DNA from: an uncultured Kiloniella sp.
GTDB taxonomy: Bacteria; Pseudomonadota; Alphaproteobacteria; Kiloniellales; Kiloniellaceae
Length of the DNA stretch: 64,000 bases
Assembly: GCF_937128705.1 (NCBI RefSeq)
Contig: NZ_CAKZMP010000156.1
Location: 1,906 to 65,905 of the forward strand
Direction: 5' to 3'
The notes below the pieces were generated by a model. The model searched no databases. It saw nothing but the letters and a program-made list of their open reading frames with translations, and had not been told where the DNA came from. The position numbers and the translations under genes were made by a program. This document shows, piece by piece, positions 1 through 64,000 of the stretch. The first letter of the stretch is position 1, and each line of letters opens with the position of its first letter.

Positions 1-82
1 ATATAGGGCCAGAGCAGGTAAAAACCACCTCTAAAGATGCTTTTCTATAAACTTTCCTTAAAACGGAAAATCCAGAAAAGGT

Positions 83-466
83 TTAATCTTTAGATTTCTT
101 GTCTTTTTTGTCTTTGTCTTTATCGTCGTTAGCAGACTTATCAGCAGGCTCTGTCTTGCTGACAACACTTGCGATCGTGCTCTGGATAACAGTGATACGA
201 ACGTTTTCAGCAATATCCACCTGAACTTCGCCACCGTCTTTTACTTTTGCAACGGTTCCAATAACACCACCAGCTGTGACGACTTTATCGCCACGACGAA
301 TAGCATCAATCATCGCTTTTTGCTGTTTCATCTTCTTGCTTTGCGGGCGAATAATCAGAAAATAAAAAACCGCAAAAATCAAAACGAGTGGGAATAGTGT
401 CGCAAACAATTCACTCGACGAACCAGCACCACCAGCTGCCTGGGCATAGGCTGTGGAAATCAACAT
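83..466 (-). CDS. yajC: Preprotein translocase subunit YajC
   Basis: Single TM segment followed by FYFLIIRPQ and IRRGDKVVTAGGVIGTV motifs; ATG at 466 with GGAGGG RBS (ORF track begins at 478). Confidence 0.95.
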   Translation of the reverse strand: MLISTAYAQAAGGAGSSSELFATLFPLVLIFAVFYFLIIRPQSKKMKQQKAMIDAIRRGDKVVTAGGVIGTVAKVKDGGEVQVDIAENVRITVIQSTIASVVSKTEPADKSANDDKDKDKKDKKSKD

Positions 467-604
467 TAATCCCTCCAAAACTAAAGAACTTGGAATCGGT
501 TGCTAAGCAACCCCCAAAAAAAATTACCCGCGGACTATAACTGTCTGGCCCGGAAATGCAAACGAACAGAAAAACAAAGAAAACATCCCGGAATGACAGA
601 GCAT

Positions 605-633
605 TTGACTGACTTAGGCCCGCCCGCTAGGGT
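605..633 (+). promoter_or_regulatory. Putative sigma70 promoter of the DUF815 gene
   Basis: TTGACT-N17-TAGGGT, 44 nt upstream of the ATG at 678. Confidence 0.4.
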
Positions 634-677
634 TCGAAAAATGATCGACCGACAGGCTTAGCGCCGGAGTAGTATAA

Positions 678-1550
678 ATGACTGATTCTAAAGACTTATA
701 CCCTTTACTTGAACGTATTGCTTCGGCACTGGAAAAACTATCTCCACAACAAGAAAGTGCGCCTGATCTTTCCCAGGCAGATGCCTATGTATGGCAGACC
801 GAACCTGATGTTCTGGAAGCTGTTGAAGATGTGAATCGGGTTGATTTTGATCTTCTCAAAGGAATTGATCGGCAAAGAGAATCTCTTTTGAACAATACCC
901 TGCGTTTTGTAGAGGGGTATCCAGCAAATAATGCGTTGTTATGGGGTGCAAGAGGTACCGGGAAAAGTTCGATTGTCAAAGCCGTTCATGACAAGGTGAA
1001 TTCACTCGCGGAAGAAAATAATTTCAACAAAGTAACCCTTGTCGAAATACACCGTGAAGATATCCCGTCCCTCCCTCGGCTTTTAAAGATTTTAAAAACA
1101 TCAGAACGCCCTTGTATTCTTTTCTGTGATGATCTGAGCTTTGACACTCAGGACGATACATACAAATCACTTAAGGCTGTTCTGGAAGGCGGTATTGAAG
1201 GGCGTCCGAAAAATGTGCTTTTCTATGCAACATCAAATCGTCGACATCTCATGGCCCGAGATATGATTGAAAACGAACGGTCATCAGCCATCCACACCTC
1301 AGAGGCAACAGAAGAAAACGTCAGCCTGTCCGATCGTTTTGGCTTGTGGCTTGGTTTCCATAATTGTGATCAGGACACCTTCTTTGCCATGATCGAAGGC
1401 TACGTGGAAAAGTACGGCATAAAAATAGATCGTGATGCTTTACATGCCGAAGCGCGTGAATGGTCTGTTACCCGGGGATCCCGTTCTGGTCGTGTTGCCT
1501 GGCAGTTTATACAGGACCTTGCCGGACGTATGTCCATCAAAATTCCATAG
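678..1550 (+). CDS. DUF815 family AAA+ ATP-binding protein
   Basis: Walker A GARGTGKSS, Walker B ILFCDDLSF, YATSNRRHL and SLSDRFGLWLGF motifs; divergent from yajC as in other alphaproteobacteria. Confidence 0.88.
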   Translation: MTDSKDLYPLLERIASALEKLSPQQESAPDLSQADAYVWQTEPDVLEAVEDVNRVDFDLLKGIDRQRESLLNNTLRFVEGYPANNALLWGARGTGKSSIVKAVHDKVNSLAEENNFNKVTLVEIHREDIPSLPRLLKILKTSERPCILFCDDLSFDTQDDTYKSLKAVLEGGIEGRPKNVLFYATSNRRHLMARDMIENERSSAIHTSEATEENVSLSDRFGLWLGFHNCDQDTFFAMIEGYVEKYGIKIDRDALHAEAREWSVTRGSRSGRVAWQFIQDLAGRMSIKIP

Positions 1551-1635
1551 GCATGATATACCCATAGGAATAATCCCCATATACATGATACAACACGCCT
1601 CTAACCCAAGCATGAAATAAGGCACAGAAACAGGT

Positions 1636-2841
1636 TTAGTTCGTTAGCAACTTGTTGGGATTAACAGCTTCAGAGCCTTTGCGAATTTCAAAGTGAAGCT
1701 GAGGTTTGGAAACATTTCCTGTACTGCCAACTCTGGCAATATCCTGCCCTCTCTTCACGCGTTGGCCGCGTCCAACGAGTAATTGATCAGTATGGGCATA
1801 GGCTGTTACCCATCCATCAGAATGCTTGATCAGTAGCATTTGGCCAAAGCCTTTCAACTCACTCCCCGCATAAACAACGACGCCATTTTCAGCTGCTTTT
1901 ACAGACGTTCCTCTACGTGCAGCAATATTAATACCATCATTATGTATTCCGCCTTCTTTAGCACCAAAGGAAGAAATCACCTTTCCCTTAACTGGTCGTA
2001 AGAAATTGCTGAATGATCGGGGTAACGGCTTGGGAACCGGGCCGGTGAAGTTTTTAGGACTGGCAGGAATAGCGCTTCGAACAGGTGTTTTAGTCGAGGT
2101 CTTCGGAACTGCCGACGTAATATTTGGTGTATTGGTCGAAGGTGAAACACTTGCTGAACGTACCACATTATCTTGCCGTAATGCAGGAAGGTTCAAACGC
2201 TGCCCAACATACAGAGCATAAGGTGGATTGATTTTGTTAATCTTCACCAATGCTGTGGTTTCAACACCATACCGACGTGATATGCTGTAAAGCGTATCCC
2301 CGGCAATCACAACATGCTCTTTCGAAACCGGTAGCTTGATAGCCTGTCCAACCAATAGCTTATAAGGCGGGGACAAACGGTTCAGAATAATAAGTTCACG
2401 AATAGAAACCCGGCGTTTACGAGATATAGAATAGACCGTATCACCACGATTTACAGTGTATTGAGTGCTAGAAATTTCTGTCTGATTATTTACAGGTTGC
2501 GAAGTCGCTCTCGCTTGTTTTTGGATCACAGTCGTTGAACTGCTTTGCCTTACCTGCCTTCTCGGGTTTCTTTTGGGCAGAGGAATATTTTCAGGTAGCA
2601 ACGCCGGAATTGAAACACCTGCAACACGACCAGTCGTCTGCCCCGCTGTTGAAGGACGCGACGGCGGTGTTGGTTTTCTCTTGGGCAAAATTGACGGTGG
2701 ATAACTATAAACCGTCTGAGTTGGTGTTGATTTTTGTGTCGTTGTCGGAAAGGACGACGGATTGATCGTGCACCCGTACAGCCCTGCGCTTAACAGTAAA
2801 AATCCTAGTTTCAAAGTTGGTAAGCTGGTCCGATTAAACAT
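1636..2841 (-). CDS. nlpD: LysM-M23 lipoprotein (NlpD/DipM-like peptidoglycan hydrolase or activator)
   Basis: Lipoprotein signal ending LYGC, two LysM repeats (YTVNRGDTVYSIS, HVVIAGDTLYSIS), C-terminal M23 domain (HNDGINI, AYAH, QLHFEIR); downstream of pcm-surE. Confidence 0.9.
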   Translation of the reverse strand: MFNRTSLPTLKLGFLLLSAGLYGCTINPSSFPTTTQKSTPTQTVYSYPPSILPKRKPTPPSRPSTAGQTTGRVAGVSIPALLPENIPLPKRNPRRQVRQSSSTTVIQKQARATSQPVNNQTEISSTQYTVNRGDTVYSISRKRRVSIRELIILNRLSPPYKLLVGQAIKLPVSKEHVVIAGDTLYSISRRYGVETTALVKINKINPPYALYVGQRLNLPALRQDNVVRSASVSPSTNTPNITSAVPKTSTKTPVRSAIPASPKNFTGPVPKPLPRSFSNFLRPVKGKVISSFGAKEGGIHNDGINIAARRGTSVKAAENGVVVYAGSELKGFGQMLLIKHSDGWVTAYAHTDQLLVGRGQRVKRGQDIARVGSTGNVSKPQLHFEIRKGSEAVNPNKLLTN

Positions 2842-2887
2842 CAAATTAGTTACGAGCGTATTCCTGTACTAAAACCACCAAAGCCAA

Positions 2888-3529
2888 TTAATTGCCTTTT
2901 GGCATCCCGTGAACAAGAGGCACAAACCGTACCTCACCAAGGTTCTCATGATCAAACCCGTTTTCTGTCCGCGTAATCCTGATCAATTCCTGATTATTAC
3001 CTTGTGACCCCAACGGTAAAACCAGAATACCACCTATTGCCAGTTGCTCAAGCAGAGCTTCGGGAATTTCCTTTGGCGCGGCTGTGATAATTATGCGTTC
3101 AAACGGGGCTTGTTCTTTCCAACCCTTGTAACCATCACCCAACTTTGTGGTCACATTATGAAGACGCAGGTTTGTAAAACGTTCTTCTGCCTCCCCCAAT
3201 AGCTCACGATAGCGTTCGATCGTATAAACACGCCGACATAAACGTGACAAAATGGAAGCTTGATATCCAGATCCTGTACCAACCTCGAGAATCTTCATTC
3301 TTTTCGTTACGGAAAGAGCCTGTGTCATCATGGCGACGACTTGTGGTTGGCTCAGCGTTTGCCCTCTGCCAATTGGAAGTGCCATATTTTCATAGGACTG
3401 ATCCTGAAAAGGCCCGGGGACAAAAGCTTCTCTTGGAATACGCTCAATCGCGGAAAGGACGCCGGTATCAGAAATACCGCCGCGTCTCAATTCCATAATA
3501 AGTCTGATTTTGCGTGCTTCAAGACTCAT
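2888..3529 (-). CDS. pcm: Protein-L-isoaspartate O-methyltransferase
   Basis: LEVGTGSGYQ SAM-binding motif, APFERIIITAA, VRFVPL; surE-pcm-nlpD synteny. Confidence 0.95.
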   Translation of the reverse strand: MSLEARKIRLIMELRRGGISDTGVLSAIERIPREAFVPGPFQDQSYENMALPIGRGQTLSQPQVVAMMTQALSVTKRMKILEVGTGSGYQASILSRLCRRVYTIERYRELLGEAEERFTNLRLHNVTTKLGDGYKGWKEQAPFERIIITAAPKEIPEALLEQLAIGGILVLPLGSQGNNQELIRITRTENGFDHENLGEVRFVPLVHGMPKGN

Positions 3530-4314
3530 GGGAACAGAGTTTCCATCTTTGACAACAGACCTTTATCTGTCAGATCGTATTTCAAAGGCGTAACTGTAAT
3601 ATACCCCTCAGCAATCGCTGTCAGATCCGCATTCGGAATAGACGTGTGGTGACTGACAAACTGACCAACCCACAAATAAGGCCGGCCACTGGGGTCATTT
3701 CCTTCGACAACGGTTGTTCCCTCATCCCGATGCCCTTGGGCACAGACCTTGATGCCTTTGACTTTATCAGCGGGAATTCCCGGGAAGTTCACATTGAATA
3801 GCAGATTTCCAGGTTCATCCCACGTTGCGAGCTTGGTAATAACTTCAGGCGCAAACCTTGTAACGGTATCCCAATGAAAAAGACTTTCGTCCTTATCATC
3901 CGGCCTTAGACTAAGGGCAATGGACCGCGCGCCAAGAATGGCCCCCTCCATTGCCGCAGCCACCGTGCCGGAATAGATAACATCTTCACCCAGATTTGCC
4001 CCGACGTTCACCCCAGACAACACGATATCGGGTACCTTATCAGCCATTAGATACTTCATGGCCATCAGAACACAATCTGTTGGCGTGCCATCAATAGAGT
4101 AACGCTTGTCATCAAGCTTGCGTTCCCGCAAAGGGCGTCTCAAAGTAAGAGAATGACTGCTGGCCGACTGTTCAGATTCTGGCGCGACAACCCAGACGTC
4201 ATCGGATAATTGGCGGGATATTTCTTCTAAAACAGATAATCCTTTGGCGTGGATACCGTCATCGTTTGATAACAGTATCCGCGCATTTGTAAGGCTCTGT
4301 ATCGTCTTAGTCAT
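3526..4314 (-). CDS. surE: 5'/3'-nucleotidase SurE
   Basis: [37 protein letters not shown] motifs. Confidence 0.97.
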
Positions 4315-5584
4315 TCAGGAGGATACTTTCTTTGCCCCCCATGTATGGTCTAAGCACCTCGGGTACAGTAACGGAGCCATCAGCTTGCTGATAGTTTTCC
4401 ATAACGGCAATGAGACAGCGCCCAACTGCAACACCAGAGCCATTCAAAGTGTGTACAAAAGCAGGTTTCTTCGTTTCAGTAGATCTGAAACGCCCGTTCA
4501 TACGACGCGCCTGGAAATCACCACAGGTAGAACAGCTAGAAATTTCACGGTATGCATCCTGACCGGGCAACCAAACTTCGATATCATAAGTCTTACGCGC
4601 ACCAAAGCCCATGTCACCTGTGCAAAGAACCACAACGCGATAATGCAGCCCCAGTTTCTTCAACACATCTTCCGCGCAACTTGTCATACGCTCGAGCTCA
4701 TCATCGGATTTATCCGGGTGAACAACAGAAACCATTTCCACCTTATCAAACTGATGTTGGCGCAGCATACCACGAGTATCACGCCCGGCAGAGCCAGCCT
4801 CGGAACGGAAACAAGGGGTCAAAGCAGTCATTCGCTTTGGCAACTCATCTTCCTTGAGGATCTCGCCAGCAACCGTATTCGTCAATGGCACTTCAGCTGT
4901 TGGAATAAGCCAGAAACCTTCTTCAGTCTTGAAAGAATCTTCTGCAAATTTTGGGAGCTGACCCGTACCATACATCACGTGATCACGCACAAGAACTGGT
5001 GGTATCACTTCGGTATAGCCGTGTTCATCGATATGCATATCAATCATGAACTGTGACAAAGCACGGTAAAGACGAGCCACACTTCCTTTAAGAACAACAA
5101 ATCGGGATCCAGAAAGCTTCGCCGCCAGCTCAAAGTCCATTTCGCCCAGCTCTTCGCCCAGCTCAAAATGCTGCTTTGCGTCAAAGCCCAGCTCAGGTTT
5201 GTCACCAACAGTGCGCACAAGAACATTATCGTCCTCGTCTTCACCAACAGGAACATCATCGTTTGGTCGGTTGGGAATACCGGCAAGGATTGTCTTAATC
5301 TGGTTACCAAGATCAGATTCGGCAGTCTCTTTTTCAGACATACCTTCTTTGATACCCGCGACCTCTGCCATTAGATCCGATGCATCTTCGCCATTGCGCT
5401 TGGCAATACCAATCTGTTTTGATGCTTCGTTACGGCGCGCTTGCATTTCTTGTAGCTCAGCCTGAAGCGCACGATGCTGTTTGTCCAGATCCAGAATCTG
5501 GGCAGACATTGGTTCCATATTACGGCGCTTAAGCCCTTCGTCAAAAACTTCAGGGGTTTCACGGATCAACTTTAGGTCATACAT
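4307..5584 (-). CDS. serS: Serine--tRNA ligase
   Basis: N-terminal coiled coil, [40 protein letters not shown]; likely ATG at 5584 (ORF track begins at 5623). Confidence 0.98.
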
Positions 5585-5731
5585 AGGTATCTCTGTCCTT
5601 GTACTGAGAGAGACAAAATTCAATTAAAACGATATACTTATCAACAGAGTATACTCAACGCTGAGATAAGCAAAATCTCGATGCAAAGGCCTTAAAGGGT
5701 TCGGTATCAACTGTGTAGCGAATGGACGACC

Positions 5732-6541
5732 TTAGTCAGGGGTTACGTCAGTCGACTCAGCTTCTTCTTCCTCGGCACGTTTGCGTTCTACCATTTTGGC
5801 CATCAGGATCGACACTTCGTAAAGAAGTACAATCGGAATAGCCAAGGCCAACTGGCTCAATGGATCTGGCGGGGTAAATATTGCAGCAACAATAAAGACA
5901 CCAACAATCGCATATTTACGCTTTTCCGCCATCCCTTTCGACGATGCAATGCCGACTTTTGCCAACAATGTCATCAAGACGGGTAGCTGAAAACAGAGAC
6001 CAAAAGCAAATATCAACTTCATCATCAGCGAGAAGTATTCATTAACTTTGGCTTCCAGCTCAATAGCAATTGAGCTGTCAGTACCTTCAACCTGAAACGC
6101 AAGAAAGAACTCTGCGGCAAGCGGGAAGATCACAAAATAAACCAAAGCCCCACCGACAAAAAACAAAATCGGCGACGCGATCAAAAACGGTGCAAAGGCA
6201 GATTTCTCGTTTTTGTATAAACCCGGCGCAACAAACAACCAGATCTGAGACAGAAAGATTGGACAGCTGATGAAAGCCCCAAAAAAGAACGCGACTTTCA
6301 CATAGGTAAAAAAGACCTCTGTCAAATCAGTAAAGATCAATCGTTGCTGACGATCACTGACCGAATTTTCGCGCATCACTTCTGCCAAAGGGGCAGCAAG
6401 ATATTCAAAAAGCTGTTCAGCAAAAGCAAAACAGGCCAAAAAAGCGACCAACAGAGTGACGACACTCCATAATAATCGCTTTCTGAGTTCAATCAGATGC
6501 TCCAGTAATGGCATCTTCTGTTCTTCGGTTGTATCACTCAC
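5732..6541 (-). CDS. tatC: Twin-arginine translocase subunit TatC
   Basis: MPLLEHLIELRKRL, six TM segments, FTPPDPLSQ. Confidence 0.97.
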   Translation of the reverse strand: MSDTTEEQKMPLLEHLIELRKRLLWSVVTLLVAFLACFAFAEQLFEYLAAPLAEVMRENSVSDRQQRLIFTDLTEVFFTYVKVAFFFGAFISCPIFLSQIWLFVAPGLYKNEKSAFAPFLIASPILFFVGGALVYFVIFPLAAEFFLAFQVEGTDSSIAIELEAKVNEYFSLMMKLIFAFGLCFQLPVLMTLLAKVGIASSKGMAEKRKYAIVGVFIVAAIFTPPDPLSQLALAIPIVLLYEVSILMAKMVERKRAEEEEAESTDVTPD

Positions 6542-6544
6542 TAC

Positions 6545-7006
6545 TTAGCTGCTTTTTGAAGAAGTTGTATTATCTACCTGAACTGCTTCAGATTGAACTG
6601 TCTCTGGAGCTTTCTCAGGTTCTGTTTTTGTCGAAGATGTATCCGCAAGCGGCTTTTGAACAGAAGCAAAGGGATTATGATCTTCTTTGTCTTCTTTTGT
6701 TATCGCTTCGACACCATCTTTGACTTCTTGTGACGTCTTGGTCAGCGCCTGTGTGGGATCAATAACATCTTCAACCGTTTTACGGATTGATTCGCTATTG
6801 GCCCCCTCCAGCGCTTTTCGTGCATCCTGAAGATCAGACTCACGAATGACGTCATCAACACCGGATTGGAATTCCCGGGCAAGTCCCTTGGCCTTACGCA
6901 CCCATTTAGAGACGGTACGAAGGGTATTCGGCAGCTCTTTAGGCCCCATTATCAAAAGGGTAAGAACTGCAACGACCATCATTTCCGACCAACCGATGTC
7001 GAACAT
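6545..7006 (-). CDS. tatB: Twin-arginine translocase subunit TatB
   Basis: MFDIGWSEMMVVAVLTLLIMGPKELP N-terminus; between tatA and tatC. Confidence 0.95.
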   Translation of the reverse strand: MFDIGWSEMMVVAVLTLLIMGPKELPNTLRTVSKWVRKAKGLAREFQSGVDDVIRESDLQDARKALEGANSESIRKTVEDVIDPTQALTKTSQEVKDGVEAITKEDKEDHNPFASVQKPLADTSSTKTEPEKAPETVQSEAVQVDNTTSSKSS

Positions 7007-7084
7007 TGGCTACTGCTCCTTAGGAATTACGGATCCCTGAACACACCCAAACACAAATACAAATCAATCCTGAATAAGGCTGAC

Positions 7085-7294
7085 TTATGCTTTATCTTTG
7101 TCTTCAGAGATTGTTTTGCTTTCTTCCTGATCAGAAGCAGCCGTATCTTTATTCTCTTCTTTTAGGCCCTTTTTAAAGGCTTTAATGCCTGAACCTGCAT
7201 CGCCCATAAGTTTGCTGAGCTTTCCGCCCCCACCAAAGAGAACCAAAACAACAACTAAAACAATCAGCCAATGCCAAATGCTGAACGCACCCAT
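7085..7294 (-). CDS. tatA: Twin-arginine translocase subunit TatA
   Basis: [43 protein letters not shown]; ATG at 7294 with AGGAGAG RBS (ORF track extension to 7438 is not credible). Confidence 0.95.
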
Positions 7295-7409
7295 TACTCT
7301 CTCCTTAGAGACAATTACCTTTAATCTGTAAGGGACTATGGCAAAAAGAAAAGGCGCAAGCAACGATTCATACGTCAGAGCACCGAGTGTTTTACATGTG
7401 TTGAGTTTT

Positions 7410-8471
7410 TCAGTCAGGCGTCTTTGCTGAAAAGACAAAGGTCAGGCGCTTATCCAATTCGAGAACACAGTCATTACCTGTTACCGGAATCGTGTGATTA
7501 TCCAGACGAGCTTTTACATAAAGGTCATCAGCTAACCCATTGGAAATTTTAAAATCTACTAAGTTTGATTTTCCAAGCATTCGCGATTTTAGGACACTGG
7601 CTTCAACACCTGTACCATTCACTTTTTTGCCCAAAACAATCCCTTCGTGACGCACCAGCACATCCACAGCAGTTCCATGACGAAGATCAGGAACTTCGAT
7701 CGCACCAAAAGGTGTGGCAACGTGTCCGTCATGACAAATCCCTTTAAATTCGTTCACTTCCCCAAAGAAGTGCGCAACAAAGGCATTCGCCGGATTACTG
7801 TAAAGTTCATTCGGCGGTGCAAACTGAATAATCTGCCCCTTGTTCATAATGGCAACCCGATCCCCCATATACATGGCTTCTTCTGGATCGTGGGTCACCA
7901 TCAAGGTGGCAATGTTATTTTCTTTGAGTACCCTCAGTGTTTCTTCGCGTACCTGATTTCTAAGCCTGACATCAAGACCAGAAAAAGGTTCATCCAATAA
8001 AACAAGCTTGGGGCGCGGGGCAATTGCTCTGGCCAAGGCGACACGCTGTTGCTGCCCACCAGACAAGGTGTGTGGGTATGCATGAAGGTAATCAGCCATA
8101 CCAACTTGCGCCAACGTCTCAAGAACACGTTCTTTACGTTCTCGACCAGAAAGATGCTTTAAACCAAATTCAATGTTCTTGGATACATCCAAATGCGGGA
8201 AAAGAGCATAATCCTGAAAAACAAGACCGACGCTTCTTTTTTCTGGCGGCAAATCGACTTTATCATCCGCAACAATGGTTTTATCCATTGTGATTTTACC
8301 GGACTGTAAGGTTTCCAATCCGGCTGCCAATCGCAAAATTGTCGTCTTGCCACACCCAGACGGTCCCAACAGGCATACGAACTCCCCAGCATTAATCGAC
8401 AGATTAACATTGTTCACAGCTGGAAGGATGCCAAAATTATGGCTAACATTCTCTAAACAGAGGGCCGACAT
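7410..8471 (-). CDS. ABC transporter ATP-binding protein (FbpC/PotA-like)
   Basis: Walker [11 protein letters not shown]-loop [11 protein letters not shown], signature [13 protein letters not shown], Walker B LLDEPF, VTHD switch; TOBE-like C-terminus. Confidence 0.9.
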
Positions 8472-8527
8472 TTAGTAACCGTCTAAATTTAATACAATCT
8501 TTGCAGCAACCTCGCAGAACTGCAGTT

Positions 8528-8583
8528 AAAAATCAATATCAACTGACATCATAATCCAAAATGTCGCAGTAAGTTGATTGATT
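8528..8583 (-). terminator. Imperfect hairpin plus U-run downstream of scpB
   Basis: Arms aatcaa-tcaact-gacat / atgtc-agttga-ttgatt with bulges, followed by TTTTT on the minus strand. Confidence 0.3.
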
Positions 8584-8604
8584 TCTTTCTTTTAAAGGTA
8601 ATTT

Positions 8605-9312
8605 TTAAACAGGAAGTGAAGATTGTTCGCTTTCTTCATCGGTCAAATCTTCGCCAAACTCACTGCTCAAGCGGTCATCTTCTTCTTCTGCCCCGCCCCC
8701 TTCTGCATCTATGGTTTCCAAGTCAACACCATCTCCGGATACCGATAATAGATCGCCATGATCACCAAGGGCCGTAATCGCAGGTCTTGCATCAAGTAAT
8801 CCAGCGACTTTCAATTCATCAAAGCCCGGAAGATCATCCAGGCTTTCCAAGGCAAAGTTATCCAAAAAAGTTTGACTGGTCGCCCAAGTTACCGGACGTC
8901 CCGGGGTTCGCCGCCGCCCCTTTGGTTTGACCCATCCAATTTCCAAAAGCGTATCCAGCGTGCCCTTGGATAAACTAACGCCGCGGATTTCTTCTATTTC
9001 TGCCCTAGTAACTGGTTGGTGATATGCAATGATTGCCAACGTTTCGACACCCGCCCGCGTCAACTGTTTTGACTGGCTTTGTTCAACTCTCAACAAAGGC
9101 GCCATATCAGGTGCCGTGCGAAAAGCCCATCTGTCTTCAACTTTTATAAGATTAACACCGCGATTCTCATAATAGGATTTCAACTCCTCCAGAAGAGGTT
9201 TCAAATCTCTGTCTTTCTGGAAATGTCTAGAAAGCTGTTCAATGGATAGCGGCTCCGTAGATGCAAAGAGCAACGCTTCCAAAAGTCGAAGATCATCAAA
9301 GCGTGTTTCCAT
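8605..9312 (-). CDS. scpB: SMC-Scp complex subunit ScpB
   Basis: LEALLFAS, ETLAIIAYHQPVTRAEIEEIRGV, PGRPVTWAT, FLDNFALESLDDLP. Confidence 0.96.
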   Translation of the reverse strand: METRFDDLRLLEALLFASTEPLSIEQLSRHFQKDRDLKPLLEELKSYYENRGVNLIKVEDRWAFRTAPDMAPLLRVEQSQSKQLTRAGVETLAIIAYHQPVTRAEIEEIRGVSLSKGTLDTLLEIGWVKPKGRRRTPGRPVTWATSQTFLDNFALESLDDLPGFDELKVAGLLDARPAITALGDHGDLLSVSGDGVDLETIDAEGGGAEEEDDRLSSEFGEDLTDEESEQSSLPV

Positions 9313-9354
9313 CTGTTCCTCCCCTACACCTCATACAAACAATCCTCATCCCCG

Positions 9355-10161
9355 TCACTTTTCAGCTATCCGCGTCGTGCCGTCTTTGATAAATATCGGG
9401 CCATAAATTTCATCTTGCCTGAGATCAATTTGCCCTTCCCGACACATTTCCAAACTGGCTGCAAACAAAGAAACCACTGCCGATCTCGCCAAAATACCGC
9501 GCTCTACCTTAACCGGGAGAAATCGGCTGAGATCCTGCCAGTCAGGAATAGTTCCAAGAAAAGCTGATAGCCGCTTGATCGCGTCATCCACAGAATGAAG
9601 CTCCATATGTTCTATAAGCAGGCTCTTTTCTTCGGTTCGTATCTGGCTGTTTGCATAGGACTTTAACAAATCAAAGAGCGAGACATCATAGCTTGTTTTA
9701 TGAATAACTCCGGTATTTTCCGGCAATCCCCTGGCAAAAAAATCAATTCCCAGCTGTGGACGAGACATCAACGTCTTGCCTGCATCCTGCATCGCTTGCA
9801 AACGCTGTAATTGGAATTTGAGTGCCGCGGCAAGCTCTGCCCCGCTGGGTTCTTCTTCGCCCTCTGGCTCTGGCAAGAGTAACCTTGACTTCAAATAAGC
9901 AAGCCACGCCGCCATGACCAAATAGTCCGCCGCAAGCTCCAGCCTTAATTCATGCGCCTGTTGAATAAAATCTATGTATTGATTCGCCAGCTCAAGAATT
10001 GATATCTGGGTCAGATCAACCTTCTGATCCCGTGCCAACTGCAGCAAAATATCAATCGGTCCCTCAAAGCCATCCAGCTCAAGAACAAGCGGATGCAGGG
10101 CTTTTAACCCCTCCGATTGTTCTGATCTGTCGTCTTCTTCAAAGGGAAGTGTTTCGGACAC
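9355..10161 (-). CDS. scpA: Segregation and condensation protein ScpA
   Basis: LDGFEGPIDILLQLARDQKVD, AADYLVMAAWLAYLKSRLLLP. Confidence 0.96.
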   Translation of the reverse strand: MSETLPFEEDDRSEQSEGLKALHPLVLELDGFEGPIDILLQLARDQKVDLTQISILELANQYIDFIQQAHELRLELAADYLVMAAWLAYLKSRLLLPEPEGEEEPSGAELAAALKFQLQRLQAMQDAGKTLMSRPQLGIDFFARGLPENTGVIHKTSYDVSLFDLLKSYANSQIRTEEKSLLIEHMELHSVDDAIKRLSAFLGTIPDWQDLSRFLPVKVERGILARSAVVSLFAASLEMCREGQIDLRQDEIYGPIFIKDGTTRIAEK

Positions 10162-10177
10162 TGATTTCCTTAAACAG

Positions 10178-10870
10178 CTAAATGATGTTTAGATTTGCAA
10201 TCGCTTGAAAGAAAGGAAGCATAGCATGAATGGATTTAATTATCACATAACTGATTAAATTCAGATCCATGCCAATTTGACGGCCAATCATCGGAAGAAC
10301 AAAAATCAAGCCGATAAGAATAATCATGCCGTACTTTTCCAAACGTGAAAAAGGAATGGCTAATGAGGTTGGCAGAAGGCCTGTCAACACGCGACCGCCA
10401 TCTAACGGCGGTATAGGCAGCATATTAAACACTGCCAGCATCAAATTAATCTTGATCGCATTTTCCAGATTTTGCCCGACCCAATCAGAAGCGATATCAG
10501 GCACCAGCCCAAATACGGCAAAACCGAATGCAGCAATCAGTGCAATAAGAATATTTGATGCAGGCCCAGCCAAAGCAACAAAGATCATATCTCTTTTGGG
10601 GTTGTTTAACCGACCAAAAACAACTGGTACAGGCTTAGCCCACCCCAAAACGAACGGAGAACCAATAAAGATCAGCATACTTGGAAGCAATATCGTGCCA
10701 AACGGATCGATATGTTTCGCAGGGTTCAAGCTGACGCGCCCGAGTTTTGATGCAGTATCATCTCCGAGCAGGCGGGCGGCATAGGCATGAGCCGCTTCAT
10801 GGAGAGTAACTGCTAACAGCACAGGTAAAACCCAAACTGATGCACCTAAAAGAAACTCGTTAATATCCAT
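10178..10870 (-). CDS. Site-2 protease family (M50) membrane metalloprotease
   Basis: HEAAH zinc motif, VALAGPASN, FNMLPIPPLDGG. Confidence 0.92.
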   Translation of the reverse strand: MDINEFLLGASVWVLPVLLAVTLHEAAHAYAARLLGDDTASKLGRVSLNPAKHIDPFGTILLPSMLIFIGSPFVLGWAKPVPVVFGRLNNPKRDMIFVALAGPASNILIALIAAFGFAVFGLVPDIASDWVGQNLENAIKINLMLAVFNMLPIPPLDGGRVLTGLLPTSLAIPFSRLEKYGMIILIGLIFVLPMIGRQIGMDLNLISYVIIKSIHAMLPFFQAIANLNII

Positions 10871-10944
10871 GAAATGAAAAACCTGTGTTTTAGAAATGAA
10901 AAGCTCTGAAATTCAGAACCAATGACTTATAGCCAATAAAGTGA

Positions 10945-11961
10945 TTATGACCAGTAAGGAGAGATTATTTCTGTAAGCTCATCGAGAACTGAATTCCACT
11001 CAATATGGTTATCTTGGCGCAGTTTCCAAGCTTTATCCAAACGGGCGGTCTTCGTAGTGTCAATTTCCATCAAGCCCTTGGCGACGGACAGCATTTCCTG
11101 CTGATCCCCATTACAATGCAAAGCCAAATCACAACCAGCTGACAGTGCAGCCTTTGCTCGCTCTTCATAAGTTCCCGCCATGGCTTTCATGGATAGATCG
11201 TCAGAAAGCAAAATGCCATCAAACCCGATCTCATCGCGAATAACCTGCTTAATTACAGTTGGCGAGACAGTCGCAATATGTTCGGGATCAATCGTTTCGT
11301 AGATTACGTGTGCCGTCATGCCCCACGGGGCAGAGTTTAACAGTTTGAAAGCTTTTATATCTTGATCTGAAAGCTCATCCCGTGATGTATTCACCCTTGG
11401 TAGCTCTTTGTGGCTATCAACTGTCGCACGGCCGTGTCCTGGCAAGTGCTTAACCACAGGCATAATACCACTGTGCAGGAAGCCTTCGACAACCTTTGCC
11501 CCGATGGTTGCGACTTTTTCTGGCGTCGCCCCATAGGACCGATCCCCGACGATTTCATGCGCCCCCGGTATTGTCAGATCCAATACAGGCGCACAGTCAG
11601 CCGTTACACCAAGTTCTCTGAGCTCGTAAGCAATCAAGCAAGCATTGAGATATGTCGCTCTAAGTGCCTTGTCCTGATCTTGATCAAAAATCTGTCCAAA
11701 GATTGCCGCTGGCGGTGTCTTGCGCCAATGGGGTGGACGCAATCGAGCAACACGTCCACCTTCCTGATCAATCAGAACAGGCAGATCATCATTTCCAGAA
11801 AGCGATTTCAGCTCAGAAGTAAGGTTCTTTATCTGATCAGGGGTGTCACAGTTTCGGGCGAAGAGAATATAACCATAGGGATTAACTTCTGAAAAAAATC
11901 CTTTTTCCCAATCGGTTAAGCTATGGCCTTTACACCCAAAGATAACTGAATTCAACCCCAC
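10945..11961 (-). CDS. nagZ: Beta-N-acetylhexosaminidase NagZ (GH3)
   Basis: IDQEGGRVARL, KHLPGHG, SDDLSM motifs. Confidence 0.96.
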   Translation of the reverse strand: MGLNSVIFGCKGHSLTDWEKGFFSEVNPYGYILFARNCDTPDQIKNLTSELKSLSGNDDLPVLIDQEGGRVARLRPPHWRKTPPAAIFGQIFDQDQDKALRATYLNACLIAYELRELGVTADCAPVLDLTIPGAHEIVGDRSYGATPEKVATIGAKVVEGFLHSGIMPVVKHLPGHGRATVDSHKELPRVNTSRDELSDQDIKAFKLLNSAPWGMTAHVIYETIDPEHIATVSPTVIKQVIRDEIGFDGILLSDDLSMKAMAGTYEERAKAALSAGCDLALHCNGDQQEMLSVAKGLMEIDTTKTARLDKAWKLRQDNHIEWNSVLDELTEIISPYWS

Positions 11962-11978
11962 AACCTCACTCCCGAACC

Positions 11979-13049
11979 TTATTTAACTTTCTTGACCAAA
12001 CAATCACGTTTGGCTGCTTTCAGTTTTGAGCAAAAATCACTCGCGGCTTTCTTATTTTCAAAAGGTCCTGTTTGCAGGCGATAGCGAACGCCAACGCCGG
12101 AAATAGACGCTTTTTCAATAATCGGCTGCTTACTACCCAAAAGATCACTCAACTTGCGCTGCATGTTCTTCCATTCAGTCATTGCGCCATCTTTGGATTT
12201 CAAAGAAGCCAATTGCAGAACGTACTGACCAGATACCGGTTTTTGTGAAACAGTCGCCGGAGTTGTTACTTTTGGCTCAGTCTTTTTGACAGTCGTGACT
12301 GAAGATGGCTCTGGTACCACAGGGTCTGGTGCTTTCGGAGCTTCCACGTTTTTGGCCACGTCTTCCTCGAATTTAGGAGCTAAAACGGACTCAACTTCAG
12401 GCGCTTTTGGTTCAGGCACTTTTGGAATCACACTTCCCTCACCTGTATTGGCAAGAGGTTGCTCTTCAACTTTGGGTGTTTCTGTTTTTTGGGCAACGGA
12501 TTGCGCTGCTTTTTCAGTTGCATCTACTGCCTGTGCTTCAGCCTGACTGATCGAGGACTGGGTCGCCGTAGAGTTACCAACCTCTGGCTCTGACGCCTTG
12601 GGCGGCTGCGGTATTTCTGGCGGAGGTAAAAGCTTTTCAACTTGTGCATTTCCGCTTGCATCGGAATCATTATTAAGAACCAGTTTATCCTGATGCGGGA
12701 TAACCATCCCCCCCGGCGATTCCGGTTTGGTTTTTTCCGGTGTCGTTTCTGCCTCTATAAGAGGAATAGCGTCCGGTATATTGTTACTTGGCTTGTTATC
12801 ACCAAGCATAATCAAAATGCCACCGCCAACAACAGCAACAGCAATCAGGCCAAGGCCAATTGGTACAAGCTTTTTAAACAAACCAGCACCGGGATCATCA
12901 TCAAAATCTAGATCGTCTTCCCAATACTCTTCATTTGAAAAATCGTCATGTATATCCTGAGCATCTTGATCTGTTGATACGCGCATGCTCTCGTTTTGAC
13001 GCACTTTCTCAAAATCCTTTAGATCATCATCGGAAGAGTTTGATGACAT
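11979..13049 (-). CDS. ftsN: SPOR-domain cell division protein (FtsN-like)
   Basis: Acidic cytoplasmic N-terminus, one TM segment, Pro/Glu-rich linker, C-terminal SPOR domain (YVLQLASL...YRLQTGPF...FCSKLK); argS-ftsN-nagZ synteny. Confidence 0.8.
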   Translation of the reverse strand: MSSNSSDDDLKDFEKVRQNESMRVSTDQDAQDIHDDFSNEEYWEDDLDFDDDPGAGLFKKLVPIGLGLIAVAVVGGGILIMLGDNKPSNNIPDAIPLIEAETTPEKTKPESPGGMVIPHQDKLVLNNDSDASGNAQVEKLLPPPEIPQPPKASEPEVGNSTATQSSISQAEAQAVDATEKAAQSVAQKTETPKVEEQPLANTGEGSVIPKVPEPKAPEVESVLAPKFEEDVAKNVEAPKAPDPVVPEPSSVTTVKKTEPKVTTPATVSQKPVSGQYVLQLASLKSKDGAMTEWKNMQRKLSDLLGSKQPIIEKASISGVGVRYRLQTGPFENKKAASDFCSKLKAAKRDCLVKKVK

Positions 13050-14803
13050 CAGCGCATCTCCTTAGCAGGTTCAATACCAAAGACGTCCAGCCCCGAAGCA
13101 ATAACAAGGGATGTTGCCTTGACCAGCGCCATCCGCGCCTGTGTCAAATCCTGATCATCCGTCACGATGAAACGTAACCGCGCATTGTCTTTCCCTTTGG
13201 TCCAAAGGCCATGAAGTTCCCCCGCCAAATCATAGAGATAAAAAGCAATCCTATGGGGTTCATGTGCTTCGCCCGCACTTTCCAAAAGACGCGGCCATTC
13301 ACAAAGCCGACGGATCAGGCTTAACTCACCCTCGCTGTTTAGCTGTGACAGATCAACTTGCTCCAGAGCTTCTATAGAAAGATCCATATCAGGAAACTCG
13401 TTCTTCGAGTGCTTTAGGACCGAGCAGGACCGAGCATGAGCGTACTGAACATAAAATACAGGGTTATCGCGGCTTTGTTCCACAACCTTCTCTAGGTCGA
13501 AATCAAGCGAGGCATCATTTTTCCGCGTCAGCATGATAAAGCGCACAACATCTTTGCCAACTTCGTCAATAACAGATCTTAGAGTGATAAAGTTCCCTGA
13601 ACGCTTTGACATGCGGACCATTTCACCGCCACGCATAAGGTTGACCAACTGACACACCTTGACATCAAGGCTGCCCTTTTTCTCGGTCATCGCCGTAACC
13701 GCAGCTTGCATCCGTTTAATATAACCACCGTGATCCGCCCCCCAGACGTTAATCATGGTGTTAAAGCCACGGCGATATTTATCTAGGTGATAAGCCATAT
13801 CCCCGGCAAAATAAGTCCAACTACCGTCGGATTTTTTGATTGGCCGATCAACATCATCACCGAAGTCAGTTGATTTGAAAAGTGTCTGTGGACGTGCTTC
13901 CCAATCATCAGGCTTTTTACCCTTTGGCGGTTCCAGCACGCCCGTATAAACCAAGTCGTTGGCTTCCAGAAACTTCATGACTTCATCGACGCCACCAGCT
14001 TCAACCAAAGCGCGTTCGGATGAATACACATCCATCACGACACCCAGCGCTGCAAGATCGTCACGAATAAGATTAAGAAGCTGATCAATGGCAAACTTCC
14101 GAACATCAGAAATCCAGTCTGCTTCTTCTTTGCCCAGCCACTTATCGCCGTCTCTATCTGCCAGTGCCTTACCGACATCTTTCAAATATTCACCGGGATA
14201 AAAACCTTCAGGTATTTCACCGATATCTTCGCCCAGAGCTTCGCGGTATCTCAAATAGGCAGAGTTTGCCAGAACATTGACCTGATTACCCGCATCATTG
14301 ATGTAGTATTCTTTGCAAACGTCATAACCAACCTTGGCAAGAAGTGCAGCAAGCGCATCACCGACAACTGCACCACGCGCATGGCCAACGGTTAGAGGAC
14401 CTGTCGGGTTTGCTGAAACGTATTCAACATTAACCTTTTCACCCTGCCCCATATCAGAATCACCATATGATGTTCCTGCTTTGAGGATCGTCCCAACCTG
14501 TTCGAACCAGAACTTTTCATCCAGACGTAAATTAATAAAGCCCGGCCCCGCAATCTCTACCGACTTGATAACATCCAGATTTTCAAGACGTGTCGCTAAA
14601 AGGCTCGCAAGGTCACGTGGCTTCATCCCCGCAACTTTGGAAAGCACCATGGCAGCATTGGTCGCAGCATCACCATGGGAAGAGTCACGAGGAGGTTCCG
14701 CAGCAACGCGGCTGAAATCCAGACCAGTTGGAATTTCTCCTGCAGCAGCCATATCTTCTAATTGCGCGACAACTTTACTTCTTAAGTCTTTAAAAACGTT
14801 CAT
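13049..14803 (-). CDS. argS: Arginine--tRNA ligase
   Basis: [19 protein letters not shown] (HIGH region), RMSKRSG (KMSKS region), YVQYAHAR. Confidence 0.98.
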
Positions 14804-15987
14804 TTTATCTCAAAATCCAGATTAAAAATCTGTCTATGTTGTTCAAAAGCGTATCGGTCGGTCATACCAGCGATATAGTCTGCGATCAATCTTGCGCTAC
14901 GCTTTGTTAGTTTAGTACCAGCTTCAAGACGCCAATAGTCAGGAAGCTCTTCTGGGTGCTCTGAATAATGCGAAAAGAGGTTTCTCACAACCTGCTTTAC
15001 ACGTTTACGCATTTCTTTGACTTTTTCATGGCGATACATGTGTTCAAATAAAAATGCTCTTAGTTGTTTTTCCACCTCACGAAACTGATCCGAAAAAGCA
15101 ACCATTGCCCTATTTTGACAGCGAATATCAAAAGCGGTCTTCGGGTTTGCTTTCCTTATCCTTGTTTGCGTCTCAGACAAAACATCATTGATCATATAGT
15201 CAACCAGACGGCGTACAGCTTCGTGGACAAGGCTTTCAGTTTCAAGGTTAGGATATTTCTTCAATACCTGGCGGAATATATCACCAACCACAGGAATGGG
15301 CAAAAGGTCATCAACAGTAAAAAGCCCCGCCCTGATACCATCATCTATATCGTGATTATTATAGGCAATGTCATCGGCAATAGCCGCAACCTGCGCCTCA
15401 AGGCTTGCAAAGGAAGACAGCTCCAGATCCCGCGCGTTCTTGCAATACTTTGACATGGATTCTGGTACATACTCTTCCCGGCTGTTCGGCCCCTCAATAG
15501 GGCCGTTGTGCTTTGCCAACCCCTCAAGGGTTTCCCAAGTCAGGTTCAGCCCGTTGAAATCTGCATAACGCCGTTCCAGCTGAGTCACAATCCGGAAAGT
15601 CTGTTCGTTGTGGTCGAAACCGCCAAAGGGTTCCATCACATCATGCATGGCATCTTCACCAGCATGTCCAAAAGGCGTGTGCCCAAGATCGTGAGCAAGA
15701 GCAATTCCCTCGGCAAGATCTTCATTTACACCAAGCGTTCGACTTAATGACCGAGCGATCTGAGCAACTTCAAGGGAATGGGTCAGACGCGTTCGAAAAT
15801 GATCACCCTCGTGATAGACAAAAACTTGCGTTTTATATTGCAGCCGACGAAACGCAACAGAGTGGATAATACGATCCCGGTCTCTCTGAAAACAGGTTCT
15901 CGTCTTGCTCTCAGGTTCTTTCAGCAAGCGCCCTCGACTGCTTTCCGGAGACGATGCATATAATTTTTTCGAATCGTTTTGCGTCAT
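14800..15987 (-). CDS. dgt: Deoxyguanosinetriphosphate triphosphohydrolase (HD family)
   Basis: [59 protein letters not shown]. Confidence 0.95.
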
Positions 15988-16202
15988 AGCCAAAGACTAA
16001 CCCTAAGAGAGACTTAGTAAAGTAAAATGAGTTCATGAATATTCATTGACCAAGCTTGCTCATTTCAAACAGATACCCAAAGCTTTAAACACTCGATTTA
16101 CAACTATAAAAAACATCTCTTTTATAATATTTCTATTACTGGATGATCCGTCCTGATACAGTTCCGCGATAACATAAAAAAAATCCTGGGGGGGGCAGTG
16201 CT

Positions 16203-19067
16203 TTGTATCTTTTATGGCGGTGCTGGGGTGCTTTTGTAGCACTCTTAATTACAATATTATCTGTTCTTACAGTACTATCCATTCTGCAGCATAACTCTGT
16301 ATTATCCAACCTTGTCCAACAACGAATAGCCGTTGTTGTCGAATCAGTAGACGATGCTCTGTCTAAAAATATTGAAAATGCCCCTTCTGTTTCAAATCTC
16401 CCAAATGCGCGACAGATATTGACGCAAGCAAAAGCGCTTGACCCTGACATCAACGCAATCCACATTTTGAACACAAGTGGTAAAATCGTTCACTCAACGG
16501 ACAGAACACAACCATTAAATCTCTCACAGGACGAAATAAACCTGAAGAGAACGAGTAAAAATGAGACATGGAATAAAGAAACCGATAAACAATTTTTTAG
16601 TTACAAAAAAATAACCAATACGAGTGGCCAGTTAATTGGAACTGTCGCAGCAATTTACCCTAAAACTAGCTATAATATCACCGTCGCAAATTTTACCTTC
16701 ATCGTGATAATTACAGCTCTAATTTTACTTCTACTATTTTCAGTGATTGGATTTATTGTCCTCAGGCTCCGACTTTCAGAAGCTGTAAAATCGGGTAATT
16801 TGCTTAAACAATGGTACAAAGCCCGATCTGTTGCCCCGACAGTCTATCAGATCCCAGAAGGCGCAAAGAAAGAACAAGTTAATCCGCAATTTATGGAGCT
16901 TCTAGAGCATCTGAACGCCGCGGATAAAAATTATGACCAAATAGATTCTCAATTAAAAAAATGGGAATCAGAGTGCCAAAACAAAAACGCTCCTGCGCCC
17001 GGAGTATTACCTCAGAAGATTGTGATGAGCCCTCTTTTGGATATACGTTTGGGTATTGCTTACCAACGAAAGGTATATACTTGGATTATCGGCTTGATTA
17101 TTGCTGCCACACTGTCTTTAGGCTTTGTCACATACACTTCTGTCAATGCCTCTCTCAAACCAGAAATGGTAAAGCGAACCGACCTTATTTCGCAAATAGC
17201 AACAAACAACATTCAACAAAATGTCACCGCTGGAATTCCCATAGAAAGCATAAGTAACCTTGAAGAAGATTTAAACAACACCCTCACCCACTTCCCCGAG
17301 ATATCCTTTTTGGGTGTTGCGACAGGAAAGTTTATTTTCACTGCTGGTGATTGGCAAAATCCATTTTATTCAACGACACAAGACGCACGTAAGCTCCCCA
17401 TCTACCCTATCGTCTCAGATGAAGAGAACGTTGGATACATTATCATTCGACCAGATGTAAATTATATCGCCAAGCAATTTCGTGAAGTTGCATTGGACCT
17501 AACTGTCATCGTTCTTGTTGTCTTACTTTTTGCTTACGAGGTCATTGTACTCGTAATGACGATGTCACTGAGCTCGCCCCTAAACAGACTTAAACAGCTA
17601 TCAGAAATGCAAGCCAACGGCGACTATTCCAGTGTTATTATTCCCCGACGCGGAAACTTTACAGAATATTTAATTACCCGACTATCAAACAGGACGCATA
17701 GTATTCATAAAAGATATCGAGCTTTGGCAGCATATCTAAAAACCACAAAAGCTAAGGGTTTCTTTCAAGAAGAAATGACCTCTATGGCTGATAAATTTAA
17801 ACTACCAACCAAAGGACCTTTGACACTAACTTATCCCTATAAAAACGATATTCGGCTTGCTCTCTTTTTATTCGCTGCCGCAGATGAACTCGCTTTATCT
17901 TTCTTCCCCTTGTTCACGAGAGCCGCAGAAAATCCCTTAACATGGATTGATCCGGCTATTGTCATTTCCTTGCCAATCGCTGGATATCTGATTGCTTATC
18001 TTTTTGCGGCCCCTTTTGCCCGGTCACTAACAGGTAAATGGGGTCACAAAAAAATGATCCTCGGGGCTCTAATTTTTATTTTCCTGTCAAACTTTGGGAT
18101 GTTTTTTGCCACCAATGTATTGGAAATCATTTTCTGGCGATCTTTGGGGGGCATAGGATATGCCTTTGCCGTACTTGCTTGTCAGGATTATGTAATTGAC
18201 TACGAACCCCGTGGTGAACGAACCAAATCACTTGGTCAGTTCTCAGCTGCCCTTTTTGCCGGAATTTTTGCAGGTACAGCTTTGGGGGGCGTTCTTGCAG
18301 ATCGATTTGGAACATCCATCGCTTTTATGTTCAGTGCTTTTCTTGTTGTTATATCCGCCATATTGCTTACCCGGATGATTCCCCCGGGGTTAAATACGAA
18401 AACAAAAGAAGAAGCTCCTCTGCGGTTCAAGTCCATAGCAGCATCCCTTAAAAATCCTCGTTTTTTTGCAGTGTGTATGGGGCTTGCTGTTCCACAAAGC
18501 CTTATGGACCAGGTTTTTATATCCTATCTCTTTTCATTACAGCTTGACGCGCTTGATGCCTCAACCGCAGATATAGCCCGACTTTTAATGGTTTACTTCT
18601 TTATGATAATGCTTTCGGGTACTTTATTAGGATGGCTAACCAACAGTAAAATAAGCGAAAGCTCTATTGCAGTGACAGGCTCCCTGATCACGGCTGCAGG
18701 TCTCATACTCACAGCATTTATGCCTTCGCAATGGACTATGTTAATCGCAGCTGCAAGCACCGGTTTTGGCCACGGCCTGCTTCGAGGCCCACAAGTTGAG
18801 CTTACGATGAAATTGGCAGAAGGAGAGCTAAAGCATTTGGGGTCAAATTCTGTCCTTGGCGCTCTACGTTTATTTGAAAGATGTGGCAGTATTCTTGGCC
18901 TATTGATAATTGCTGCAATAGCAGGATATTGGGGATTACCAACTGCCATCTCATCAATAGGGGTTATCATTTTAGGAGGCTTAGTGATTTTCGTTGTTTA
19001 TTACATCGGCACTAATTTCATTGATTTTTTAAACAAAAGAAAACTATCTTCGGAATATGAATCTTGA
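16203..19067 (+). CDS. 954-aa membrane protein: two TM-periplasmic(Cache-like)-TM modules plus a HAMP-like segment fused to a C-terminal MFS transporter
   Basis: Hydrophobic segments at aa ~8-28, ~164-187, ~291-311 and ~430-455; HAMP-like SPLNRLKQLSEMQANGDYS; MFS from aa ~549 with WRSLGGIG, AGIFAGTALGG and GVLADRFG motifs; TTG start preceded by a G8 run. Confidence 0.8.
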   Translation: MYLLWRCWGAFVALLITILSVLTVLSILQHNSVLSNLVQQRIAVVVESVDDALSKNIENAPSVSNLPNARQILTQAKALDPDINAIHILNTSGKIVHSTDRTQPLNLSQDEINLKRTSKNETWNKETDKQFFSYKKITNTSGQLIGTVAAIYPKTSYNITVANFTFIVIITALILLLLFSVIGFIVLRLRLSEAVKSGNLLKQWYKARSVAPTVYQIPEGAKKEQVNPQFMELLEHLNAADKNYDQIDSQLKKWESECQNKNAPAPGVLPQKIVMSPLLDIRLGIAYQRKVYTWIIGLIIAATLSLGFVTYTSVNASLKPEMVKRTDLISQIATNNIQQNVTAGIPIESISNLEEDLNNTLTHFPEISFLGVATGKFIFTAGDWQNPFYSTTQDARKLPIYPIVSDEENVGYIIIRPDVNYIAKQFREVALDLTVIVLVVLLFAYEVIVLVMTMSLSSPLNRLKQLSEMQANGDYSSVIIPRRGNFTEYLITRLSNRTHSIHKRYRALAAYLKTTKAKGFFQEEMTSMADKFKLPTKGPLTLTYPYKNDIRLALFLFAAADELALSFFPLFTRAAENPLTWIDPAIVISLPIAGYLIAYLFAAPFARSLTGKWGHKKMILGALIFIFLSNFGMFFATNVLEIIFWRSLGGIGYAFAVLACQDYVIDYEPRGERTKSLGQFSAALFAGIFAGTALGGVLADRFGTSIAFMFSAFLVVISAILLTRMIPPGLNTKTKEEAPLRFKSIAASLKNPRFFAVCMGLAVPQSLMDQVFISYLFSLQLDALDASTADIARLLMVYFFMIMLSGTLLGWLTNSKISESSIAVTGSLITAAGLILTAFMPSQWTMLIAAASTGFGHGLLRGPQVELTMKLAEGELKHLGSNSVLGALRLFERCGSILGLLIIAAIAGYWGLPTAISSIGVIILGGLVIFVVYYIGTNFIDFLNKRKLSSEYES

Positions 19068-19213
19068 AAAATGAATAGATTTAGGTGTAACGATAACCTA
19101 TCTATATAGTCAGATTAACAACTAGCCTTCGGTATAGTGCTTTTATAGGTACAGAATTTCTAGTTTTCTGGATCATAAACATTAATTGTAGGCTTACAGG
19201 TTATGAGTAGAAT

Positions 19214-19561
19214 ATGACGACAGATGATCAAACTCCTTATATCTCCTTATCAAGCAGTGCCGCAAAGCGGGTGGCTTTTCTGGCAGAACAAGAAGGTAAG
19301 CCGGACTTAATGTTGCGAATAACAGTCTCTGGCGGCGGTTGTTCAGGTTTCCAGTATGGTTTCTCTTTTGACAGTTCTGTTAACGAAGACGACAAAACCT
19401 TTCAAAAGGACGGCACGAAAGCTGTGATCGACGACATGTCTTTGGACCTTCTAAACGGTTCCGAGATAGATTTTGTCGAAGACCTGATGGGCGCGTCTTT
19501 TCGCATAACAAACCCGAATGCCACAGCCTCGTGCGGTTGCGGGACTTCTTTTGCCATATAA
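19214..19561 (+). CDS. erpA: Iron-sulfur cluster insertion protein ErpA (HesB/IscA family)
   Basis: LRITVSGGGCSGFQYGF and NPNATASCGCGTSF with three conserved Cys. Confidence 0.95.
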   Translation: MTTDDQTPYISLSSSAAKRVAFLAEQEGKPDLMLRITVSGGGCSGFQYGFSFDSSVNEDDKTFQKDGTKAVIDDMSLDLLNGSEIDFVEDLMGASFRITNPNATASCGCGTSFAI

Positions 19562-19637
19562 AGTGGTGCCATATAAAAATAACGCGCAGTCGTGTGCACC
19601 CTTCTAACTTTTAAATCTCTAGTGAGAGCCTTATCCA

Positions 19638-20423
19638 ATGGTCAAGATCGCGACTTGGAATGTCAATTCCATTAACAAACGACTTCCAAATGTTCTCGAT
19701 TGGATTAAAACGGCTTCTCCTGATGTCCTTCTGCTACAAGAATTAAAAACTGTCGCAGAGAAGTTCCCCTATCTGGAATTTGAAGAACTTGGGTACCACG
19801 TAGAAGTTGTTGGTCAAAAAAGCTATAACGGCGTTGCGCTGATATCCAAAGAACCTATTACTGATGTCATCAGGGAATTACCTGGAGACCTTGAAGATGA
19901 TCACGCCAGATACGTCGAAGGAACCACCTTTGGCATAAGGGTTGCCTCTATCTATCTGCCCAACGGTAATAACAACAGTAATCTGACGGATGAAATCAAA
20001 TTTCCCTATAAATTAAAGTGGATGGACCGTCTTAACGCCCACGCCCAAAAACTATTAAAAACGGAACAACCCATTGTTCTTGCCGGGGATTACAACCTGA
20101 TCCCAACAGACGATGACGTCTTTTCCCCAAAACGCTTTGAGGGCAGCGCGCACACCCATCCAAGTTCAAGGGATCGTTTTCGTGTGATGGAAAACCTTGG
20201 CTACACCGAAGCCTGGCGCGCACTCAATAAAGAAGCACATGTTTATAGCTATTGGGATTATCAGCGCAGTGCTTTTGATCATAACAACGGCATCCGTATA
20301 GATCTGATGATGCTGTCACCACAAGCCGCAGACATTCTAACGAGCTGCTGCATAGATAAAGATCCCCGTGGAAAAGAATCACCATCGGACCATACACCTG
20401 TGATGTGCGAACTATCTGCCTGA
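19638..20423 (+). CDS. xth: Exodeoxyribonuclease III
   Basis: IATWNVNSI, LLQELK, YNGVA, GDYN, RID, SDHTPV motifs. Confidence 0.96.
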   Translation: MVKIATWNVNSINKRLPNVLDWIKTASPDVLLLQELKTVAEKFPYLEFEELGYHVEVVGQKSYNGVALISKEPITDVIRELPGDLEDDHARYVEGTTFGIRVASIYLPNGNNNSNLTDEIKFPYKLKWMDRLNAHAQKLLKTEQPIVLAGDYNLIPTDDDVFSPKRFEGSAHTHPSSRDRFRVMENLGYTEAWRALNKEAHVYSYWDYQRSAFDHNNGIRIDLMMLSPQAADILTSCCIDKDPRGKESPSDHTPVMCELSA

Positions 20424-20451
20424 CCCTGGGCTAATGACTTAGGCAAGCAAT

Positions 20452-21183
20452 ATGTTCTTCCCCCTATTTGATAACCTACCAAGACTCCTTATCGAAAAAC
20501 CGTGGGTTACCATAGCCGCCATTTTTTGTTGCTGTCTTGTCTATCTTATTCAAGCCATATCACCAGAACCTTTTATGGCGCGAATGATATATGCCTTGGG
20601 CCTTATCCCCGACGTATTACTTGGAAACGCCCAACGCCCACAGTCTATTGATTGGGTCTCCCCCATATTCACTCTGGTTACCTATAATTTTCTGCATGGC
20701 AGCTTTATGCATCTTGCGGGTAACATGGTTTATCTTTGGGTATTTGGTGACAACATAGAAGACGCAATGGGACACTGGCGCTTTTTTGCCTTTTTTATCT
20801 GTTGCGGCATCATTGCTGGCATTGGACAAACCGTTATTACAGGGACGTCTCAAACTCCTATTGTCGGCGCAAGTGGAGCTGTATCTGGTATTCTCGGGGC
20901 TTACTTGCTGCAATACCCGAAAGCTAAGGTTCTCATTCCGATTTTTATGATCCCGATCTTCGTTCGCGCTTACCTGTTACTTATTTTTTGGATTGGCTTT
21001 CAAATTTTCTCAGCCTTTTTACCTGACCAATCCGGTGTAGCCTGGTGGGCACATATAATTGGATTTTTTGGCGGCATGGCCATATTTCCTTTTTTCCGAC
21101 ACAAAACCTTGCCACTGCTTTGTCCAGATGAACTTCCGCGCGGTATAAAAATACGCAATAAATCCAAATTTCACCGTGGATAA
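20452..21183 (+). CDS. Rhomboid family intramembrane serine protease
   Basis: FLHGSFMHLAGNM, GASGAVSG catalytic Ser motif, AWWAHIIGF catalytic His. Confidence 0.92.
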   Translation: MFFPLFDNLPRLLIEKPWVTIAAIFCCCLVYLIQAISPEPFMARMIYALGLIPDVLLGNAQRPQSIDWVSPIFTLVTYNFLHGSFMHLAGNMVYLWVFGDNIEDAMGHWRFFAFFICCGIIAGIGQTVITGTSQTPIVGASGAVSGILGAYLLQYPKAKVLIPIFMIPIFVRAYLLLIFWIGFQIFSAFLPDQSGVAWWAHIIGFFGGMAIFPFFRHKTLPLLCPDELPRGIKIRNKSKFHRG

Positions 21184-21357
21184 GTCAAGGGCCAGTACAA
21201 TCCCTCTAAAAACAAGCCCTCGGATCTCCTAATTTTCCTTAGATTTGGTAACTTTTTTATTCTTTTGTGAAATAACCATGGACGTGAGCCCATGGATTAC
21301 CTAATTATCTTACAAGAAACTTAATTTAAGACACGACGTAACGTTAGGATTATTACT

Positions 21358-23208
21358 GTGCCTGAGTATCGTTCAAGAACCTCCACCCATGGCAGAAACA
21401 TGGCAGGTGCCCGCGGCCTATGGCGCGCGACTGGTATGAAAGATGATGATTTCGGAAAACCGATCATTGCCATAGCCAACTCATTCACACAGTTTGTCCC
21501 CGGCCATGTTCACCTGAAAGATCTAGGCGGACTGGTTGCCGATGAAATCGAAAAATCAGGCGGTGTTGCGAAAGAGTTCAATACCATTGCTGTAGATGAT
21601 GGCATCGCTATGGGACACGACGGCATGCTTTATAGCCTGCCCTCACGCGAAGTCATTGCTGATGCCGTTGAATACATGTGTAACGCGCACTGTGCTGACG
21701 CTGTCGTTTGTATTTCCAACTGTGATAAAATCACCCCGGGTATGCTCATGGCTGCAATGCGCCTGAACATTCCTGCAATCTTTATTTCCGGTGGCCCAAT
21801 GGAAGCCGGAAAAATCGTTCTGGATGGAAAAGAACGTAAACTAGATCTCGTTGATGCCATGGTTGATGCCGCGGATCCAAACGTCAGTGACGAAGATGTT
21901 GCTGCGATTGAAAGATCCGCTTGTCCAACCTGTGGTTCTTGTTCTGGAATGTTTACGGCAAACTCTATGAACTGCTTGAGTGAGGCCATGGGTCTTTCTC
22001 TTCCTGGTAACGGCTCCTTACTTGCAACCCATAAGAAACGTGGTGAACTATTCAGAGAAGCCGGCCGTCGTATTGTCGAGCTCGCAAAACGTTACTACCA
22101 AGAAGGTGATGAGAGCGTGACACCACGTGGTATAGCGAACTTTGAAACATATCAGAACGCTATGGTCCTCGACATTGCCATGGGTGGTTCAACAAATACA
22201 ATCCTTCACATCCTTGCGATGGCAAAAGAGGGTGGTGTTGACTTCTCCATGTCAGACATTGATGCCCTTTCAAGAAAAGTACCTCAGTTGGCCAAAGTCG
22301 CGCCATCCACAACCAAGTACCATATGGAAGACGTCCACCGTGCTGGTGGTATTATGGGGCTTTTGGCTGAACTTGATCGCTGCGGACTAATTCATCGCGA
22401 TCGCCCGACAGTTCACGAAAAAACACTCGGTGATGCGATTGATAAATGGGACATCATGACCACTGATGATCCCGAGGTGAAAAAGTTCTATTCTGCGGCA
22501 CCCGGTGGCGTACGAACCACGGAAGCCTTCAGTCAAGATCGCTATTACTCATCTCTAGATGATGACCGTGCCAATGGCTGTATCCACAGTGGTGAGTATG
22601 CATTTAGCCAAGAAGGTGGTCTTGCTGTTTTGTTTGGAAACATTGCCCTGGACGGTTGCGTCGTTAAAACAGCTGGCGTCGATGATTCTATCCTGAAATT
22701 CACAGGAAGCGCACGCATTTTCGAATCCCAGGATGCAGCCGTAGCAGGCGTACTCAGCGGTGAAGTAGTCGCCGGTGATGTTGTTGTTATCCGCTACGAA
22801 GGCCCCAAAGGTGGCCCAGGTATGCAGGAAATGCTCTACCCGACCAGTTACCTGAAATCCATGGGACTTGGAAAAGCCTGTGCCCTTTTAACTGACGGGC
22901 GTTTCTCTGGCGGCACATCTGGTCTATCAATTGGTCACGCATCTCCTGAGGCAGCACAAGGTGGCGCAATCGGTCTTGTTGAGGCAGGTGATGCGATAGA
23001 AATTGATATTCCGAACCGGACAATTAACGTACTCGTCAGTGATGAAGAACTCGACATGCGCCGAAAAGCTATGGATGCCAAAGGCAAAGATGGCTGGAAG
23101 CCTGTGAAACCACGCGACCGCAAAGTAAGTTCAGCCCTTAAAGCCTACGCTCATTTCACAACATCGGCCGACAAAGGTGCTTATCGCGATGTTGATCAAT
23201 ACGACTGA
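21358..23208 (+). CDS. ilvD: Dihydroxy-acid dehydratase
   Basis: [59 protein letters not shown]; GTG start. Confidence 0.98.
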
Positions 23209-23234
23209 TAGATAAACATCTATCCTTAAGTAAA

Positions 23235-23272
23235 AAAAGGCCGCAGAGTTAATCAAAACTCTGCGGCCTTTT
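23235..23272. terminator. Bidirectional intrinsic terminator between ilvD and the TetR gene
   Basis: Perfect stem aaaaggccgcagagtt / aactctgcggcctttt with A and T runs on both sides, between convergent genes. Confidence 0.85.
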
Positions 23273-23299
23273 ATTTATCTGGAAGGAATGTTTTCTTAG

Positions 23300-23923
23300 T
23301 TACCGAAACGCAAGAGAAATCATTTCCAGTAAAAAGTCCCTGCCCTTTTTATAAAGAACCTCTTGATCATTTCCTTTTGCATTTGCCAAAGGTGTCACCA
23401 GAGCTCTTTCAAAGTGGAAAATTAACGTTCCATGCTCCTGAAGCTCATATTCCGAAAGATATGCTCCTTGATTAGCCATCAGCTTGGCTAATCGTTTCGA
23501 CAGAAGAATACTATGATCAAGATCCAATTGCCTTAGATCTTCATTCATCCCCATGGCTTTCAGCAATCGATCCCGAACAATTAAATCTGTTTGAACCTGA
23601 TTGAGAGCATCAAATATTTTACTAAAAAGCTTACGCCATCCCATCTGCCTGGATTGTTTCATTTCCATGCGATCAAAGACGTCATCCATTTCACTCAACC
23701 ATCTTTGATAAAGGGCAAAGATAATGGCTTCTTTGTTTGGAAAGAACTGATAGAGCGTTGCGATATTAACGTCGGCAAGTTCAGAAATACGGCGCGTGGT
23801 CAACTTGTCCACACTGCTCGTTGTCAACAATGTTGATGCAGCAAGCAATATTCTCTCAACACGCTGCTTAGATCTTTGCTGGGCTGGCAACCGCCGCCGG
23901 ACTAATGTAAGGCTTGGAGTCAT
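23300..23923 (-). CDS. TetR/AcrR family transcriptional regulator
   Basis: PAQQRSKQRVERIL then HTH LTTRRISELADVNIATLYQFFPNKEAI. Confidence 0.9.
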   Translation of the reverse strand: MTPSLTLVRRRLPAQQRSKQRVERILLAASTLLTTSSVDKLTTRRISELADVNIATLYQFFPNKEAIIFALYQRWLSEMDDVFDRMEMKQSRQMGWRKLFSKIFDALNQVQTDLIVRDRLLKAMGMNEDLRQLDLDHSILLSKRLAKLMANQGAYLSEYELQEHGTLIFHFERALVTPLANAKGNDQEVLYKKGRDFLLEMISLAFR

Positions 23924-23980
23924 CTCGTAAATCTTTGGTTATCATTTTTTATGAGAATACTAAGACCAGAGATAATTTTA

Positions 23981-24000
23981 TATACGTAGATAAACGTATA
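23981..24000. promoter_or_regulatory. Candidate TetR operator palindrome
   Basis: TATACGT-N6-ACGTATA about 60-80 nt upstream of the TetR start codon. Confidence 0.4.
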
Positions 24001-24039
24001 ATGCCCTAAAACAGCATTTTTGCACTGCCATTCAAACAC

Positions 24040-24066
24040 AAAAAAGCCGCCCAAATGAGCGGCTTT
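24040..24066 (-). terminator. Intrinsic terminator of valS
   Basis: aaagccgc / gcggcttt stem followed by a T-run on the minus strand, 33 nt after the valS stop. Confidence 0.75.
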
Positions 24067-24099
24067 CTTATAAGTTCATCAAAATGACAAATATTTCTT

Positions 24100-26751
24100 T
24101 TAGAGATCGGCAATCCGCGCCAGCGCTTCATCCAGTTTTATTTTCACGGACATAAACTCTTCCCGACGGGCTTTCTTTTCCTCAACAACTTGTTCAGGTG
24201 CTCGGGAAACGAAATTTTCGTTCGAGAGTTGCTTGTCAATTTTCGCAATCTCTTCGAGCGTTTTTTCCATTTCTTTATTCAGGCGAGCTGTCTCTTGCTC
24301 AACGTCAATGATACCTTCAAGTGGTAGCGCGAAAGTCGCATCATCAAGCACAATCTGAATAGCTCCTTGCGGTAGATCTTCGTCTGTAAAATCAACAGAG
24401 GAAAGACCAGCAAGCCACTTCACAACATCTTTATACTGACCAATCTTAGCCTTGACTGCATCAGAACCGTCTTTGAGCAAAAGCGGTGCCTTTAGTTTTG
24501 GCGGGGTGTTGAGTTCCGCACGTGTAGCCCGGATATCAGAGATAAGCTTGATAACCCAATCCATCTCTTTATCAACATCAGCATCCGTATGGCGTTCGTC
24601 AAACTTTGGCCAAGACGAAGAAATAAGCGGTGTCGCCCCTTTATTGCCCAGGTTTTCCCAAAGTTCCTCGGTAATATACGGCATAATTGGATGTAACAAA
24701 TGAAGTGTTTGCGCCAAAACCCATGCAATAGTCGCTTTGGTTTCTTTAGTCGTTGCCTCATTCCCCGCAGCCAATACAGGCTTTGTGAATTCCACATACC
24801 AGTCACAGTATTCATTCCAGAAGAAACGATAAAGCGCGTTGGCGGCATCGTTAAAACGGTAATCATCCAGTGCTTTGTCAACGGCCCCAGTCGCAGCAGC
24901 AACACGCCCGACGATCCACTTATTAATCGGCTCGTTACAGCTCAGCGGATCAAAACCCGGATCGTAAACAGCACCATTCATCTGGCTATAGATCGATGCA
25001 TTCCAGAGCTTGGTTCCAAAGTTGCGATAGCCTTCAACACGGGATGATGCCAGTTTGATATCACGACCAGGTGCCGCCATCGCCGCAAGAGTAAACCTTA
25101 ATGCATCACAACTGTATTCAGAAATAACTTCCAGAGGGTCAATAACATTACCCTTGGACTTGGACATCTTTTGTCCGTTTTCGTCGCGCACAAGTGCGTG
25201 GATATAAACGGTCTTAAACGGCACCTCTTTCATAAAGTGCATGCCCATCATCATCATTCTGGCAACCCAGAAGAAGATAATGTCAAAACCAGTCACCAAC
25301 ACATCACCGGGATAATAGCGCTCAAGCTCTTTCGTTGTTTCTGGCCATCCAATAGTAGAGAAAGGCCAAAGAGCAGATGAGAACCAAGTATCCAGAACAT
25401 CTGGATCCCGGGTCAGTTCAACTTCTTTGCCAAATTTAGCCAAAGCAGCTGCTTTGGCTTCTTCTTCAGTTTCTTCGACAAAAATTTCACCGTCAGGACC
25501 GTACCACGCCGGAATTTGGTGGCCCCACCACAATTGACGGGACACACACCATGGTTGGATATTACGCATCCAATCATAGTAGGTGTTTTCCCATTGTTTA
25601 GGGACGATTTCAGTCTTGCCAGTTTCAACAGCTTCCAAAGCCGGTTTGGCAAGTGTCGCGGCATCAACATACCATTGATCAGTAAGCCATGGTTCAATTG
25701 GAACGTTTGATCTGTCGCCATAAGGAACAGAGTTCAAGTGGTCATCAATCTTGTCGAGAAGTCCAAGCTCTTCAAATTTGGCAACAATTTTCTTACGCGC
25801 AACAAAACGATCCAGTCCTTGATAATCATCCGGCGCATTTTCATTGATGTGCGCGAATTTATCAAAAACATTGATCATTTCCAGATTACAGCGGCGACCA
25901 ACTTCAAAGTCGTTGAAATCGTGCGCAGGGGTAATTTTTACCGCACCAGAACCCGTTTCAGGGTCAGCATATTCATCCGCAACAATCGGGATCAAGCGAC
26001 CAACAATCGGCAACTTCACATTCTTGCCGATCAGGTCTTTGTAACGATCATCATCAGGATGCACAGCAACACCGGTATCACCCAGCATTGTTTCAGGGCG
26101 AGTAGTGGCAACAACAATGTATTTACCGTCTTCGCCATCAATCGGATAACGGAAATGCCAAAGCTTACCGTTACTTTCTTTTTGAACAACTTCAAGATCA
26201 GAAATCGCAGTCAGAAGCTTTGGATCCCAGTTTACAAGACGTTTGTCTTTATAGATCAAACCTTCTTTATGAAGCTGAACAAAAACCTTGCGAACAGCTT
26301 CTGAAAGCCCTTCGTCCATTGTAAAGCGTTCACGCGGCCAATCAGCAGAAGCACCGAGATGACGAAGCTGCTTAACAATTGCTCCGCCGGACTCTTCTTT
26401 CCACTCCCAAACAGAATTCAGGAATTTTTCGCGACCAAGATCGTGTCTGGAAATTCCCTTTTCAGCCAACTGGCGTTCAACAACCATCTGGGTTGCGATA
26501 CCTGCGTGGTCAGTTCCTGGTTGCCAGAGAACATCATGACCTTTCATGCGCTTATACCGAACAAGGACGTCTTGCAGGGTAAAAGTCAAAGCATGGCCCA
26601 TGTGGAGATTCCCCGTGACGTTCGGTGGGGGCATCATAATGGTATAAGGGTCAGACGGGGAATTAGGATCTGCGGAGAAAGCTCCGGATTTTTCCCAACG
26701 CTCGTAATGCTTTGCCTCAACTTTTTCAGGGCAATAGGTTTTGTCCAGCAT
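24100..26751 (-). CDS. valS: Valine--tRNA ligase
   Basis: PPPNVTGNLHMGHA, GTDHAGIATQ, WCVSRQLWWGHQIP, KMSKSKGN; likely ATG at 26751. Confidence 0.98.
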   Translation of the reverse strand: MLDKTYCPEKVEAKHYERWEKSGAFSADPNSPSDPYTIMMPPPNVTGNLHMGHALTFTLQDVLVRYKRMKGHDVLWQPGTDHAGIATQMVVERQLAEKGISRHDLGREKFLNSVWEWKEESGGAIVKQLRHLGASADWPRERFTMDEGLSEAVRKVFVQLHKEGLIYKDKRLVNWDPKLLTAISDLEVVQKESNGKLWHFRYPIDGEDGKYIVVATTRPETMLGDTGVAVHPDDDRYKDLIGKNVKLPIVGRLIPIVADEYADPETGSGAVKITPAHDFNDFEVGRRCNLEMINVFDKFAHINENAPDDYQGLDRFVARKKIVAKFEELGLLDKIDDHLNSVPYGDRSNVPIEPWLTDQWYVDAATLAKPALEAVETGKTEIVPKQWENTYYDWMRNIQPWCVSRQLWWGHQIPAWYGPDGEIFVEETEEEAKAAALAKFGKEVELTRDPDVLDTWFSSALWPFSTIGWPETTKELERYYPGDVLVTGFDIIFFWVARMMMMGMHFMKEVPFKTVYIHALVRDENGQKMSKSKGNVIDPLEVISEYSCDALRFTLAAMAAPGRDIKLASSRVEGYRNFGTKLWNASIYSQMNGAVYDPGFDPLSCNEPINKWIVGRVAAATGAVDKALDDYRFNDAANALYRFFWNEYCDWYVEFTKPVLAAGNEATTKETKATIAWVLAQTLHLLHPIMPYITEELWENLGNKGATPLISSSWPKFDERHTDADVDKEMDWVIKLISDIRATRAELNTPPKLKAPLLLKDGSDAVKAKIGQYKDVVKWLAGLSSVDFTDEDLPQGAIQIVLDDATFALPLEGIIDVEQETARLNKEMEKTLEEIAKIDKQLSNENFVSRAPEQVVEEKKARREEFMSVKIKLDEALARIADL

Positions 26752-26837
26752 TACTGGGTTCCTCTTAACTAAATATTCTATGTGAAATAATGCTAGCATT
26801 TGCTAGCAGTTTCGGAAGAAAAAAGAAAGTCCGAGCC

Positions 26838-27611
26838 TTATAAATCTTCGGCCCGGCGCACCATCTTTTTAATTTCCTCGCGGACAATCCGCTCAACCAT
26901 AGGGCCTAAGCGGACATCAAGCCATGCTTTAAGCTCGGGGACGAGTGCTTCGCGAACGATATCTTCTAGGGTTTTTCCTGTACCAATGGCTAAGGAACGC
27001 TGCACAACAGCAGCACGCGCTATTTCAGATAGCGCCGAGGACGTTGAATCCTGAGTTTCTTCCTGAAGGATACTATCAGCATCAGGCGCATCAAGATCGA
27101 TATCGTTACCCACATCAAAACTTACAGGTTCATCTACGGGCGTTTCAGATACTGCAGCAACCTCGATCTCGTCTTCAACTTCATCAAAAGAAATATCTCC
27201 GAGATCATCATCTTCAACAGACTCTAGATCAGATTCCATTTCAGGTTCGTCAACTGCGGCTGCGGCTTCAACTTCAATCTCGTCATCTTCAGGCTCATCC
27301 TCTTCGGGCTCACCCATTGATGCTCTAAAGTCTTCTTCAATCGAATCTTCATCAGAAGCCGCTTCTAAAGGGCCCTCTTCCATATCAGATTCTTCAGGGA
27401 CAGACTCATCGTCCTCAGAAACCTCATCGGTTAGCTCGAGAACATCATCCTCTTCTGCTTCAGGTTCTGCTGCCGCAGGCTCTTGTGCCTGAGCTTCATC
27501 CCCCTCACCTTTGGCTCCATCACCTTCTGGATCGTCTTCGGAAATAATTCGGCGAATTGATGCCAGAATTTCTTCCATTGATGGTTCACCCTGGGCTTCT
27601 TGATCACTCAT
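26838..27611 (-). CDS. popZ: Polar organizing protein PopZ-like (DUF2497)
   Basis: N-terminal EPSMEEILASIRRIISED, long Asp/Glu-rich linker, C-terminal TLEDIVREALVPELKAWLD...VERIVREEI; tolC-popZ-valS synteny. Confidence 0.88.
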   Translation of the reverse strand: MSDQEAQGEPSMEEILASIRRIISEDDPEGDGAKGEGDEAQAQEPAAAEPEAEEDDVLELTDEVSEDDESVPEESDMEEGPLEAASDEDSIEEDFRASMGEPEEDEPEDDEIEVEAAAAVDEPEMESDLESVEDDDLGDISFDEVEDEIEVAAVSETPVDEPVSFDVGNDIDLDAPDADSILQEETQDSTSSALSEIARAAVVQRSLAIGTGKTLEDIVREALVPELKAWLDVRLGPMVERIVREEIKKMVRRAEDL

Positions 27612-27716
27612 TGAAATGCTGTCCCACCGCTTCCTTAACTGCGAACACTACCTGTTACCAATACAATTTCGGTAATATACGTTAGATATTATTGAAAAAG
27701 AAGGGCTTTTGCACGC

Positions 27717-29177
27717 CTATTTTTCAATACCCAACCCAAACCACTTATCTCTCACGTTATTATAGTCTTCTGCCGGATCAAAGACATTAACAGGCAAACC
27801 AATATACTGTGCAGTCATTTGCCCCATAGAGCTCAAAACCTGATAAGTAGCAACAACTTCATCTCGTTGTGCTCTGACAAGGTTAACCTGTGCATCCAGA
27901 AGTTCCTGTTCAGCATCAAGTACATCCAACACCGTTCTTTCACCAACTTCTTCTTCCTGGCGCACACCGTCCAAGGCAATTTCAGCGGCATCAACAGAAG
28001 ACGTAAAGGATTTGATCTGTGCCTGAGAACTAATCAGATTTTCCCAAGATGATACGCCTTGTTGCTCAACCGCACGCATCTGCTCAACAATTTGGATTCT
28101 ACGCTGATTTGCAGTTTGCTTAGCCTGACGCACCCGACTGCTAACCAACCCCTGTTGATAAATCGGCACAACCAACTGCGCCAAAATTTCACCAGATGTG
28201 CTATCAATATCCTCACCAGATGTTTCGTCAGAACGACTGACCCGTCCGACCAATGACAAGTCCGGGTATAGTTCGCCAGTTATTTCCCTGACTTGGTTTT
28301 TGGACGCCATTTCATTGTATTTAGCAGCAAGAAGTGCCGGATTATTTTCTCGCGCTACACCTAAAAGTTCATCTTCACTTGCGGGTAAAACAGCGAAAGG
28401 ATTAGGACGCGCCAGTGCTTCATCAGGATACTCGCCAACCACCTCTTCAAACACGGCCTTTGAAGAATTTAACGTTCCTTCCGAAGCAATACGCTGAGCA
28501 GTAGAAGTCGAATATCTGGATTCTGCTTGTGCAACATCCGTCCTTGTTAACTCACCAACATCAAAACGATCACGTGTTGCTTCAAACTGTCTTGCCAGAA
28601 CTCTTTCATTGTTAATGTTAAGATCTAGAATAGCTTGATCACGCCAGACATCCGCATAGGCGGTTACTGCCCGTAACAGAACATCCTGTTCCACAGAGGT
28701 AACAGACGCACGCTCGGCAAGTACTAGATTTTCTGCTTGCTCTGTTGCCGCCTGAGTACGTCCTCCCTGATAGAGAGATTGCGTTACCTGTAATGTAGCA
28801 TTCAATGGCTGTGTATTATCAGTAGAATCTCCGGTTGGGGTGTCAGTATCAGTTCTGCGGACCCCAGCAGAAGACGTAATTCTGACATCAGGCCGCCAAG
28901 CAGATAGCGCTTGAGGAACACCTTCGTTAACAGATTTCAAGCCAGTTTGCGCACTAGACAGTGATGGATTGGTCTCATAGGCCTTAATCAAAGACTCATT
29001 CAGGGTTTGAGCCATAACACCGCCGCCCCCAAAGCCGCCGGAAAGCCCAGTGTAAACTGCGACACTAACAATGGCACATCGACTTAAAAGCGCTTTTTTC
29101 GTGTTTCCGATAGATTTAATCATCACGTTGTCCAAAATTAATCCAATGCCAAACTTAATCTGATAACGGCCCCGCAT
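27717..29177 (-). CDS. tolC: TolC family outer membrane channel
   Basis: QTLNESLIKAYETNPSL, ATRDRFDVGELTRTDVAQAE, VGERTVLDVLDAEQEL; true start may lie slightly downstream (e.g. 29123). Confidence 0.92.
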   Translation of the reverse strand: MRGRYQIKFGIGLILDNVMIKSIGNTKKALLSRCAIVSVAVYTGLSGGFGGGGVMAQTLNESLIKAYETNPSLSSAQTGLKSVNEGVPQALSAWRPDVRITSSAGVRRTDTDTPTGDSTDNTQPLNATLQVTQSLYQGGRTQAATEQAENLVLAERASVTSVEQDVLLRAVTAYADVWRDQAILDLNINNERVLARQFEATRDRFDVGELTRTDVAQAESRYSTSTAQRIASEGTLNSSKAVFEEVVGEYPDEALARPNPFAVLPASEDELLGVARENNPALLAAKYNEMASKNQVREITGELYPDLSLVGRVSRSDETSGEDIDSTSGEILAQLVVPIYQQGLVSSRVRQAKQTANQRRIQIVEQMRAVEQQGVSSWENLISSQAQIKSFTSSVDAAEIALDGVRQEEEVGERTVLDVLDAEQELLDAQVNLVRAQRDEVVATYQVLSSMGQMTAQYIGLPVNVFDPAEDYNNVRDKWFGLGIEK

Positions 29178-29295
29178 TGCGCGGATACCTATATAATGAA
29201 ATGAAACCGTATATGTGGTTTATATCTGTGTCTTTTAAGAGCATACAAAAAGTTATTAAACAGGTCACAGGCTATTTACAACTTTTTGTACATAT

Positions 29296-29319
29296 AAAAA
29301 CTGGCGCAAACTGCGCCAG
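29296..29319 (-). terminator. Intrinsic terminator after pcm2
   Basis: ctggcgca-aac-tgcgccag hairpin followed by TTTTT on the minus strand. Confidence 0.6.
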
Positions 29320-29422
29320 CCTTCCTACAAGCTTTAACGTATAACCTTAGTGCGACCTGTCGTCAGAATATATGACCCAACATTTAAAATTGGATACATA
29401 TTTGGTAGAGCATCAAAATCTA

Positions 29423-30094
29423 TTAAAATGAAAATGCTTCTTTGGCTTCAAAGCCTGGTAACAAAGGTGTATTCGCATCAAAAATCACGCGACCGGAACA
29501 ATTCCCTGCATGCTTTTCAATCAAGGTTGCATGCCCCAGCGTCTGTTTATTTCGGGCATTTACGTCCTGAACAACTGCAATCAAACGCCCATTTTCAGCC
29601 AATTGTTCTAGTAGAGAATCTGGAACTTCAGAAACGGCTCCACCAAAAACAATTAAGTCGTAGGGGGCTTGTTTCGGATAACCTTCAGTCAATTCAGCCT
29701 TAACAGCAACGGCATTTTCTGTTCCGTGCGATGCGAAGCGCTCATTCATCGAATCAACCAGCTCATCCGTATCTTCGATTGCCACAACAACACTGACAAC
29801 TTTGGATAACACAGATGCGGTGTAGCCAGTCCCTGCACCAACAACCAGCGCCGTATCATTTTCCTTGGGGTCAATAGATTGAAGCATACGTGCAAGAACC
29901 ATTGGTTCCATCAAATAGCGGCCATGGTCCAGCGCCAAGTCTTCATCTACATAGGCAATAGCTTTTGAAGCTTCCGGTACGTATTCTTCTCGTGCCACAT
30001 TTTCAAACGCAGACAACACACCGTCATGCGTCACCTTATTGGTGCGCAACTGGCAATTAATCATGTTCATGCGAGCTTGTTCAAAGTTATTCAT
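29423..30094 (-). CDS. Protein-L-isoaspartate O-methyltransferase paralog (alphaproteobacterial Pcm2 type)
   Basis: ARMNMINCQLRTNKV, RYLMEPMVLARML, ALVVGAGTGY, APYDLIVFGGAV; pcm2-tolC synteny. Confidence 0.88.
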   Translation of the reverse strand: MNNFEQARMNMINCQLRTNKVTHDGVLSAFENVAREEYVPEASKAIAYVDEDLALDHGRYLMEPMVLARMLQSIDPKENDTALVVGAGTGYTASVLSKVVSVVVAIEDTDELVDSMNERFASHGTENAVAVKAELTEGYPKQAPYDLIVFGGAVSEVPDSLLEQLAENGRLIAVVQDVNARNKQTLGHATLIEKHAGNCSGRVIFDANTPLLPGFEAKEAFSF

Positions 30095-30317
30095 CGTTAG
30101 AAACGCCGATTATCTGTAAAAATTTTGTGGGATAATAACCAAGTGCCCCCAACCTTTCCAGATAAAGTATCCGTTTTTATTATTTTTATCTAGTTAACAA
30201 AGGTTCTTACAGGGCCTCAACCCAACAATAAGATCCCTTACCCCTACTTTTCACGCCTAAATTACATTGCCAACAGTCCTCCAGCACATAAATGAAACTG
30301 GAATCGAGATTGATCTC

Positions 30318-30346
30318 TTGACCTTCACGATAACCACTACTATACA
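30318..30346 (+). promoter_or_regulatory. sigma70 promoter of tRNA-Cys
   Basis: TTGACC-N17-TATACA followed by a GC-rich discriminator-like stretch (ctgcggc). Confidence 0.65.
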
Positions 30347-30382
30347 CTGCGGCACTGCCAACGAATAAGTATTCGTCAGGAT

Positions 30383-30456
30383 GGCCCGGTGGCAGAGTGG
30401 TGATGCAGAGGACTGCAAATCCTTGTACGTCGGTTCGATTCCGGCCCGGGCCTCCA
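30383..30456 (+). tRNA. tRNA-Cys (GCA)
   Basis: Acceptor stem GGCCCGG/CCGGGCC, anticodon loop CTGCAAA, T-loop GGTTCGATTCC, U73 discriminator, encoded CCA; 74 nt. Confidence 0.98.
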
Positions 30457-30847
30457 AAATATTCATCTTTATGATACCCCCTAATATTTAAAAATCATCC
30501 CGATACATAACCTCGATTAGCAGTGTGTTCTGTTGATTTTATGCATGCTGAATAATAAAACCCTACGCCGTATCTCCTGTATTAGGGTCGCCAGTGCTGA
30601 ATTACCACCAGAGAATCAACAGTGTCAGATTAATCGCATCAGTATTTGATCAGAGTCTTATTACTAGGTAGATGCTTTTAAATCAGAAAACTATATCCGA
30701 TTTTCTATCAGATATCGTGCGAATTATCCTCACTCTTGGTCTTTATCCTTTTGTTAAAAGCCAGAAACCAAGGATAAGAATCTATTTTTCACCTCAGATA
30801 AATCTAGCGAAGTCATAAGCGCCTCAAGCCTTTGATTTAAAAGGAAC

Positions 30848-30907
30848 AAAAAAAATTAAAAAAAATGCATAAAAGTTATTGCCAGCATGTAACACCACTG
30901 TTATAAC
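30848..30907 (+). promoter_or_regulatory. sigma70 promoter of tRNA-Asn with UP-element-like phased A-tracts
   Basis: TTGCCA(30879)-N17-TATAAC(30902); A8 tracts at 30848 and 30858, 10 bp apart. Confidence 0.7.
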
Positions 30908-30942
30908 CCAACCCGTCGCCAACGAGGCGGCACAAACATTGA

Positions 30943-31018
30943 TCCGCGATAGCTCAGTTGGTAGAGCAGGTGACTGTTAATCACCCTGTCGCAGGTTCGA
31001 GTCCTGCTCGCGGAGCCA
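30943..31018 (+). tRNA. tRNA-Asn (GTT)
   Basis: Acceptor stem TCCGCGA/TCGCGGA, D-arm AGCTCAGTTGGTAGAGC, anticodon loop CTGTTAA, T-loop GGTTCGAGTCC, encoded CCA; 76 nt. Confidence 0.98.
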
Positions 31019-31020
31019 TT

Positions 31021-31066
31021 ACAAAAACCCTAAGTTGTTGAATATCAACGACTTAGGGTTTTTTGT
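31021..31066 (+). terminator. Long hairpin terminator after tRNA-Asn
   Basis: aaaaaccctaagttgttga-ata-tcaacgacttagggtttttt, about 19-bp stem with one G-U pair and a T-run. Confidence 0.8.
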
Positions 31067-31237
31067 TACTTTGATCTAAAAAATATCAAACGAAAAACTA
31101 AAACACGTTTACAAACCTTTGCTGGTATAAGTCTTTGCATGCAAGCAATATTATAATTGTCGACCAACCAAGTTTGCTGGATTTTGGCTACACAAATATA
31201 CCCACAAAAAAGTTTAGAACCTATAGAGAATTATAAA

Positions 31238-31540
31238 ATGAAATATTGTATAGCCCTTATCTTTGTTTTTATCAGCGGCACTGCTTTTTCGACTGAAATC
31301 AAGACAGGAAATCAACTTTATCAAGCCTGTAAAACTGAACAAAAAGGCTGTGATACACACATACGGGCAGTTTACGATACTCTTGAATACAGAGAGTTAA
31401 TGTGTCCGCCCGACAACATCACAAACAAAGAAGTAAAAGACATTATAGTCCAAGAACTTCAAGAAAACCCCCAAACCCGGCACAAGCCATCAATTGACCT
31501 AATTATGGTTTGGCTCCTAAAACGTTGGCCTTGCACATAG
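31238..31540 (+). CDS. Rap1a/Tai4-family immunity-like exported protein
   Basis: Signal peptide MKYCIALIFVFISGTAFS, then TGNQLYQAC...C..HIRAVYD...MCPP.NIT...NPQTRH...WPC, matching the four-Cys Rap1a pattern; likely ATG at 31238. Confidence 0.75.
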   Translation: MKYCIALIFVFISGTAFSTEIKTGNQLYQACKTEQKGCDTHIRAVYDTLEYRELMCPPDNITNKEVKDIIVQELQENPQTRHKPSIDLIMVWLLKRWPCT

Positions 31541-31614
31541 GTATAACGGGGTGAGAGAAAAGTATCCCTAGTTTTTTTATCTTAAATAAAATCAAAATCT
31601 TACCCAGGCAAAAA

Positions 31615-31650
31615 AGAGGCAGAAAGACAATAATAGATCTTTCTGCCTCT
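31615..31650 (-). terminator. Intrinsic terminator between the convergent Rap1a and lipoprotein genes
   Basis: 13-bp perfect stem agaggcagaaaga / tctttctgcctct, 10-nt loop, T-run on the minus strand. Confidence 0.75.
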
Positions 31651-31699
31651 CGTTGTATTAAGACCCTGAAGGGCCTTTTATCACAAAAAGAAATAGCCT

Positions 31700-32320
31700 T
31701 TACTTCACGGCTGTAATTTTATCATTTATTGCATACAACACACATTCGTTATTAGAGGATTTGGCTTTACATATTTCAAGCGCAGTTAACTTCAATTTAT
31801 TATAAGGAGCCACTTCCTGTGATCTGGCCCGCGCTGTTGTTCCATCTTTGCTAATCGCAAAGGCAAGATTAACATCATCATTTTTGATACTAACCAAATC
31901 TAAATATCTGCCAAATGCAGTTTTTTGCCCGGAAGTAATTTCAAATTTCTTAGGATCGTAAAGATCTACCTTGATTTCTTCTTCTGGCTTGGTCTTTTTT
32001 TCCCAAACAATTTTGCCGCCAATATCATAAATCTTACAAGGCTTTCCATTTGAATGCTCTTCACAAACCTTGATGGCTTTCGGCATAGATTGTAACCTCG
32101 AACCGCGACATTGAATTTCACGACAATAATACCATCCCCAACTGGTGCTTACGTCTTTTGTCACCGCAAACGCACGCGGATTAGAGTTTAAATATTTTTC
32201 ATACGATTTTTGTGCACTAGAGCTCAACATAATTGGCCCGGAGCCAACTAAAGAAGATGTCGTCGCCCCCTTACACCCCATGGTAAACAGTACCAAACAT
32301 AATACGATCAGTCGTCTCAT
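31700..32320 (-). CDS. Hypothetical lipoprotein with two tandem Cys-paired repeats
   Basis: Lipobox-like FTMGC (Cys16); repeats at aa ~32-106 and ~128-204, each with AFA(V/I)xKD and A(I/L)xxC-x8-CxxY. Confidence 0.7.
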   Translation of the reverse strand: MRRLIVLCLVLFTMGCKGATTSSLVGSGPIMLSSSAQKSYEKYLNSNPRAFAVTKDVSTSWGWYYCREIQCRGSRLQSMPKAIKVCEEHSNGKPCKIYDIGGKIVWEKKTKPEEEIKVDLYDPKKFEITSGQKTAFGRYLDLVSIKNDDVNLAFAISKDGTTARARSQEVAPYNKLKLTALEICKAKSSNNECVLYAINDKITAVK

Positions 32321-32593
32321 AAATATTCCCCCAGTTTTAAGCTGAATTCGAAGCTTGAAATGTCCTCAAAATATACCCTTTCCTTTACAGATAACAAGCA
32401 AACCAAACAACCCAAAAGAGAAAAATATTATAGCAAAACGTCTTTTACGATGACAAATTCATTATGTAGAGTACGGCTAAATAACATTTTTACACTGATT
32501 ACGATAAATTCAATTTTGCAATTTATCCCGAGAGTTATATAAAGATAAAAATTTATTAACTATAATTTCAGGCTAATGATCCGCGACAGACAT

Positions 32594-33547
32594 ATGGCAC
32601 TCAAACTATTCAGAAGCTCAGCATTGGCTTTATCCATGGCGTTTTACATCGCCCCAACGATATCTTTTGCTGATGGTATTCTTTTCGCCAGAACAGCACA
32701 GGAAGCACAGGATAATGGCAATCTGGAACTCGCTATAGAATATTACACGCAGGCTTTGAATGAAGGTGATCTGTCAAAAAAACATCAAGCTTATGTCCTA
32801 AACAACCGCGGCACTCTTTTTCAGGACCTAAACCTACCTATCGAAGCAGAACAAGATTTTATTCAGTCTATAGAACGCTTACCAACCTATGGGGATGCTT
32901 ACTTTAACCTAACCTCTCTCTACCTCGTTCAAAACAAAAATGACGAAGCTCTATCTTGGTTAAACAAAGCTCTGATTGAAATCCCCGAGGACGCTGAGCT
33001 TTTGTTAAAAAGAGGCACTCTCTACCGGGAACAAAACGAAATTGAAGCCGCTCTTCAGGATGTCTCTCAAGCCGTATTAATAAAACCAGAGTTGGGGAAA
33101 ATTTTAATCAACGAGAGTAACGTCTATCTCGGCACCTATATAGATTATGCAACAATAGATCATTTTATTACGATTTTATCAGAAGAACCGCCGTCGTTAG
33201 ATGCCTACATTAAACGCGCGAAGGCCTATCTCAGCACAGGATTTCTTGAGCAAGCTTTGGCAGATGCCGAATACGTTATAGAGTTAGAGCCAAAATCGTT
33301 TGATGCTTACCAAGCAAAAGCAATTATTCTCTTTTCACAAGGCGCCTACGATAAGGCCATTCGCGCTTTTGATCTTGCCCTACATTACGCCCCGAATAAT
33401 CCTGAAATTTTTTATAACCGGGGGCGCCTATACAAAAGTCTCGGCGATAACAATAACGCCTCTTTTGACTTTCAAATGGCTTACAGCATCAACAGGCAGG
33501 AAAAAAAGTACCGGAGAGAACTCAAAGAACTTGGTCTCGTTAAATAG
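32594..33547 (+). CDS. Exported tetratricopeptide repeat protein
   Basis: Signal peptide ending ISFA; repeated TPR patterns (AIEYYTQAL, YVLNNRG, DAYFNL, LLLKRG, AYIKRAKAY, IFYNRG). Confidence 0.85.
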   Translation: MALKLFRSSALALSMAFYIAPTISFADGILFARTAQEAQDNGNLELAIEYYTQALNEGDLSKKHQAYVLNNRGTLFQDLNLPIEAEQDFIQSIERLPTYGDAYFNLTSLYLVQNKNDEALSWLNKALIEIPEDAELLLKRGTLYREQNEIEAALQDVSQAVLIKPELGKILINESNVYLGTYIDYATIDHFITILSEEPPSLDAYIKRAKAYLSTGFLEQALADAEYVIELEPKSFDAYQAKAIILFSQGAYDKAIRAFDLALHYAPNNPEIFYNRGRLYKSLGDNNNASFDFQMAYSINRQEKKYRRELKELGLVK

Positions 33548-33604
33548 TCTGCTCGCGATTAGAAGTTTGTACGATAAATTGAATTAACCCGTCAGAAAAA
33601 TTAA

Positions 33605-34204
33605 TCAGCGGCTATTATTTTGATCGAAAAGTTTGGCGATACGCCTTTGTTGGGTGACGCTAAGTGATGGCCAGATTTTATCCATATTTTCTTTAGCTTC
33701 TTTAGCCCCCGCCAAATATGCCCGTCCGTACCAAATATACGCAGCTTCGTTCGGATCTAGTTCTTTTTTGGTTTTAGGCATCATGCCCTGAACATACATC
33801 CAAGCCAATAACTCCATGGCTTCTTTATCGCCTGAATTGGCCTGTTTACTGATCGTGATCAGGTCCTGCTTGTATAGCTTCCCACCTTGAACATTTCTTG
33901 CGGCACCTACTCTATTTTCCAGCACTTTCGCCGCCTTTAGCATTCTTTCTGCTTCGGCTTTTTTATTATCCTCTAGCGTATCACGATATGTAGTGTAGGA
34001 TTTATCTATATCGATTTCTTCTGGTAGGTCTGAACACCAATCCGGCGGTGTATAATCCGCACCACATTGATCCCAGTTTTCTAACTGCGAAGATTTATCC
34101 CAATTTTTATAACCTGACTTTTCGGATGCATTTACGTTCCCGGCATACGCAAAAAACAAAAGCGCGAGGGACAATAACCTTATAAAATGGGTACGAATCT
34201 TCAT
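33605..34204 (-). CDS. Exported Sel1-repeat protein
   Basis: Signal peptide ending NVNA; Sel1-like ANSGDKEAMELLAWMYVQG...AAYIWYGRAYLAG followed by a typical capping helix; start uncertain (34204, 34216 or 34303). Confidence 0.7.
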   Translation of the reverse strand: MKIRTHFIRLLSLALLFFAYAGNVNASEKSGYKNWDKSSQLENWDQCGADYTPPDWCSDLPEEIDIDKSYTTYRDTLEDNKKAEAERMLKAAKVLENRVGAARNVQGGKLYKQDLITISKQANSGDKEAMELLAWMYVQGMMPKTKKELDPNEAAYIWYGRAYLAGAKEAKENMDKIWPSLSVTQQRRIAKLFDQNNSR

Positions 34205-34396
34205 CACATATAACATAGTTGTTAATTTTATCAGAACCAAAGCTAAGATATTGTAAACGAGAAACAGTTTATACCCAAGCAGTCGCAGAACACAAAAAAA
34301 CAATAAGTTTTCGTCTTGGTTCTATGGTACTTCTTGATTAAGGGTACTCCCAGATTTCCTGATCTTTAGCGTCAGGTCCGCAATATGGAAGCTTGA

Positions 34397-35731
34397 ATGA
34401 AAGAAGATAATGATCACAAACTTGATCGTGTAAACCAGATTTGGGTAGACGAAGCGGCTGTTTCTCATCGTAACTATCTGGACGGACGCGTCGGCGGAGC
34501 GCGATTATTCCTTTCTTTTAAAGATGCGAGAAAACTTAACTTTTCCAATCTTCAGCTAGACACAGCTGAAATGGTCGGTGCCGATTTGGTCAATACAGAT
34601 TTCACCAAAACCAAAATGGAACGGGTCAACCTTTTTGGCGCCGACTTATCCGACGCGGTTATGAGAGAATGCTCACTACGAAAAAGTGACCTACGCGGTG
34701 TTTGCCTTGAGAATGCCGACCTAGAAAACGCGACACTATCCGGAGCAGATATTCGAAATGGCTTTATACTTATCAGAAAACCAGATGGTACCTATGTTCC
34801 GGTAAAACATGACGAAGCGTCTAATTTTGATGGTATTAACCTGAAAGATGCTGATCTTAGTGATGCCAAGCTTGGCCGAGTCATAGGCCGCAGGACAAAC
34901 TTGACCAATGTAAATTTCAAGAATGCAGATCTGTCCGGGGCGGTAATGGCGAATTCTGACGTCAGTGGGTCCATCTTTACAGGTGCAGATTTAACCGATG
35001 CAGATTTTAGCGGCTGCGTATTCCATGGCGCAAACTTAAGCGGCGCCCTATTGAATAACACCAATATGGAAGGTGCTGACCTAACCGCTGCCCATTTCAG
35101 TAACAGCGACATGACCTACGCCAATACTCATCAGGCCAGTCTGCCCAGAAGCATCGACGATCTTGATCGATCAATACGGGATATCCTCGAAGATCATCTC
35201 GTGTGGATCAATTCTCTTGGTCGAAAAGGAAAACAAGCAATTTTAACGGAGTATGATCTGCAAGCCAATGATCTGGCAGGTATCAATCTTCAGGCCGCAG
35301 AGCTTTCCTTAACCAACCTGTCCAACTGTACGTTCCTCGCCAGTCGTCTTAATATGGCCAATATGTCTGGTGTTATGGCCTTGAACTCTGACTTTAGTGA
35401 TGCAGATCTTCGTGGCGTGAAATTGGAAAAAGCAAATCTGACCGGAGCAAGCCTTCGACACTGCCGCCTCTCCCCCATGATGATCTTAGGTACGCAAGGC
35501 AACTCTGTATCTGCAAACCTTAAAAACTGCTGTCTTGATCAAACAGACCTTGAGAGCGCGAACCTGCGTTATGCAAATTTAACTGGTGCCCGGGTTCGCT
35601 TTGCCAATCTCGCCAACGCTGATCTTTCAAATGCTAAATGTGTCGATGTTGACTTTACTGGGGCAGATTTGCGAAGTGCGAACCTTGAAAATGCCGACTT
35701 ACGTGGGTGCAAAGGCTTAATACTGGAATAA
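34397..35731 (+). CDS. Pentapeptide repeat protein, two blocks
   Basis: Long A(D/N)LxxA(D/N)L-type repeat runs throughout 444 aa. Confidence 0.92.
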   Translation: MKEDNDHKLDRVNQIWVDEAAVSHRNYLDGRVGGARLFLSFKDARKLNFSNLQLDTAEMVGADLVNTDFTKTKMERVNLFGADLSDAVMRECSLRKSDLRGVCLENADLENATLSGADIRNGFILIRKPDGTYVPVKHDEASNFDGINLKDADLSDAKLGRVIGRRTNLTNVNFKNADLSGAVMANSDVSGSIFTGADLTDADFSGCVFHGANLSGALLNNTNMEGADLTAAHFSNSDMTYANTHQASLPRSIDDLDRSIRDILEDHLVWINSLGRKGKQAILTEYDLQANDLAGINLQAAELSLTNLSNCTFLASRLNMANMSGVMALNSDFSDADLRGVKLEKANLTGASLRHCRLSPMMILGTQGNSVSANLKNCCLDQTDLESANLRYANLTGARVRFANLANADLSNAKCVDVDFTGADLRSANLENADLRGCKGLILE

Positions 35732-35808
35732 ACACACTTGCTTTTTGTACTATAATCTAAACCACATTTTCTATTGTAATTTACAATCAAGGCCCCTAAT
35801 TTCTCATC

Positions 35809-36459
35809 ATGGATAAAACAGCGTATAAAATCGGCGAATTGAACGAATCTGGCCAAGTGGAAGTTATTGAGAAAGCGACCTCATTTAAAGGTTATTTCCA
35901 AGTTGACACCTACCGCTTTCGTCACTCTCTATTCAAAGGGGGCCTCTCTCAGGAAGTTCAGCGGGAAATTTTTGAACGCGGTCACGCAGCTGCGGTGCTT
36001 CCCTTTGATCATAAATCAGGCGAAATTATTCTGATCGAGCAGTTTCGTCCCGGTGCCTTTGCAGCTTCTCAGGCCCCGTGGCTTTTAGAGGTTGTAGCTG
36101 GAATTATCGAAGAGAATGAAAACCCGGAAGAATTAAGTCACCGTGAAGCCATGGAAGAAGCCGGTTGCACATTAGGACGCTTGAAAAAAATCGGAACCTT
36201 TCTAATGACACCCGGGGGAAGCTCGGAAACGATTACTTTATTTTGTGGTGAAATTCTGGATCACAAGAAACAAGATTCTTATGGGCTAGACCATGAAGGT
36301 GAAGACATACGCACACATACAATGAAAGCCGAACAAGGTTTTAGGCTTATGTCTGAAGGAAAAATTACCAATGCGATTACAGCAATAGCACTTCAATGGT
36401 TGGAATTAAATCAGACAGCGCTTACATCTGTATGGTCTAATGAAACGAATAATGGCTAA
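35809..36459 (+). CDS. nudF: ADP-ribose pyrophosphatase (Nudix)
   Basis: REIFERGHAAAVLPFD, LIEQFR, Nudix box AGIIEENENPEELSHREAMEEAG, GLDHEGEDIR. Confidence 0.9.
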   Translation: MDKTAYKIGELNESGQVEVIEKATSFKGYFQVDTYRFRHSLFKGGLSQEVQREIFERGHAAAVLPFDHKSGEIILIEQFRPGAFAASQAPWLLEVVAGIIEENENPEELSHREAMEEAGCTLGRLKKIGTFLMTPGGSSETITLFCGEILDHKKQDSYGLDHEGEDIRTHTMKAEQGFRLMSEGKITNAITAIALQWLELNQTALTSVWSNETNNG

Positions 36460-36533
36460 CCTCTAAAAAATACCTACCCGCTGAAGTAAGCAACAGAAAA
36501 TACGAATTCAACTTATACCTACGGACGACAAAA

Positions 36534-37535
36534 ATGGATATTCGCGACGGATTTATTGACAGCATTGGCAACACGCCTCTTATTCGCCTAAAACGGGCGT
36601 CAGAGGAAACAGGTTGTGAAATCCTTGGAAAAGCCGAGTTCCTGAACCCTGGCGGATCAATCAAGGACAGAGCAGCATGGGCAATTGTTAAAGATGCCGA
36701 AGAAAAAGGCATCCTAAAGCCCGGCGGCGTTATTGTCGAAGGCACAGCCGGGAATACCGGTATTGGCCTAGCTCTTGTCGCACGTGCGCGTGGGTACCGT
36801 TGCGCCATTGTTATTCCGGAAACGCAGTCACAAGAGAAAAAAGATATGTTGCGCCTCTGCGGTGCGGAACTCTACGAAGTACCTGCGGCGCCCTACAAAG
36901 ACCCGAACAACTACGTTCATTACTCGCAAAGACTGGCACAGGAACTTGCTGGACAGGAACCAAACGGTGTTATCTGGGCGAATCAGTTTGATAATGTTGC
37001 CAACCGTCAGGGGCATATTGAAACCACTGCCCAAGAAATCTGGAAACAAACCGACGGCAAAGTCGATGGCTATGTCAGTGCAGTTGGTACCGGTGGAACA
37101 CTAGCCGGGGTTTCAATGGGACTGAAAGAGCACAACAAAAACATTCAAATCGCCTTGGCTGACCCTCATGGTGCGGCGCTCTATAGCTATTACAAACATG
37201 GCGAGCTGAAATCAGAAGGATCTTCCATTACCGAAGGCATCGGTCAAGGACGTATCACTGCCAACCTGAAAGGTGCTGTGATTGACGAGGCATTCCGTAT
37301 TAGTGATGAAACAGCGATTCCTTTGGTATTCAACCTCTTTGAGGAAGAAGCACTCTGCCTTGGTGGCTCCAGCGGTGTAAACATTGCTGGCGCAATCGAA
37401 CTCGCCAAGAAAATGGGCCCGGGCCACACCATCGTCACCATGCTTTGTGATGCTGGAACGCGTTACACCAGCAAGCTATATAACCCAGAATTCCTGAAAG
37501 AACGCGGCCTCCCCGTCCCCAAATGGGTTGCCTAA
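36534..37535 (+). CDS. cysK: Cysteine synthase A (PLP-dependent)
   Basis: IGNTPLIRL, PLP lysine in NPGGSIKDRAA, EGTAGNTGIG, GTGGT, EGIGQGR. Confidence 0.92.
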   Translation: MDIRDGFIDSIGNTPLIRLKRASEETGCEILGKAEFLNPGGSIKDRAAWAIVKDAEEKGILKPGGVIVEGTAGNTGIGLALVARARGYRCAIVIPETQSQEKKDMLRLCGAELYEVPAAPYKDPNNYVHYSQRLAQELAGQEPNGVIWANQFDNVANRQGHIETTAQEIWKQTDGKVDGYVSAVGTGGTLAGVSMGLKEHNKNIQIALADPHGAALYSYYKHGELKSEGSSITEGIGQGRITANLKGAVIDEAFRISDETAIPLVFNLFEEEALCLGGSSGVNIAGAIELAKKMGPGHTIVTMLCDAGTRYTSKLYNPEFLKERGLPVPKWVA

Positions 37536-37561
37536 AACTCTCAAGATCAACAAATTTCCAC

Positions 37562-37594
37562 CATTAAAGGCCGCTCATTGAGCGGCCTTTAATG
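37562..37594. terminator. Hairpin after cysK
   Basis: Perfect inverted repeat cattaaaggccgctca-t-tgagcggcctttaatg. Confidence 0.7.
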
Positions 37595-37709
37595 TATCAG
37601 GACAATATTTTTAATAATTTACTCGCTAAAAACTACACCTTGGCTTAAGCGCATGATAACTTTGTGCGAAATAAAAAAGACAACCTGCCGAATTCCTTCG
37701 AGGTACCCA

Positions 37710-38420
37710 ATGGACTTACTGTTTTATAAAGATGCTTATCAAAAATCCTGCGACGCAACTGTAACCTATTCTGAAAAGGGTCAAGTCCGCCTGGATCAAA
37801 CGTTATTTTATCCAACAGGCGGTGGACAACCCGGAGACAGCGGTTGGTTAGAGCTTTCTGACGGCACAAAAAGTAAAATTATCGAAGCCAAAAAAGGTAC
37901 AAATCACGAAGATGTTATATTGCACCTTGAAGAAGGTGCCAATGCTCCACAAGCTGGTGATAAGGTAACTGCCTGTTTGGATTGGGAGCGCCGTTATGCT
38001 CACATGAAAATCCATTCCTGTCTGCACCTGCTGTGTGCCTCTGTCATCGGTGACGTGACTGGCGGCCAGATCAGTGACGTTAAAGGTCGCTTGGATTTTA
38101 ACTTGCCCGACACGGCAATTGACAAAGCCGCACTTGAAGAGAAAATCAATCAACTTATTTCAGAGAACCACCCGATAACGCAGGACTGGATTTCAGATGA
38201 AGAACTGGATAACAATCCGTCTATGGTTCGGACGATGTCCGTCAAACCACCGCGTGGATCAGGCAAAATACGCTTGGTGAAAATTGGTGAAGATGTTGAC
38301 CTGCAACCCTGTGGCGGAACACATGTAAAATCAACGGGTGAAATTGGCCCAATCAAAATTGGCAAGGTTGAAAACAAAGGCAAACAGAACCGCCGTATCA
38401 GCCTGACATTTGCATCATAA
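37710..38420 (+). CDS. alaX: Alanyl-tRNA editing protein AlaX
   Basis: DQTLFYPTGGGQPGD, HxxxH (HSCLH) and CxxxH (CGGTH) zinc motifs; likely ATG at 37710. Confidence 0.92.
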   Translation: MDLLFYKDAYQKSCDATVTYSEKGQVRLDQTLFYPTGGGQPGDSGWLELSDGTKSKIIEAKKGTNHEDVILHLEEGANAPQAGDKVTACLDWERRYAHMKIHSCLHLLCASVIGDVTGGQISDVKGRLDFNLPDTAIDKAALEEKINQLISENHPITQDWISDEELDNNPSMVRTMSVKPPRGSGKIRLVKIGEDVDLQPCGGTHVKSTGEIGPIKIGKVENKGKQNRRISLTFAS

Positions 38421-38438
38421 TACAGAAAAAATACTGCC

Positions 38439-39302
38439 TTGGGGGACACTACCTTGTCTGAAAAATTTAATTCTGTCGTATCAACACAGTGGCTCGCAGA
38501 CCATCTAGATGCCCCAGACGTCAGGGTTGTTGATGGCACTTATTATCTGCCTAATGAAAACAAAGATGCACGCGCTCTATACGAAGAAGCGCATATTCAT
38601 AACGCGGTTTTCTTTGATATCGACGAAATTTCCGACAACGAAAATCCCCTCCCCCATATGATCCCAAGCGATATCAAGTTCGCATCCAAAGTGAGAAAAT
38701 TAGGTCTTGGGGACGGTAATAGAATTGTTGTGTACGATCAGCGTGGTCTATTTTCAGCTGCGCGTGTCTGGTGGATGTTTCGACTATTTGGGCACAAGGA
38801 TGTCGCAGTATTGGACGGAGGTCTTCCGAAATGGCGATTAGAACATCGCCCTGTAGATGATGACACCGTTCACCCCGGTGAACGACACTTTACCCCCCGT
38901 TTCAACAGCTTTCTTATTCGCGACAAAGAACAACTTCTTCGCAATATTGAAACCGGAAAAGAACAGGTTCTAGATGCAAGAGCAAGTGGACGGTTTAAAG
39001 GGGAAGTGCCTGAACCGCGCGCGGGTATTCGCTCGGGCCATATTCCTGATTCGTACAATCTTCCTTTCACAAATCTCTTTAAAGAAGACGGCACCTTAAA
39101 AGAAACTCAAGAAATTAAAAGCGCATTTGAGGAAGCGGGAATTGATTACAACAAGCCTGTCGTTACATCTTGTGGCTCCGGCGTTACTGCGGCGGTATTG
39201 AGCCTTGGCTTGGAGTTGACGGGACATAAAAAAGCATCGTTATACGATGGATCTTGGTCCGAATGGGGACAGGAAGGTAATACACCTATTGTAACCGGAT
39301 AA
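38439..39302 (+). CDS. sseA: 3-mercaptopyruvate sulfurtransferase
   Basis: Two rhodanese domains, VVSTQWLADHL, SAARVWW, active-site CGSGVTA, LYDGSWSEW. Confidence 0.94.
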   Translation: MGDTTLSEKFNSVVSTQWLADHLDAPDVRVVDGTYYLPNENKDARALYEEAHIHNAVFFDIDEISDNENPLPHMIPSDIKFASKVRKLGLGDGNRIVVYDQRGLFSAARVWWMFRLFGHKDVAVLDGGLPKWRLEHRPVDDDTVHPGERHFTPRFNSFLIRDKEQLLRNIETGKEQVLDARASGRFKGEVPEPRAGIRSGHIPDSYNLPFTNLFKEDGTLKETQEIKSAFEEAGIDYNKPVVTSCGSGVTAAVLSLGLELTGHKKASLYDGSWSEWGQEGNTPIVTG

Positions 39303-39418
39303 CTCATCTAATTATTGAAAGACCTATCGCTTATTGTTGTTTTTAAAGCTTCCGAACCATTAAATTTCAGTACGCCAAGAGCTGGACCATAAAATCAGTA
39401 TTAAAATAAAACTATAAG

Positions 39419-40921
39419 ATGAAACCAATCACCGAAAAAAAACGATCCGGTTCTGAAAAGCAAGAAACGATTAATGCCCGCTTTGTAACAGGAAGCATTC
39501 TTCGGCATGTGATCAATATGACAGCAACCACCTCTGTCGGTTTGATGTCGATCTTTTTTGTTGAACTGGTTGATATGTATTTTATCAGTCTGCTGGGGGA
39601 AGAATCTCTGGCGGCTGCAATTGGGTTTTCCGGTGCGATTACATTCTTCATTTTCTCAATAAGTATTGGACTGTCGATTGGATTAGCTGCTGTCGTCGCC
39701 AGAGTTATCGGGGCTGGTCAGGGTGACCAGGCAAAAAGAGTTATCTTTAACGGCCTGCTCACCTCTTTCGTTATGATGTCCTTAATTGCAGTTCCGGTTT
39801 ATCTCTATACCGAACAGCTTTTATCCCTCGTTGGAGCCGAAGGGAAAACACTGGAATTCGCAGTAAAGTATATGAAGATCACAGTGATATCTTTGCCAAT
39901 CATTTCCATTGGTATGTCTATGGGAGCAGTGCTACGTGCTGTGGGGGCAGCTAAGGCATCCATGATCTCAACGGTGCTGGCTGGTCTAGTTAATATTATA
40001 CTTGATCCACTCTTCATTTTTACGCTGGATTTTCATATCGAAGGTGCGGCCTATGCAACCTTGGTTGCCCGCTTGACCATGGCAATCGTAGCCGCATGGG
40101 TACTTGCACGCCAGCTGGGTTTATCTGTGTTCAAGTTTCAGGGCGGATTAAATCGCGATATCTCTTCAATTTCGAAGATAGCAGTTCCAGCAGCTCTAAC
40201 TAGCTTGGCGACCCCTTTTGCCAATTCTTATGTCACAACATCTGTTGCAGAATTTGGTGCCGATGCGGTTGCCGGTTTGGCGATCATCGGACGTATAACG
40301 CCCTTTGCTTTTGGCGCCGTTTTTGCCTTGTCAGCCGCTATTGGTCCAATTGTGGGTCAAAATATTGGTGCTGTTCAAACCCAACGTGTTAAATCAGCAC
40401 TTAACAGCTCGCTTCTGGTTATATTTGTCGTCGTTTGTGTAACATCACTCATAATGACACTTTTTGCAGATACAATCGCAACAATCTTTAATGCCTCTGG
40501 CCTCAGCGCAGAACTTGTTGTCTTCTTCTGTGTTTTTACCTCGTGGAGTTTTATCTTTAGCGGCGCCCAGTTCATAGCAAATGCAGCCTTTAACAACATG
40601 AACAGGGCAACGTGGTCAACATTTGCCAACTGGGCGAAAGCAACAGTAGGTACAGTTCCTTTTATTTGGCTTGGCGGAGAATGGGCCGGAGCAAAAGGTA
40701 TTATCGCGGGACAGGCTATCGGATCTGTAATTTTCGGCTTTATCACGATTATCGTGGCCTATAAAATAGTGAGTTCTCCAATTAAAAACCCAAACAAACA
40801 AGATGACAGAACACGCTATTTCGGGGCATGGTTACCTGCTATATTACCTCAGTTCGGTTGGCAGAGATTCATGGAAGAAAGATGGAATGCGGACCAGCGT
40901 GATAAAAATAACGGTGACTAA
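39419..40921 (+). CDS. MATE family efflux transporter
   Basis: FVTGSILRH, FFVELVDMYFISLLG, NIILDPLFIF...GAAYAT, GQNIGA; 12 TM-like segments. Confidence 0.92.
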   Translation: MKPITEKKRSGSEKQETINARFVTGSILRHVINMTATTSVGLMSIFFVELVDMYFISLLGEESLAAAIGFSGAITFFIFSISIGLSIGLAAVVARVIGAGQGDQAKRVIFNGLLTSFVMMSLIAVPVYLYTEQLLSLVGAEGKTLEFAVKYMKITVISLPIISIGMSMGAVLRAVGAAKASMISTVLAGLVNIILDPLFIFTLDFHIEGAAYATLVARLTMAIVAAWVLARQLGLSVFKFQGGLNRDISSISKIAVPAALTSLATPFANSYVTTSVAEFGADAVAGLAIIGRITPFAFGAVFALSAAIGPIVGQNIGAVQTQRVKSALNSSLLVIFVVVCVTSLIMTLFADTIATIFNASGLSAELVVFFCVFTSWSFIFSGAQFIANAAFNNMNRATWSTFANWAKATVGTVPFIWLGGEWAGAKGIIAGQAIGSVIFGFITIIVAYKIVSSPIKNPNKQDDRTRYFGAWLPAILPQFGWQRFMEERWNADQRDKNNGD

Positions 40922-40978
40922 CTTTTAGCAATTTCGCCAAAACAACCAAGAGAATTGATAAAGAGAAAGATTAAGAGC

Positions 40979-41524
40979 ATGACCACCGCTCCTCAAATTG
41001 AAGTAACAATCTCTTTTCTCGAAATGTTAGAAAGACCTCACAATCTAAATTTGCATTCACCACAAGGGAAAAAAACATCCCTTATCCGTGCTTATAAACC
41101 AACTGTGTCCTTTTATCGCTATCTGTACAACACGATAGGGGAACCTTGGTTATGGTGGGAAAGGCGTACGCTGTCTAACGATGAATTATTGCAAATAATT
41201 CAGGATGAAAATGTAGAGATCTACGTTCTTTATTATGACGGTGTTCCCGCAGGATATGCGGAACTTGATAGACGCACCCCCAAAGAGATTGACCTCGCCT
41301 ACATGGGATTAATACCCGACTTTATTGGCCAAAAACTTGGTCCCTATCTATTATCGTCAGTGATTGATATTGCATGGTCATACGAACCCAAGCGCTTAAC
41401 TGTAAATACCTGTAGCCTTGATCACCCCAGAGCACTCAGCGTATATCAAAAGCATGGATTTAATATTTACGATAGAAACATCAAAATAATTGATGACCCC
41501 AAATTTAACGACACAACACAATAA
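40979..41524 (+). CDS. GNAT family N-acetyltransferase
   Basis: PAGYAELD, AYMGLIPDFIGQKLGPYLL acetyl-CoA loop, TCSLDHPRALSVYQKHGF. Confidence 0.9.
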   Translation: MTTAPQIEVTISFLEMLERPHNLNLHSPQGKKTSLIRAYKPTVSFYRYLYNTIGEPWLWWERRTLSNDELLQIIQDENVEIYVLYYDGVPAGYAELDRRTPKEIDLAYMGLIPDFIGQKLGPYLLSSVIDIAWSYEPKRLTVNTCSLDHPRALSVYQKHGFNIYDRNIKIIDDPKFNDTTQ

Positions 41525-41530
41525 AGGTGT

Positions 41531-42547
41531 TCAGTTAACTGCCAAAACTCCGCCATTGGCCACCAATTTATTTGGCCCTCTTTCGAGTGTTATAGTACCA
41601 TTGACAAAATGACGTTCATAGATTTCCTGGTAGTTACCGTATCTTTGTAGAACCCGATAAGACCAATTTGAATCAAGCCCAAGTTCTGTCCCAAAAGAGC
41701 CTTTGACACCAAGCAATTTTTGAACTTCGGGATTGAGTGTCGTTGAAGCTATATAATCAACGTTTTGAGAATTAATATCCCAACGCTCGCTGTCCAACAA
41801 TGTATGTGCATAAAATTGCACGATTTCCTTCCAGTCCACATCCCGAGATGAAACAATCATCCCTAAGCTATTATTTGAAGATGAAGAACTCAAAACTAAC
41901 GGATCAGGAAAGATCCCGGATATCTTTTGTAAAAAAATAGATTGCTCGACCCTGGGCAGTGCCACGGCTCTGCATCCATGACTTTTCACAGCTTTAAATA
42001 GTTCGCCTTCCGACTTGTAACTCACAACCCCAAAGCTGACCTGATGTTTTTGGCTAAATATCGCTAGGCTCGTTTTATCAACCCATTCAAGTGAGCAAAT
42101 TTTCTTGCCGTTAAGATCATCAACACGATAACCTTTGAATAGAATAGCAACATCAAGATTATTGAGGAAAAGCGTTGCTATATTTTGATGATGCTCCTGA
42201 TGCGATAAGAGCCGATTATCTGCCAATGCAATAACATCAACTTTTCCTTCAGCCAGGTTTCGGCCAGCATTGCTCTCGTTCAACGTAATTAATTTTACAG
42301 CACTTGGATCTGGAAACAGAGCTAATGCAAGACCGCGACACAGCTCTCTCCCCATATCATCTATTGGTGATTTGGAAAGAAAAGTCGTTTTGACAACGCC
42401 ACACCGAAGATATCCCCGGTCCTCAACCCTGTCGCGAACTTCACCTGCATTTGAATAACTAAAAAGGCCAATGTACCCAATAGCGACAAGTAAAGGATAC
42501 CAGATATATTGGGTAATATTTTGTTTCATGAAATCAGCGTTCAGCAA
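41531..42547 (-). CDS. Divergent AapJ/BztA-like amino acid ABC substrate-binding protein
   Basis: RGYLRCGV, LCRGLALAL..DPSAVK, LLGVKGSFGTELGLDSNWSYRVL...GNYQEIYER, ERGPN..NGG; ligand-binding segments diverged. Confidence 0.75.
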   Translation of the reverse strand: MLNADFMKQNITQYIWYPLLVAIGYIGLFSYSNAGEVRDRVEDRGYLRCGVVKTTFLSKSPIDDMGRELCRGLALALFPDPSAVKLITLNESNAGRNLAEGKVDVIALADNRLLSHQEHHQNIATLFLNNLDVAILFKGYRVDDLNGKKICSLEWVDKTSLAIFSQKHQVSFGVVSYKSEGELFKAVKSHGCRAVALPRVEQSIFLQKISGIFPDPLVLSSSSSNNSLGMIVSSRDVDWKEIVQFYAHTLLDSERWDINSQNVDYIASTTLNPEVQKLLGVKGSFGTELGLDSNWSYRVLQRYGNYQEIYERHFVNGTITLERGPNKLVANGGVLAVN

Positions 42548-42589
42548 CTCATAAATAGTTCAATAAATAACACCCAATATATCACAAAC

Positions 42590-42994
42590 TTATTTTTTCT
42601 CGATAAGTTCGATTTTATAGCCGTCTGGGTCTTCAATAAAAGCAATTACAGTAGAGCCGTGTGCCATCGGGCCAGGCTTTCGAGGAATATTGACACCTTC
42701 TTTTTCAAGTAACTCACAGGTTTTGTATATGTCAGGCACACCGAGCGCTAAATGACCAAATCCGTTCCCAAGATCGTAGGCATCAGTTTGATCCCAATTA
42801 TGGGTGAGTTCAATAACAGTATTATTGTCTTCATCACCATACCCCAGAAAGGCTAAGGTAAACTTTCCAGAAGGGTAATCGTTTTTTCGCAGAAGCTTCA
42901 TACCAAGATGACGAGAGTAAAAATCAATAGATTTTTCAAGATCCAAAACTCTGATCATCGTATGTAAAAACCGAAAGGAGGTATTTTCTGACAT
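42590..42994 (-). CDS. gloA: Lactoylglutathione lyase
   Basis: FLHTMIRVLDLEKSIDFY, IELTHNW, GFGHLAL, FIEDPDGYKIELI. Confidence 0.96.
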   Translation of the reverse strand: MSENTSFRFLHTMIRVLDLEKSIDFYSRHLGMKLLRKNDYPSGKFTLAFLGYGDEDNNTVIELTHNWDQTDAYDLGNGFGHLALGVPDIYKTCELLEKEGVNIPRKPGPMAHGSTVIAFIEDPDGYKIELIEKK

Positions 42995-43031
42995 ATTTTT
43001 TCCTTAGAGATACAAGTATTTTGGTAAAAAA

Positions 43032-44210
43032 TTAATGCTTAGCTTCCGCAATAACGGATAAAATTGTCTTTGCAGCTTTTGTACTCGGCATATCGTCCCC
43101 GGCTTTTAACTTCACAATCGCCTCTCGATAGCCATTGATCTGTTCTTCTCTTTTTTCTTTATTGTGAAAGAGAGAAGATATCTGCTTTACCAGATCAGGA
43201 GCATTGCACTTTTCCTGTATTAATTCTGGTTGAACTTCCCGGTCCAACAGAATATTGGCAAGACTTGCGTATTTTATCTTCACAAGAAATTTTGCCAGAA
43301 AAGCCGTAACCGGAGACACTTTGTAAGCAACGACTGTTGGAACATGGTCGACTGCCAGCTCCAAAGCAACCGTCCCCGAAGCAGCCAAAGCAACATCTGA
43401 ACATTTAAATGCTTTATGTTTGCCCGTTACGCCTTCGATAACACGAACAGGTGTTGGCCAATTATCGGCTAAATCATCAATAGCAGAACGAACATTTTTC
43501 ACTGTGGGAATAACACACTGTAAATTCGGTAGGGTTTTCACCAATTCCGCAACAGCCTCTTTAAAGACAGGCCCAAGCCTTGCAACTTCACCCCGGCGGC
43601 TACCGGGTAATACAGTTAGGATTGGGGCCGTAGCATCAAGTGAAAGCTCTTTACAGATTCCAACTCTATCCAACACAGTCATCAGCTCACCTTCAAGAAC
43701 AGGATGACCGACAAACGTTGTCGCCAAGCCATGCTTCTCAAAATACGGAGGCTCAAAAGGAAGGAGAGTCAGCAAATGATCTAGATATTTCGAAATCTTC
43801 TCAGCTCGTTTAGGCTTCCATGCCCATACCGACGGCGCGACATAATGGATAAGAGGTATCGATGTCTCTTTGAGGCCCTTGCTTACTTTTAAGCTAAAGC
43901 CCGGCGCATCAATTGTGATAAGGGCTGACGGCTTTGTTTCGAGAACATGTTCTTTGGTTTGCTTTATACGTCTTAAGATATTCGGTATATGGGGCAACAC
44001 TTCGGCCAACCCCATAACAGATATCTCTGAAATCGGAAAAAGACTTTCCAAGCCTTCAGCGGACATCCGCTCGCCGCCAATACCAATAAATTGTATATTA
44101 CCTTGCGTTTCTTCCTTTAATGCAGCCATAAGGCGTGCGCCCAGTTGATCACCCGAAGGTTCACCGGCGATGATATAAAGTAAAGGAACGTTGTTTTTGG
44201 GTTCAGTCAT
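43032..44210 (-). CDS. lpxB: Lipid-A-disaccharide synthase
   Basis: IIAGEPSGDQLG, ITIDAPGF, HYVAPSVWAW, FVGHP, LPGSRRGE, ASGTVALE. Confidence 0.97.
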   Translation of the reverse strand: MTEPKNNVPLLYIIAGEPSGDQLGARLMAALKEETQGNIQFIGIGGERMSAEGLESLFPISEISVMGLAEVLPHIPNILRRIKQTKEHVLETKPSALITIDAPGFSLKVSKGLKETSIPLIHYVAPSVWAWKPKRAEKISKYLDHLLTLLPFEPPYFEKHGLATTFVGHPVLEGELMTVLDRVGICKELSLDATAPILTVLPGSRRGEVARLGPVFKEAVAELVKTLPNLQCVIPTVKNVRSAIDDLADNWPTPVRVIEGVTGKHKAFKCSDVALAASGTVALELAVDHVPTVVAYKVSPVTAFLAKFLVKIKYASLANILLDREVQPELIQEKCNAPDLVKQISSLFHNKEKREEQINGYREAIVKLKAGDDMPSTKAAKTILSVIAEAKH

Positions 44211-45030
44211 AATCAGCAGGTTCAATTCCTATAAGAAAGAGCCCTGCCTCATTGGCAAGTTGAACGACAGCATCCCGGTCAACAACCAAAGCACCACCTG
44301 CTTCAATCGCTATCCCCCTTAGTCCAGCTTTAACGGCTCTTTTTACCGTTTCCACGCCAATCGTTGGTAAATCAGCTCGTCGTTCCTGCTGTGGTTTTTT
44401 TAGCTTAACCAAAACACCACCCGCAGCATCACGTTTCAGGTCGGCACAACGATCAATAAGTGCATCAGTTCCCTCAATCGCTTCCACCCCAAGGACAAGT
44501 CCTTGTTGTACGACAACCGACTGCCCAACATCAGCTAAGCCCATCAAGCGACCAACTTCAACCCCGCGCTTGATATCTGCATAAGCTTGATCATCAGGGG
44601 TATGTTTCCCATAAGTCTCTTTAGTTGCTAAAAGATCATGCAAAATATCATCGACCCCAATAAGGTTAAAACCTTCAGCTTCGAGGGCAGAAACAACCGA
44701 TTTTAGCAACCCATCATCCCCAAGGCTCTTTGCGCCTATCTTTGCAAAGAATTGCAAGGCACGCCAGTCAGGACGAAGCTCTGCCATTGAGGGTCTTTTG
44801 ACAGGCCCAATCATGACTAGATCTGTTACTTGTTCTTTTCTTAATGTAGAGAGGATTTCACCCGCAGCGCCCAATCTCGACCAAAAGTGATTTATGCCCG
44901 TGATTGTTTCGTTATCTGTTTGCCCTTTAAAGGCAACGACAAAGAAATCTCGTCCGGTCTCTTGGCATAATTTAATCAAACGCCGGGGAAGTTCTCCTCC
45001 CCCGGCTAAAATTCCAAGCTTGCCGGACAT
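44203..45030 (-). CDS. lpxI: UDP-2,3-diacylglucosamine diphosphatase LpxI
   Basis: LGILAGGGELP, DVGQSVVV, EAIEGTD, KPQQERRADLPTIG; between lpxA and lpxB. Confidence 0.95.
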   Translation of the reverse strand: MSGKLGILAGGGELPRRLIKLCQETGRDFFVVAFKGQTDNETITGINHFWSRLGAAGEILSTLRKEQVTDLVMIGPVKRPSMAELRPDWRALQFFAKIGAKSLGDDGLLKSVVSALEAEGFNLIGVDDILHDLLATKETYGKHTPDDQAYADIKRGVEVGRLMGLADVGQSVVVQQGLVLGVEAIEGTDALIDRCADLKRDAAGGVLVKLKKPQQERRADLPTIGVETVKRAVKAGLRGIAIEAGGALVVDRDAVVQLANEAGLFLIGIEPADYD

Positions 45031-45813
45031 TTATTTCGGTTGGCAAATAGCACGCGAAGAGTCTGTGCCAATAAAGTCCAGAACTTCTTTCGCAGTAGGA
45101 TTATCAGAATAGGTTTTCTTTGCGTTTTCAAGGCGTTCAGAAAGCGTTCCTTCATCAGAGAAAAGCATTTTGAAAACGGATTGTAAGCTGGAAATATCAT
45201 CACGTGGCACACCATGGCGTTTCATGCCAACAAGATTAAGCCCGCTCAATCTTGCGCGTTCCCCCATAACCATACCAAAGGGAATGACATCATTTTCAAC
45301 ACCAGACATCCCGCCAATCATAGCATTACGTCCAATCCGAACGAACTGATGTACAGCTGAAAGTCCGCCGATTATGGCATAATCATCAACTTCAACATGA
45401 CCGCCCAATGTCGCGTTATTCACAAGAATAACATTATTACCAAGAATACAATCATGAGCTATGTGAGCAGACATCATCAGAAGGCAGTTATCACCTACTC
45501 TCGTAACTAGTCCGCCACCCGTTGTTCCGGGGTTAATTGTTACGTGTTCACGAATACGATTATTCTTGCCTATAACAAGCTCTGACTTTTCACCATCAAA
45601 CTTTAAATCTTGTGGTTGATGCCCAATCGAAGCAAAGGGGAAAATAACGGTTCCCTCGCCAATAGACGTATTTCCCGCAATAACAACATGGCTATGTAAA
45701 ACAACATTTGCATCCAGTTTTACGTTTGAACCAACAATACAATAGGGTCCGATTTCAGCTGTTTCATGAACTGTCGCACCATCTTCAACGATAGCGGTGG
45801 AATGAATAGTCAC
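45031..45813 (-). CDS. lpxA: UDP-N-acetylglucosamine O-acyltransferase
   Basis: Hexapeptide repeats, PQDLKF, IREHVTI, AHIAHDC, AVHQFVRIG. Confidence 0.97.
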   Translation of the reverse strand: MTIHSTAIVEDGATVHETAEIGPYCIVGSNVKLDANVVLHSHVVIAGNTSIGEGTVIFPFASIGHQPQDLKFDGEKSELVIGKNNRIREHVTINPGTTGGGLVTRVGDNCLLMMSAHIAHDCILGNNVILVNNATLGGHVEVDDYAIIGGLSAVHQFVRIGRNAMIGGMSGVENDVIPFGMVMGERARLSGLNLVGMKRHGVPRDDISSLQSVFKMLFSDEGTLSERLENAKKTYSDNPTAKEVLDFIGTDSSRAICQPK

Positions 45814-45815
45814 AA

Positions 45816-46286
45816 TCAGTCGTCCATAATCATTGCGGCAAATTTGGCTTCTGCGACAAGCTTTCCATCAACCATAGCTTTACCCTCAAATTTCCAAACC
45901 GCGCCACGGCTACGTGTTTTCGTAACATGAATTTTAAGTTGGTCCCCAGGTGTAACTGGCTTACGGAAACGGGCTTCGTCAACCGTCATGAAATAGACCA
46001 ATTTACCCGCCGCTTCGCCATCTAGGGTTTCAACAACAAGTACTGCCGCCGTTTGCGCCATGGCTTCAACTATCAAGACCCCAGGCATAATCGGTTGTCT
46101 AGGGAAATGTCCCTCGAAGAAAGGCTCATTAATAGTTACATTCTTTAGGCCTACAGCACCTTCGTCTTTGATAATATTATCAACACGATCAATGAGTAGG
46201 AAAGGGTAACGATGGGGAATCATTTCCTTGATTTCAAGGATGCCTACAGAGCGTCCCTCTCCCGTTGTTACAGCTTCTTCACTCAT
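45816..46286 (-). CDS. fabZ: 3-hydroxyacyl-ACP dehydratase FabZ
   Basis: [33 protein letters not shown]. Confidence 0.97.
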
Positions 46287-47315
46287 TTAACTACCTTTCT
46301 TCGTATTCAACTGTTTTTTCCACATTGCAACCAAACGGAAAAAATCTTTAATCGGCATAGCAGGAGTACCGGCAACGGCCTGTCCAGCTTCTACATCTTT
46401 GATAACAGCAGCACGTCCAGCAATTTGAACACCTGTTCCCATCGTAATATGGCCGCTAACACCCGATTGCGCCCCCATCACCACATAATCACCAAGAACA
46501 CTACTACCAGCAATGCCCGACTGAGCAACAACGACACACTGCTTACCCATTTGAACGTTGTGACCAATTTGTACAAGGTTATCGATCTTGGTACCGTCCC
46601 CAATAATAGTATCAGGACCGGCGCCTCTATCAATCGTAGAGTTCGCACCAATCTCTACATTATTACCGACAATAACCCGTCCTAATTGAGGAACATCAAC
46701 ATACCCATCAGGTTCCATTGCAAACCCAAATCCACGGTTGCCTATACGGACCCCAGAATGAATCTGACAATTGTTCCCGATAAAAGCATATTCAACAGTC
46801 GCATTTGCGCCAACACTCGTATTTTCGCCAATTTTGCAACCGTCGTGGATAACGACGTTAGGTGCGAGATAACACCCACTTTTAATCTCGACATTTTCTC
46901 CAATAGCCACACCAGCAGAAATAACACAGTTATCGCCTACAGAAGCTGTCTTTGCGATGACGGCTGTCGAATGAATAGCACCAGATACATTTTTATTATC
47001 GGAATAAAATTTCTGGGCAATCAGAGCATACGATTTATACGGCTTATCAGTCAGTATCAGCGATGTTCCCGTCGGAGCTTTTCCCGCAAACTTTTTTTCC
47101 AGAATGCAAACACCTGCCGACGTATCAGCCAAGGCAGAAACGTATTTCTTGTTATCCAAAAAACTAATTTCTGTTTTACCCGCGTCTTCTAAAGCACCGA
47201 CGTCTGTAACAAGAAAACTCGGGTCTGAACCTTCAGAAAGCTCTCCCCCGACATAGTCACAGAGTTCTTGTAGAGAAAAAGGACCCGCATTATGAAAAAA
47301 ACGAGAATCAGCCAT
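46287..47315 (-). CDS. lpxD: UDP-3-O-(3-hydroxyacyl)glucosamine N-acyltransferase
   Basis: ISFLDNKKY, hexapeptide repeats, GFGF, IDRGAGPDT, KIDNLVQIGHN. Confidence 0.97.
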   Translation of the reverse strand: MADSRFFHNAGPFSLQELCDYVGGELSEGSDPSFLVTDVGALEDAGKTEISFLDNKKYVSALADTSAGVCILEKKFAGKAPTGTSLILTDKPYKSYALIAQKFYSDNKNVSGAIHSTAVIAKTASVGDNCVISAGVAIGENVEIKSGCYLAPNVVIHDGCKIGENTSVGANATVEYAFIGNNCQIHSGVRIGNRGFGFAMEPDGYVDVPQLGRVIVGNNVEIGANSTIDRGAGPDTIIGDGTKIDNLVQIGHNVQMGKQCVVVAQSGIAGSSVLGDYVVMGAQSGVSGHITMGTGVQIAGRAAVIKDVEAGQAVAGTPAMPIKDFFRLVAMWKKQLNTKKGS

Positions 47316-47334
47316 GATATCAGGTGCTCAAATA

Positions 47335-47889
47335 CTATTTTAATGTCAACGCAGGTAACGAAGCATTCAGCTTTTGTATAACTTCATCTGTTACATCAAG
47401 GCTACTCTGGGAATAAACCAAAGACGTCTTTGCCAAAATCAAATCTAATTTTCTCGCATCGACGATCTGATTAATAACGACATCAAGGTGTTTTTTGATT
47501 TCATTCAATCCAGAGTTTCTTAATTGAGTAAGGCTCTTGTTCCGTTCTTTAGCTTCACTACGAATCATTGCAGCTTGCTTATCCAAATCGGCTTTCTGTT
47601 GTGCAAATACTTCAGGCGCAAGAATAGATTTTTGCCTAACCAACTCCTGATGTTTGCTCAATAAACCTTGTTCTTTTTGACGAAACTCTTGTTGGAACTG
47701 ATTCTTGCGTCCCACAACAGTTTGATTAACTTGCTGCATAGCCTTTGAAGATTGAAATACTTTTTTAGTATCAACAACCGCAATTTTAAGAGCTAAATCT
47801 TGGGCATTCGCACCAGATTTCACCGCAAATATTCCACCAAAGACAGCGACAACAACAAAAAGAGTGGCAATTTTTTTCATATAAATCAT
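47335..47889 (-). CDS. skp: OmpH/Skp family periplasmic chaperone
   Basis: Signal peptide, KIAVVDTKKVF, coiled coil, LDVTDEVIQKLN; between bamA and lpxD. Confidence 0.85.
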   Translation of the reverse strand: MIYMKKIATLFVVVAVFGGIFAVKSGANAQDLALKIAVVDTKKVFQSSKAMQQVNQTVVGRKNQFQQEFRQKEQGLLSKHQELVRQKSILAPEVFAQQKADLDKQAAMIRSEAKERNKSLTQLRNSGLNEIKKHLDVVINQIVDARKLDLILAKTSLVYSQSSLDVTDEVIQKLNASLPALTLK

Positions 47890-47892
47890 TAC

Positions 47893-50181
47893 TTAAAAAC
47901 TAGTCCCAAAGCTAAAGCTAAATATTTCAGTCTCATCATAATCTTCTTTTAATGCGGCAAAACCAAGATCCATTGCCAAAGGTCCAAAAGGTGAAGACCA
48001 CGTCAGGCCAGTACCAAAGCTAACCCTCGGGTTTGAAGAGTCATCAACACCTGAATCATTCCCATCAATGTTCCATGTTGCGCCAAAGTCAGAGAAAACA
48101 CGCCCCTTGACACCAAACTCTTCAGGTAAGCCAAGCGGGAAAGTTAACTCAACACTTCCGTTATAGAAATGTTTCCCACCAAGGGCATCATCACTGCCTT
48201 TATCTCGAGGCCCAACGCCACCAGATTTAAAGCCACGAAGTTTATCACCACCAAGGAAGAACCTATCAACGATACGCGTATCTTCGTCTAAGCCGATAAT
48301 ATTACCAACCTCTGCACGAGATTTTAAAATCAAATCTTCCGAGAATGAATAATAGTTGGTTCCACCTAATGTGACCTTCAAGTGCTGTACATCACCACCA
48401 AGGCCAGCAAGCTCATTTTCAAAGGTAAGAAGATAACCATCTGTCGGCGAAATCCGAGAGTCTAGTTTGTCATAGGTCAAAGTTGAAGATATCGCTGATT
48501 TAATCGAAGTACCTTCTTGTTCTTTAACAAGTTGAGCAGCATCAGAATCAATATTCTCAATCTCAATATGCTCAAAACGGTACCGCAAGACTTGGCGCAA
48601 TTCTTCAGATAAATCATAACCTATTCTAAGTGCGGCACCAGTCTTCTTCTCATCAAATGCAAGACTATCTTCTTCTCGTGTAATTCTGAAGATATCAAAG
48701 CCTGCTGCAATTTCTTTATCCAAGAAATAAGGTTCTGTGAAACTGATGTCGGCCTCTGAGCCCGAGCCAGCCAAAGCAATATTAAACCTTAAATCCTGTC
48801 CTTTTCCTAAGAGGTTTCGTTCCCGAATACCAATCGATCCAAGCGGGCCAGAGGAAGATGAGAAACCAGCACCAAAAGTCAATTCACCGGTCGATTGTTC
48901 CTCGACATCAACTTTAATAACTGTTCGATCTGGCGTACTTCCAGGCTCATTATTTACTTCCACAGATTGGAAGAAGCCAAGCCGTTGTATCCGAGATCTG
49001 GACCTTCTAAGTTTCGAGCTATTAAAAGCGTCCCCTTCTACAAGGCGGAACTCTCTACGAATTACCTTATCCAGCGTACGGCTGTTTCCTTCGATATCGA
49101 TACGTTCGACATATACTTTGGAGCCTTCAGAAATACTAAAGACAAGATCAATGACTTTATTTTCAGTATCTTTTTCTGGCAAAGGTCTCACATCGACAAA
49201 AGCATACCCCAAATCCCCGACTGCATCGGTGAGGTTATCAACGGTCTTATCGATCAGATCCGCATTATACCATTCATTTTCTTCCGGAAGAATTTGATCT
49301 TCAACAGTTGCCGGATCAAAATCCTTTAAGGCACTCTCAACATCAATAACTCCGAACTTATAACGGTCACCTTCGTTAATCGTGAAGGTGACGACAAAAG
49401 ACTCTCTGTTCGATGTTAGCTCAGCAATGACTGACTGAACCTCAAAGTCGGCATAGCCTTCTTTAAGGTAAAACCGTCTCAACAACTCTCTGTCAAAGGT
49501 CAAACGATCGGGGTCGTAAGTATCGCTATCCGTCAGGAAGTTCCAAAAAACAGTTTCAGATGTAGAGACAATGCCTTGCAATTTGCCATCAGAAAACTCT
49601 CTGTTTCCGATAAAATTAACCGTCGTAACATAACTTCGGTCACCTTCGGCAACCTCAAATACCAAATCAACTCTGTTCTGCGGTAATTGTATGACTTTTG
49701 GCTCAACCGTAGCAGCAAAGCGTCCTGAGCGGCGATAGAGTTCTAATATTTTTTGCGCATCGGCTTGTGCTTTTGTACGGGTAAAAACAACTCTTTCTCT
49801 CAAGGTTGTTTCTGCAGAAAGGATCTCATCATCAAGACGTTGATTACCCTCAAAGGCAATTCTGTTAATAATCGGATTTTCGACAACAACAACAATCAGA
49901 TCACCGCCCTGACGTTTCAAGGAAACATCTGCAAAAAGACCTGTTGCAAAGATACTTTTCAAGGATCGGTTTAAAAGAACGGGGTCAAAGGTATCACCTG
50001 GGTTCACTTCCATATAGGAGCGAACAGATTCAGGCTCAATTCGTTGTGTTCCCTCGACAACAATATTGTCAATGGTACCGCCAGACATAAGAGCCTGAGC
50101 AAAAACTTTCTGACTATTTCCAGCTTCTAAAACTAGAAATAGCCCCCCAATTAATAGCGAAAAAAGCGTCTTACGAAACAC
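47893..50181 (-). CDS. bamA: Outer membrane protein assembly factor BamA
   Basis: POTRA repeats (IVVEGTQRIE, RIAFEGN, RIDIEGNSRTLDKVIRREF), VEEQSTG, RGF motif, C-terminal FSFSFGTSF. Confidence 0.97.
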   Translation of the reverse strand: MFRKTLFSLLIGGLFLVLEAGNSQKVFAQALMSGGTIDNIVVEGTQRIEPESVRSYMEVNPGDTFDPVLLNRSLKSIFATGLFADVSLKRQGGDLIVVVVENPIINRIAFEGNQRLDDEILSAETTLRERVVFTRTKAQADAQKILELYRRSGRFAATVEPKVIQLPQNRVDLVFEVAEGDRSYVTTVNFIGNREFSDGKLQGIVSTSETVFWNFLTDSDTYDPDRLTFDRELLRRFYLKEGYADFEVQSVIAELTSNRESFVVTFTINEGDRYKFGVIDVESALKDFDPATVEDQILPEENEWYNADLIDKTVDNLTDAVGDLGYAFVDVRPLPEKDTENKVIDLVFSISEGSKVYVERIDIEGNSRTLDKVIRREFRLVEGDAFNSSKLRRSRSRIQRLGFFQSVEVNNEPGSTPDRTVIKVDVEEQSTGELTFGAGFSSSSGPLGSIGIRERNLLGKGQDLRFNIALAGSGSEADISFTEPYFLDKEIAAGFDIFRITREEDSLAFDEKKTGAALRIGYDLSEELRQVLRYRFEHIEIENIDSDAAQLVKEQEGTSIKSAISSTLTYDKLDSRISPTDGYLLTFENELAGLGGDVQHLKVTLGGTNYYSFSEDLILKSRAEVGNIIGLDEDTRIVDRFFLGGDKLRGFKSGGVGPRDKGSDDALGGKHFYNGSVELTFPLGLPEEFGVKGRVFSDFGATWNIDGNDSGVDDSSNPRVSFGTGLTWSSPFGPLAMDLGFAALKEDYDETEIFSFSFGTSF

Positions 50182-50236
50182 ATTTACCCCCGGGTAACCC
50201 GCATGAACTTGATTTCACAAGCAGATTCAGAACGAT

Positions 50237-51325
50237 TTATATAATCCATAAATCGTTCCAGGTCACAAATAACATTAAGCTCAATACCAGAGCCAGTCCA
50301 ATTCTGAAACAATATTCTTGAGCTCGTTCATTTAACGGCTTACCAGAAACTGCCTCAATCATATAAAAAAGCAAATGCCCACCATCAAGCATAGGGACAG
50401 GCAATAGATTTAAAAGCCCCAGATTGATAGACAGCATTGCCATCAAACCAATATAATACTCTAACCCAGCTTCGGCAGCCATACCAGACATCTTGGCTAT
50501 TTGAATAGGACCACCAAGTTCTTCCACAGAACGGTGCCCACTAAACATTTGCCCAATAGCTTTGAAGGTGCCGATAGAGACGTCATAAGTCTCAACGACA
50601 GCTGCGCTAACTGCAGATATAAAGCCATGCGTTTTTACCGATGATTGATCGCTCTGGATACCAATTAACCATCGTTTGGCTTCACGGCCATTATGATCTG
50701 TATAGAGATCAACCTTTGGCTGAACAGTCAGATAAACAAGTTCACTATCTCTCTCGACAACAACATCAATCGGATCTCCGGACCCTAATTGCACAAGACG
50801 TTGAAGTTGCTCAAAACGATCTATTTCTGTACCAGCAGCTTCTATAATCTTGTCATTCGTTTGAAAACCGGCAGCCTCTGCCGCACTGTTCTCCATAACC
50901 TGAGCGACAACAGCTGCTGAATAAGGCTGTCCGACAAAACTGTACAGTCCAGTTAAAAGAACAATAGCCAGAATAAAATTAGCAATCGGTCCAGCAGCGA
51001 CAATAGCAGCGCGCTGGCCTAATGACTTCGCTTTGAAAGTTGTTGCAAGTTCTTCCGGGGATAAATCTGAATTTCCAGCAGATGTTGAGCTGCTAACATC
51101 AGCATCTCCAAACATCTTCACATAACCGCCCAGCGGAATAATGCTGAATTTCCATCGCGTTTGATTCTTATCGTAAAACCCAAATAACTCAGGACCAAAG
51201 CCAACGGAAAAAACATCAACCTTTACACCATTCTTTCGCGCAACCCAGTAATGTCCGAGTTCATGAAAGAAAACCAGAATGGTTAGAAGCACTAAAAATG
51301 CGAGAAGTGGTGTAATAAATCCCAT
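50237..51325 (-). CDS. rseP: RIP metalloprotease RseP
   Basis: HELGH, GGYVKM, AAGPIANF, PDZ domain, NLLPVPMLDGG. Confidence 0.96.
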   Translation of the reverse strand: MGFITPLLAFLVLLTILVFFHELGHYWVARKNGVKVDVFSVGFGPELFGFYDKNQTRWKFSIIPLGGYVKMFGDADVSSSTSAGNSDLSPEELATTFKAKSLGQRAAIVAAGPIANFILAIVLLTGLYSFVGQPYSAAVVAQVMENSAAEAAGFQTNDKIIEAAGTEIDRFEQLQRLVQLGSGDPIDVVVERDSELVYLTVQPKVDLYTDHNGREAKRWLIGIQSDQSSVKTHGFISAVSAAVVETYDVSIGTFKAIGQMFSGHRSVEELGGPIQIAKMSGMAAEAGLEYYIGLMAMLSINLGLLNLLPVPMLDGGHLLFYMIEAVSGKPLNERAQEYCFRIGLALVLSLMLFVTWNDLWII

Positions 51326-51438
51326 TAGATAAATCTTATAACCATTGTTATTATAATCATATTACTCAAGAAGGACGGCATATTAGCCCTTTGCTCTCCT
51401 ATTCAAAAGCTTTTTTGCAGAACAAATAAGTTAAAATA

Positions 51439-52581
51439 TCAATTTATCTGCGCCCTACTCCAATTCCGAACTTCCGCGTCCACCATTTTTACCGTTTCAA
51501 GCGAATTAATGTCTATCTCGTCAAAAGTACAAACTGCTTTTTCGACAAGTTCAGATATTCCCAAAAAGGACATCCTTTTCTGCAAAAAAGCTTCGACCGC
51601 AATCTCGTTCGCAGCATTAAACACAATCGTTTTATGATTCCGAAGGGCTTCTCTGGCAATTTCGAGGGCAGGAAATTTATCGTGATCCGGTGTTTCAAAA
51701 GTCAGTTTGGAAATTTCCGCTAAATCAAGTTGCTTAACAGGGGTTTTCATTCTTTCAGGCCAAGCAAGTGCACAAGCTATGGGGGTTCTCATATCAGGGT
51801 CCCCCAACTGAGCAAGTACGGACCCATCAATATAGCTCACGGTTGAATGAATAATTGATTGCGGATGGATCAAAACCTTTATCCGATCCTCAGGTAGGCC
51901 AAACAAATAGGCCGCCTCGATTAGCTCTAGTCCTTTGTTCATCATTGTCGCTGAATCAATCGAAATCTTCGCCCCCATATCCCAATTGGGATGAGCAAGT
52001 GCTTGTTGAGGCGTAACCGTCTCCATTTCCTGTTTTGTAAAACATCGAAATGGCCCGCCGGATGCGGTCAAAGTAATATGATCGATACCAAATTTATTAT
52101 CAAAGTCGAATACTTGAAAGATCGCGTTATGCTCTGAATCCACAGGGAGGAGGGTTGCGTTATTTTTACGGACCTCCTCAACCATTAGATCCCCAGCACA
52201 AACAAGCGCTTCTTTGTTTGCCAGAAGAATGGTTGCACCGCGCTTAATAGCAGTTAAAGTCGGCGCCAGTCCGGCAAAGCCAACAATCGCGGCCATCACC
52301 TGATCCGCAGGACGAGCAGCTGCTTCCAATAAAGCTTCTTCACCCGCAGCAACTTCTATGTCTTTTCCTGATAAGGCATTTTTCAGATCATTGTATGCCT
52401 TCTTATCTGCGACAACAGCCATTTTGGCATTAAGTTCAATAGCCTGCTGTGCCAGCAGATCAACATTCTTATTTGCGGTTAAAGCCTCAACATCAAACAA
52501 TTCCGGGGATCGCTTTAACAAATCAACGGTGCTTGTGCCAACTGACCCCGTAGAGCCCATGACAGTTATAGATTTTTTCAC
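51439..52581 (-). CDS. dxr: 1-deoxy-D-xylulose-5-phosphate reductoisomerase
   Basis: GSTGSVG, LANKEALV, PVDSEH, LTASGGPF, HPNWDMGAKISIDSATMMNKGLE. Confidence 0.97.
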   Translation of the reverse strand: MKKSITVMGSTGSVGTSTVDLLKRSPELFDVEALTANKNVDLLAQQAIELNAKMAVVADKKAYNDLKNALSGKDIEVAAGEEALLEAAARPADQVMAAIVGFAGLAPTLTAIKRGATILLANKEALVCAGDLMVEEVRKNNATLLPVDSEHNAIFQVFDFDNKFGIDHITLTASGGPFRCFTKQEMETVTPQQALAHPNWDMGAKISIDSATMMNKGLELIEAAYLFGLPEDRIKVLIHPQSIIHSTVSYIDGSVLAQLGDPDMRTPIACALAWPERMKTPVKQLDLAEISKLTFETPDHDKFPALEIAREALRNHKTIVFNAANEIAVEAFLQKRMSFLGISELVEKAVCTFDEIDINSLETVKMVDAEVRNWSRAQIN

Positions 52582-52640
52582 TACAGCACCTTTACCTTAC
52601 AACGATTTGAGTTTGATGTACGCCCATAAATACGGCTGTA

Positions 52641-53453
52641 TTAATACACAAGATGAATAAGAAAAACCAATAAAGAACAAGCCAAAAGTCCGTCCACTCG
52701 ATCAAACAGACCGCCATGACCGGGAATAAGATTACTGGAATCTTTTGCATCGAATTTACGCTTAATGTGCGACTCAAAAAAATCACCCATTTGAGAAACA
52801 ACAGCCAAACAAGCCCCAAAAAAACCCAGAAGGATCGGGCTAAAAAGCTCTGTCGATATAGCAAAACCAAAACTGATAGCGGCGGCAGCAATCATCCCAC
52901 CAATTAAACCCGCCCATGTTTTTTTCGGACTAATACTTGGCGCTATCTTTGGGCCGCCGATCGATTTTCCTGAAAAATAAGCCCCGATATCTGTTGACCA
53001 AACAACTAGCAATATCCAAAGAACAATTTCAAATCCATTATCAGAGCCATTGCGAAGCCACAATAAGGAATAGGTTGTAACAGAAACGTATCCCAACCCT
53101 AAAGTTAACCAAAAAGCCTGAGGAACATCCCGTTCAATAAACTTTGTATAGGCAAAAATTAAAACAGTGCATAGTAACAACACTGGAATGAAAAGCTCTT
53201 CAAATCCCAATGCACCCAACACCAGCAACGTTGTTACACTGGCGACAAGCAGCCACCCAGGAACTCTGATGTGACGACGTCCAGTCAACATTGCCCATTC
53301 CCAAGAAAGAATGAGTGCGCAGAGAACAATCAATCCATCGCTATAAGGAGAGCCGAAATAAACAGCGGCAAGAACTGGCGGGCCAAGAACAATTGAAGAA
53401 AGCGACCGAATTAAAAGGTCGCTCTTTTTAGGCTGTTTCGGCTGCGGATCCAT
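52641..53453 (-). CDS. cdsA: Phosphatidate cytidylyltransferase
   Basis: TDIGAYFSGK, ISPKKTWAG, GDFFES..KR...KDSSNLIPGHGGLFDRVD; start at 53453 or 53483. Confidence 0.95.
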   Translation of the reverse strand: MDPQPKQPKKSDLLIRSLSSIVLGPPVLAAVYFGSPYSDGLIVLCALILSWEWAMLTGRRHIRVPGWLLVASVTTLLVLGALGFEELFIPVLLLCTVLIFAYTKFIERDVPQAFWLTLGLGYVSVTTYSLLWLRNGSDNGFEIVLWILLVVWSTDIGAYFSGKSIGGPKIAPSISPKKTWAGLIGGMIAAAAISFGFAISTELFSPILLGFFGACLAVVSQMGDFFESHIKRKFDAKDSSNLIPGHGGLFDRVDGLLACSLLVFLIHLVY

Positions 53454-54144
53454 AACGTCGCTCACGTTTTTGGTACTCCTCAATAGCCGAAATCAAATCT
53501 TGTTCAGAAAAGTCGGGCCAATATTTTTCAATAAAAACCATCTCGCTATAGGCAAGTTGCCAAAGCAGGAAGTTACTTATACGCATTTCCCCACTGGTAC
53601 GTATAAGAAGATCTGGATCCGGAATATCCGAAGTATAAAGCTCTTGCTCAAAACAAGACTCTGTTATTTCGTCACTTTTCAGATCACCACGTTTAACTTT
53701 TAGAGCAATATTTTTAGTTGCTTCAACAATCTCTTGTCGACCGCCATAGCTCAAAGCCATAACAACCGTCATCTTTGCATTATCACGCGTTTGTTGTTCT
53801 GCATCTTCAATCAGACGAACAATATCTGCTGCAAGTTTAGAACGGTCTCCAATGACTTTTAGGCGAATACCAGCTTTATGGAATGTTGCCAGCTCACTTT
53901 GCAGGTATCTGCGCAACAACCCCATAATATCATTGATTTCACTTTCAGGACGATTCCAGTTCTCTGACGAGAAGCTGTAAAAGGTCATGTAAGGAATACC
54001 AATTTTTATTGCAGACTTAAGCAACTCGCGCAAAGCTTCGGCACCTTTACGATGCCCAAATGCCCGGGGCAAATGTCTCGCATTTGCCCACCGACCATTC
54101 CCATCCATTATGACGGCAATATGCTTTGGTATTCCTGTGGTCAT
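53428..54144 (-). CDS. uppS: Undecaprenyl diphosphate synthase
   Basis: HIAVIMDGNGRWA, FSSENWNRP, YGGRQEI, IRTSGEMRISNFLLWQ. Confidence 0.97.
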   Translation of the reverse strand: MTTGIPKHIAVIMDGNGRWANARHLPRAFGHRKGAEALRELLKSAIKIGIPYMTFYSFSSENWNRPESEINDIMGLLRRYLQSELATFHKAGIRLKVIGDRSKLAADIVRLIEDAEQQTRDNAKMTVVMALSYGGRQEIVEATKNIALKVKRGDLKSDEITESCFEQELYTSDIPDPDLLIRTSGEMRISNFLLWQLAYSEMVFIEKYWPDFSEQDLISAIEEYQKRERRYGSAAETA

Positions 54145-54170
54145 CGCTAAATCAGAACAATCATGCAGTC

Positions 54171-54731
54171 TTAAACCTGCATGATTTCCTCTTCTTTTTG
54201 CGCAGTTGCGTCATCAATCTTCTTGATATGAGCATCTGTTATTTTCTGGATTTCATCACCCCAGCTATGCATTTCATCCTGAGAGATTTCACCGTCTTTT
54301 TCCATCTTCTTCAGGGCTTCCATACCATCACGGCGAACATTCCGTACAGCGACCTTCCCCTGCTCGGAATACTTCCCGGCAATTTTAGTCAGCTCTTTAC
54401 GGCGCTCTTCAGAAAGTGGTGGGATTGGAACACGAACCAATTGGCCATCTGGGGATGGATTCAAACCAAGTCCAGATTCTCTAATCGCCTTTTCAACAGC
54501 ACCAACCATTGATTTGTCCCACACCTGAACAGCAAGCATCCGAGATTCGGGCACGGTCACAGTCCCAACCTGAGTAAGAGGCATAGAAGCGCCATAGGCA
54601 TCAACCATGATAGGATCAAGTAGCGCAATAGATGCACGTCCTGTCCGTAACCCGGTAAATTCCTTATTCAGTGATTCAAGCGCACCATCCATACGACGTG
54701 ATAAATCTTTAATGAGGGCATCTTGCGACAC
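54171..54731 (-). CDS. frr: Ribosome recycling factor
   Basis: [32 protein letters not shown]. Confidence 0.97.
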
Positions 54732-54745
54732 AGCCTATCCCCTTC

Positions 54746-55462
54746 TTATTTAATAATAGTAAAACAACCTTCGCCACCAACAGCTTTGGCGAAAGAACCT
54801 GTTTCATAAATAGAAAACACAATAATCGGTATATTATTTTCCCGCGTCAGTGCAATAGCAGAATGATCCATAACACCTAAATCATCCGTAAAGACACGCT
54901 TATAAGAAAGACTTTCAAAGCGTTCTGCAGTTGGATCTTTTACAGGATCAGCAGAATAGACGCCATCAACTTTTGTACCTTTCAGCAATACTTCACATCC
55001 CATTTCCGAGGCGCGCAAAGCAGCAGCCGTATCGGTTGTGAAATAAGGATTACCCGTACCAGCACCAAAAATAACGACCCGCCCTTTGTCCAGATGGCGT
55101 TCTGCGCGTCTACGAATATAAGGCTCGGCAACAGTATCCATAGGGATCGCAGTTTGAACACGGGTTTCAACCCCAACTTGTTCCAAAGCATTCTGCATTG
55201 CCAGCGAATTCATCACGGTTGCAAGCATGCCCATATAATCAGCAGTTGAACGCTCCATACCAGCAGCTGCACCGGAAAGCCCGCGGAAGATATTACCACC
55301 ACCAACGACAACACAGACCTCTACGCCCATCCCGACGACTTCTTTAATATCTAGCGCAATCTGGTTTACTGTCTCAGGATCCAGCCCGAACTGGCCATTC
55401 CCCATAAGCGCTTCACCAGAAAGCTTTAAAAGAACACGTTTATATTTGGGTGCGTCTGTCAC
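54746..55462 (-). CDS. pyrH: Uridylate kinase
   Basis: [38 protein letters not shown]; GTG at 55462 with AGGAGA RBS. Confidence 0.97.
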
Positions 55463-55577
55463 AGAGATCTCCTTTGTCCACTGCGATACCAAATCATCCT
55501 ATTATCCGAACACTCTTCTAGCGTAAAAATGTGCTCGAAAAAAGACAATCCTAGTCGAAGCGAGTGATTTTGAATAC

Positions 55578-55624
55578 AAAAATGGCCCCGACCTCTCTCC
55601 CTACAGGAAGAACAGATCGCGGCC
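55578..55624 (-). terminator. Putative terminator after tsf
   Basis: Imperfect GC-rich hairpin ggccgcgatct...aggtcggggcc followed by ATTTTTG on the minus strand. Confidence 0.5.
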
Positions 55625-55639
55625 AAATTCGTGATTTAC

Positions 55640-56566
55640 TTAGTTACCGAGTGTCGCAGCAACTTCAGCAGCAAAGTCTTCTTCTTTTTTCTCAATGCCT
55701 TCACCAAGCTGGAAACGAACGAAACCAGTTAGTTTTACAGGAGCACCAAGTTCTTTAGCAAAAAGCTCAACAGCTTTACCGACAGAATTTTCACCATCGA
55801 TAACATAACCCTGCTCTAGCAAGCATACTTCTTCGTAATACTTGCGAAGACGACCAACGAGCATTTTCTCGATGATTTCTTCTGGCTTACCAGAAGCACG
55901 TGCCTGATCAGAAAGAACTTCTTTCTCACGCTCAAGAGCAGTAACATCAACAGAGTCACGATCAAGCGCCTGCGGGTTAGCAGCAGCAACATGCATTGCA
56001 ACCTGCTTACCGAAAGCTTCAAGCTTAGCCGCATCACCAGATGACTCAAGAGCAACCAACACACCAATTTTACCAAGACCAGGAGCTGTCTGATTGTGGA
56101 TGTAAGAAGCAACAACACCTTCACTAACTTCCAAAGAAGCAGTGCGACGTAGGCTCATGTTTTCGCCGATAGTTGCGATGTTTTTAGTCAACACGTCAGC
56201 AACAGTACCCTCACCACCTGGGTAATCAGCATTTGCAAGTGCCTCAACATCACCGCCAACAGTCAGAGCCTGCTGAGCAACAGCTTTAACGAAAGACTGG
56301 AACTGTTCGTTACGAGAAACAAAGTCTGTTTCTGCGTTAACTTCAACAACAGCACCTTTGGCACCGTCGGTAGAAACAGCAACAAGACCTTCTGAAGCGA
56401 CACGACCTGCTTTTTTAGCAGCGGCAGCAAGACCTTTTTTACGAAGCCAATCAACGGCTCCTTCTAAGTTACCATCAGTTTCGGCAAGGGCTTTTTTACA
56501 ATCCATCATGCCGGCACCGGACTGATCCCGGAGTTCTTTAACCAGAGCAGCAGTAATCTGGGCCAT
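55640..56566 (-). CDS. tsf: Elongation factor Ts
   Basis: [45 protein letters not shown]. Confidence 0.98.
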
Positions 56567-56614
56567 TTTCTATCTCTTTTCAGAAATTAAATATCAACAT
56601 AGACACAAGTACGA

Positions 56615-56640
56615 GAACGGCGGCATACGAGCCGCCGTTC
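56615..56640 (-). terminator. Hairpin in the rpsB-tsf intergenic region
   Basis: gaacggcggc-atacga-gccgccgttc 10-bp stem; U-tract weak, so possibly a stabiliser or partial terminator. Confidence 0.45.
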
Positions 56641-56662
56641 CAATCGTTCATTTGCGAACAGC

Positions 56663-57496
56663 TTAAGCTTCAGCAGCAGCGGCTTCGGCAGGAGCTTTCT
56701 CTTCAGAAGCAGCTTCAGCGGCTGGCGCTTCTTCAGCAGCGGCGGCTTCAGGTAGCTGCTCGGCAGGAGCTTCTTCAGAAGCACCGATATCTGCACCAGA
56801 AGCAGTCAGCTCTTGCTGAAGACCATCGATAACCGCATCGGCAAAGAGGTCACAGTAAAGGCTGATCGCACGGATAGCATCATCGTTACCAGGAATTGGG
56901 AACGTGATGTCAGCAGGATCAGAGTTTGAATCAAGGATACCAACAACAGGAATTTTTAGTTTCGCTGCTTCAGCAATTGCAAGGTGTTCCTTGTTTGTGT
57001 CGATAACAACGATCACATCAGGAATACCACCCATTTCCTTAATTCCACCAAGAGCGCGCTCTAGCTTATCGCGCTGACGTGTAAGATTAAGAAGTTCTTT
57101 TTTAGTCAGACCACCCTGATCGTTGTCAAGACGCTCATCAAGCTCTTTCAGACGACGGATAGAGTTAGAAACTGTTTTCCAGTTCGTGAGCATTCCGCCC
57201 AACCAACGGTGGTTAACATAGTACTGACCACAGCGTTTTGCTGCTTCAGCCATTTTCTCACTTGCCTGACGTTTTGTTCCAACGAACAGAACGCGACCGC
57301 CACCGGCAACAACTTCACGTGTGAAAGCAAGACCTTTGTGGAGCATTGGTACGCTCTGCTCAAGATCAAGAATGTGGATGCCGTTACGTGCACCAAAAAT
57401 GTACTGAGACATTTTCGGGTTCCAACGACGAGTTGTGTGACCGAAGTGAACACCAGCTTCTAGAAGCTGACGCATTGTAAATGTAGGAAGCGCCAT
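56663..57496 (-). CDS. rpsB: 30S ribosomal protein S2
   Basis: [46 protein letters not shown]; ATG at 57496; Ala/Glu-rich tail. Confidence 0.98.
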
Positions 57497-57615
57497 AGAA
57501 TAAACCTTTTCTCTTCCGGTTAAACTTCCGCAGGCCGTAATCGCTATCCAAGATAGAGACACCAGAAACGACGAACAAACTGTTCTCGTTAGACCTACGT
57601 GTTGTTTTAGTGATA
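57497..57615 (-). promoter_or_regulatory. rpsB 5' leader, S2 autoregulatory element (t44-like)
   Basis: Leader carries ACACGT...GGTGT...GCCTGCGGAAG...TAACCGG motifs that resemble proteobacterial rpsB leaders; covariance model not run. Confidence 0.55.
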
Positions 57616-57621
57616 TTGCGG

Positions 57622-57650
57622 GTGATACTCTTCTAGAGCAAAGGATGCAA
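57622..57650 (-). promoter_or_regulatory. sigma70 promoter of rpsB-tsf
   Basis: Minus strand TTGCAT-N17-TATCAC. Confidence 0.55.
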
Positions 57651-57714
57651 GTCTTTTCTCTCCCACAAATGCATTCATCATAATTATATCATCAAAAGCA
57701 TCATATATCAGGTA

Positions 57715-60700
57715 TTAAACCTCTTCCAAATCGATACCTTCGACTGCCTTGATTGCCTGACGAATAGAAGGCGAAACAGTATAGCCTTTTGGGAGTTCCA
57801 ATTCCAGTTCCTGACCATCTTTCAGTCCCAAAACAACAGAAATACGCCCTCGTCCCTTTACAGCATGATTATCAAGTATGGTTTTCAAGGGCTCCAAGGG
57901 CTTATCAGAATTTATATATAGCTTAAGGCCCGTGTCTGTTAACGAGGCCGCATCATCAAGAGGTGTAACGGCCTGAAGAAGAAACCGGGGTTCATCATCA
58001 TCTGGTTTAACTTCCCCCGTAAGGGTCGCTAAAATGGGGACTTTACTCTCGAGAACATCACGACTGGCCAACAGTACATTAGAGAAGACCATGGCCTCTA
58101 TCGTACCATGCGCATCAGAAATCTGCACAAAGGCAAATTTAGAGCCTTTTTTGGAAATTCGTTCCTGTTTACCGACAACAATCGCACCAATTTTAAGGGG
58201 ACCACCCTGGCCTTTGTATTTCTTGGTTTGATCAATAGCCTCGGCAATATTGATCGCGCGCAAGCGTTTTAAAATCTGGGTGTAAGTATCAATAGGATGA
58301 GCAGAAAGATAAAAACCGATCGCATCAAATTCATGTTTCAGTTTTTCCAGTTCAGGCCAGTCTGGCACTTTAGGTAAAGCTAGGTCAATCATGGTTGTAT
58401 TATCGTCACCACCAAAAAGATTAACCTGATCGCTCTCTCTTTCTTGCGCTGCTGCGGAAATATTTCGAACAATATTTTCCGCGCCCAAGAAAACCTGTTG
58501 TCTATTGGGTGACAGGCTATCAAATGCACCAGCCTTAGAGAGGTTTTCGACCAGTCGCTTATTGATGGTTTTCGAATCAACCCGTCCGACCAAATCAGTC
58601 AGATCCTTGAAGGGACCATTTTCATTTCGTTCGTTCGTTATGTTCTCAATGGCTTGTTCACCAACATTTTTAACAGCCGCCATCGCATAGCGAACCGCTT
58701 TATTCCCGTCCTCCATGGTTTCAACCATAAACTCGGCATAGGACTTGTTGATATCCGGCACCAGCAAGGGGATCTCTAGACGCGACAGTTCTTGCCTGAA
58801 AATATTCAGCTTATCAGTATTTGAGATATCATAAGTCATGGTCGCCGCCATGAACTCAACGGGGTAATTCGCCTTTAGATAAGCTGTATGATAAGCGACC
58901 AGTGCATAGGCCGCGGCATGGCTTTTGTTAAAACCATAACCTGCAAACTTGTTGACCTGATCAAAGATCTCATCTGCCTTCGCGGCCTTAACGTCGTTTT
59001 TGACGGCCCCCTCAACAAAGATCTTTCGTTGCGCATCCATTTCTGCCTGAATTTTTTTACCCATAGCGCGGCGCAGCAAATCCGCACCGCCTAATGAATA
59101 ACCGGAAAGCTGCTGCGCGATCTGCATCACCTGTTCCTGATAAATCATAATCCCGTAGGTTTCTTTCAGGATATCCTCGATCAAGGGATGCATATAGTCA
59201 GGCGTCTCTTCACCTTTTTTTCGAAGGATATAACTTGGAATATTCTCCATCGGACCAGGTCGATACAACGCCACGACCGCGATGATATCCTCAAACCTAT
59301 CAGGTTTCATTCGTTTTAGAACATCGCGCATACCAGTGGATTCCAGCTGGAATACACCAACCGTATCTCCACGCCCAAGCAACTCAAAAGAAGCCTTATC
59401 GTCCAACGGCACTTCACTGAGATTAATCTGTATGCCCGAAGACCGAATAAATTCGCAAGCGCGTTCAAGAACCGTCAAGGTTTTCAAACCAAGAAAATCG
59501 AACTTTACCAAACCAGCTTGCTCAACAAACTTCATGTTGAACTGTGTCACCGGCATGTCTGAACGTGGATCTCGGTAAAGCGGTACCAGCTGATCAAGTG
59601 GCCGATCCCCAATCACAACCCCCGCGGCATGGGTTGATGCATGGCGGTAAAGGCCTTCAATCTTTTGGGCAATGTTCAAAAGATTATCGACGGCTTCATC
59701 TGTACGGGCCATCTCTCTAAGTTGAGGTTCCTGCGCAATCGCCTCTGGCAAAGATGTTGGTTTGGCCGGATTATTTGGCACAAGCTTACTCAAACGGTCC
59801 ACTTGTGGATATGGCATTTGCAAAACACGACCAACGTCACGGAGTGCTGCTCTCGCCTGCAACTTACCAAAAGTGATAATCTGCGCAACCTTATCCCGCC
59901 CGTACTTATCCTGTACGTAGGTAATCACCTTATCGCGCTTGTCCTGACAAAAATCCACGTCAAAGTCAGGCATGGAAACACGTTCCGGGTTCAAGAATCT
60001 CTCGAAAAGCAAGCCCCAACGCAAAGGATCAAGGTCGGTAATCGTTAAAACCCATGCCACTACAGATCCCGCACCTGATCCACGCCCGGGTCCAACTGGA
60101 ATATTTTGTTCCTTTGCCCACATAATAAAATCGGCAACAATAAGGAAGTAGCCGGGGAAACCCATCTGTTCGATGATTCCCAATTCATACTCAAGCCGCT
60201 CTCGATAAGGTTTAGCCACCTCTTCACGCTCAGCATCATCCATATCAGCCGTAAAAACGTGTTTTTCCAGACGATCTTCCAGCCCGACCTCTGACTGATG
60301 GCGTAATTCTTCGGTTTCGGATCGGCCATCCCCCGTGTCAAACGGTGGCAAGATCGGCGCAATTGGTTCTACAAACCAGGAACAACGTTGCGCAATGACT
60401 AGAGTATTCTCAATAGCCTCTGGTATATCCGCGAAAAGCCGCTTCATTTCATCGGCAGATTTAAACCGATGCTCAGGCGTCAAGCGGCGACGTTCACTTT
60501 GAGAAACGTAAGCCCCTTCCGCAATACAAATCAGAGCATCATGCGGAAGATACATATCATCAGCGGCAAAAAAGGCTTCGTTTGTCGCAACCAGCGGAAC
60601 ACTATGTTTATAAGCTAGGTCAATCAAACGATCTTCAATTGCTTGCTCTTCCGCTAACCCGTGTCGCATCAGCTCTACATAAAAACGGTCCTGGAAAACA

Positions 60701-61200
60701 CCCGCCAATTGCGTAAAAATAGCCTCTGCATCAGCTGTTCTATTTTCCAGCAACAAACGTCCAACAGCCCCTTTCGGCCCTGCACTCAAAGCGATCAAAC
60801 CTTCATTACTACGCTCAAGATCGGCAAGAGTTACCTGTGGTGTCAGTCCTGTTTCTGTCTCCATAAAGGCATGAGAAATCAGGTGCATCAAGTTCATGTA
60901 GCCCTTTTGGTTTTGGGCAATGAGAACCAATTGATCAGGCTCGGGAACAATCGCACCTGTCCGTTTATCAGCATCGGGACGCGCAACCATTAACTGCGTC
61001 CCCATAATTGGCTGAACACCTGCACCTTTGGCTGTCAGTGAAAATTCAAGCGCCCCGAACATGTTACTACTGTCCGTAATGGCAGCAGCCGGCATATCAT
61101 GTTTCTTGCACAGCTCGACAAGTTCTTTGGCCTTAATAGCGCCTTCAGACAGGGAATAAGCGGTATGAACCCGAAGATGAACAAAGTCGGCATACGCCAT
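57715..61200 (-). CDS. dnaE: DNA polymerase III alpha subunit
   Basis: PHP domain FVHLRVHTAYSL, GPGRGSGAGS, FERFLNPERVSMPDFDVDF, KFDFLGLKTL, FAGYGFNKSHAAAY; 1161 aa, no intein-sized insert. Confidence 0.98.
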   Translation of the reverse strand: MAYADFVHLRVHTAYSLSEGAIKAKELVELCKKHDMPAAAITDSSNMFGALEFSLTAKGAGVQPIMGTQLMVARPDADKRTGAIVPEPDQLVLIAQNQKGYMNLMHLISHAFMETETGLTPQVTLADLERSNEGLIALSAGPKGAVGRLLLENRTADAEAIFTQLAGVFQDRFYVELMRHGLAEEQAIEDRLIDLAYKHSVPLVATNEAFFAADDMYLPHDALICIAEGAYVSQSERRRLTPEHRFKSADEMKRLFADIPEAIENTLVIAQRCSWFVEPIAPILPPFDTGDGRSETEELRHQSEVGLEDRLEKHVFTADMDDAEREEVAKPYRERLEYELGIIEQMGFPGYFLIVADFIMWAKEQNIPVGPGRGSGAGSVVAWVLTITDLDPLRWGLLFERFLNPERVSMPDFDVDFCQDKRDKVITYVQDKYGRDKVAQIITFGKLQARAALRDVGRVLQMPYPQVDRLSKLVPNNPAKPTSLPEAIAQEPQLREMARTDEAVDNLLNIAQKIEGLYRHASTHAAGVVIGDRPLDQLVPLYRDPRSDMPVTQFNMKFVEQAGLVKFDFLGLKTLTVLERACEFIRSSGIQINLSEVPLDDKASFELLGRGDTVGVFQLESTGMRDVLKRMKPDRFEDIIAVVALYRPGPMENIPSYILRKKGEETPDYMHPLIEDILKETYGIMIYQEQVMQIAQQLSGYSLGGADLLRRAMGKKIQAEMDAQRKIFVEGAVKNDVKAAKADEIFDQVNKFAGYGFNKSHAAAYALVAYHTAYLKANYPVEFMAATMTYDISNTDKLNIFRQELSRLEIPLLVPDINKSYAEFMVETMEDGNKAVRYAMAAVKNVGEQAIENITNERNENGPFKDLTDLVGRVDSKTINKRLVENLSKAGAFDSLSPNRQQVFLGAENIVRNISAAAQERESDQVNLFGGDDNTTMIDLALPKVPDWPELEKLKHEFDAIGFYLSAHPIDTYTQILKRLRAINIAEAIDQTKKYKGQGGPLKIGAIVVGKQERISKKGSKFAFVQISDAHGTIEAMVFSNVLLASRDVLESKVPILATLTGEVKPDDDEPRFLLQAVTPLDDAASLTDTGLKLYINSDKPLEPLKTILDNHAVKGRGRISVVLGLKDGQELELELPKGYTVSPSIRQAIKAVEGIDLEEV

Positions 61201-61280
61201 AAGAAAACTCTCAAATTAAATAAAACTGTAACGTCAAAATTTCAGGATCAGCTATACTCCAGATAGCTTGGAAAAGGCAA

Positions 61281-61313
61281 AATAAAAACCCGACACCAAC
61301 AGGCATCGAGTTT
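61281..61313 (-). terminator. Putative terminator after lolD
   Basis: Minus strand aaactcgatgcc / ggtgtcgggttt stem with G-U pairs, followed by TTATTTT. Confidence 0.5.
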
Positions 61314-61389
61314 CTATACACACAAACAATTTCATATTAAAAGCAACTGACTAAGTCTTATTTTTAATCTGAATTATTAAAAAATTAAT

Positions 61390-62070
61390 TTAGCGAACTT
61401 TACCATTCTCAAAATGAAGAACCCGATCCATACGTCCGGCCAATTCATGATTATGCGTTGCGATCAAGGCTGTAAGCCCCACAGAACGAACTAGCTTTAG
61501 CAACAGCTCAAAAACTCTGTTAGCCGTTTCCGGATCAAGATTACCCGTTGGCTCATCAGCCAGCAGAACAGATGGTGCATTTGCGAGTGCTCGCGCGATT
61601 GCTACACGCTGTTGCTCACCACCCGACAATTCCGCAGGACGGTGAGAAATACGCTCGGCAAGTCCTACCGTATCCAGAAGCTCACTGGCCCGTTTATGAG
61701 CTTTTTTATGGGACAGTCCGGTGATCATCTGTGGCAGGATAACATTTTCCACCGCAGAAAATTCAGGAAGGAGATGATGGTACTGATAAACAAAGCCAAT
61801 CGTATCGCGACGGAGCGATGTTCTGTTTTTGTCATTCAAGGAAGCGGATGGCGTTCCATTAACCAGAATGTCACCGCTATCAGGTTTTTCGAGAAGCCCC
61901 GCACTGTGTAAAAGCGTTGATTTACCAGCACCGGAAGGGCCTATCAGTGCAACCAGTTCACCCGGCCTGATATCAAAGCTGACATCATTAAGAACATGAA
62001 GTTCTTTCGCCCCTTGTTTATAGGTCTTATTCACCCCAACGAGGGATAGACCTTTCATTTCCTTATTCAT
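61390..62070 (-). CDS. lolD: Lipoprotein-releasing system ATP-binding protein LolD
   Basis: [51 protein letters not shown]. Confidence 0.95.
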
Positions 62071-63307
62071 AGCGAATTGCCTCCACAGGATCTAACCGCG
62101 CAGCACGCCACGCAGGAAAAATCGGGGCGAGGAATGAAAAGAACAAGGCCATGCCAACAACCTGAAGTACTTCAGATGTCTCTACGACTGCTGGTAACTT
62201 GGAAAGGAAATAAATCTCGGCATTAAAAAGATTGGTTCCGGACAAACCTTCAAGCCATTGCCGGATTGTTTCGATGTTTTCTGCAAAGGACAGACCAAGT
62301 ACAAATCCAGCCAAGGTACCGATAACACCAATAGATGCCCCACTAAGGAAGAAAACCCTGAGGATCATTCCCCGCGTTGCCCCCATCGTTCGCAGAATTG
62401 CGATATCACGCCCCTTGTCTTTAACCAGCATGATCTGGCCGGAAACGATATTGAAAACCGCAACAAGGATAATAAGCGACAGGATCAAGAACATAACATT
62501 GCGTTCGACCTGAATAGCATTAAAGAAGCTGGCGTTACTTTGCTGCCAATCTCGCGTAACGATCCCTGTGCCTATTGTGTTGTGTATATCCCGACGCACC
62601 GCATTCGTCAGATCCGGGTTATCAACAAAAACCTCAATCGTATTTACCATTTCTGGTAACTCAAAAAAGATCTGCGCAGCATCAAGCGTCATGTAAATAA
62701 AACTGCTGTCGTATTCATACATCCCGATGTCAAAAAGGGCTGCAATAGTATAGGCCTTAAGGCGTGGAATAGAACCGAAGACAGTGACCGAGCTATTCGG
62801 TGACACCAAGGTAATTTTATCCCCAACACCAAGACGTAAACTTCTCGCCAAACGTTCGCCGATAACCACATTATCACCAGTAAAATCATCCAGTGATCCA
62901 GCAACAATTTTTTCCGCAATCAATTTACGTGCTTTGAGGTCTTTTGGTGCCATGCCACGGACCAAACCGCCCGTAGCTGTACCGCTGGCCGTGACCATGA
63001 CTTGCCCCTGCACCTGTGGCGTTGCACTTGTCACACTGGATAGGGCGCTTATCCGTTCAGCGATCGTTTCGTAATCGACTAAATCACCCTGAACCCCGAC
63101 CACAGCCAAATGACCATTAACCCCCAGTATCCGGCCAAGAAGCTCCTGACGGAACCCGTTCATGACGGACATCACAATAATCAAAGTCGCAACGCCCAAG
63201 GCAATACCAACAAGGGAAAAGCCTGCAATGACGGAAATAAACCCTTCTTTACGACGGGAACGGAGGTAGCGTAAGGCCACCATGCGCTCAAAAGCACCAA
63301 AAACCAT
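62063..63307 (-). CDS. lolE: Lipoprotein-releasing ABC transporter permease (LolC/E)
   Basis: [57 protein letters not shown]. Confidence 0.93.
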
Positions 63308-63333
63308 CAACTATCTCTCTTCCCGTCTAAATC

Positions 63334-64000
63334 CTAAAGGCCTAATTTAGAAAGCGCAGCTTCCAATGTTAGCTCTTCTTTCTCACCAGTCTTACGATTT
63401 TTCAACTCAACTACGCCATTTTTAAGGCCACGTGGTCCGATAACCATCTGCCAAGGCAAACCGATCAGGTCCATGTCTTTAAATTTGGCACCCGCTGACG
63501 TATCGCGATCGTCATAGAGACAATCGACACCAGCTGCATTGAACTTTTGGTAAAGATCATCACAAGCCTTGGCACAGGCTTCATCTTTGGCTTTCAGATT
63601 GATCAACCCAACTTGGTAAGGCGCCACGGCTTCCGGCCAGATAATACCGTTTTCATCATGGCTGGCTTCGATGATAGCGCCCAAGAGACGGGAAACACCA
63701 ATACCATAAGACCCCATAAAGACAGGAACGTTTTCACCTTCGCTGTTGAGAACATAAGCGCCCATTGGCTCAGAGTATTTTGTACCAAAATGGAAGATAT
63801 GTCCGACCTCGATACCACGGCACTGCATTCTCTTATCTTCAGGAACTGATCCTTCGAAATCTTCTTTAACGTACATTTCATCCGTTGCCGCATAGATGCT
63901 GGTCCAGTCATCAACAATCGGCTGTAGATCACCACTGTAATCGACATCAGAAGAAGGAGATGCCTTTTCCAGGAAGTCAGAGTGACAGAACACTTCGGAC
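63334..64000 (-). CDS. proS: Proline--tRNA ligase, C-terminal part (5' end lies outside the window)
   Basis: RGIEVGHIFHFGTKYS, MGSYGIGVSRL, WPEAVAPY, DDRDTSAGAKFKDMDLIGLP. Confidence 0.95.
   Translation of the reverse strand, partial: SEVFCHSDFLEKASPSSDVDYSGDLQPIVDDWTSIYAATDEMYVKEDFEGSVPEDKRMQCRGIEVGHIFHFGTKYSEPMGAYVLNSEGENVPVFMGSYGIGVSRLLGAIIEASHDENGIIWPEAVAPYQVGLINLKAKDEACAKACDDLYQKFNAAGVDCLYDDRDTSAGAKFKDMDLIGLPWQMVIGPRGLKNGVVELKNRKTGEKEELTLEAALSKLGL

Follow-up and report, generated by a model that had tools for sequence, protein, structure and literature searches.

A Kiloniella sensor-HAMP-MFS fusion protein belongs to a widespread family whose usual partner, an orphan PF04392 solute-binding protein, is absent from its genome

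Several bacterial receptors act with an orphan periplasmic binding protein that is encoded alongside them, outside ABC transporters. In the established examples, LuxP-LuxQ, TorT-TorS, ChvE-VirA and NspS-MbaA, the receptor consists of a transmembrane (TM) helix, a periplasmic PAS/PDC-type domain, a second TM helix and a cytoplasmic relay. Secondary carriers, too, can be genetically coupled to a periplasmic binding protein, as in TRAP (DctPQM) and TTT (TctCBA) systems, and in others the carrier is directly coupled to a signalling module (the CbrA SLC5-kinase, UhpC-UhpB, DctA/DcuB-DcuS, LysP-CadC). HAMP domains are known relays to kinases, chemoreceptor tips, cyclases and phosphatases; to our knowledge, the mechanism of their signalling has been studied in detail solely where the output is an enzyme or a chemoreceptor, and we know of no studied bacterial example of a secondary transporter under direct allosteric control by an extracellular receptor module. 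The gene described here belongs to a family that shares its receptor layout and orphan binding protein with the first group, the genetic tie between secondary carrier and binding protein with TRAP and TTT, and the direct joining of a carrier to a signalling module with the third. It lies in a stretch of 64,000 nucleotides from an uncultured Kiloniella sp. (the window) and encodes two sensor modules and a HAMP-like segment joined to a major facilitator (MFS) carrier. We found no description of this architecture in the literature on HAMP+MFS, COG2984 and PF04392, nor any published transport, binding or signalling experiment on a family member. The architecture is that of a sizeable, widespread family and not a singleton, and we report as new that the family's usual partner is an orphan PF04392 solute-binding protein (SBP), which is absent from the window genome. 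On balance, and with modest confidence, we read the window gene as a fused member of a group of sensor-coupled MFS carriers in which a periplasmic signal controls the carrier via HAMP.

The gene (Table 1) had been predicted to be one uninterrupted frame of 954 aa, and we found no break in it. A run of eight G ends 7 nt upstream of its TTG start. The same full-length frame and N-terminus recur in independent genomes, at 96% (P0002), 97% (G011) and 71% (G001, K. antarctica) identity, and an assembly artefact is therefore excluded. Hydropathy and an AlphaFold (AF2) model agree on the layout that had been proposed, two tandem TM-periplasmic-TM modules followed by the carrier, with 4 + 12 membrane helices (about 16 were expected), the 12 MFS helices falling within aa 550-953. 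The charges fit an N-in orientation (both cytoplasmic stretches have a K+R count of 16). Promoter and terminator scans gave no more than shuffle level. Its neighbours are housekeeping genes that offer no functional hint: those for a SPOR protein, argS, an HD-domain phosphohydrolase (dGTPase-like), an Fe-S assembly protein (erpA-like), an Exo_endo_phos nuclease, a rhomboid protein, ilvD and a TetR protein.

Table 1. Features of the fusion gene, in window coordinates (aa, residues of the 954-aa protein).
Feature	Position	Strand	Evidence
Sensor-sensor-HAMP-MFS fusion gene, 954 aa, TTG start	16203..19067	+	ORF intact; full-length orthologues share N-terminus
TM1 (aa 10-28)	16230..16286	+	Hydropathy 2.75; within model helix 2-54
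Module-1 periplasmic domain (aa 29-166), PDC/PAS-like alpha/beta fold	16287..16700	+	AF2, Foldseek, NCBIfam
Degenerate LGLPxSxxRNA counterpart NAPSVSNLPNA (aa 59-69), candidate SBP contact site	16377..16409	+	Comparison with homologues
TM2 (aa 167-185)	16701..16757	+	Hydropathy 3.15
Module-1 cytoplasmic helix-loop-helix (aa 186-282) and low-confidence spacer	16758..17048	+	AF2 helices 192-210, 228-258
Internal ATG, M275, approximate start point of split module-2-HAMP-MFS proteins	17025..17027	+	Comparison with split forms
TM3 (aa 291-316)	17073..17150	+	Hydropathy; within model helix 282-342
Module-2 periplasmic domain (aa 317-432), PDC/PAS-like fold	17151..17498	+	AF2 four strands and helices; Foldseek sensor-domain matches
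TM4 (aa 433-451)	17499..17555	+	Hydropathy 2.97
Divergent HAMP (aa 456-515), invariant P459, G473, R482	17568..17747	+	Family profile, Pfam in homologues, NCBIfam, AF2
HAMP-to-MFS connector (aa 516-549), ends in conserved FPYxND-I-R; D549, R551 invariant	17748..17849	+	Alignment, AF2
12-TM MFS domain (aa 550-940), DHA1-like	17850..19022	+	Pfam, TIGR00880, PDB sequences, Foldseek
Acidic pair D561-E562, MFS TM1; family consensus AAADEL	17883..17888	+	Sequence, alignment
Degenerate motif A, LTGKWGHKK, TM2-TM3 loop; acidic residue replaced by Gly	18018..18053	+	Alignment
Motif B, TM4 of the MFS domain, WRSLGGIGY; R646 invariant	18138..18164	+	Alignment
Motif C-like, TM5 of the MFS domain, G-X8-G-X3-G-T-X2-G-G; G691, A693, G695, G696 invariant	18234..18290	+	Sequence, alignment

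The original prediction called both sensors Cache-like, and this is upheld at the level of fold but not at that of Pfam. Each module is modelled as a long N-terminal helix and then an antiparallel sheet flanked by helices, placed between two TM helices; for the periplasmic domain of module 1 the model shows two helices, one long and one short, together with five strands, and pLDDT is ~76-87 outside loops 51-70 and 101-120. Because the full-length model gave only MFS matches in Foldseek, the N-terminal half was modelled separately, whereupon it matched exclusively WalK, CitA, DcuS, KinD, sCache and dCache domains (E 1e-3 to 1e-1, probability ~1). No Pfam Cache or PAS profile matches the window protein, the sole related match being ArlS_N at E 0.091; NCBIfam matches aa 11-187 weakly to the N-terminus of WalK, and a module-1 profile run against PDB sequences returned only coiled-coil noise and a chance-level match to the CcmD TM helix. 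The likeness that had been seen by eye between the two periplasmic domains is real though weak (hhalign E 8.3e-5, probability 61%), and the module-2 HMM cross-matches module-1 regions down to 2e-6 and matches module-1 proteins over their whole length. Since the hhalign match covers module-1 aa 33-255 and, on the module-2 side, takes in the HAMP, the stretch after module 1, previously described as a helical linker, is indeed helical but no mere linker: it is a HAMP-like helix-loop-helix paralogous to the module-2 HAMP region. Family-invariant residues in the module-2 periplasmic domain are G344, P346, P365, E366, G371, G375, G382 and I413.

The predicted HAMP-like segment finds support through homologues and the family profile but is not detected by Pfam in the window protein itself, where PF00672 gave no match even at E cut-offs of 1-5. 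The Pfam model matches one of eight family members (1.4e-4) and the distant fused homologues P0093 (5e-10) and P0099 (5e-7), alignments of the family profile to the Tsr and NarQ HAMP domains have E 0.07-0.6, and NCBIfam models for BaeS, CpxA and AtoS match at this region. The segment also bears the hallmarks of a HAMP domain: it follows TM4, has two helices (AS1 running on from TM4 and AS2 at 486-514 in the AF2 model), and carries the family-invariant Pro that opens AS1 and the Gly that opens the connector. A HAMP kinase of the window genome (L009), which lies beside the second PF04392 gene of that genome, was considered as a paralogue of the sensor and rejected, having only the HAMP region in common with modules 1 and 2.

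That a full MFS domain follows is borne out by Pfam, Foldseek and motifs B and C alike, together with the predicted acidic pair in its first helix. MFS_1 (PF07690) matches aa 553-872 at 6.7e-29 (101.3 bits against a cut-off of 33.4) and TIGR00880 matches at 2.3e-19; QacA, NorA and VMAT are matched among PDB sequences, and Foldseek gives TMt ~0.8 to MdfA, NorA and VMAT2, at a sequence identity of only 17-20%. All 12 helices are present in the AF2 model and 11 of the 12 by hydropathy, helix 843-873 being seen in the model only. Motif C, which marks antiporters and not symporters, reads G678-X8-G687-X3-G691-T-X2-G695-G696, with T692 in place of Pro. The motif A pattern (GxLaDrxGrkxxl) is broken, its Asp being replaced by Gly while the basic residues are retained. 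Motif A is an MFS signature and no precondition of superfamily membership; its acidic residue matters for gating in studied MFS carriers, so that the transport cycle of this carrier may be abnormal or absent.

One could envision a carrier that has given up transport for signalling and relays substrate or membrane state to a partner such as a histidine kinase, as UhpC does with UhpB; the yeast sensors Snf3 and Rgt2 are comparable. The motif A acidic residues of both MFS halves are gone throughout the Kiloniella clade, the gene immediately upstream in K. antarctica encodes a PAS-HAMP histidine kinase, and the window genome holds a separate pair of a PF04392 SBP and a HAMP kinase. However, neither in the window nor at the metagenome loci is a kinase or signalling gene conserved beside the family, and more distant members retain a canonical motif A (LADRxGxKR or LADRFGHRK). 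Moreover, conservation extends to motifs B and C, the acidic pair and the 12 helices, and no other part of the protein is as constrained as the MFS domain (87% identity to G001). We consider such a co-sensor quite unlikely.

A word-based homologue search yielded only 9 proteins and gave the impression of a tiny family, which an exhaustive profile search overturned: the profile of the N-terminal 548 aa matched 757 protein clusters (E<=1e-10). In each complete homologue checked, the sole domain past HAMP is MFS_1, with kinase, cyclase and MCP domains absent; this is consistent with the proposal that the transporter is itself the output of the sensor, although it is not functional evidence. A second proposal, that the protein is a fusion of two genes, is supported by split forms consisting of a module-1 protein of ~260 aa and a module-2-HAMP-MFS protein of ~690 aa, with the boundary near M275. 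Among the best 150 of the 757 cluster representatives are many stand-alone module-1 proteins (~260 aa) and module-2-HAMP-MFS proteins (~650-720 aa), and at the metagenome locus L007 a 257-aa gene and a 717-aa module-2-HAMP-MFS gene share 4 nt at the start of the latter. The homology of that 257-aa protein to module 1 is visible by profile comparison only (hhalign probability 96.5%, E 7.8e-10; no match in BLASTP). Fused and split forms are interleaved in the tree, where the 44 fused and 41 split rows require 17 changes or more, which argues that the two halves work in one complex at 1:1.

The gene for the orphan PF04392 SBP adjoins the carrier gene at six of the seven metagenome loci, in either orientation, and does so in ten of the 14 carrier genomes. 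Those ten are G002, G009 and all eight of the order's carriers outside Kiloniella, none of which has another PF04392 gene. The MFS-linked SBPs form one orthologous group (50-65% identity), and at the loci examined no ABC permease or ATPase lies next to the SBP. The window genome (97.5% complete), G011 (100% complete), G001 and G005 lack the cognate SBP, which must have been lost independently at least twice in one genus, and tblastn found no SBP remnant anywhere in the window or in the G001 gap. The only two PF04392 genes of the window genome, of which one belongs to an ABC operon and the other adjoins a HAMP kinase gene, encode proteins ~24% identical to the MFS-linked SBPs. A 266-aa protein encoded upstream in K. 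antarctica was also considered as a PF04392 SBP and was ruled out by Pfam and BLASTP.

Such tight, near-universal linkage with no adjoining ABC component, set against the classical PF04392 gene of the window genome in its ABC operon, could suggest an SBP-dependent secondary importer of a third kind beside TRAP and TTT, in which the periplasmic domains serve as a docking platform where the SBP passes its ligand on to the MFS pore, and the HAMP-like part as a structural spacer. Solved PF04392 proteins bind nutrients, namely aromatic amino acids (PMC10443332; PDB relatives 3lkv, 6hni and 3lft). Nevertheless, the MFS part resembles drug:H+ antiporters in sequence and fold and has a near-complete motif C, a HAMP with invariant Pro, Gly and Arg is hard to square with a mere spacer, and the carrier has been kept and remains highly conserved after loss of the SBP. 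We regard the importer as unlikely, and equally so its extension to the window genome, by which import would proceed without an SBP at lower affinity or with another binding protein.

Loss of the SBP is accompanied by decay of module 1. Among 27 module-1 periplasmic positions that are invariant in five outgroup proteins from SBP-bearing genomes, the two SBP-bearing proteins of the Kiloniella clade have 2 changed each and the SBP-less ones 5, 6, 13 and 13, the window protein having 13. No such contrast is seen in the MFS part (16-18 of 126 changed in all), and only a slight one in module 2; carrier, module 2 and HAMP have all stayed strongly conserved. The loop motif LGLPxSxxRNA is intact in every SBP-bearing homologue, and its Arg is replaced in 4 of 4 SBP-less proteins. 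Any link between SBP loss and this decay is drawn from sequence comparison and rests on only two independent losses in one genus; furthermore, dS was saturated in all pairs but the window and G011, and dN/dS could therefore not be compared between SBP-bearing and SBP-less lineages.

With the cognate SBP gone, nearly half of the reference positions changed, and a disrupted copy of the gene in another Kiloniella genome (G009), one might suppose that the gene is a functionless relic headed for a pseudogene in this bacterium. We think this very improbable, as the 954-codon frame is intact in the window, G011, P0002 and G001, and dN/dS between the window and G011 (dS ~0.13-0.21) lies between 0.0 and 0.2 in every domain: 0.20 for the periplasmic domain of module 1, 0.12 for its module-2 counterpart, 0.06 for module 2 with HAMP and ~0 for the MFS part. 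Purifying selection still acts on the window gene. The window copy is probably an SBP-orphaned variant that works as an SBP-independent carrier, and it may still be regulated through module 2, by direct ligand binding or by a membrane signal.

How a sensor-coupled carrier of this kind would work can only be inferred. Inside the single chain, the two sensor halves may associate much as two receptor subunits do in a dimer, and the paired halves would then form a single four-helix HAMP bundle. The SBP, with or without ligand, would dock on the periplasmic domains, chiefly on module 1. Movement of the HAMP could be passed through the FPYxND-I-R connector to the first MFS helix and bias the alternating-access cycle, and by such a relay an outside signal would switch export or antiport directly, without kinase or second messenger. 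That HAMP does drive the transporter directly, making this a ligand-gated MFS carrier whose gate is an SBP-loaded, receptor-like pseudo-dimer and hence a new coupling of SBP and secondary transport, is a tentative proposal which we put at somewhat below even chances. If it is true, the lineages that lost the SBP, the window's included, would identify LGLPxSxxRNA in module 1 as the loop on which the SBP docks. The SBP-less Kiloniella lineages provide a natural experiment, which suggests that the SBP interface lies in the periplasmic domain of module 1 and, more narrowly, in a single short loop motif. As a compact system of one to three proteins, the family allows one to ask by what means a bundle of four HAMP helices could bias alternating access in a carrier and whether periplasmic binding proteins can serve MFS carriers, and the fused window form, which sets the sensor halves at 1:1, offers a single-chain construct for structural work.

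Residues 1-515 have their best structural and sequence likeness in the input half of kinases of the WalK, NarQ and CitA-DcuS type. Foldseek matched the WalK extracellular domain (4ywz, TMt 0.73), a full WalK model (E 1.5e-6) and CitA, DcuS and KinD domains, and NCBIfam gave N-terminal matches to WalK, CztS, BaeS and CpxA, all under the curated cut-offs; unlike these kinases, the window protein has neither DHp nor HATPase domains. The remainder has in common with the DHA1 drug:H+ antiporters MdfA, NorA, MdtG and VMAT the 12-TM fold, the acidic residue in TM1, motif B and a motif C-like TM5, but the window protein adds a 548-aa N-terminal sensor extension and its clade lacks the motif A acidic residue. 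The family does not qualify as TRAP or TTT: the membrane part is MFS_1, with no DctM/DctQ or TctA/TctB, and the relatives' SBP is PF04392 in place of DctP, TctC or TAXI. It also differs from them in having an antiporter-like carrier and in placing a receptor-type PDC-HAMP module between SBP and carrier. Compared with LuxP-LuxQ and its counterparts, the output is a 12-TM MFS carrier and not a kinase, cyclase or phosphodiesterase, and the "dimer" consists of two paralogous halves, joined in one chain in the window; of the family's three parts the window genome has the module-2-HAMP-MFS core and the paralogous module 1 (fused) without the cognate PF04392 SBP. Finally, in CbrA, UhpC-UhpB, DctA/DcuB-DcuS and LysP-CadC it is the carrier that informs a kinase or regulator, whereas the family has no transcriptional output domain, and its order of sensor, HAMP and carrier suggests that information flows in the reverse direction.

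As an observation, the original prediction that a single 954-aa protein joins two tandem sensor modules to a complete MFS carrier is confirmed, and sequence analysis, as far as it reaches, supports its interpretation. The frame, which opens with TTG (a run of eight G ends 7 nt before it), is intact here and recurs without interruption, and from the same N-terminus, in P0002, a protein 96% identical that NCBI names "MFS transporter [Kiloniella sp.]", in G011, the sister genome of the window genome (97%), in K. antarctica (71%), and in further genomes and metagenomes at identities down to 37%; this rules out a frameshift or assembly artefact. The layout tabulated below follows both from hydropathy and from the AlphaFold model (full protein: pTM 0.69, mean pLDDT 73); in it, four sensor and twelve carrier helices make up the roughly 16 transmembrane (TM) segments expected. 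Basic residues are most abundant in the two cytoplasmic stretches (K+R 16 each), which fits an N-in topology with the MFS N-terminus cytoplasmic, as usual.

Features of the 954-aa protein (aa positions from hydropathy and the AlphaFold model) and genes for carrier-linked solute-binding proteins (SBPs) at related loci (L numbers)
Feature	Position	Strand
954-codon ORF, the sole long ORF at that place	16203-19067	+
TM, module 1	aa 10-28	
Periplasmic domain, module 1	aa 29-166	
TM, module 1	aa 167-185	
Cytoplasmic helical stretch	aa 186-282	
TM, module 2	aa 291-316	
Periplasmic domain, module 2	aa 317-432	
TM, module 2	aa 433-451	
Helix-connector-helix, then short connector	aa 456-515 (helix-connector-helix)	
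Twelve MFS helices	between aa 551 and 953	
Carrier-linked SBP gene	L002:6495-7544	
Carrier-linked SBP gene	L003:3161-4162	
Carrier-linked SBP gene	L004:3397-4452	-
Carrier-linked SBP gene	L005:5196-6212	
Carrier-linked SBP gene	L006:8816-9820	-

The sensors had been called Cache-like, a description that stands at the level of fold but not of profile. No Pfam Cache or PAS profile matched the protein, but both periplasmic domains are predicted by AlphaFold to comprise a long helix followed by a 4- or 5-stranded sheet with flanking helices, and Foldseek searches with a separate N-terminal model (pLDDT 77.8) returned only extracytoplasmic PAS/PDC/Cache sensor domains, including WalK 4ywz and 3cwf (TMt 0.73), KinD, CitA, DcuS, and sCache/dCache chemoreceptor domains; a full-length WalK model was also matched (E 1.5e-6). 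The likeness between the two domains, first drawn by eye, extends to family profiles: hhalign aligned modules 1 and 2 over 198 columns (E 8.3e-5, probability 61%), through the second TM helix and the helices after it, and the module-2 HMM matched module-1 regions and stand-alone module-1 proteins over ~230 positions at up to 2e-6. By these profile comparisons the modules are paralogues. Because the similarity continues into the helices beyond the TM segment, the presumed cytoplasmic linker after module 1, although indeed helical (192-210 and 228-258), is best read not as a mere linker but as part of a second receptor half, whose HAMP-like helix-loop-helix it would form.

The HAMP-like segment predicted after module 2 has no Pfam HAMP match in the window protein itself. 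That profile matches one of eight family members (1.4e-4) and two distant fused homologues (5e-10 and 5e-7), the family profile and the HAMP of Tsr and NarQ can be aligned residue by residue (E 0.07-0.6), the same stretch is matched by NCBIfam models of BaeS, CpxA, and AtoS, and the family never varies at the signature Pro (P459) and Gly (G473), so that several lines support a divergent HAMP at aa 456-515. The connector downstream ends in a conserved FPYxND-I-R, of which D549 and R551 are invariant.

The remainder is the full MFS domain foreseen, with a Pfam MFS_1 match at aa 553-872 (6.7e-29) and twelve modelled helices. Drug-efflux models lead its NCBIfam matches (TIGR00880, 2.3e-19, then Tet(65) and MdtG), its PDB sequence matches are QacA, NorA, VMAT, and EmrB, and Foldseek aligns the model with VMAT2, MdfA, and NorA at a target TM-score of ~0.8. 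The motifs originally quoted from TM1 (the acidic pair D561-E562), TM4, and TM5 are all present; R646 of motif B is invariant, and TM5 carries motif C with Thr replacing Pro (G678-X8-G687-X3-G691-T-X2-G695-G696). Motif C is a mark of antiporters, and the carrier is DHA1-like in character. The acidic residue of motif A is gone from the window protein (LTGKWGHKK); more distant family members retain LADRFGHRK or LADRIGIKR. Within the protein, nothing argues more strongly than this absence that the transport cycle is unusual or lacking. A transceptor that does not transport at all is an alternative reading, which we consider improbable. Throughout the Kiloniella clade, acidic residues are lost from both the N-half motif A (aa 606-618; nt 18018-18053) and the matching C-half loop (aa ~806-820), positions at which more distant members keep a [DE]-[RKG] pair. 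Since SBP-bearing and SBP-less clade members share the losses in both loops, these are not tied to the SBP loss described below.

A word-based homologue search found only nine proteins, one of which, P0010 (1003 aa), is a long MFS protein whose ~600-aa N-terminal extension is unlike module 1 or 2 and which perhaps represents another type of extended MFS carrier. When the alignment of the N-terminal 548 aa was used in an exhaustive HMM search, the cluster representatives recovered numbered 2343 at E<=1e-3, of which 757 reached E<=1e-10 and 119 reached E<=1e-30. Of the best 150, sorted by purpose-built HMMs of the two modules and the MFS domain, 44 proved to be complete fused proteins (~770-1005 aa) and 41 complete module-2-HAMP-MFS proteins (~650-720 aa), the rest including many stand-alone module-1 proteins (~250-270 aa) and fragments. 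MFS is the sole downstream domain in every complete homologue checked, which is consistent with the suggestion that the transporter is the output of the sensor. The further suggestion, a fusion of two ancestral genes (with an internal ATG at 17025), gains support, as split module-2-HAMP-MFS proteins exist and begin at about M275, the residue at that ATG. At locus L007, a 257-aa gene whose product is homologous to module 1 (hhalign probability 96.5%, E 7.8e-10) overlaps the start of a 717-aa carrier gene by 4 nt. Fused and split forms intermingle on a tree built from the module-2-plus-MFS region, where starred branches force at least 17 changes; a few "split" rows (e.g., P0149 and P0073) are probably truncated or misclassified, and the clade of the window protein is fused in 24 of its 27 rows. 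Such repeated fusion and fission would be expected if the two proteins cooperate in one complex at 1:1. The module is present in 3 of 300 genomes sampled evenly across the phylum (1%) and in 15 of 61 genomes of the window's order.

The linkage of the carrier to an orphan SBP of family PF04392 (ABC_sub_bind) is near-universal. Of the seven metagenome or genome loci, six have the SBP gene directly adjoining the carrier gene, co-directionally in four (downstream in three, upstream at L007) and convergently in two, with no ABC permease or ATPase genes nearby at these six. Among species-representative genomes of the order, it adjoins the carrier in Kiloniella genomes G002 and G009 and in all eight non-Kiloniella carriers, where it is the genome's sole PF04392 gene. 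The carrier-linked SBPs all have a signal-peptide-like N-terminal segment and constitute one orthologous group (50-65% mutual identity, 32-40% to the L007 SBP), only distantly related (E ~1e-17) to the PF04392 proteins of known structure, which bind L-Trp, L-Tyr, and L-Phe (PMC10443332). A Cys-x-x-x-Cys motif (W-x-x-C-E-[ED]-x-C), which may be a disulfide or metal/redox site, is common to those of L002-L006 and lies right after the signal peptide. An importer dependent on its SBP is an alternative reading of the system, but we think it unlikely.

The window copy is an atypical, SBP-orphaned member of the family. PF04392 genes do occur at two other places in its genome (97.5% complete): the first belongs to a classical ABC operon, the second neighbours a HAMP histidine kinase; their products are only ~24% identical to the carrier-linked group and lack the Cys motif at that position. 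The cognate gene is absent from this genome, from G011 (100% complete, with its 97% identical carrier), and from the Kiloniella genomes G001 (K. antarctica) and G005. In K. antarctica, the flanks are those of the SBP-bearing L002 (AHSA1, an ArsR-type HTH, and an iron-siderophore-type ABC system), a 425-bp gap lies at the expected position of the SBP gene, and no SBP remnant was detectable in that gap or anywhere in the window. On the Kiloniella-clade tree, (G005-, (L002+, (G002+, (G001-, (P0002, window-, G011-))))), where signs denote presence or absence of the SBP, this pattern implies at least two independent losses.

The kinase-linked, orphan PF04392 gene of the window genome (locus L009, contig C257, 1369-2439; E 1.7e-23) lies directly upstream of the gene for a TM-HAMP-HisKA-HATPase histidine kinase (2449-3927), with a DUF1835 gene beside them; the pair looks like an SBP-dependent two-component sensor. 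The sensor of this kinase is not related to modules 1 and 2. Directly upstream of the K. antarctica carrier (L001) are genes for a 266-aa membrane or secreted protein without a Pfam match (2742-3542) and a HAMP-PAS_7-HisKA-HATPase kinase (3552-5798), with DUF1835 further upstream, and the presence of DUF1835 at both loci hints that they were once one neighbourhood. In G009, the carrier copy (L016, 227-871 and 1507-3693) is disrupted despite its adjacent cognate SBP gene: module 1 is in a different frame, ~636 bp from the rest, and an in-frame TAG lies inside the module-2-HAMP-MFS frame. This copy is either a pseudogene or a recent split.

Taking as reference the positions invariant in five outgroup SBP-bearing proteins, we counted the changes in each Kiloniella-clade protein.

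Changed positions in SBP-bearing (G002, L002) and SBP-less (G001, G005, G011, window) proteins
Region	Invariant positions	G002	L002	G001	G005	G011	Window
Module-1 periplasmic domain	27	2	2	5	6	13	13
Module-2 periplasmic domain	40	10	9	12	13	14	14
HAMP plus connector	24	9	8	9	8	11	12
MFS	126	16	18	16	17	18	18

A clear contrast between SBP-bearing and SBP-less proteins is confined to the module-1 periplasmic domain. It is plainest in the loop motif LGLPxSxxRNA, which follows the first long helix of this module: every SBP-bearing sequence has the motif intact, whereas none of the four SBP-less proteins keeps the Arg (NAPSVSNLPNA, aa 59-69, in the window protein). Because there are only two independent losses, in one genus, an SBP-dependent constraint on this domain can be put forward as a lead, not as proof. 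One might instead regard the orphaned gene as a decaying relic, but dN/dS between the window and G011 (dS ~0.13-0.21) falls from 0.20 in the module-1 periplasmic domain and 0.12 in that of module 2 to 0.06 for module 2 plus HAMP and ~0 for the MFS domain; by this measure the gene is not decaying as a whole, and a relic seems to us very hard to sustain.

These analyses establish how the protein is built, that its two halves are paralogous, that split and fused forms alternate, that MFS is the exclusive output in the homologues checked, that linkage to an orphan SBP is near-universal, and that the carrier is DHA1-like. Our best reading, held with moderate confidence, is that a periplasmic signal, normally the docking of the SBP on module 1, controls a DHA1-like carrier through HAMP, and that the window copy has been orphaned of its SBP. 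The two PDC-TM-HAMP halves would pair like the subunits of a receptor dimer, here in one chain, and build a single four-helix HAMP bundle; whether or not it carries ligand, the SBP would dock on the periplasmic pair, mainly on module 1; and the resulting HAMP rearrangement would pass through the connector ending in FPYxND-I-R to MFS TM1, shifting the balance between the inward and outward states of an exporter or antiporter. The window lineage has lost the SBP input, with module 2, HAMP, and carrier kept under strong constraint, which makes the protein probably an SBP-independent carrier, possibly still regulated.

No description of a HAMP-MFS or PF04392-MFS system turned up in the open-access papers and preprints searched; within that literature the family is undescribed, and the window protein is built from known parts. 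What the window contributes is the single-chain form and a natural experiment in SBP loss. The input half resembles the input modules of WalK, NarQ, and CitA, and we propose that it works like the SBP-dependent receptors LuxPQ, TorTS, ChvE-VirA, and NspS-MbaA, while the output half resembles DHA1 antiporters. The genetic logic is similar to that of TRAP and TTT systems, from which the family differs in both membrane fold and SBP family.
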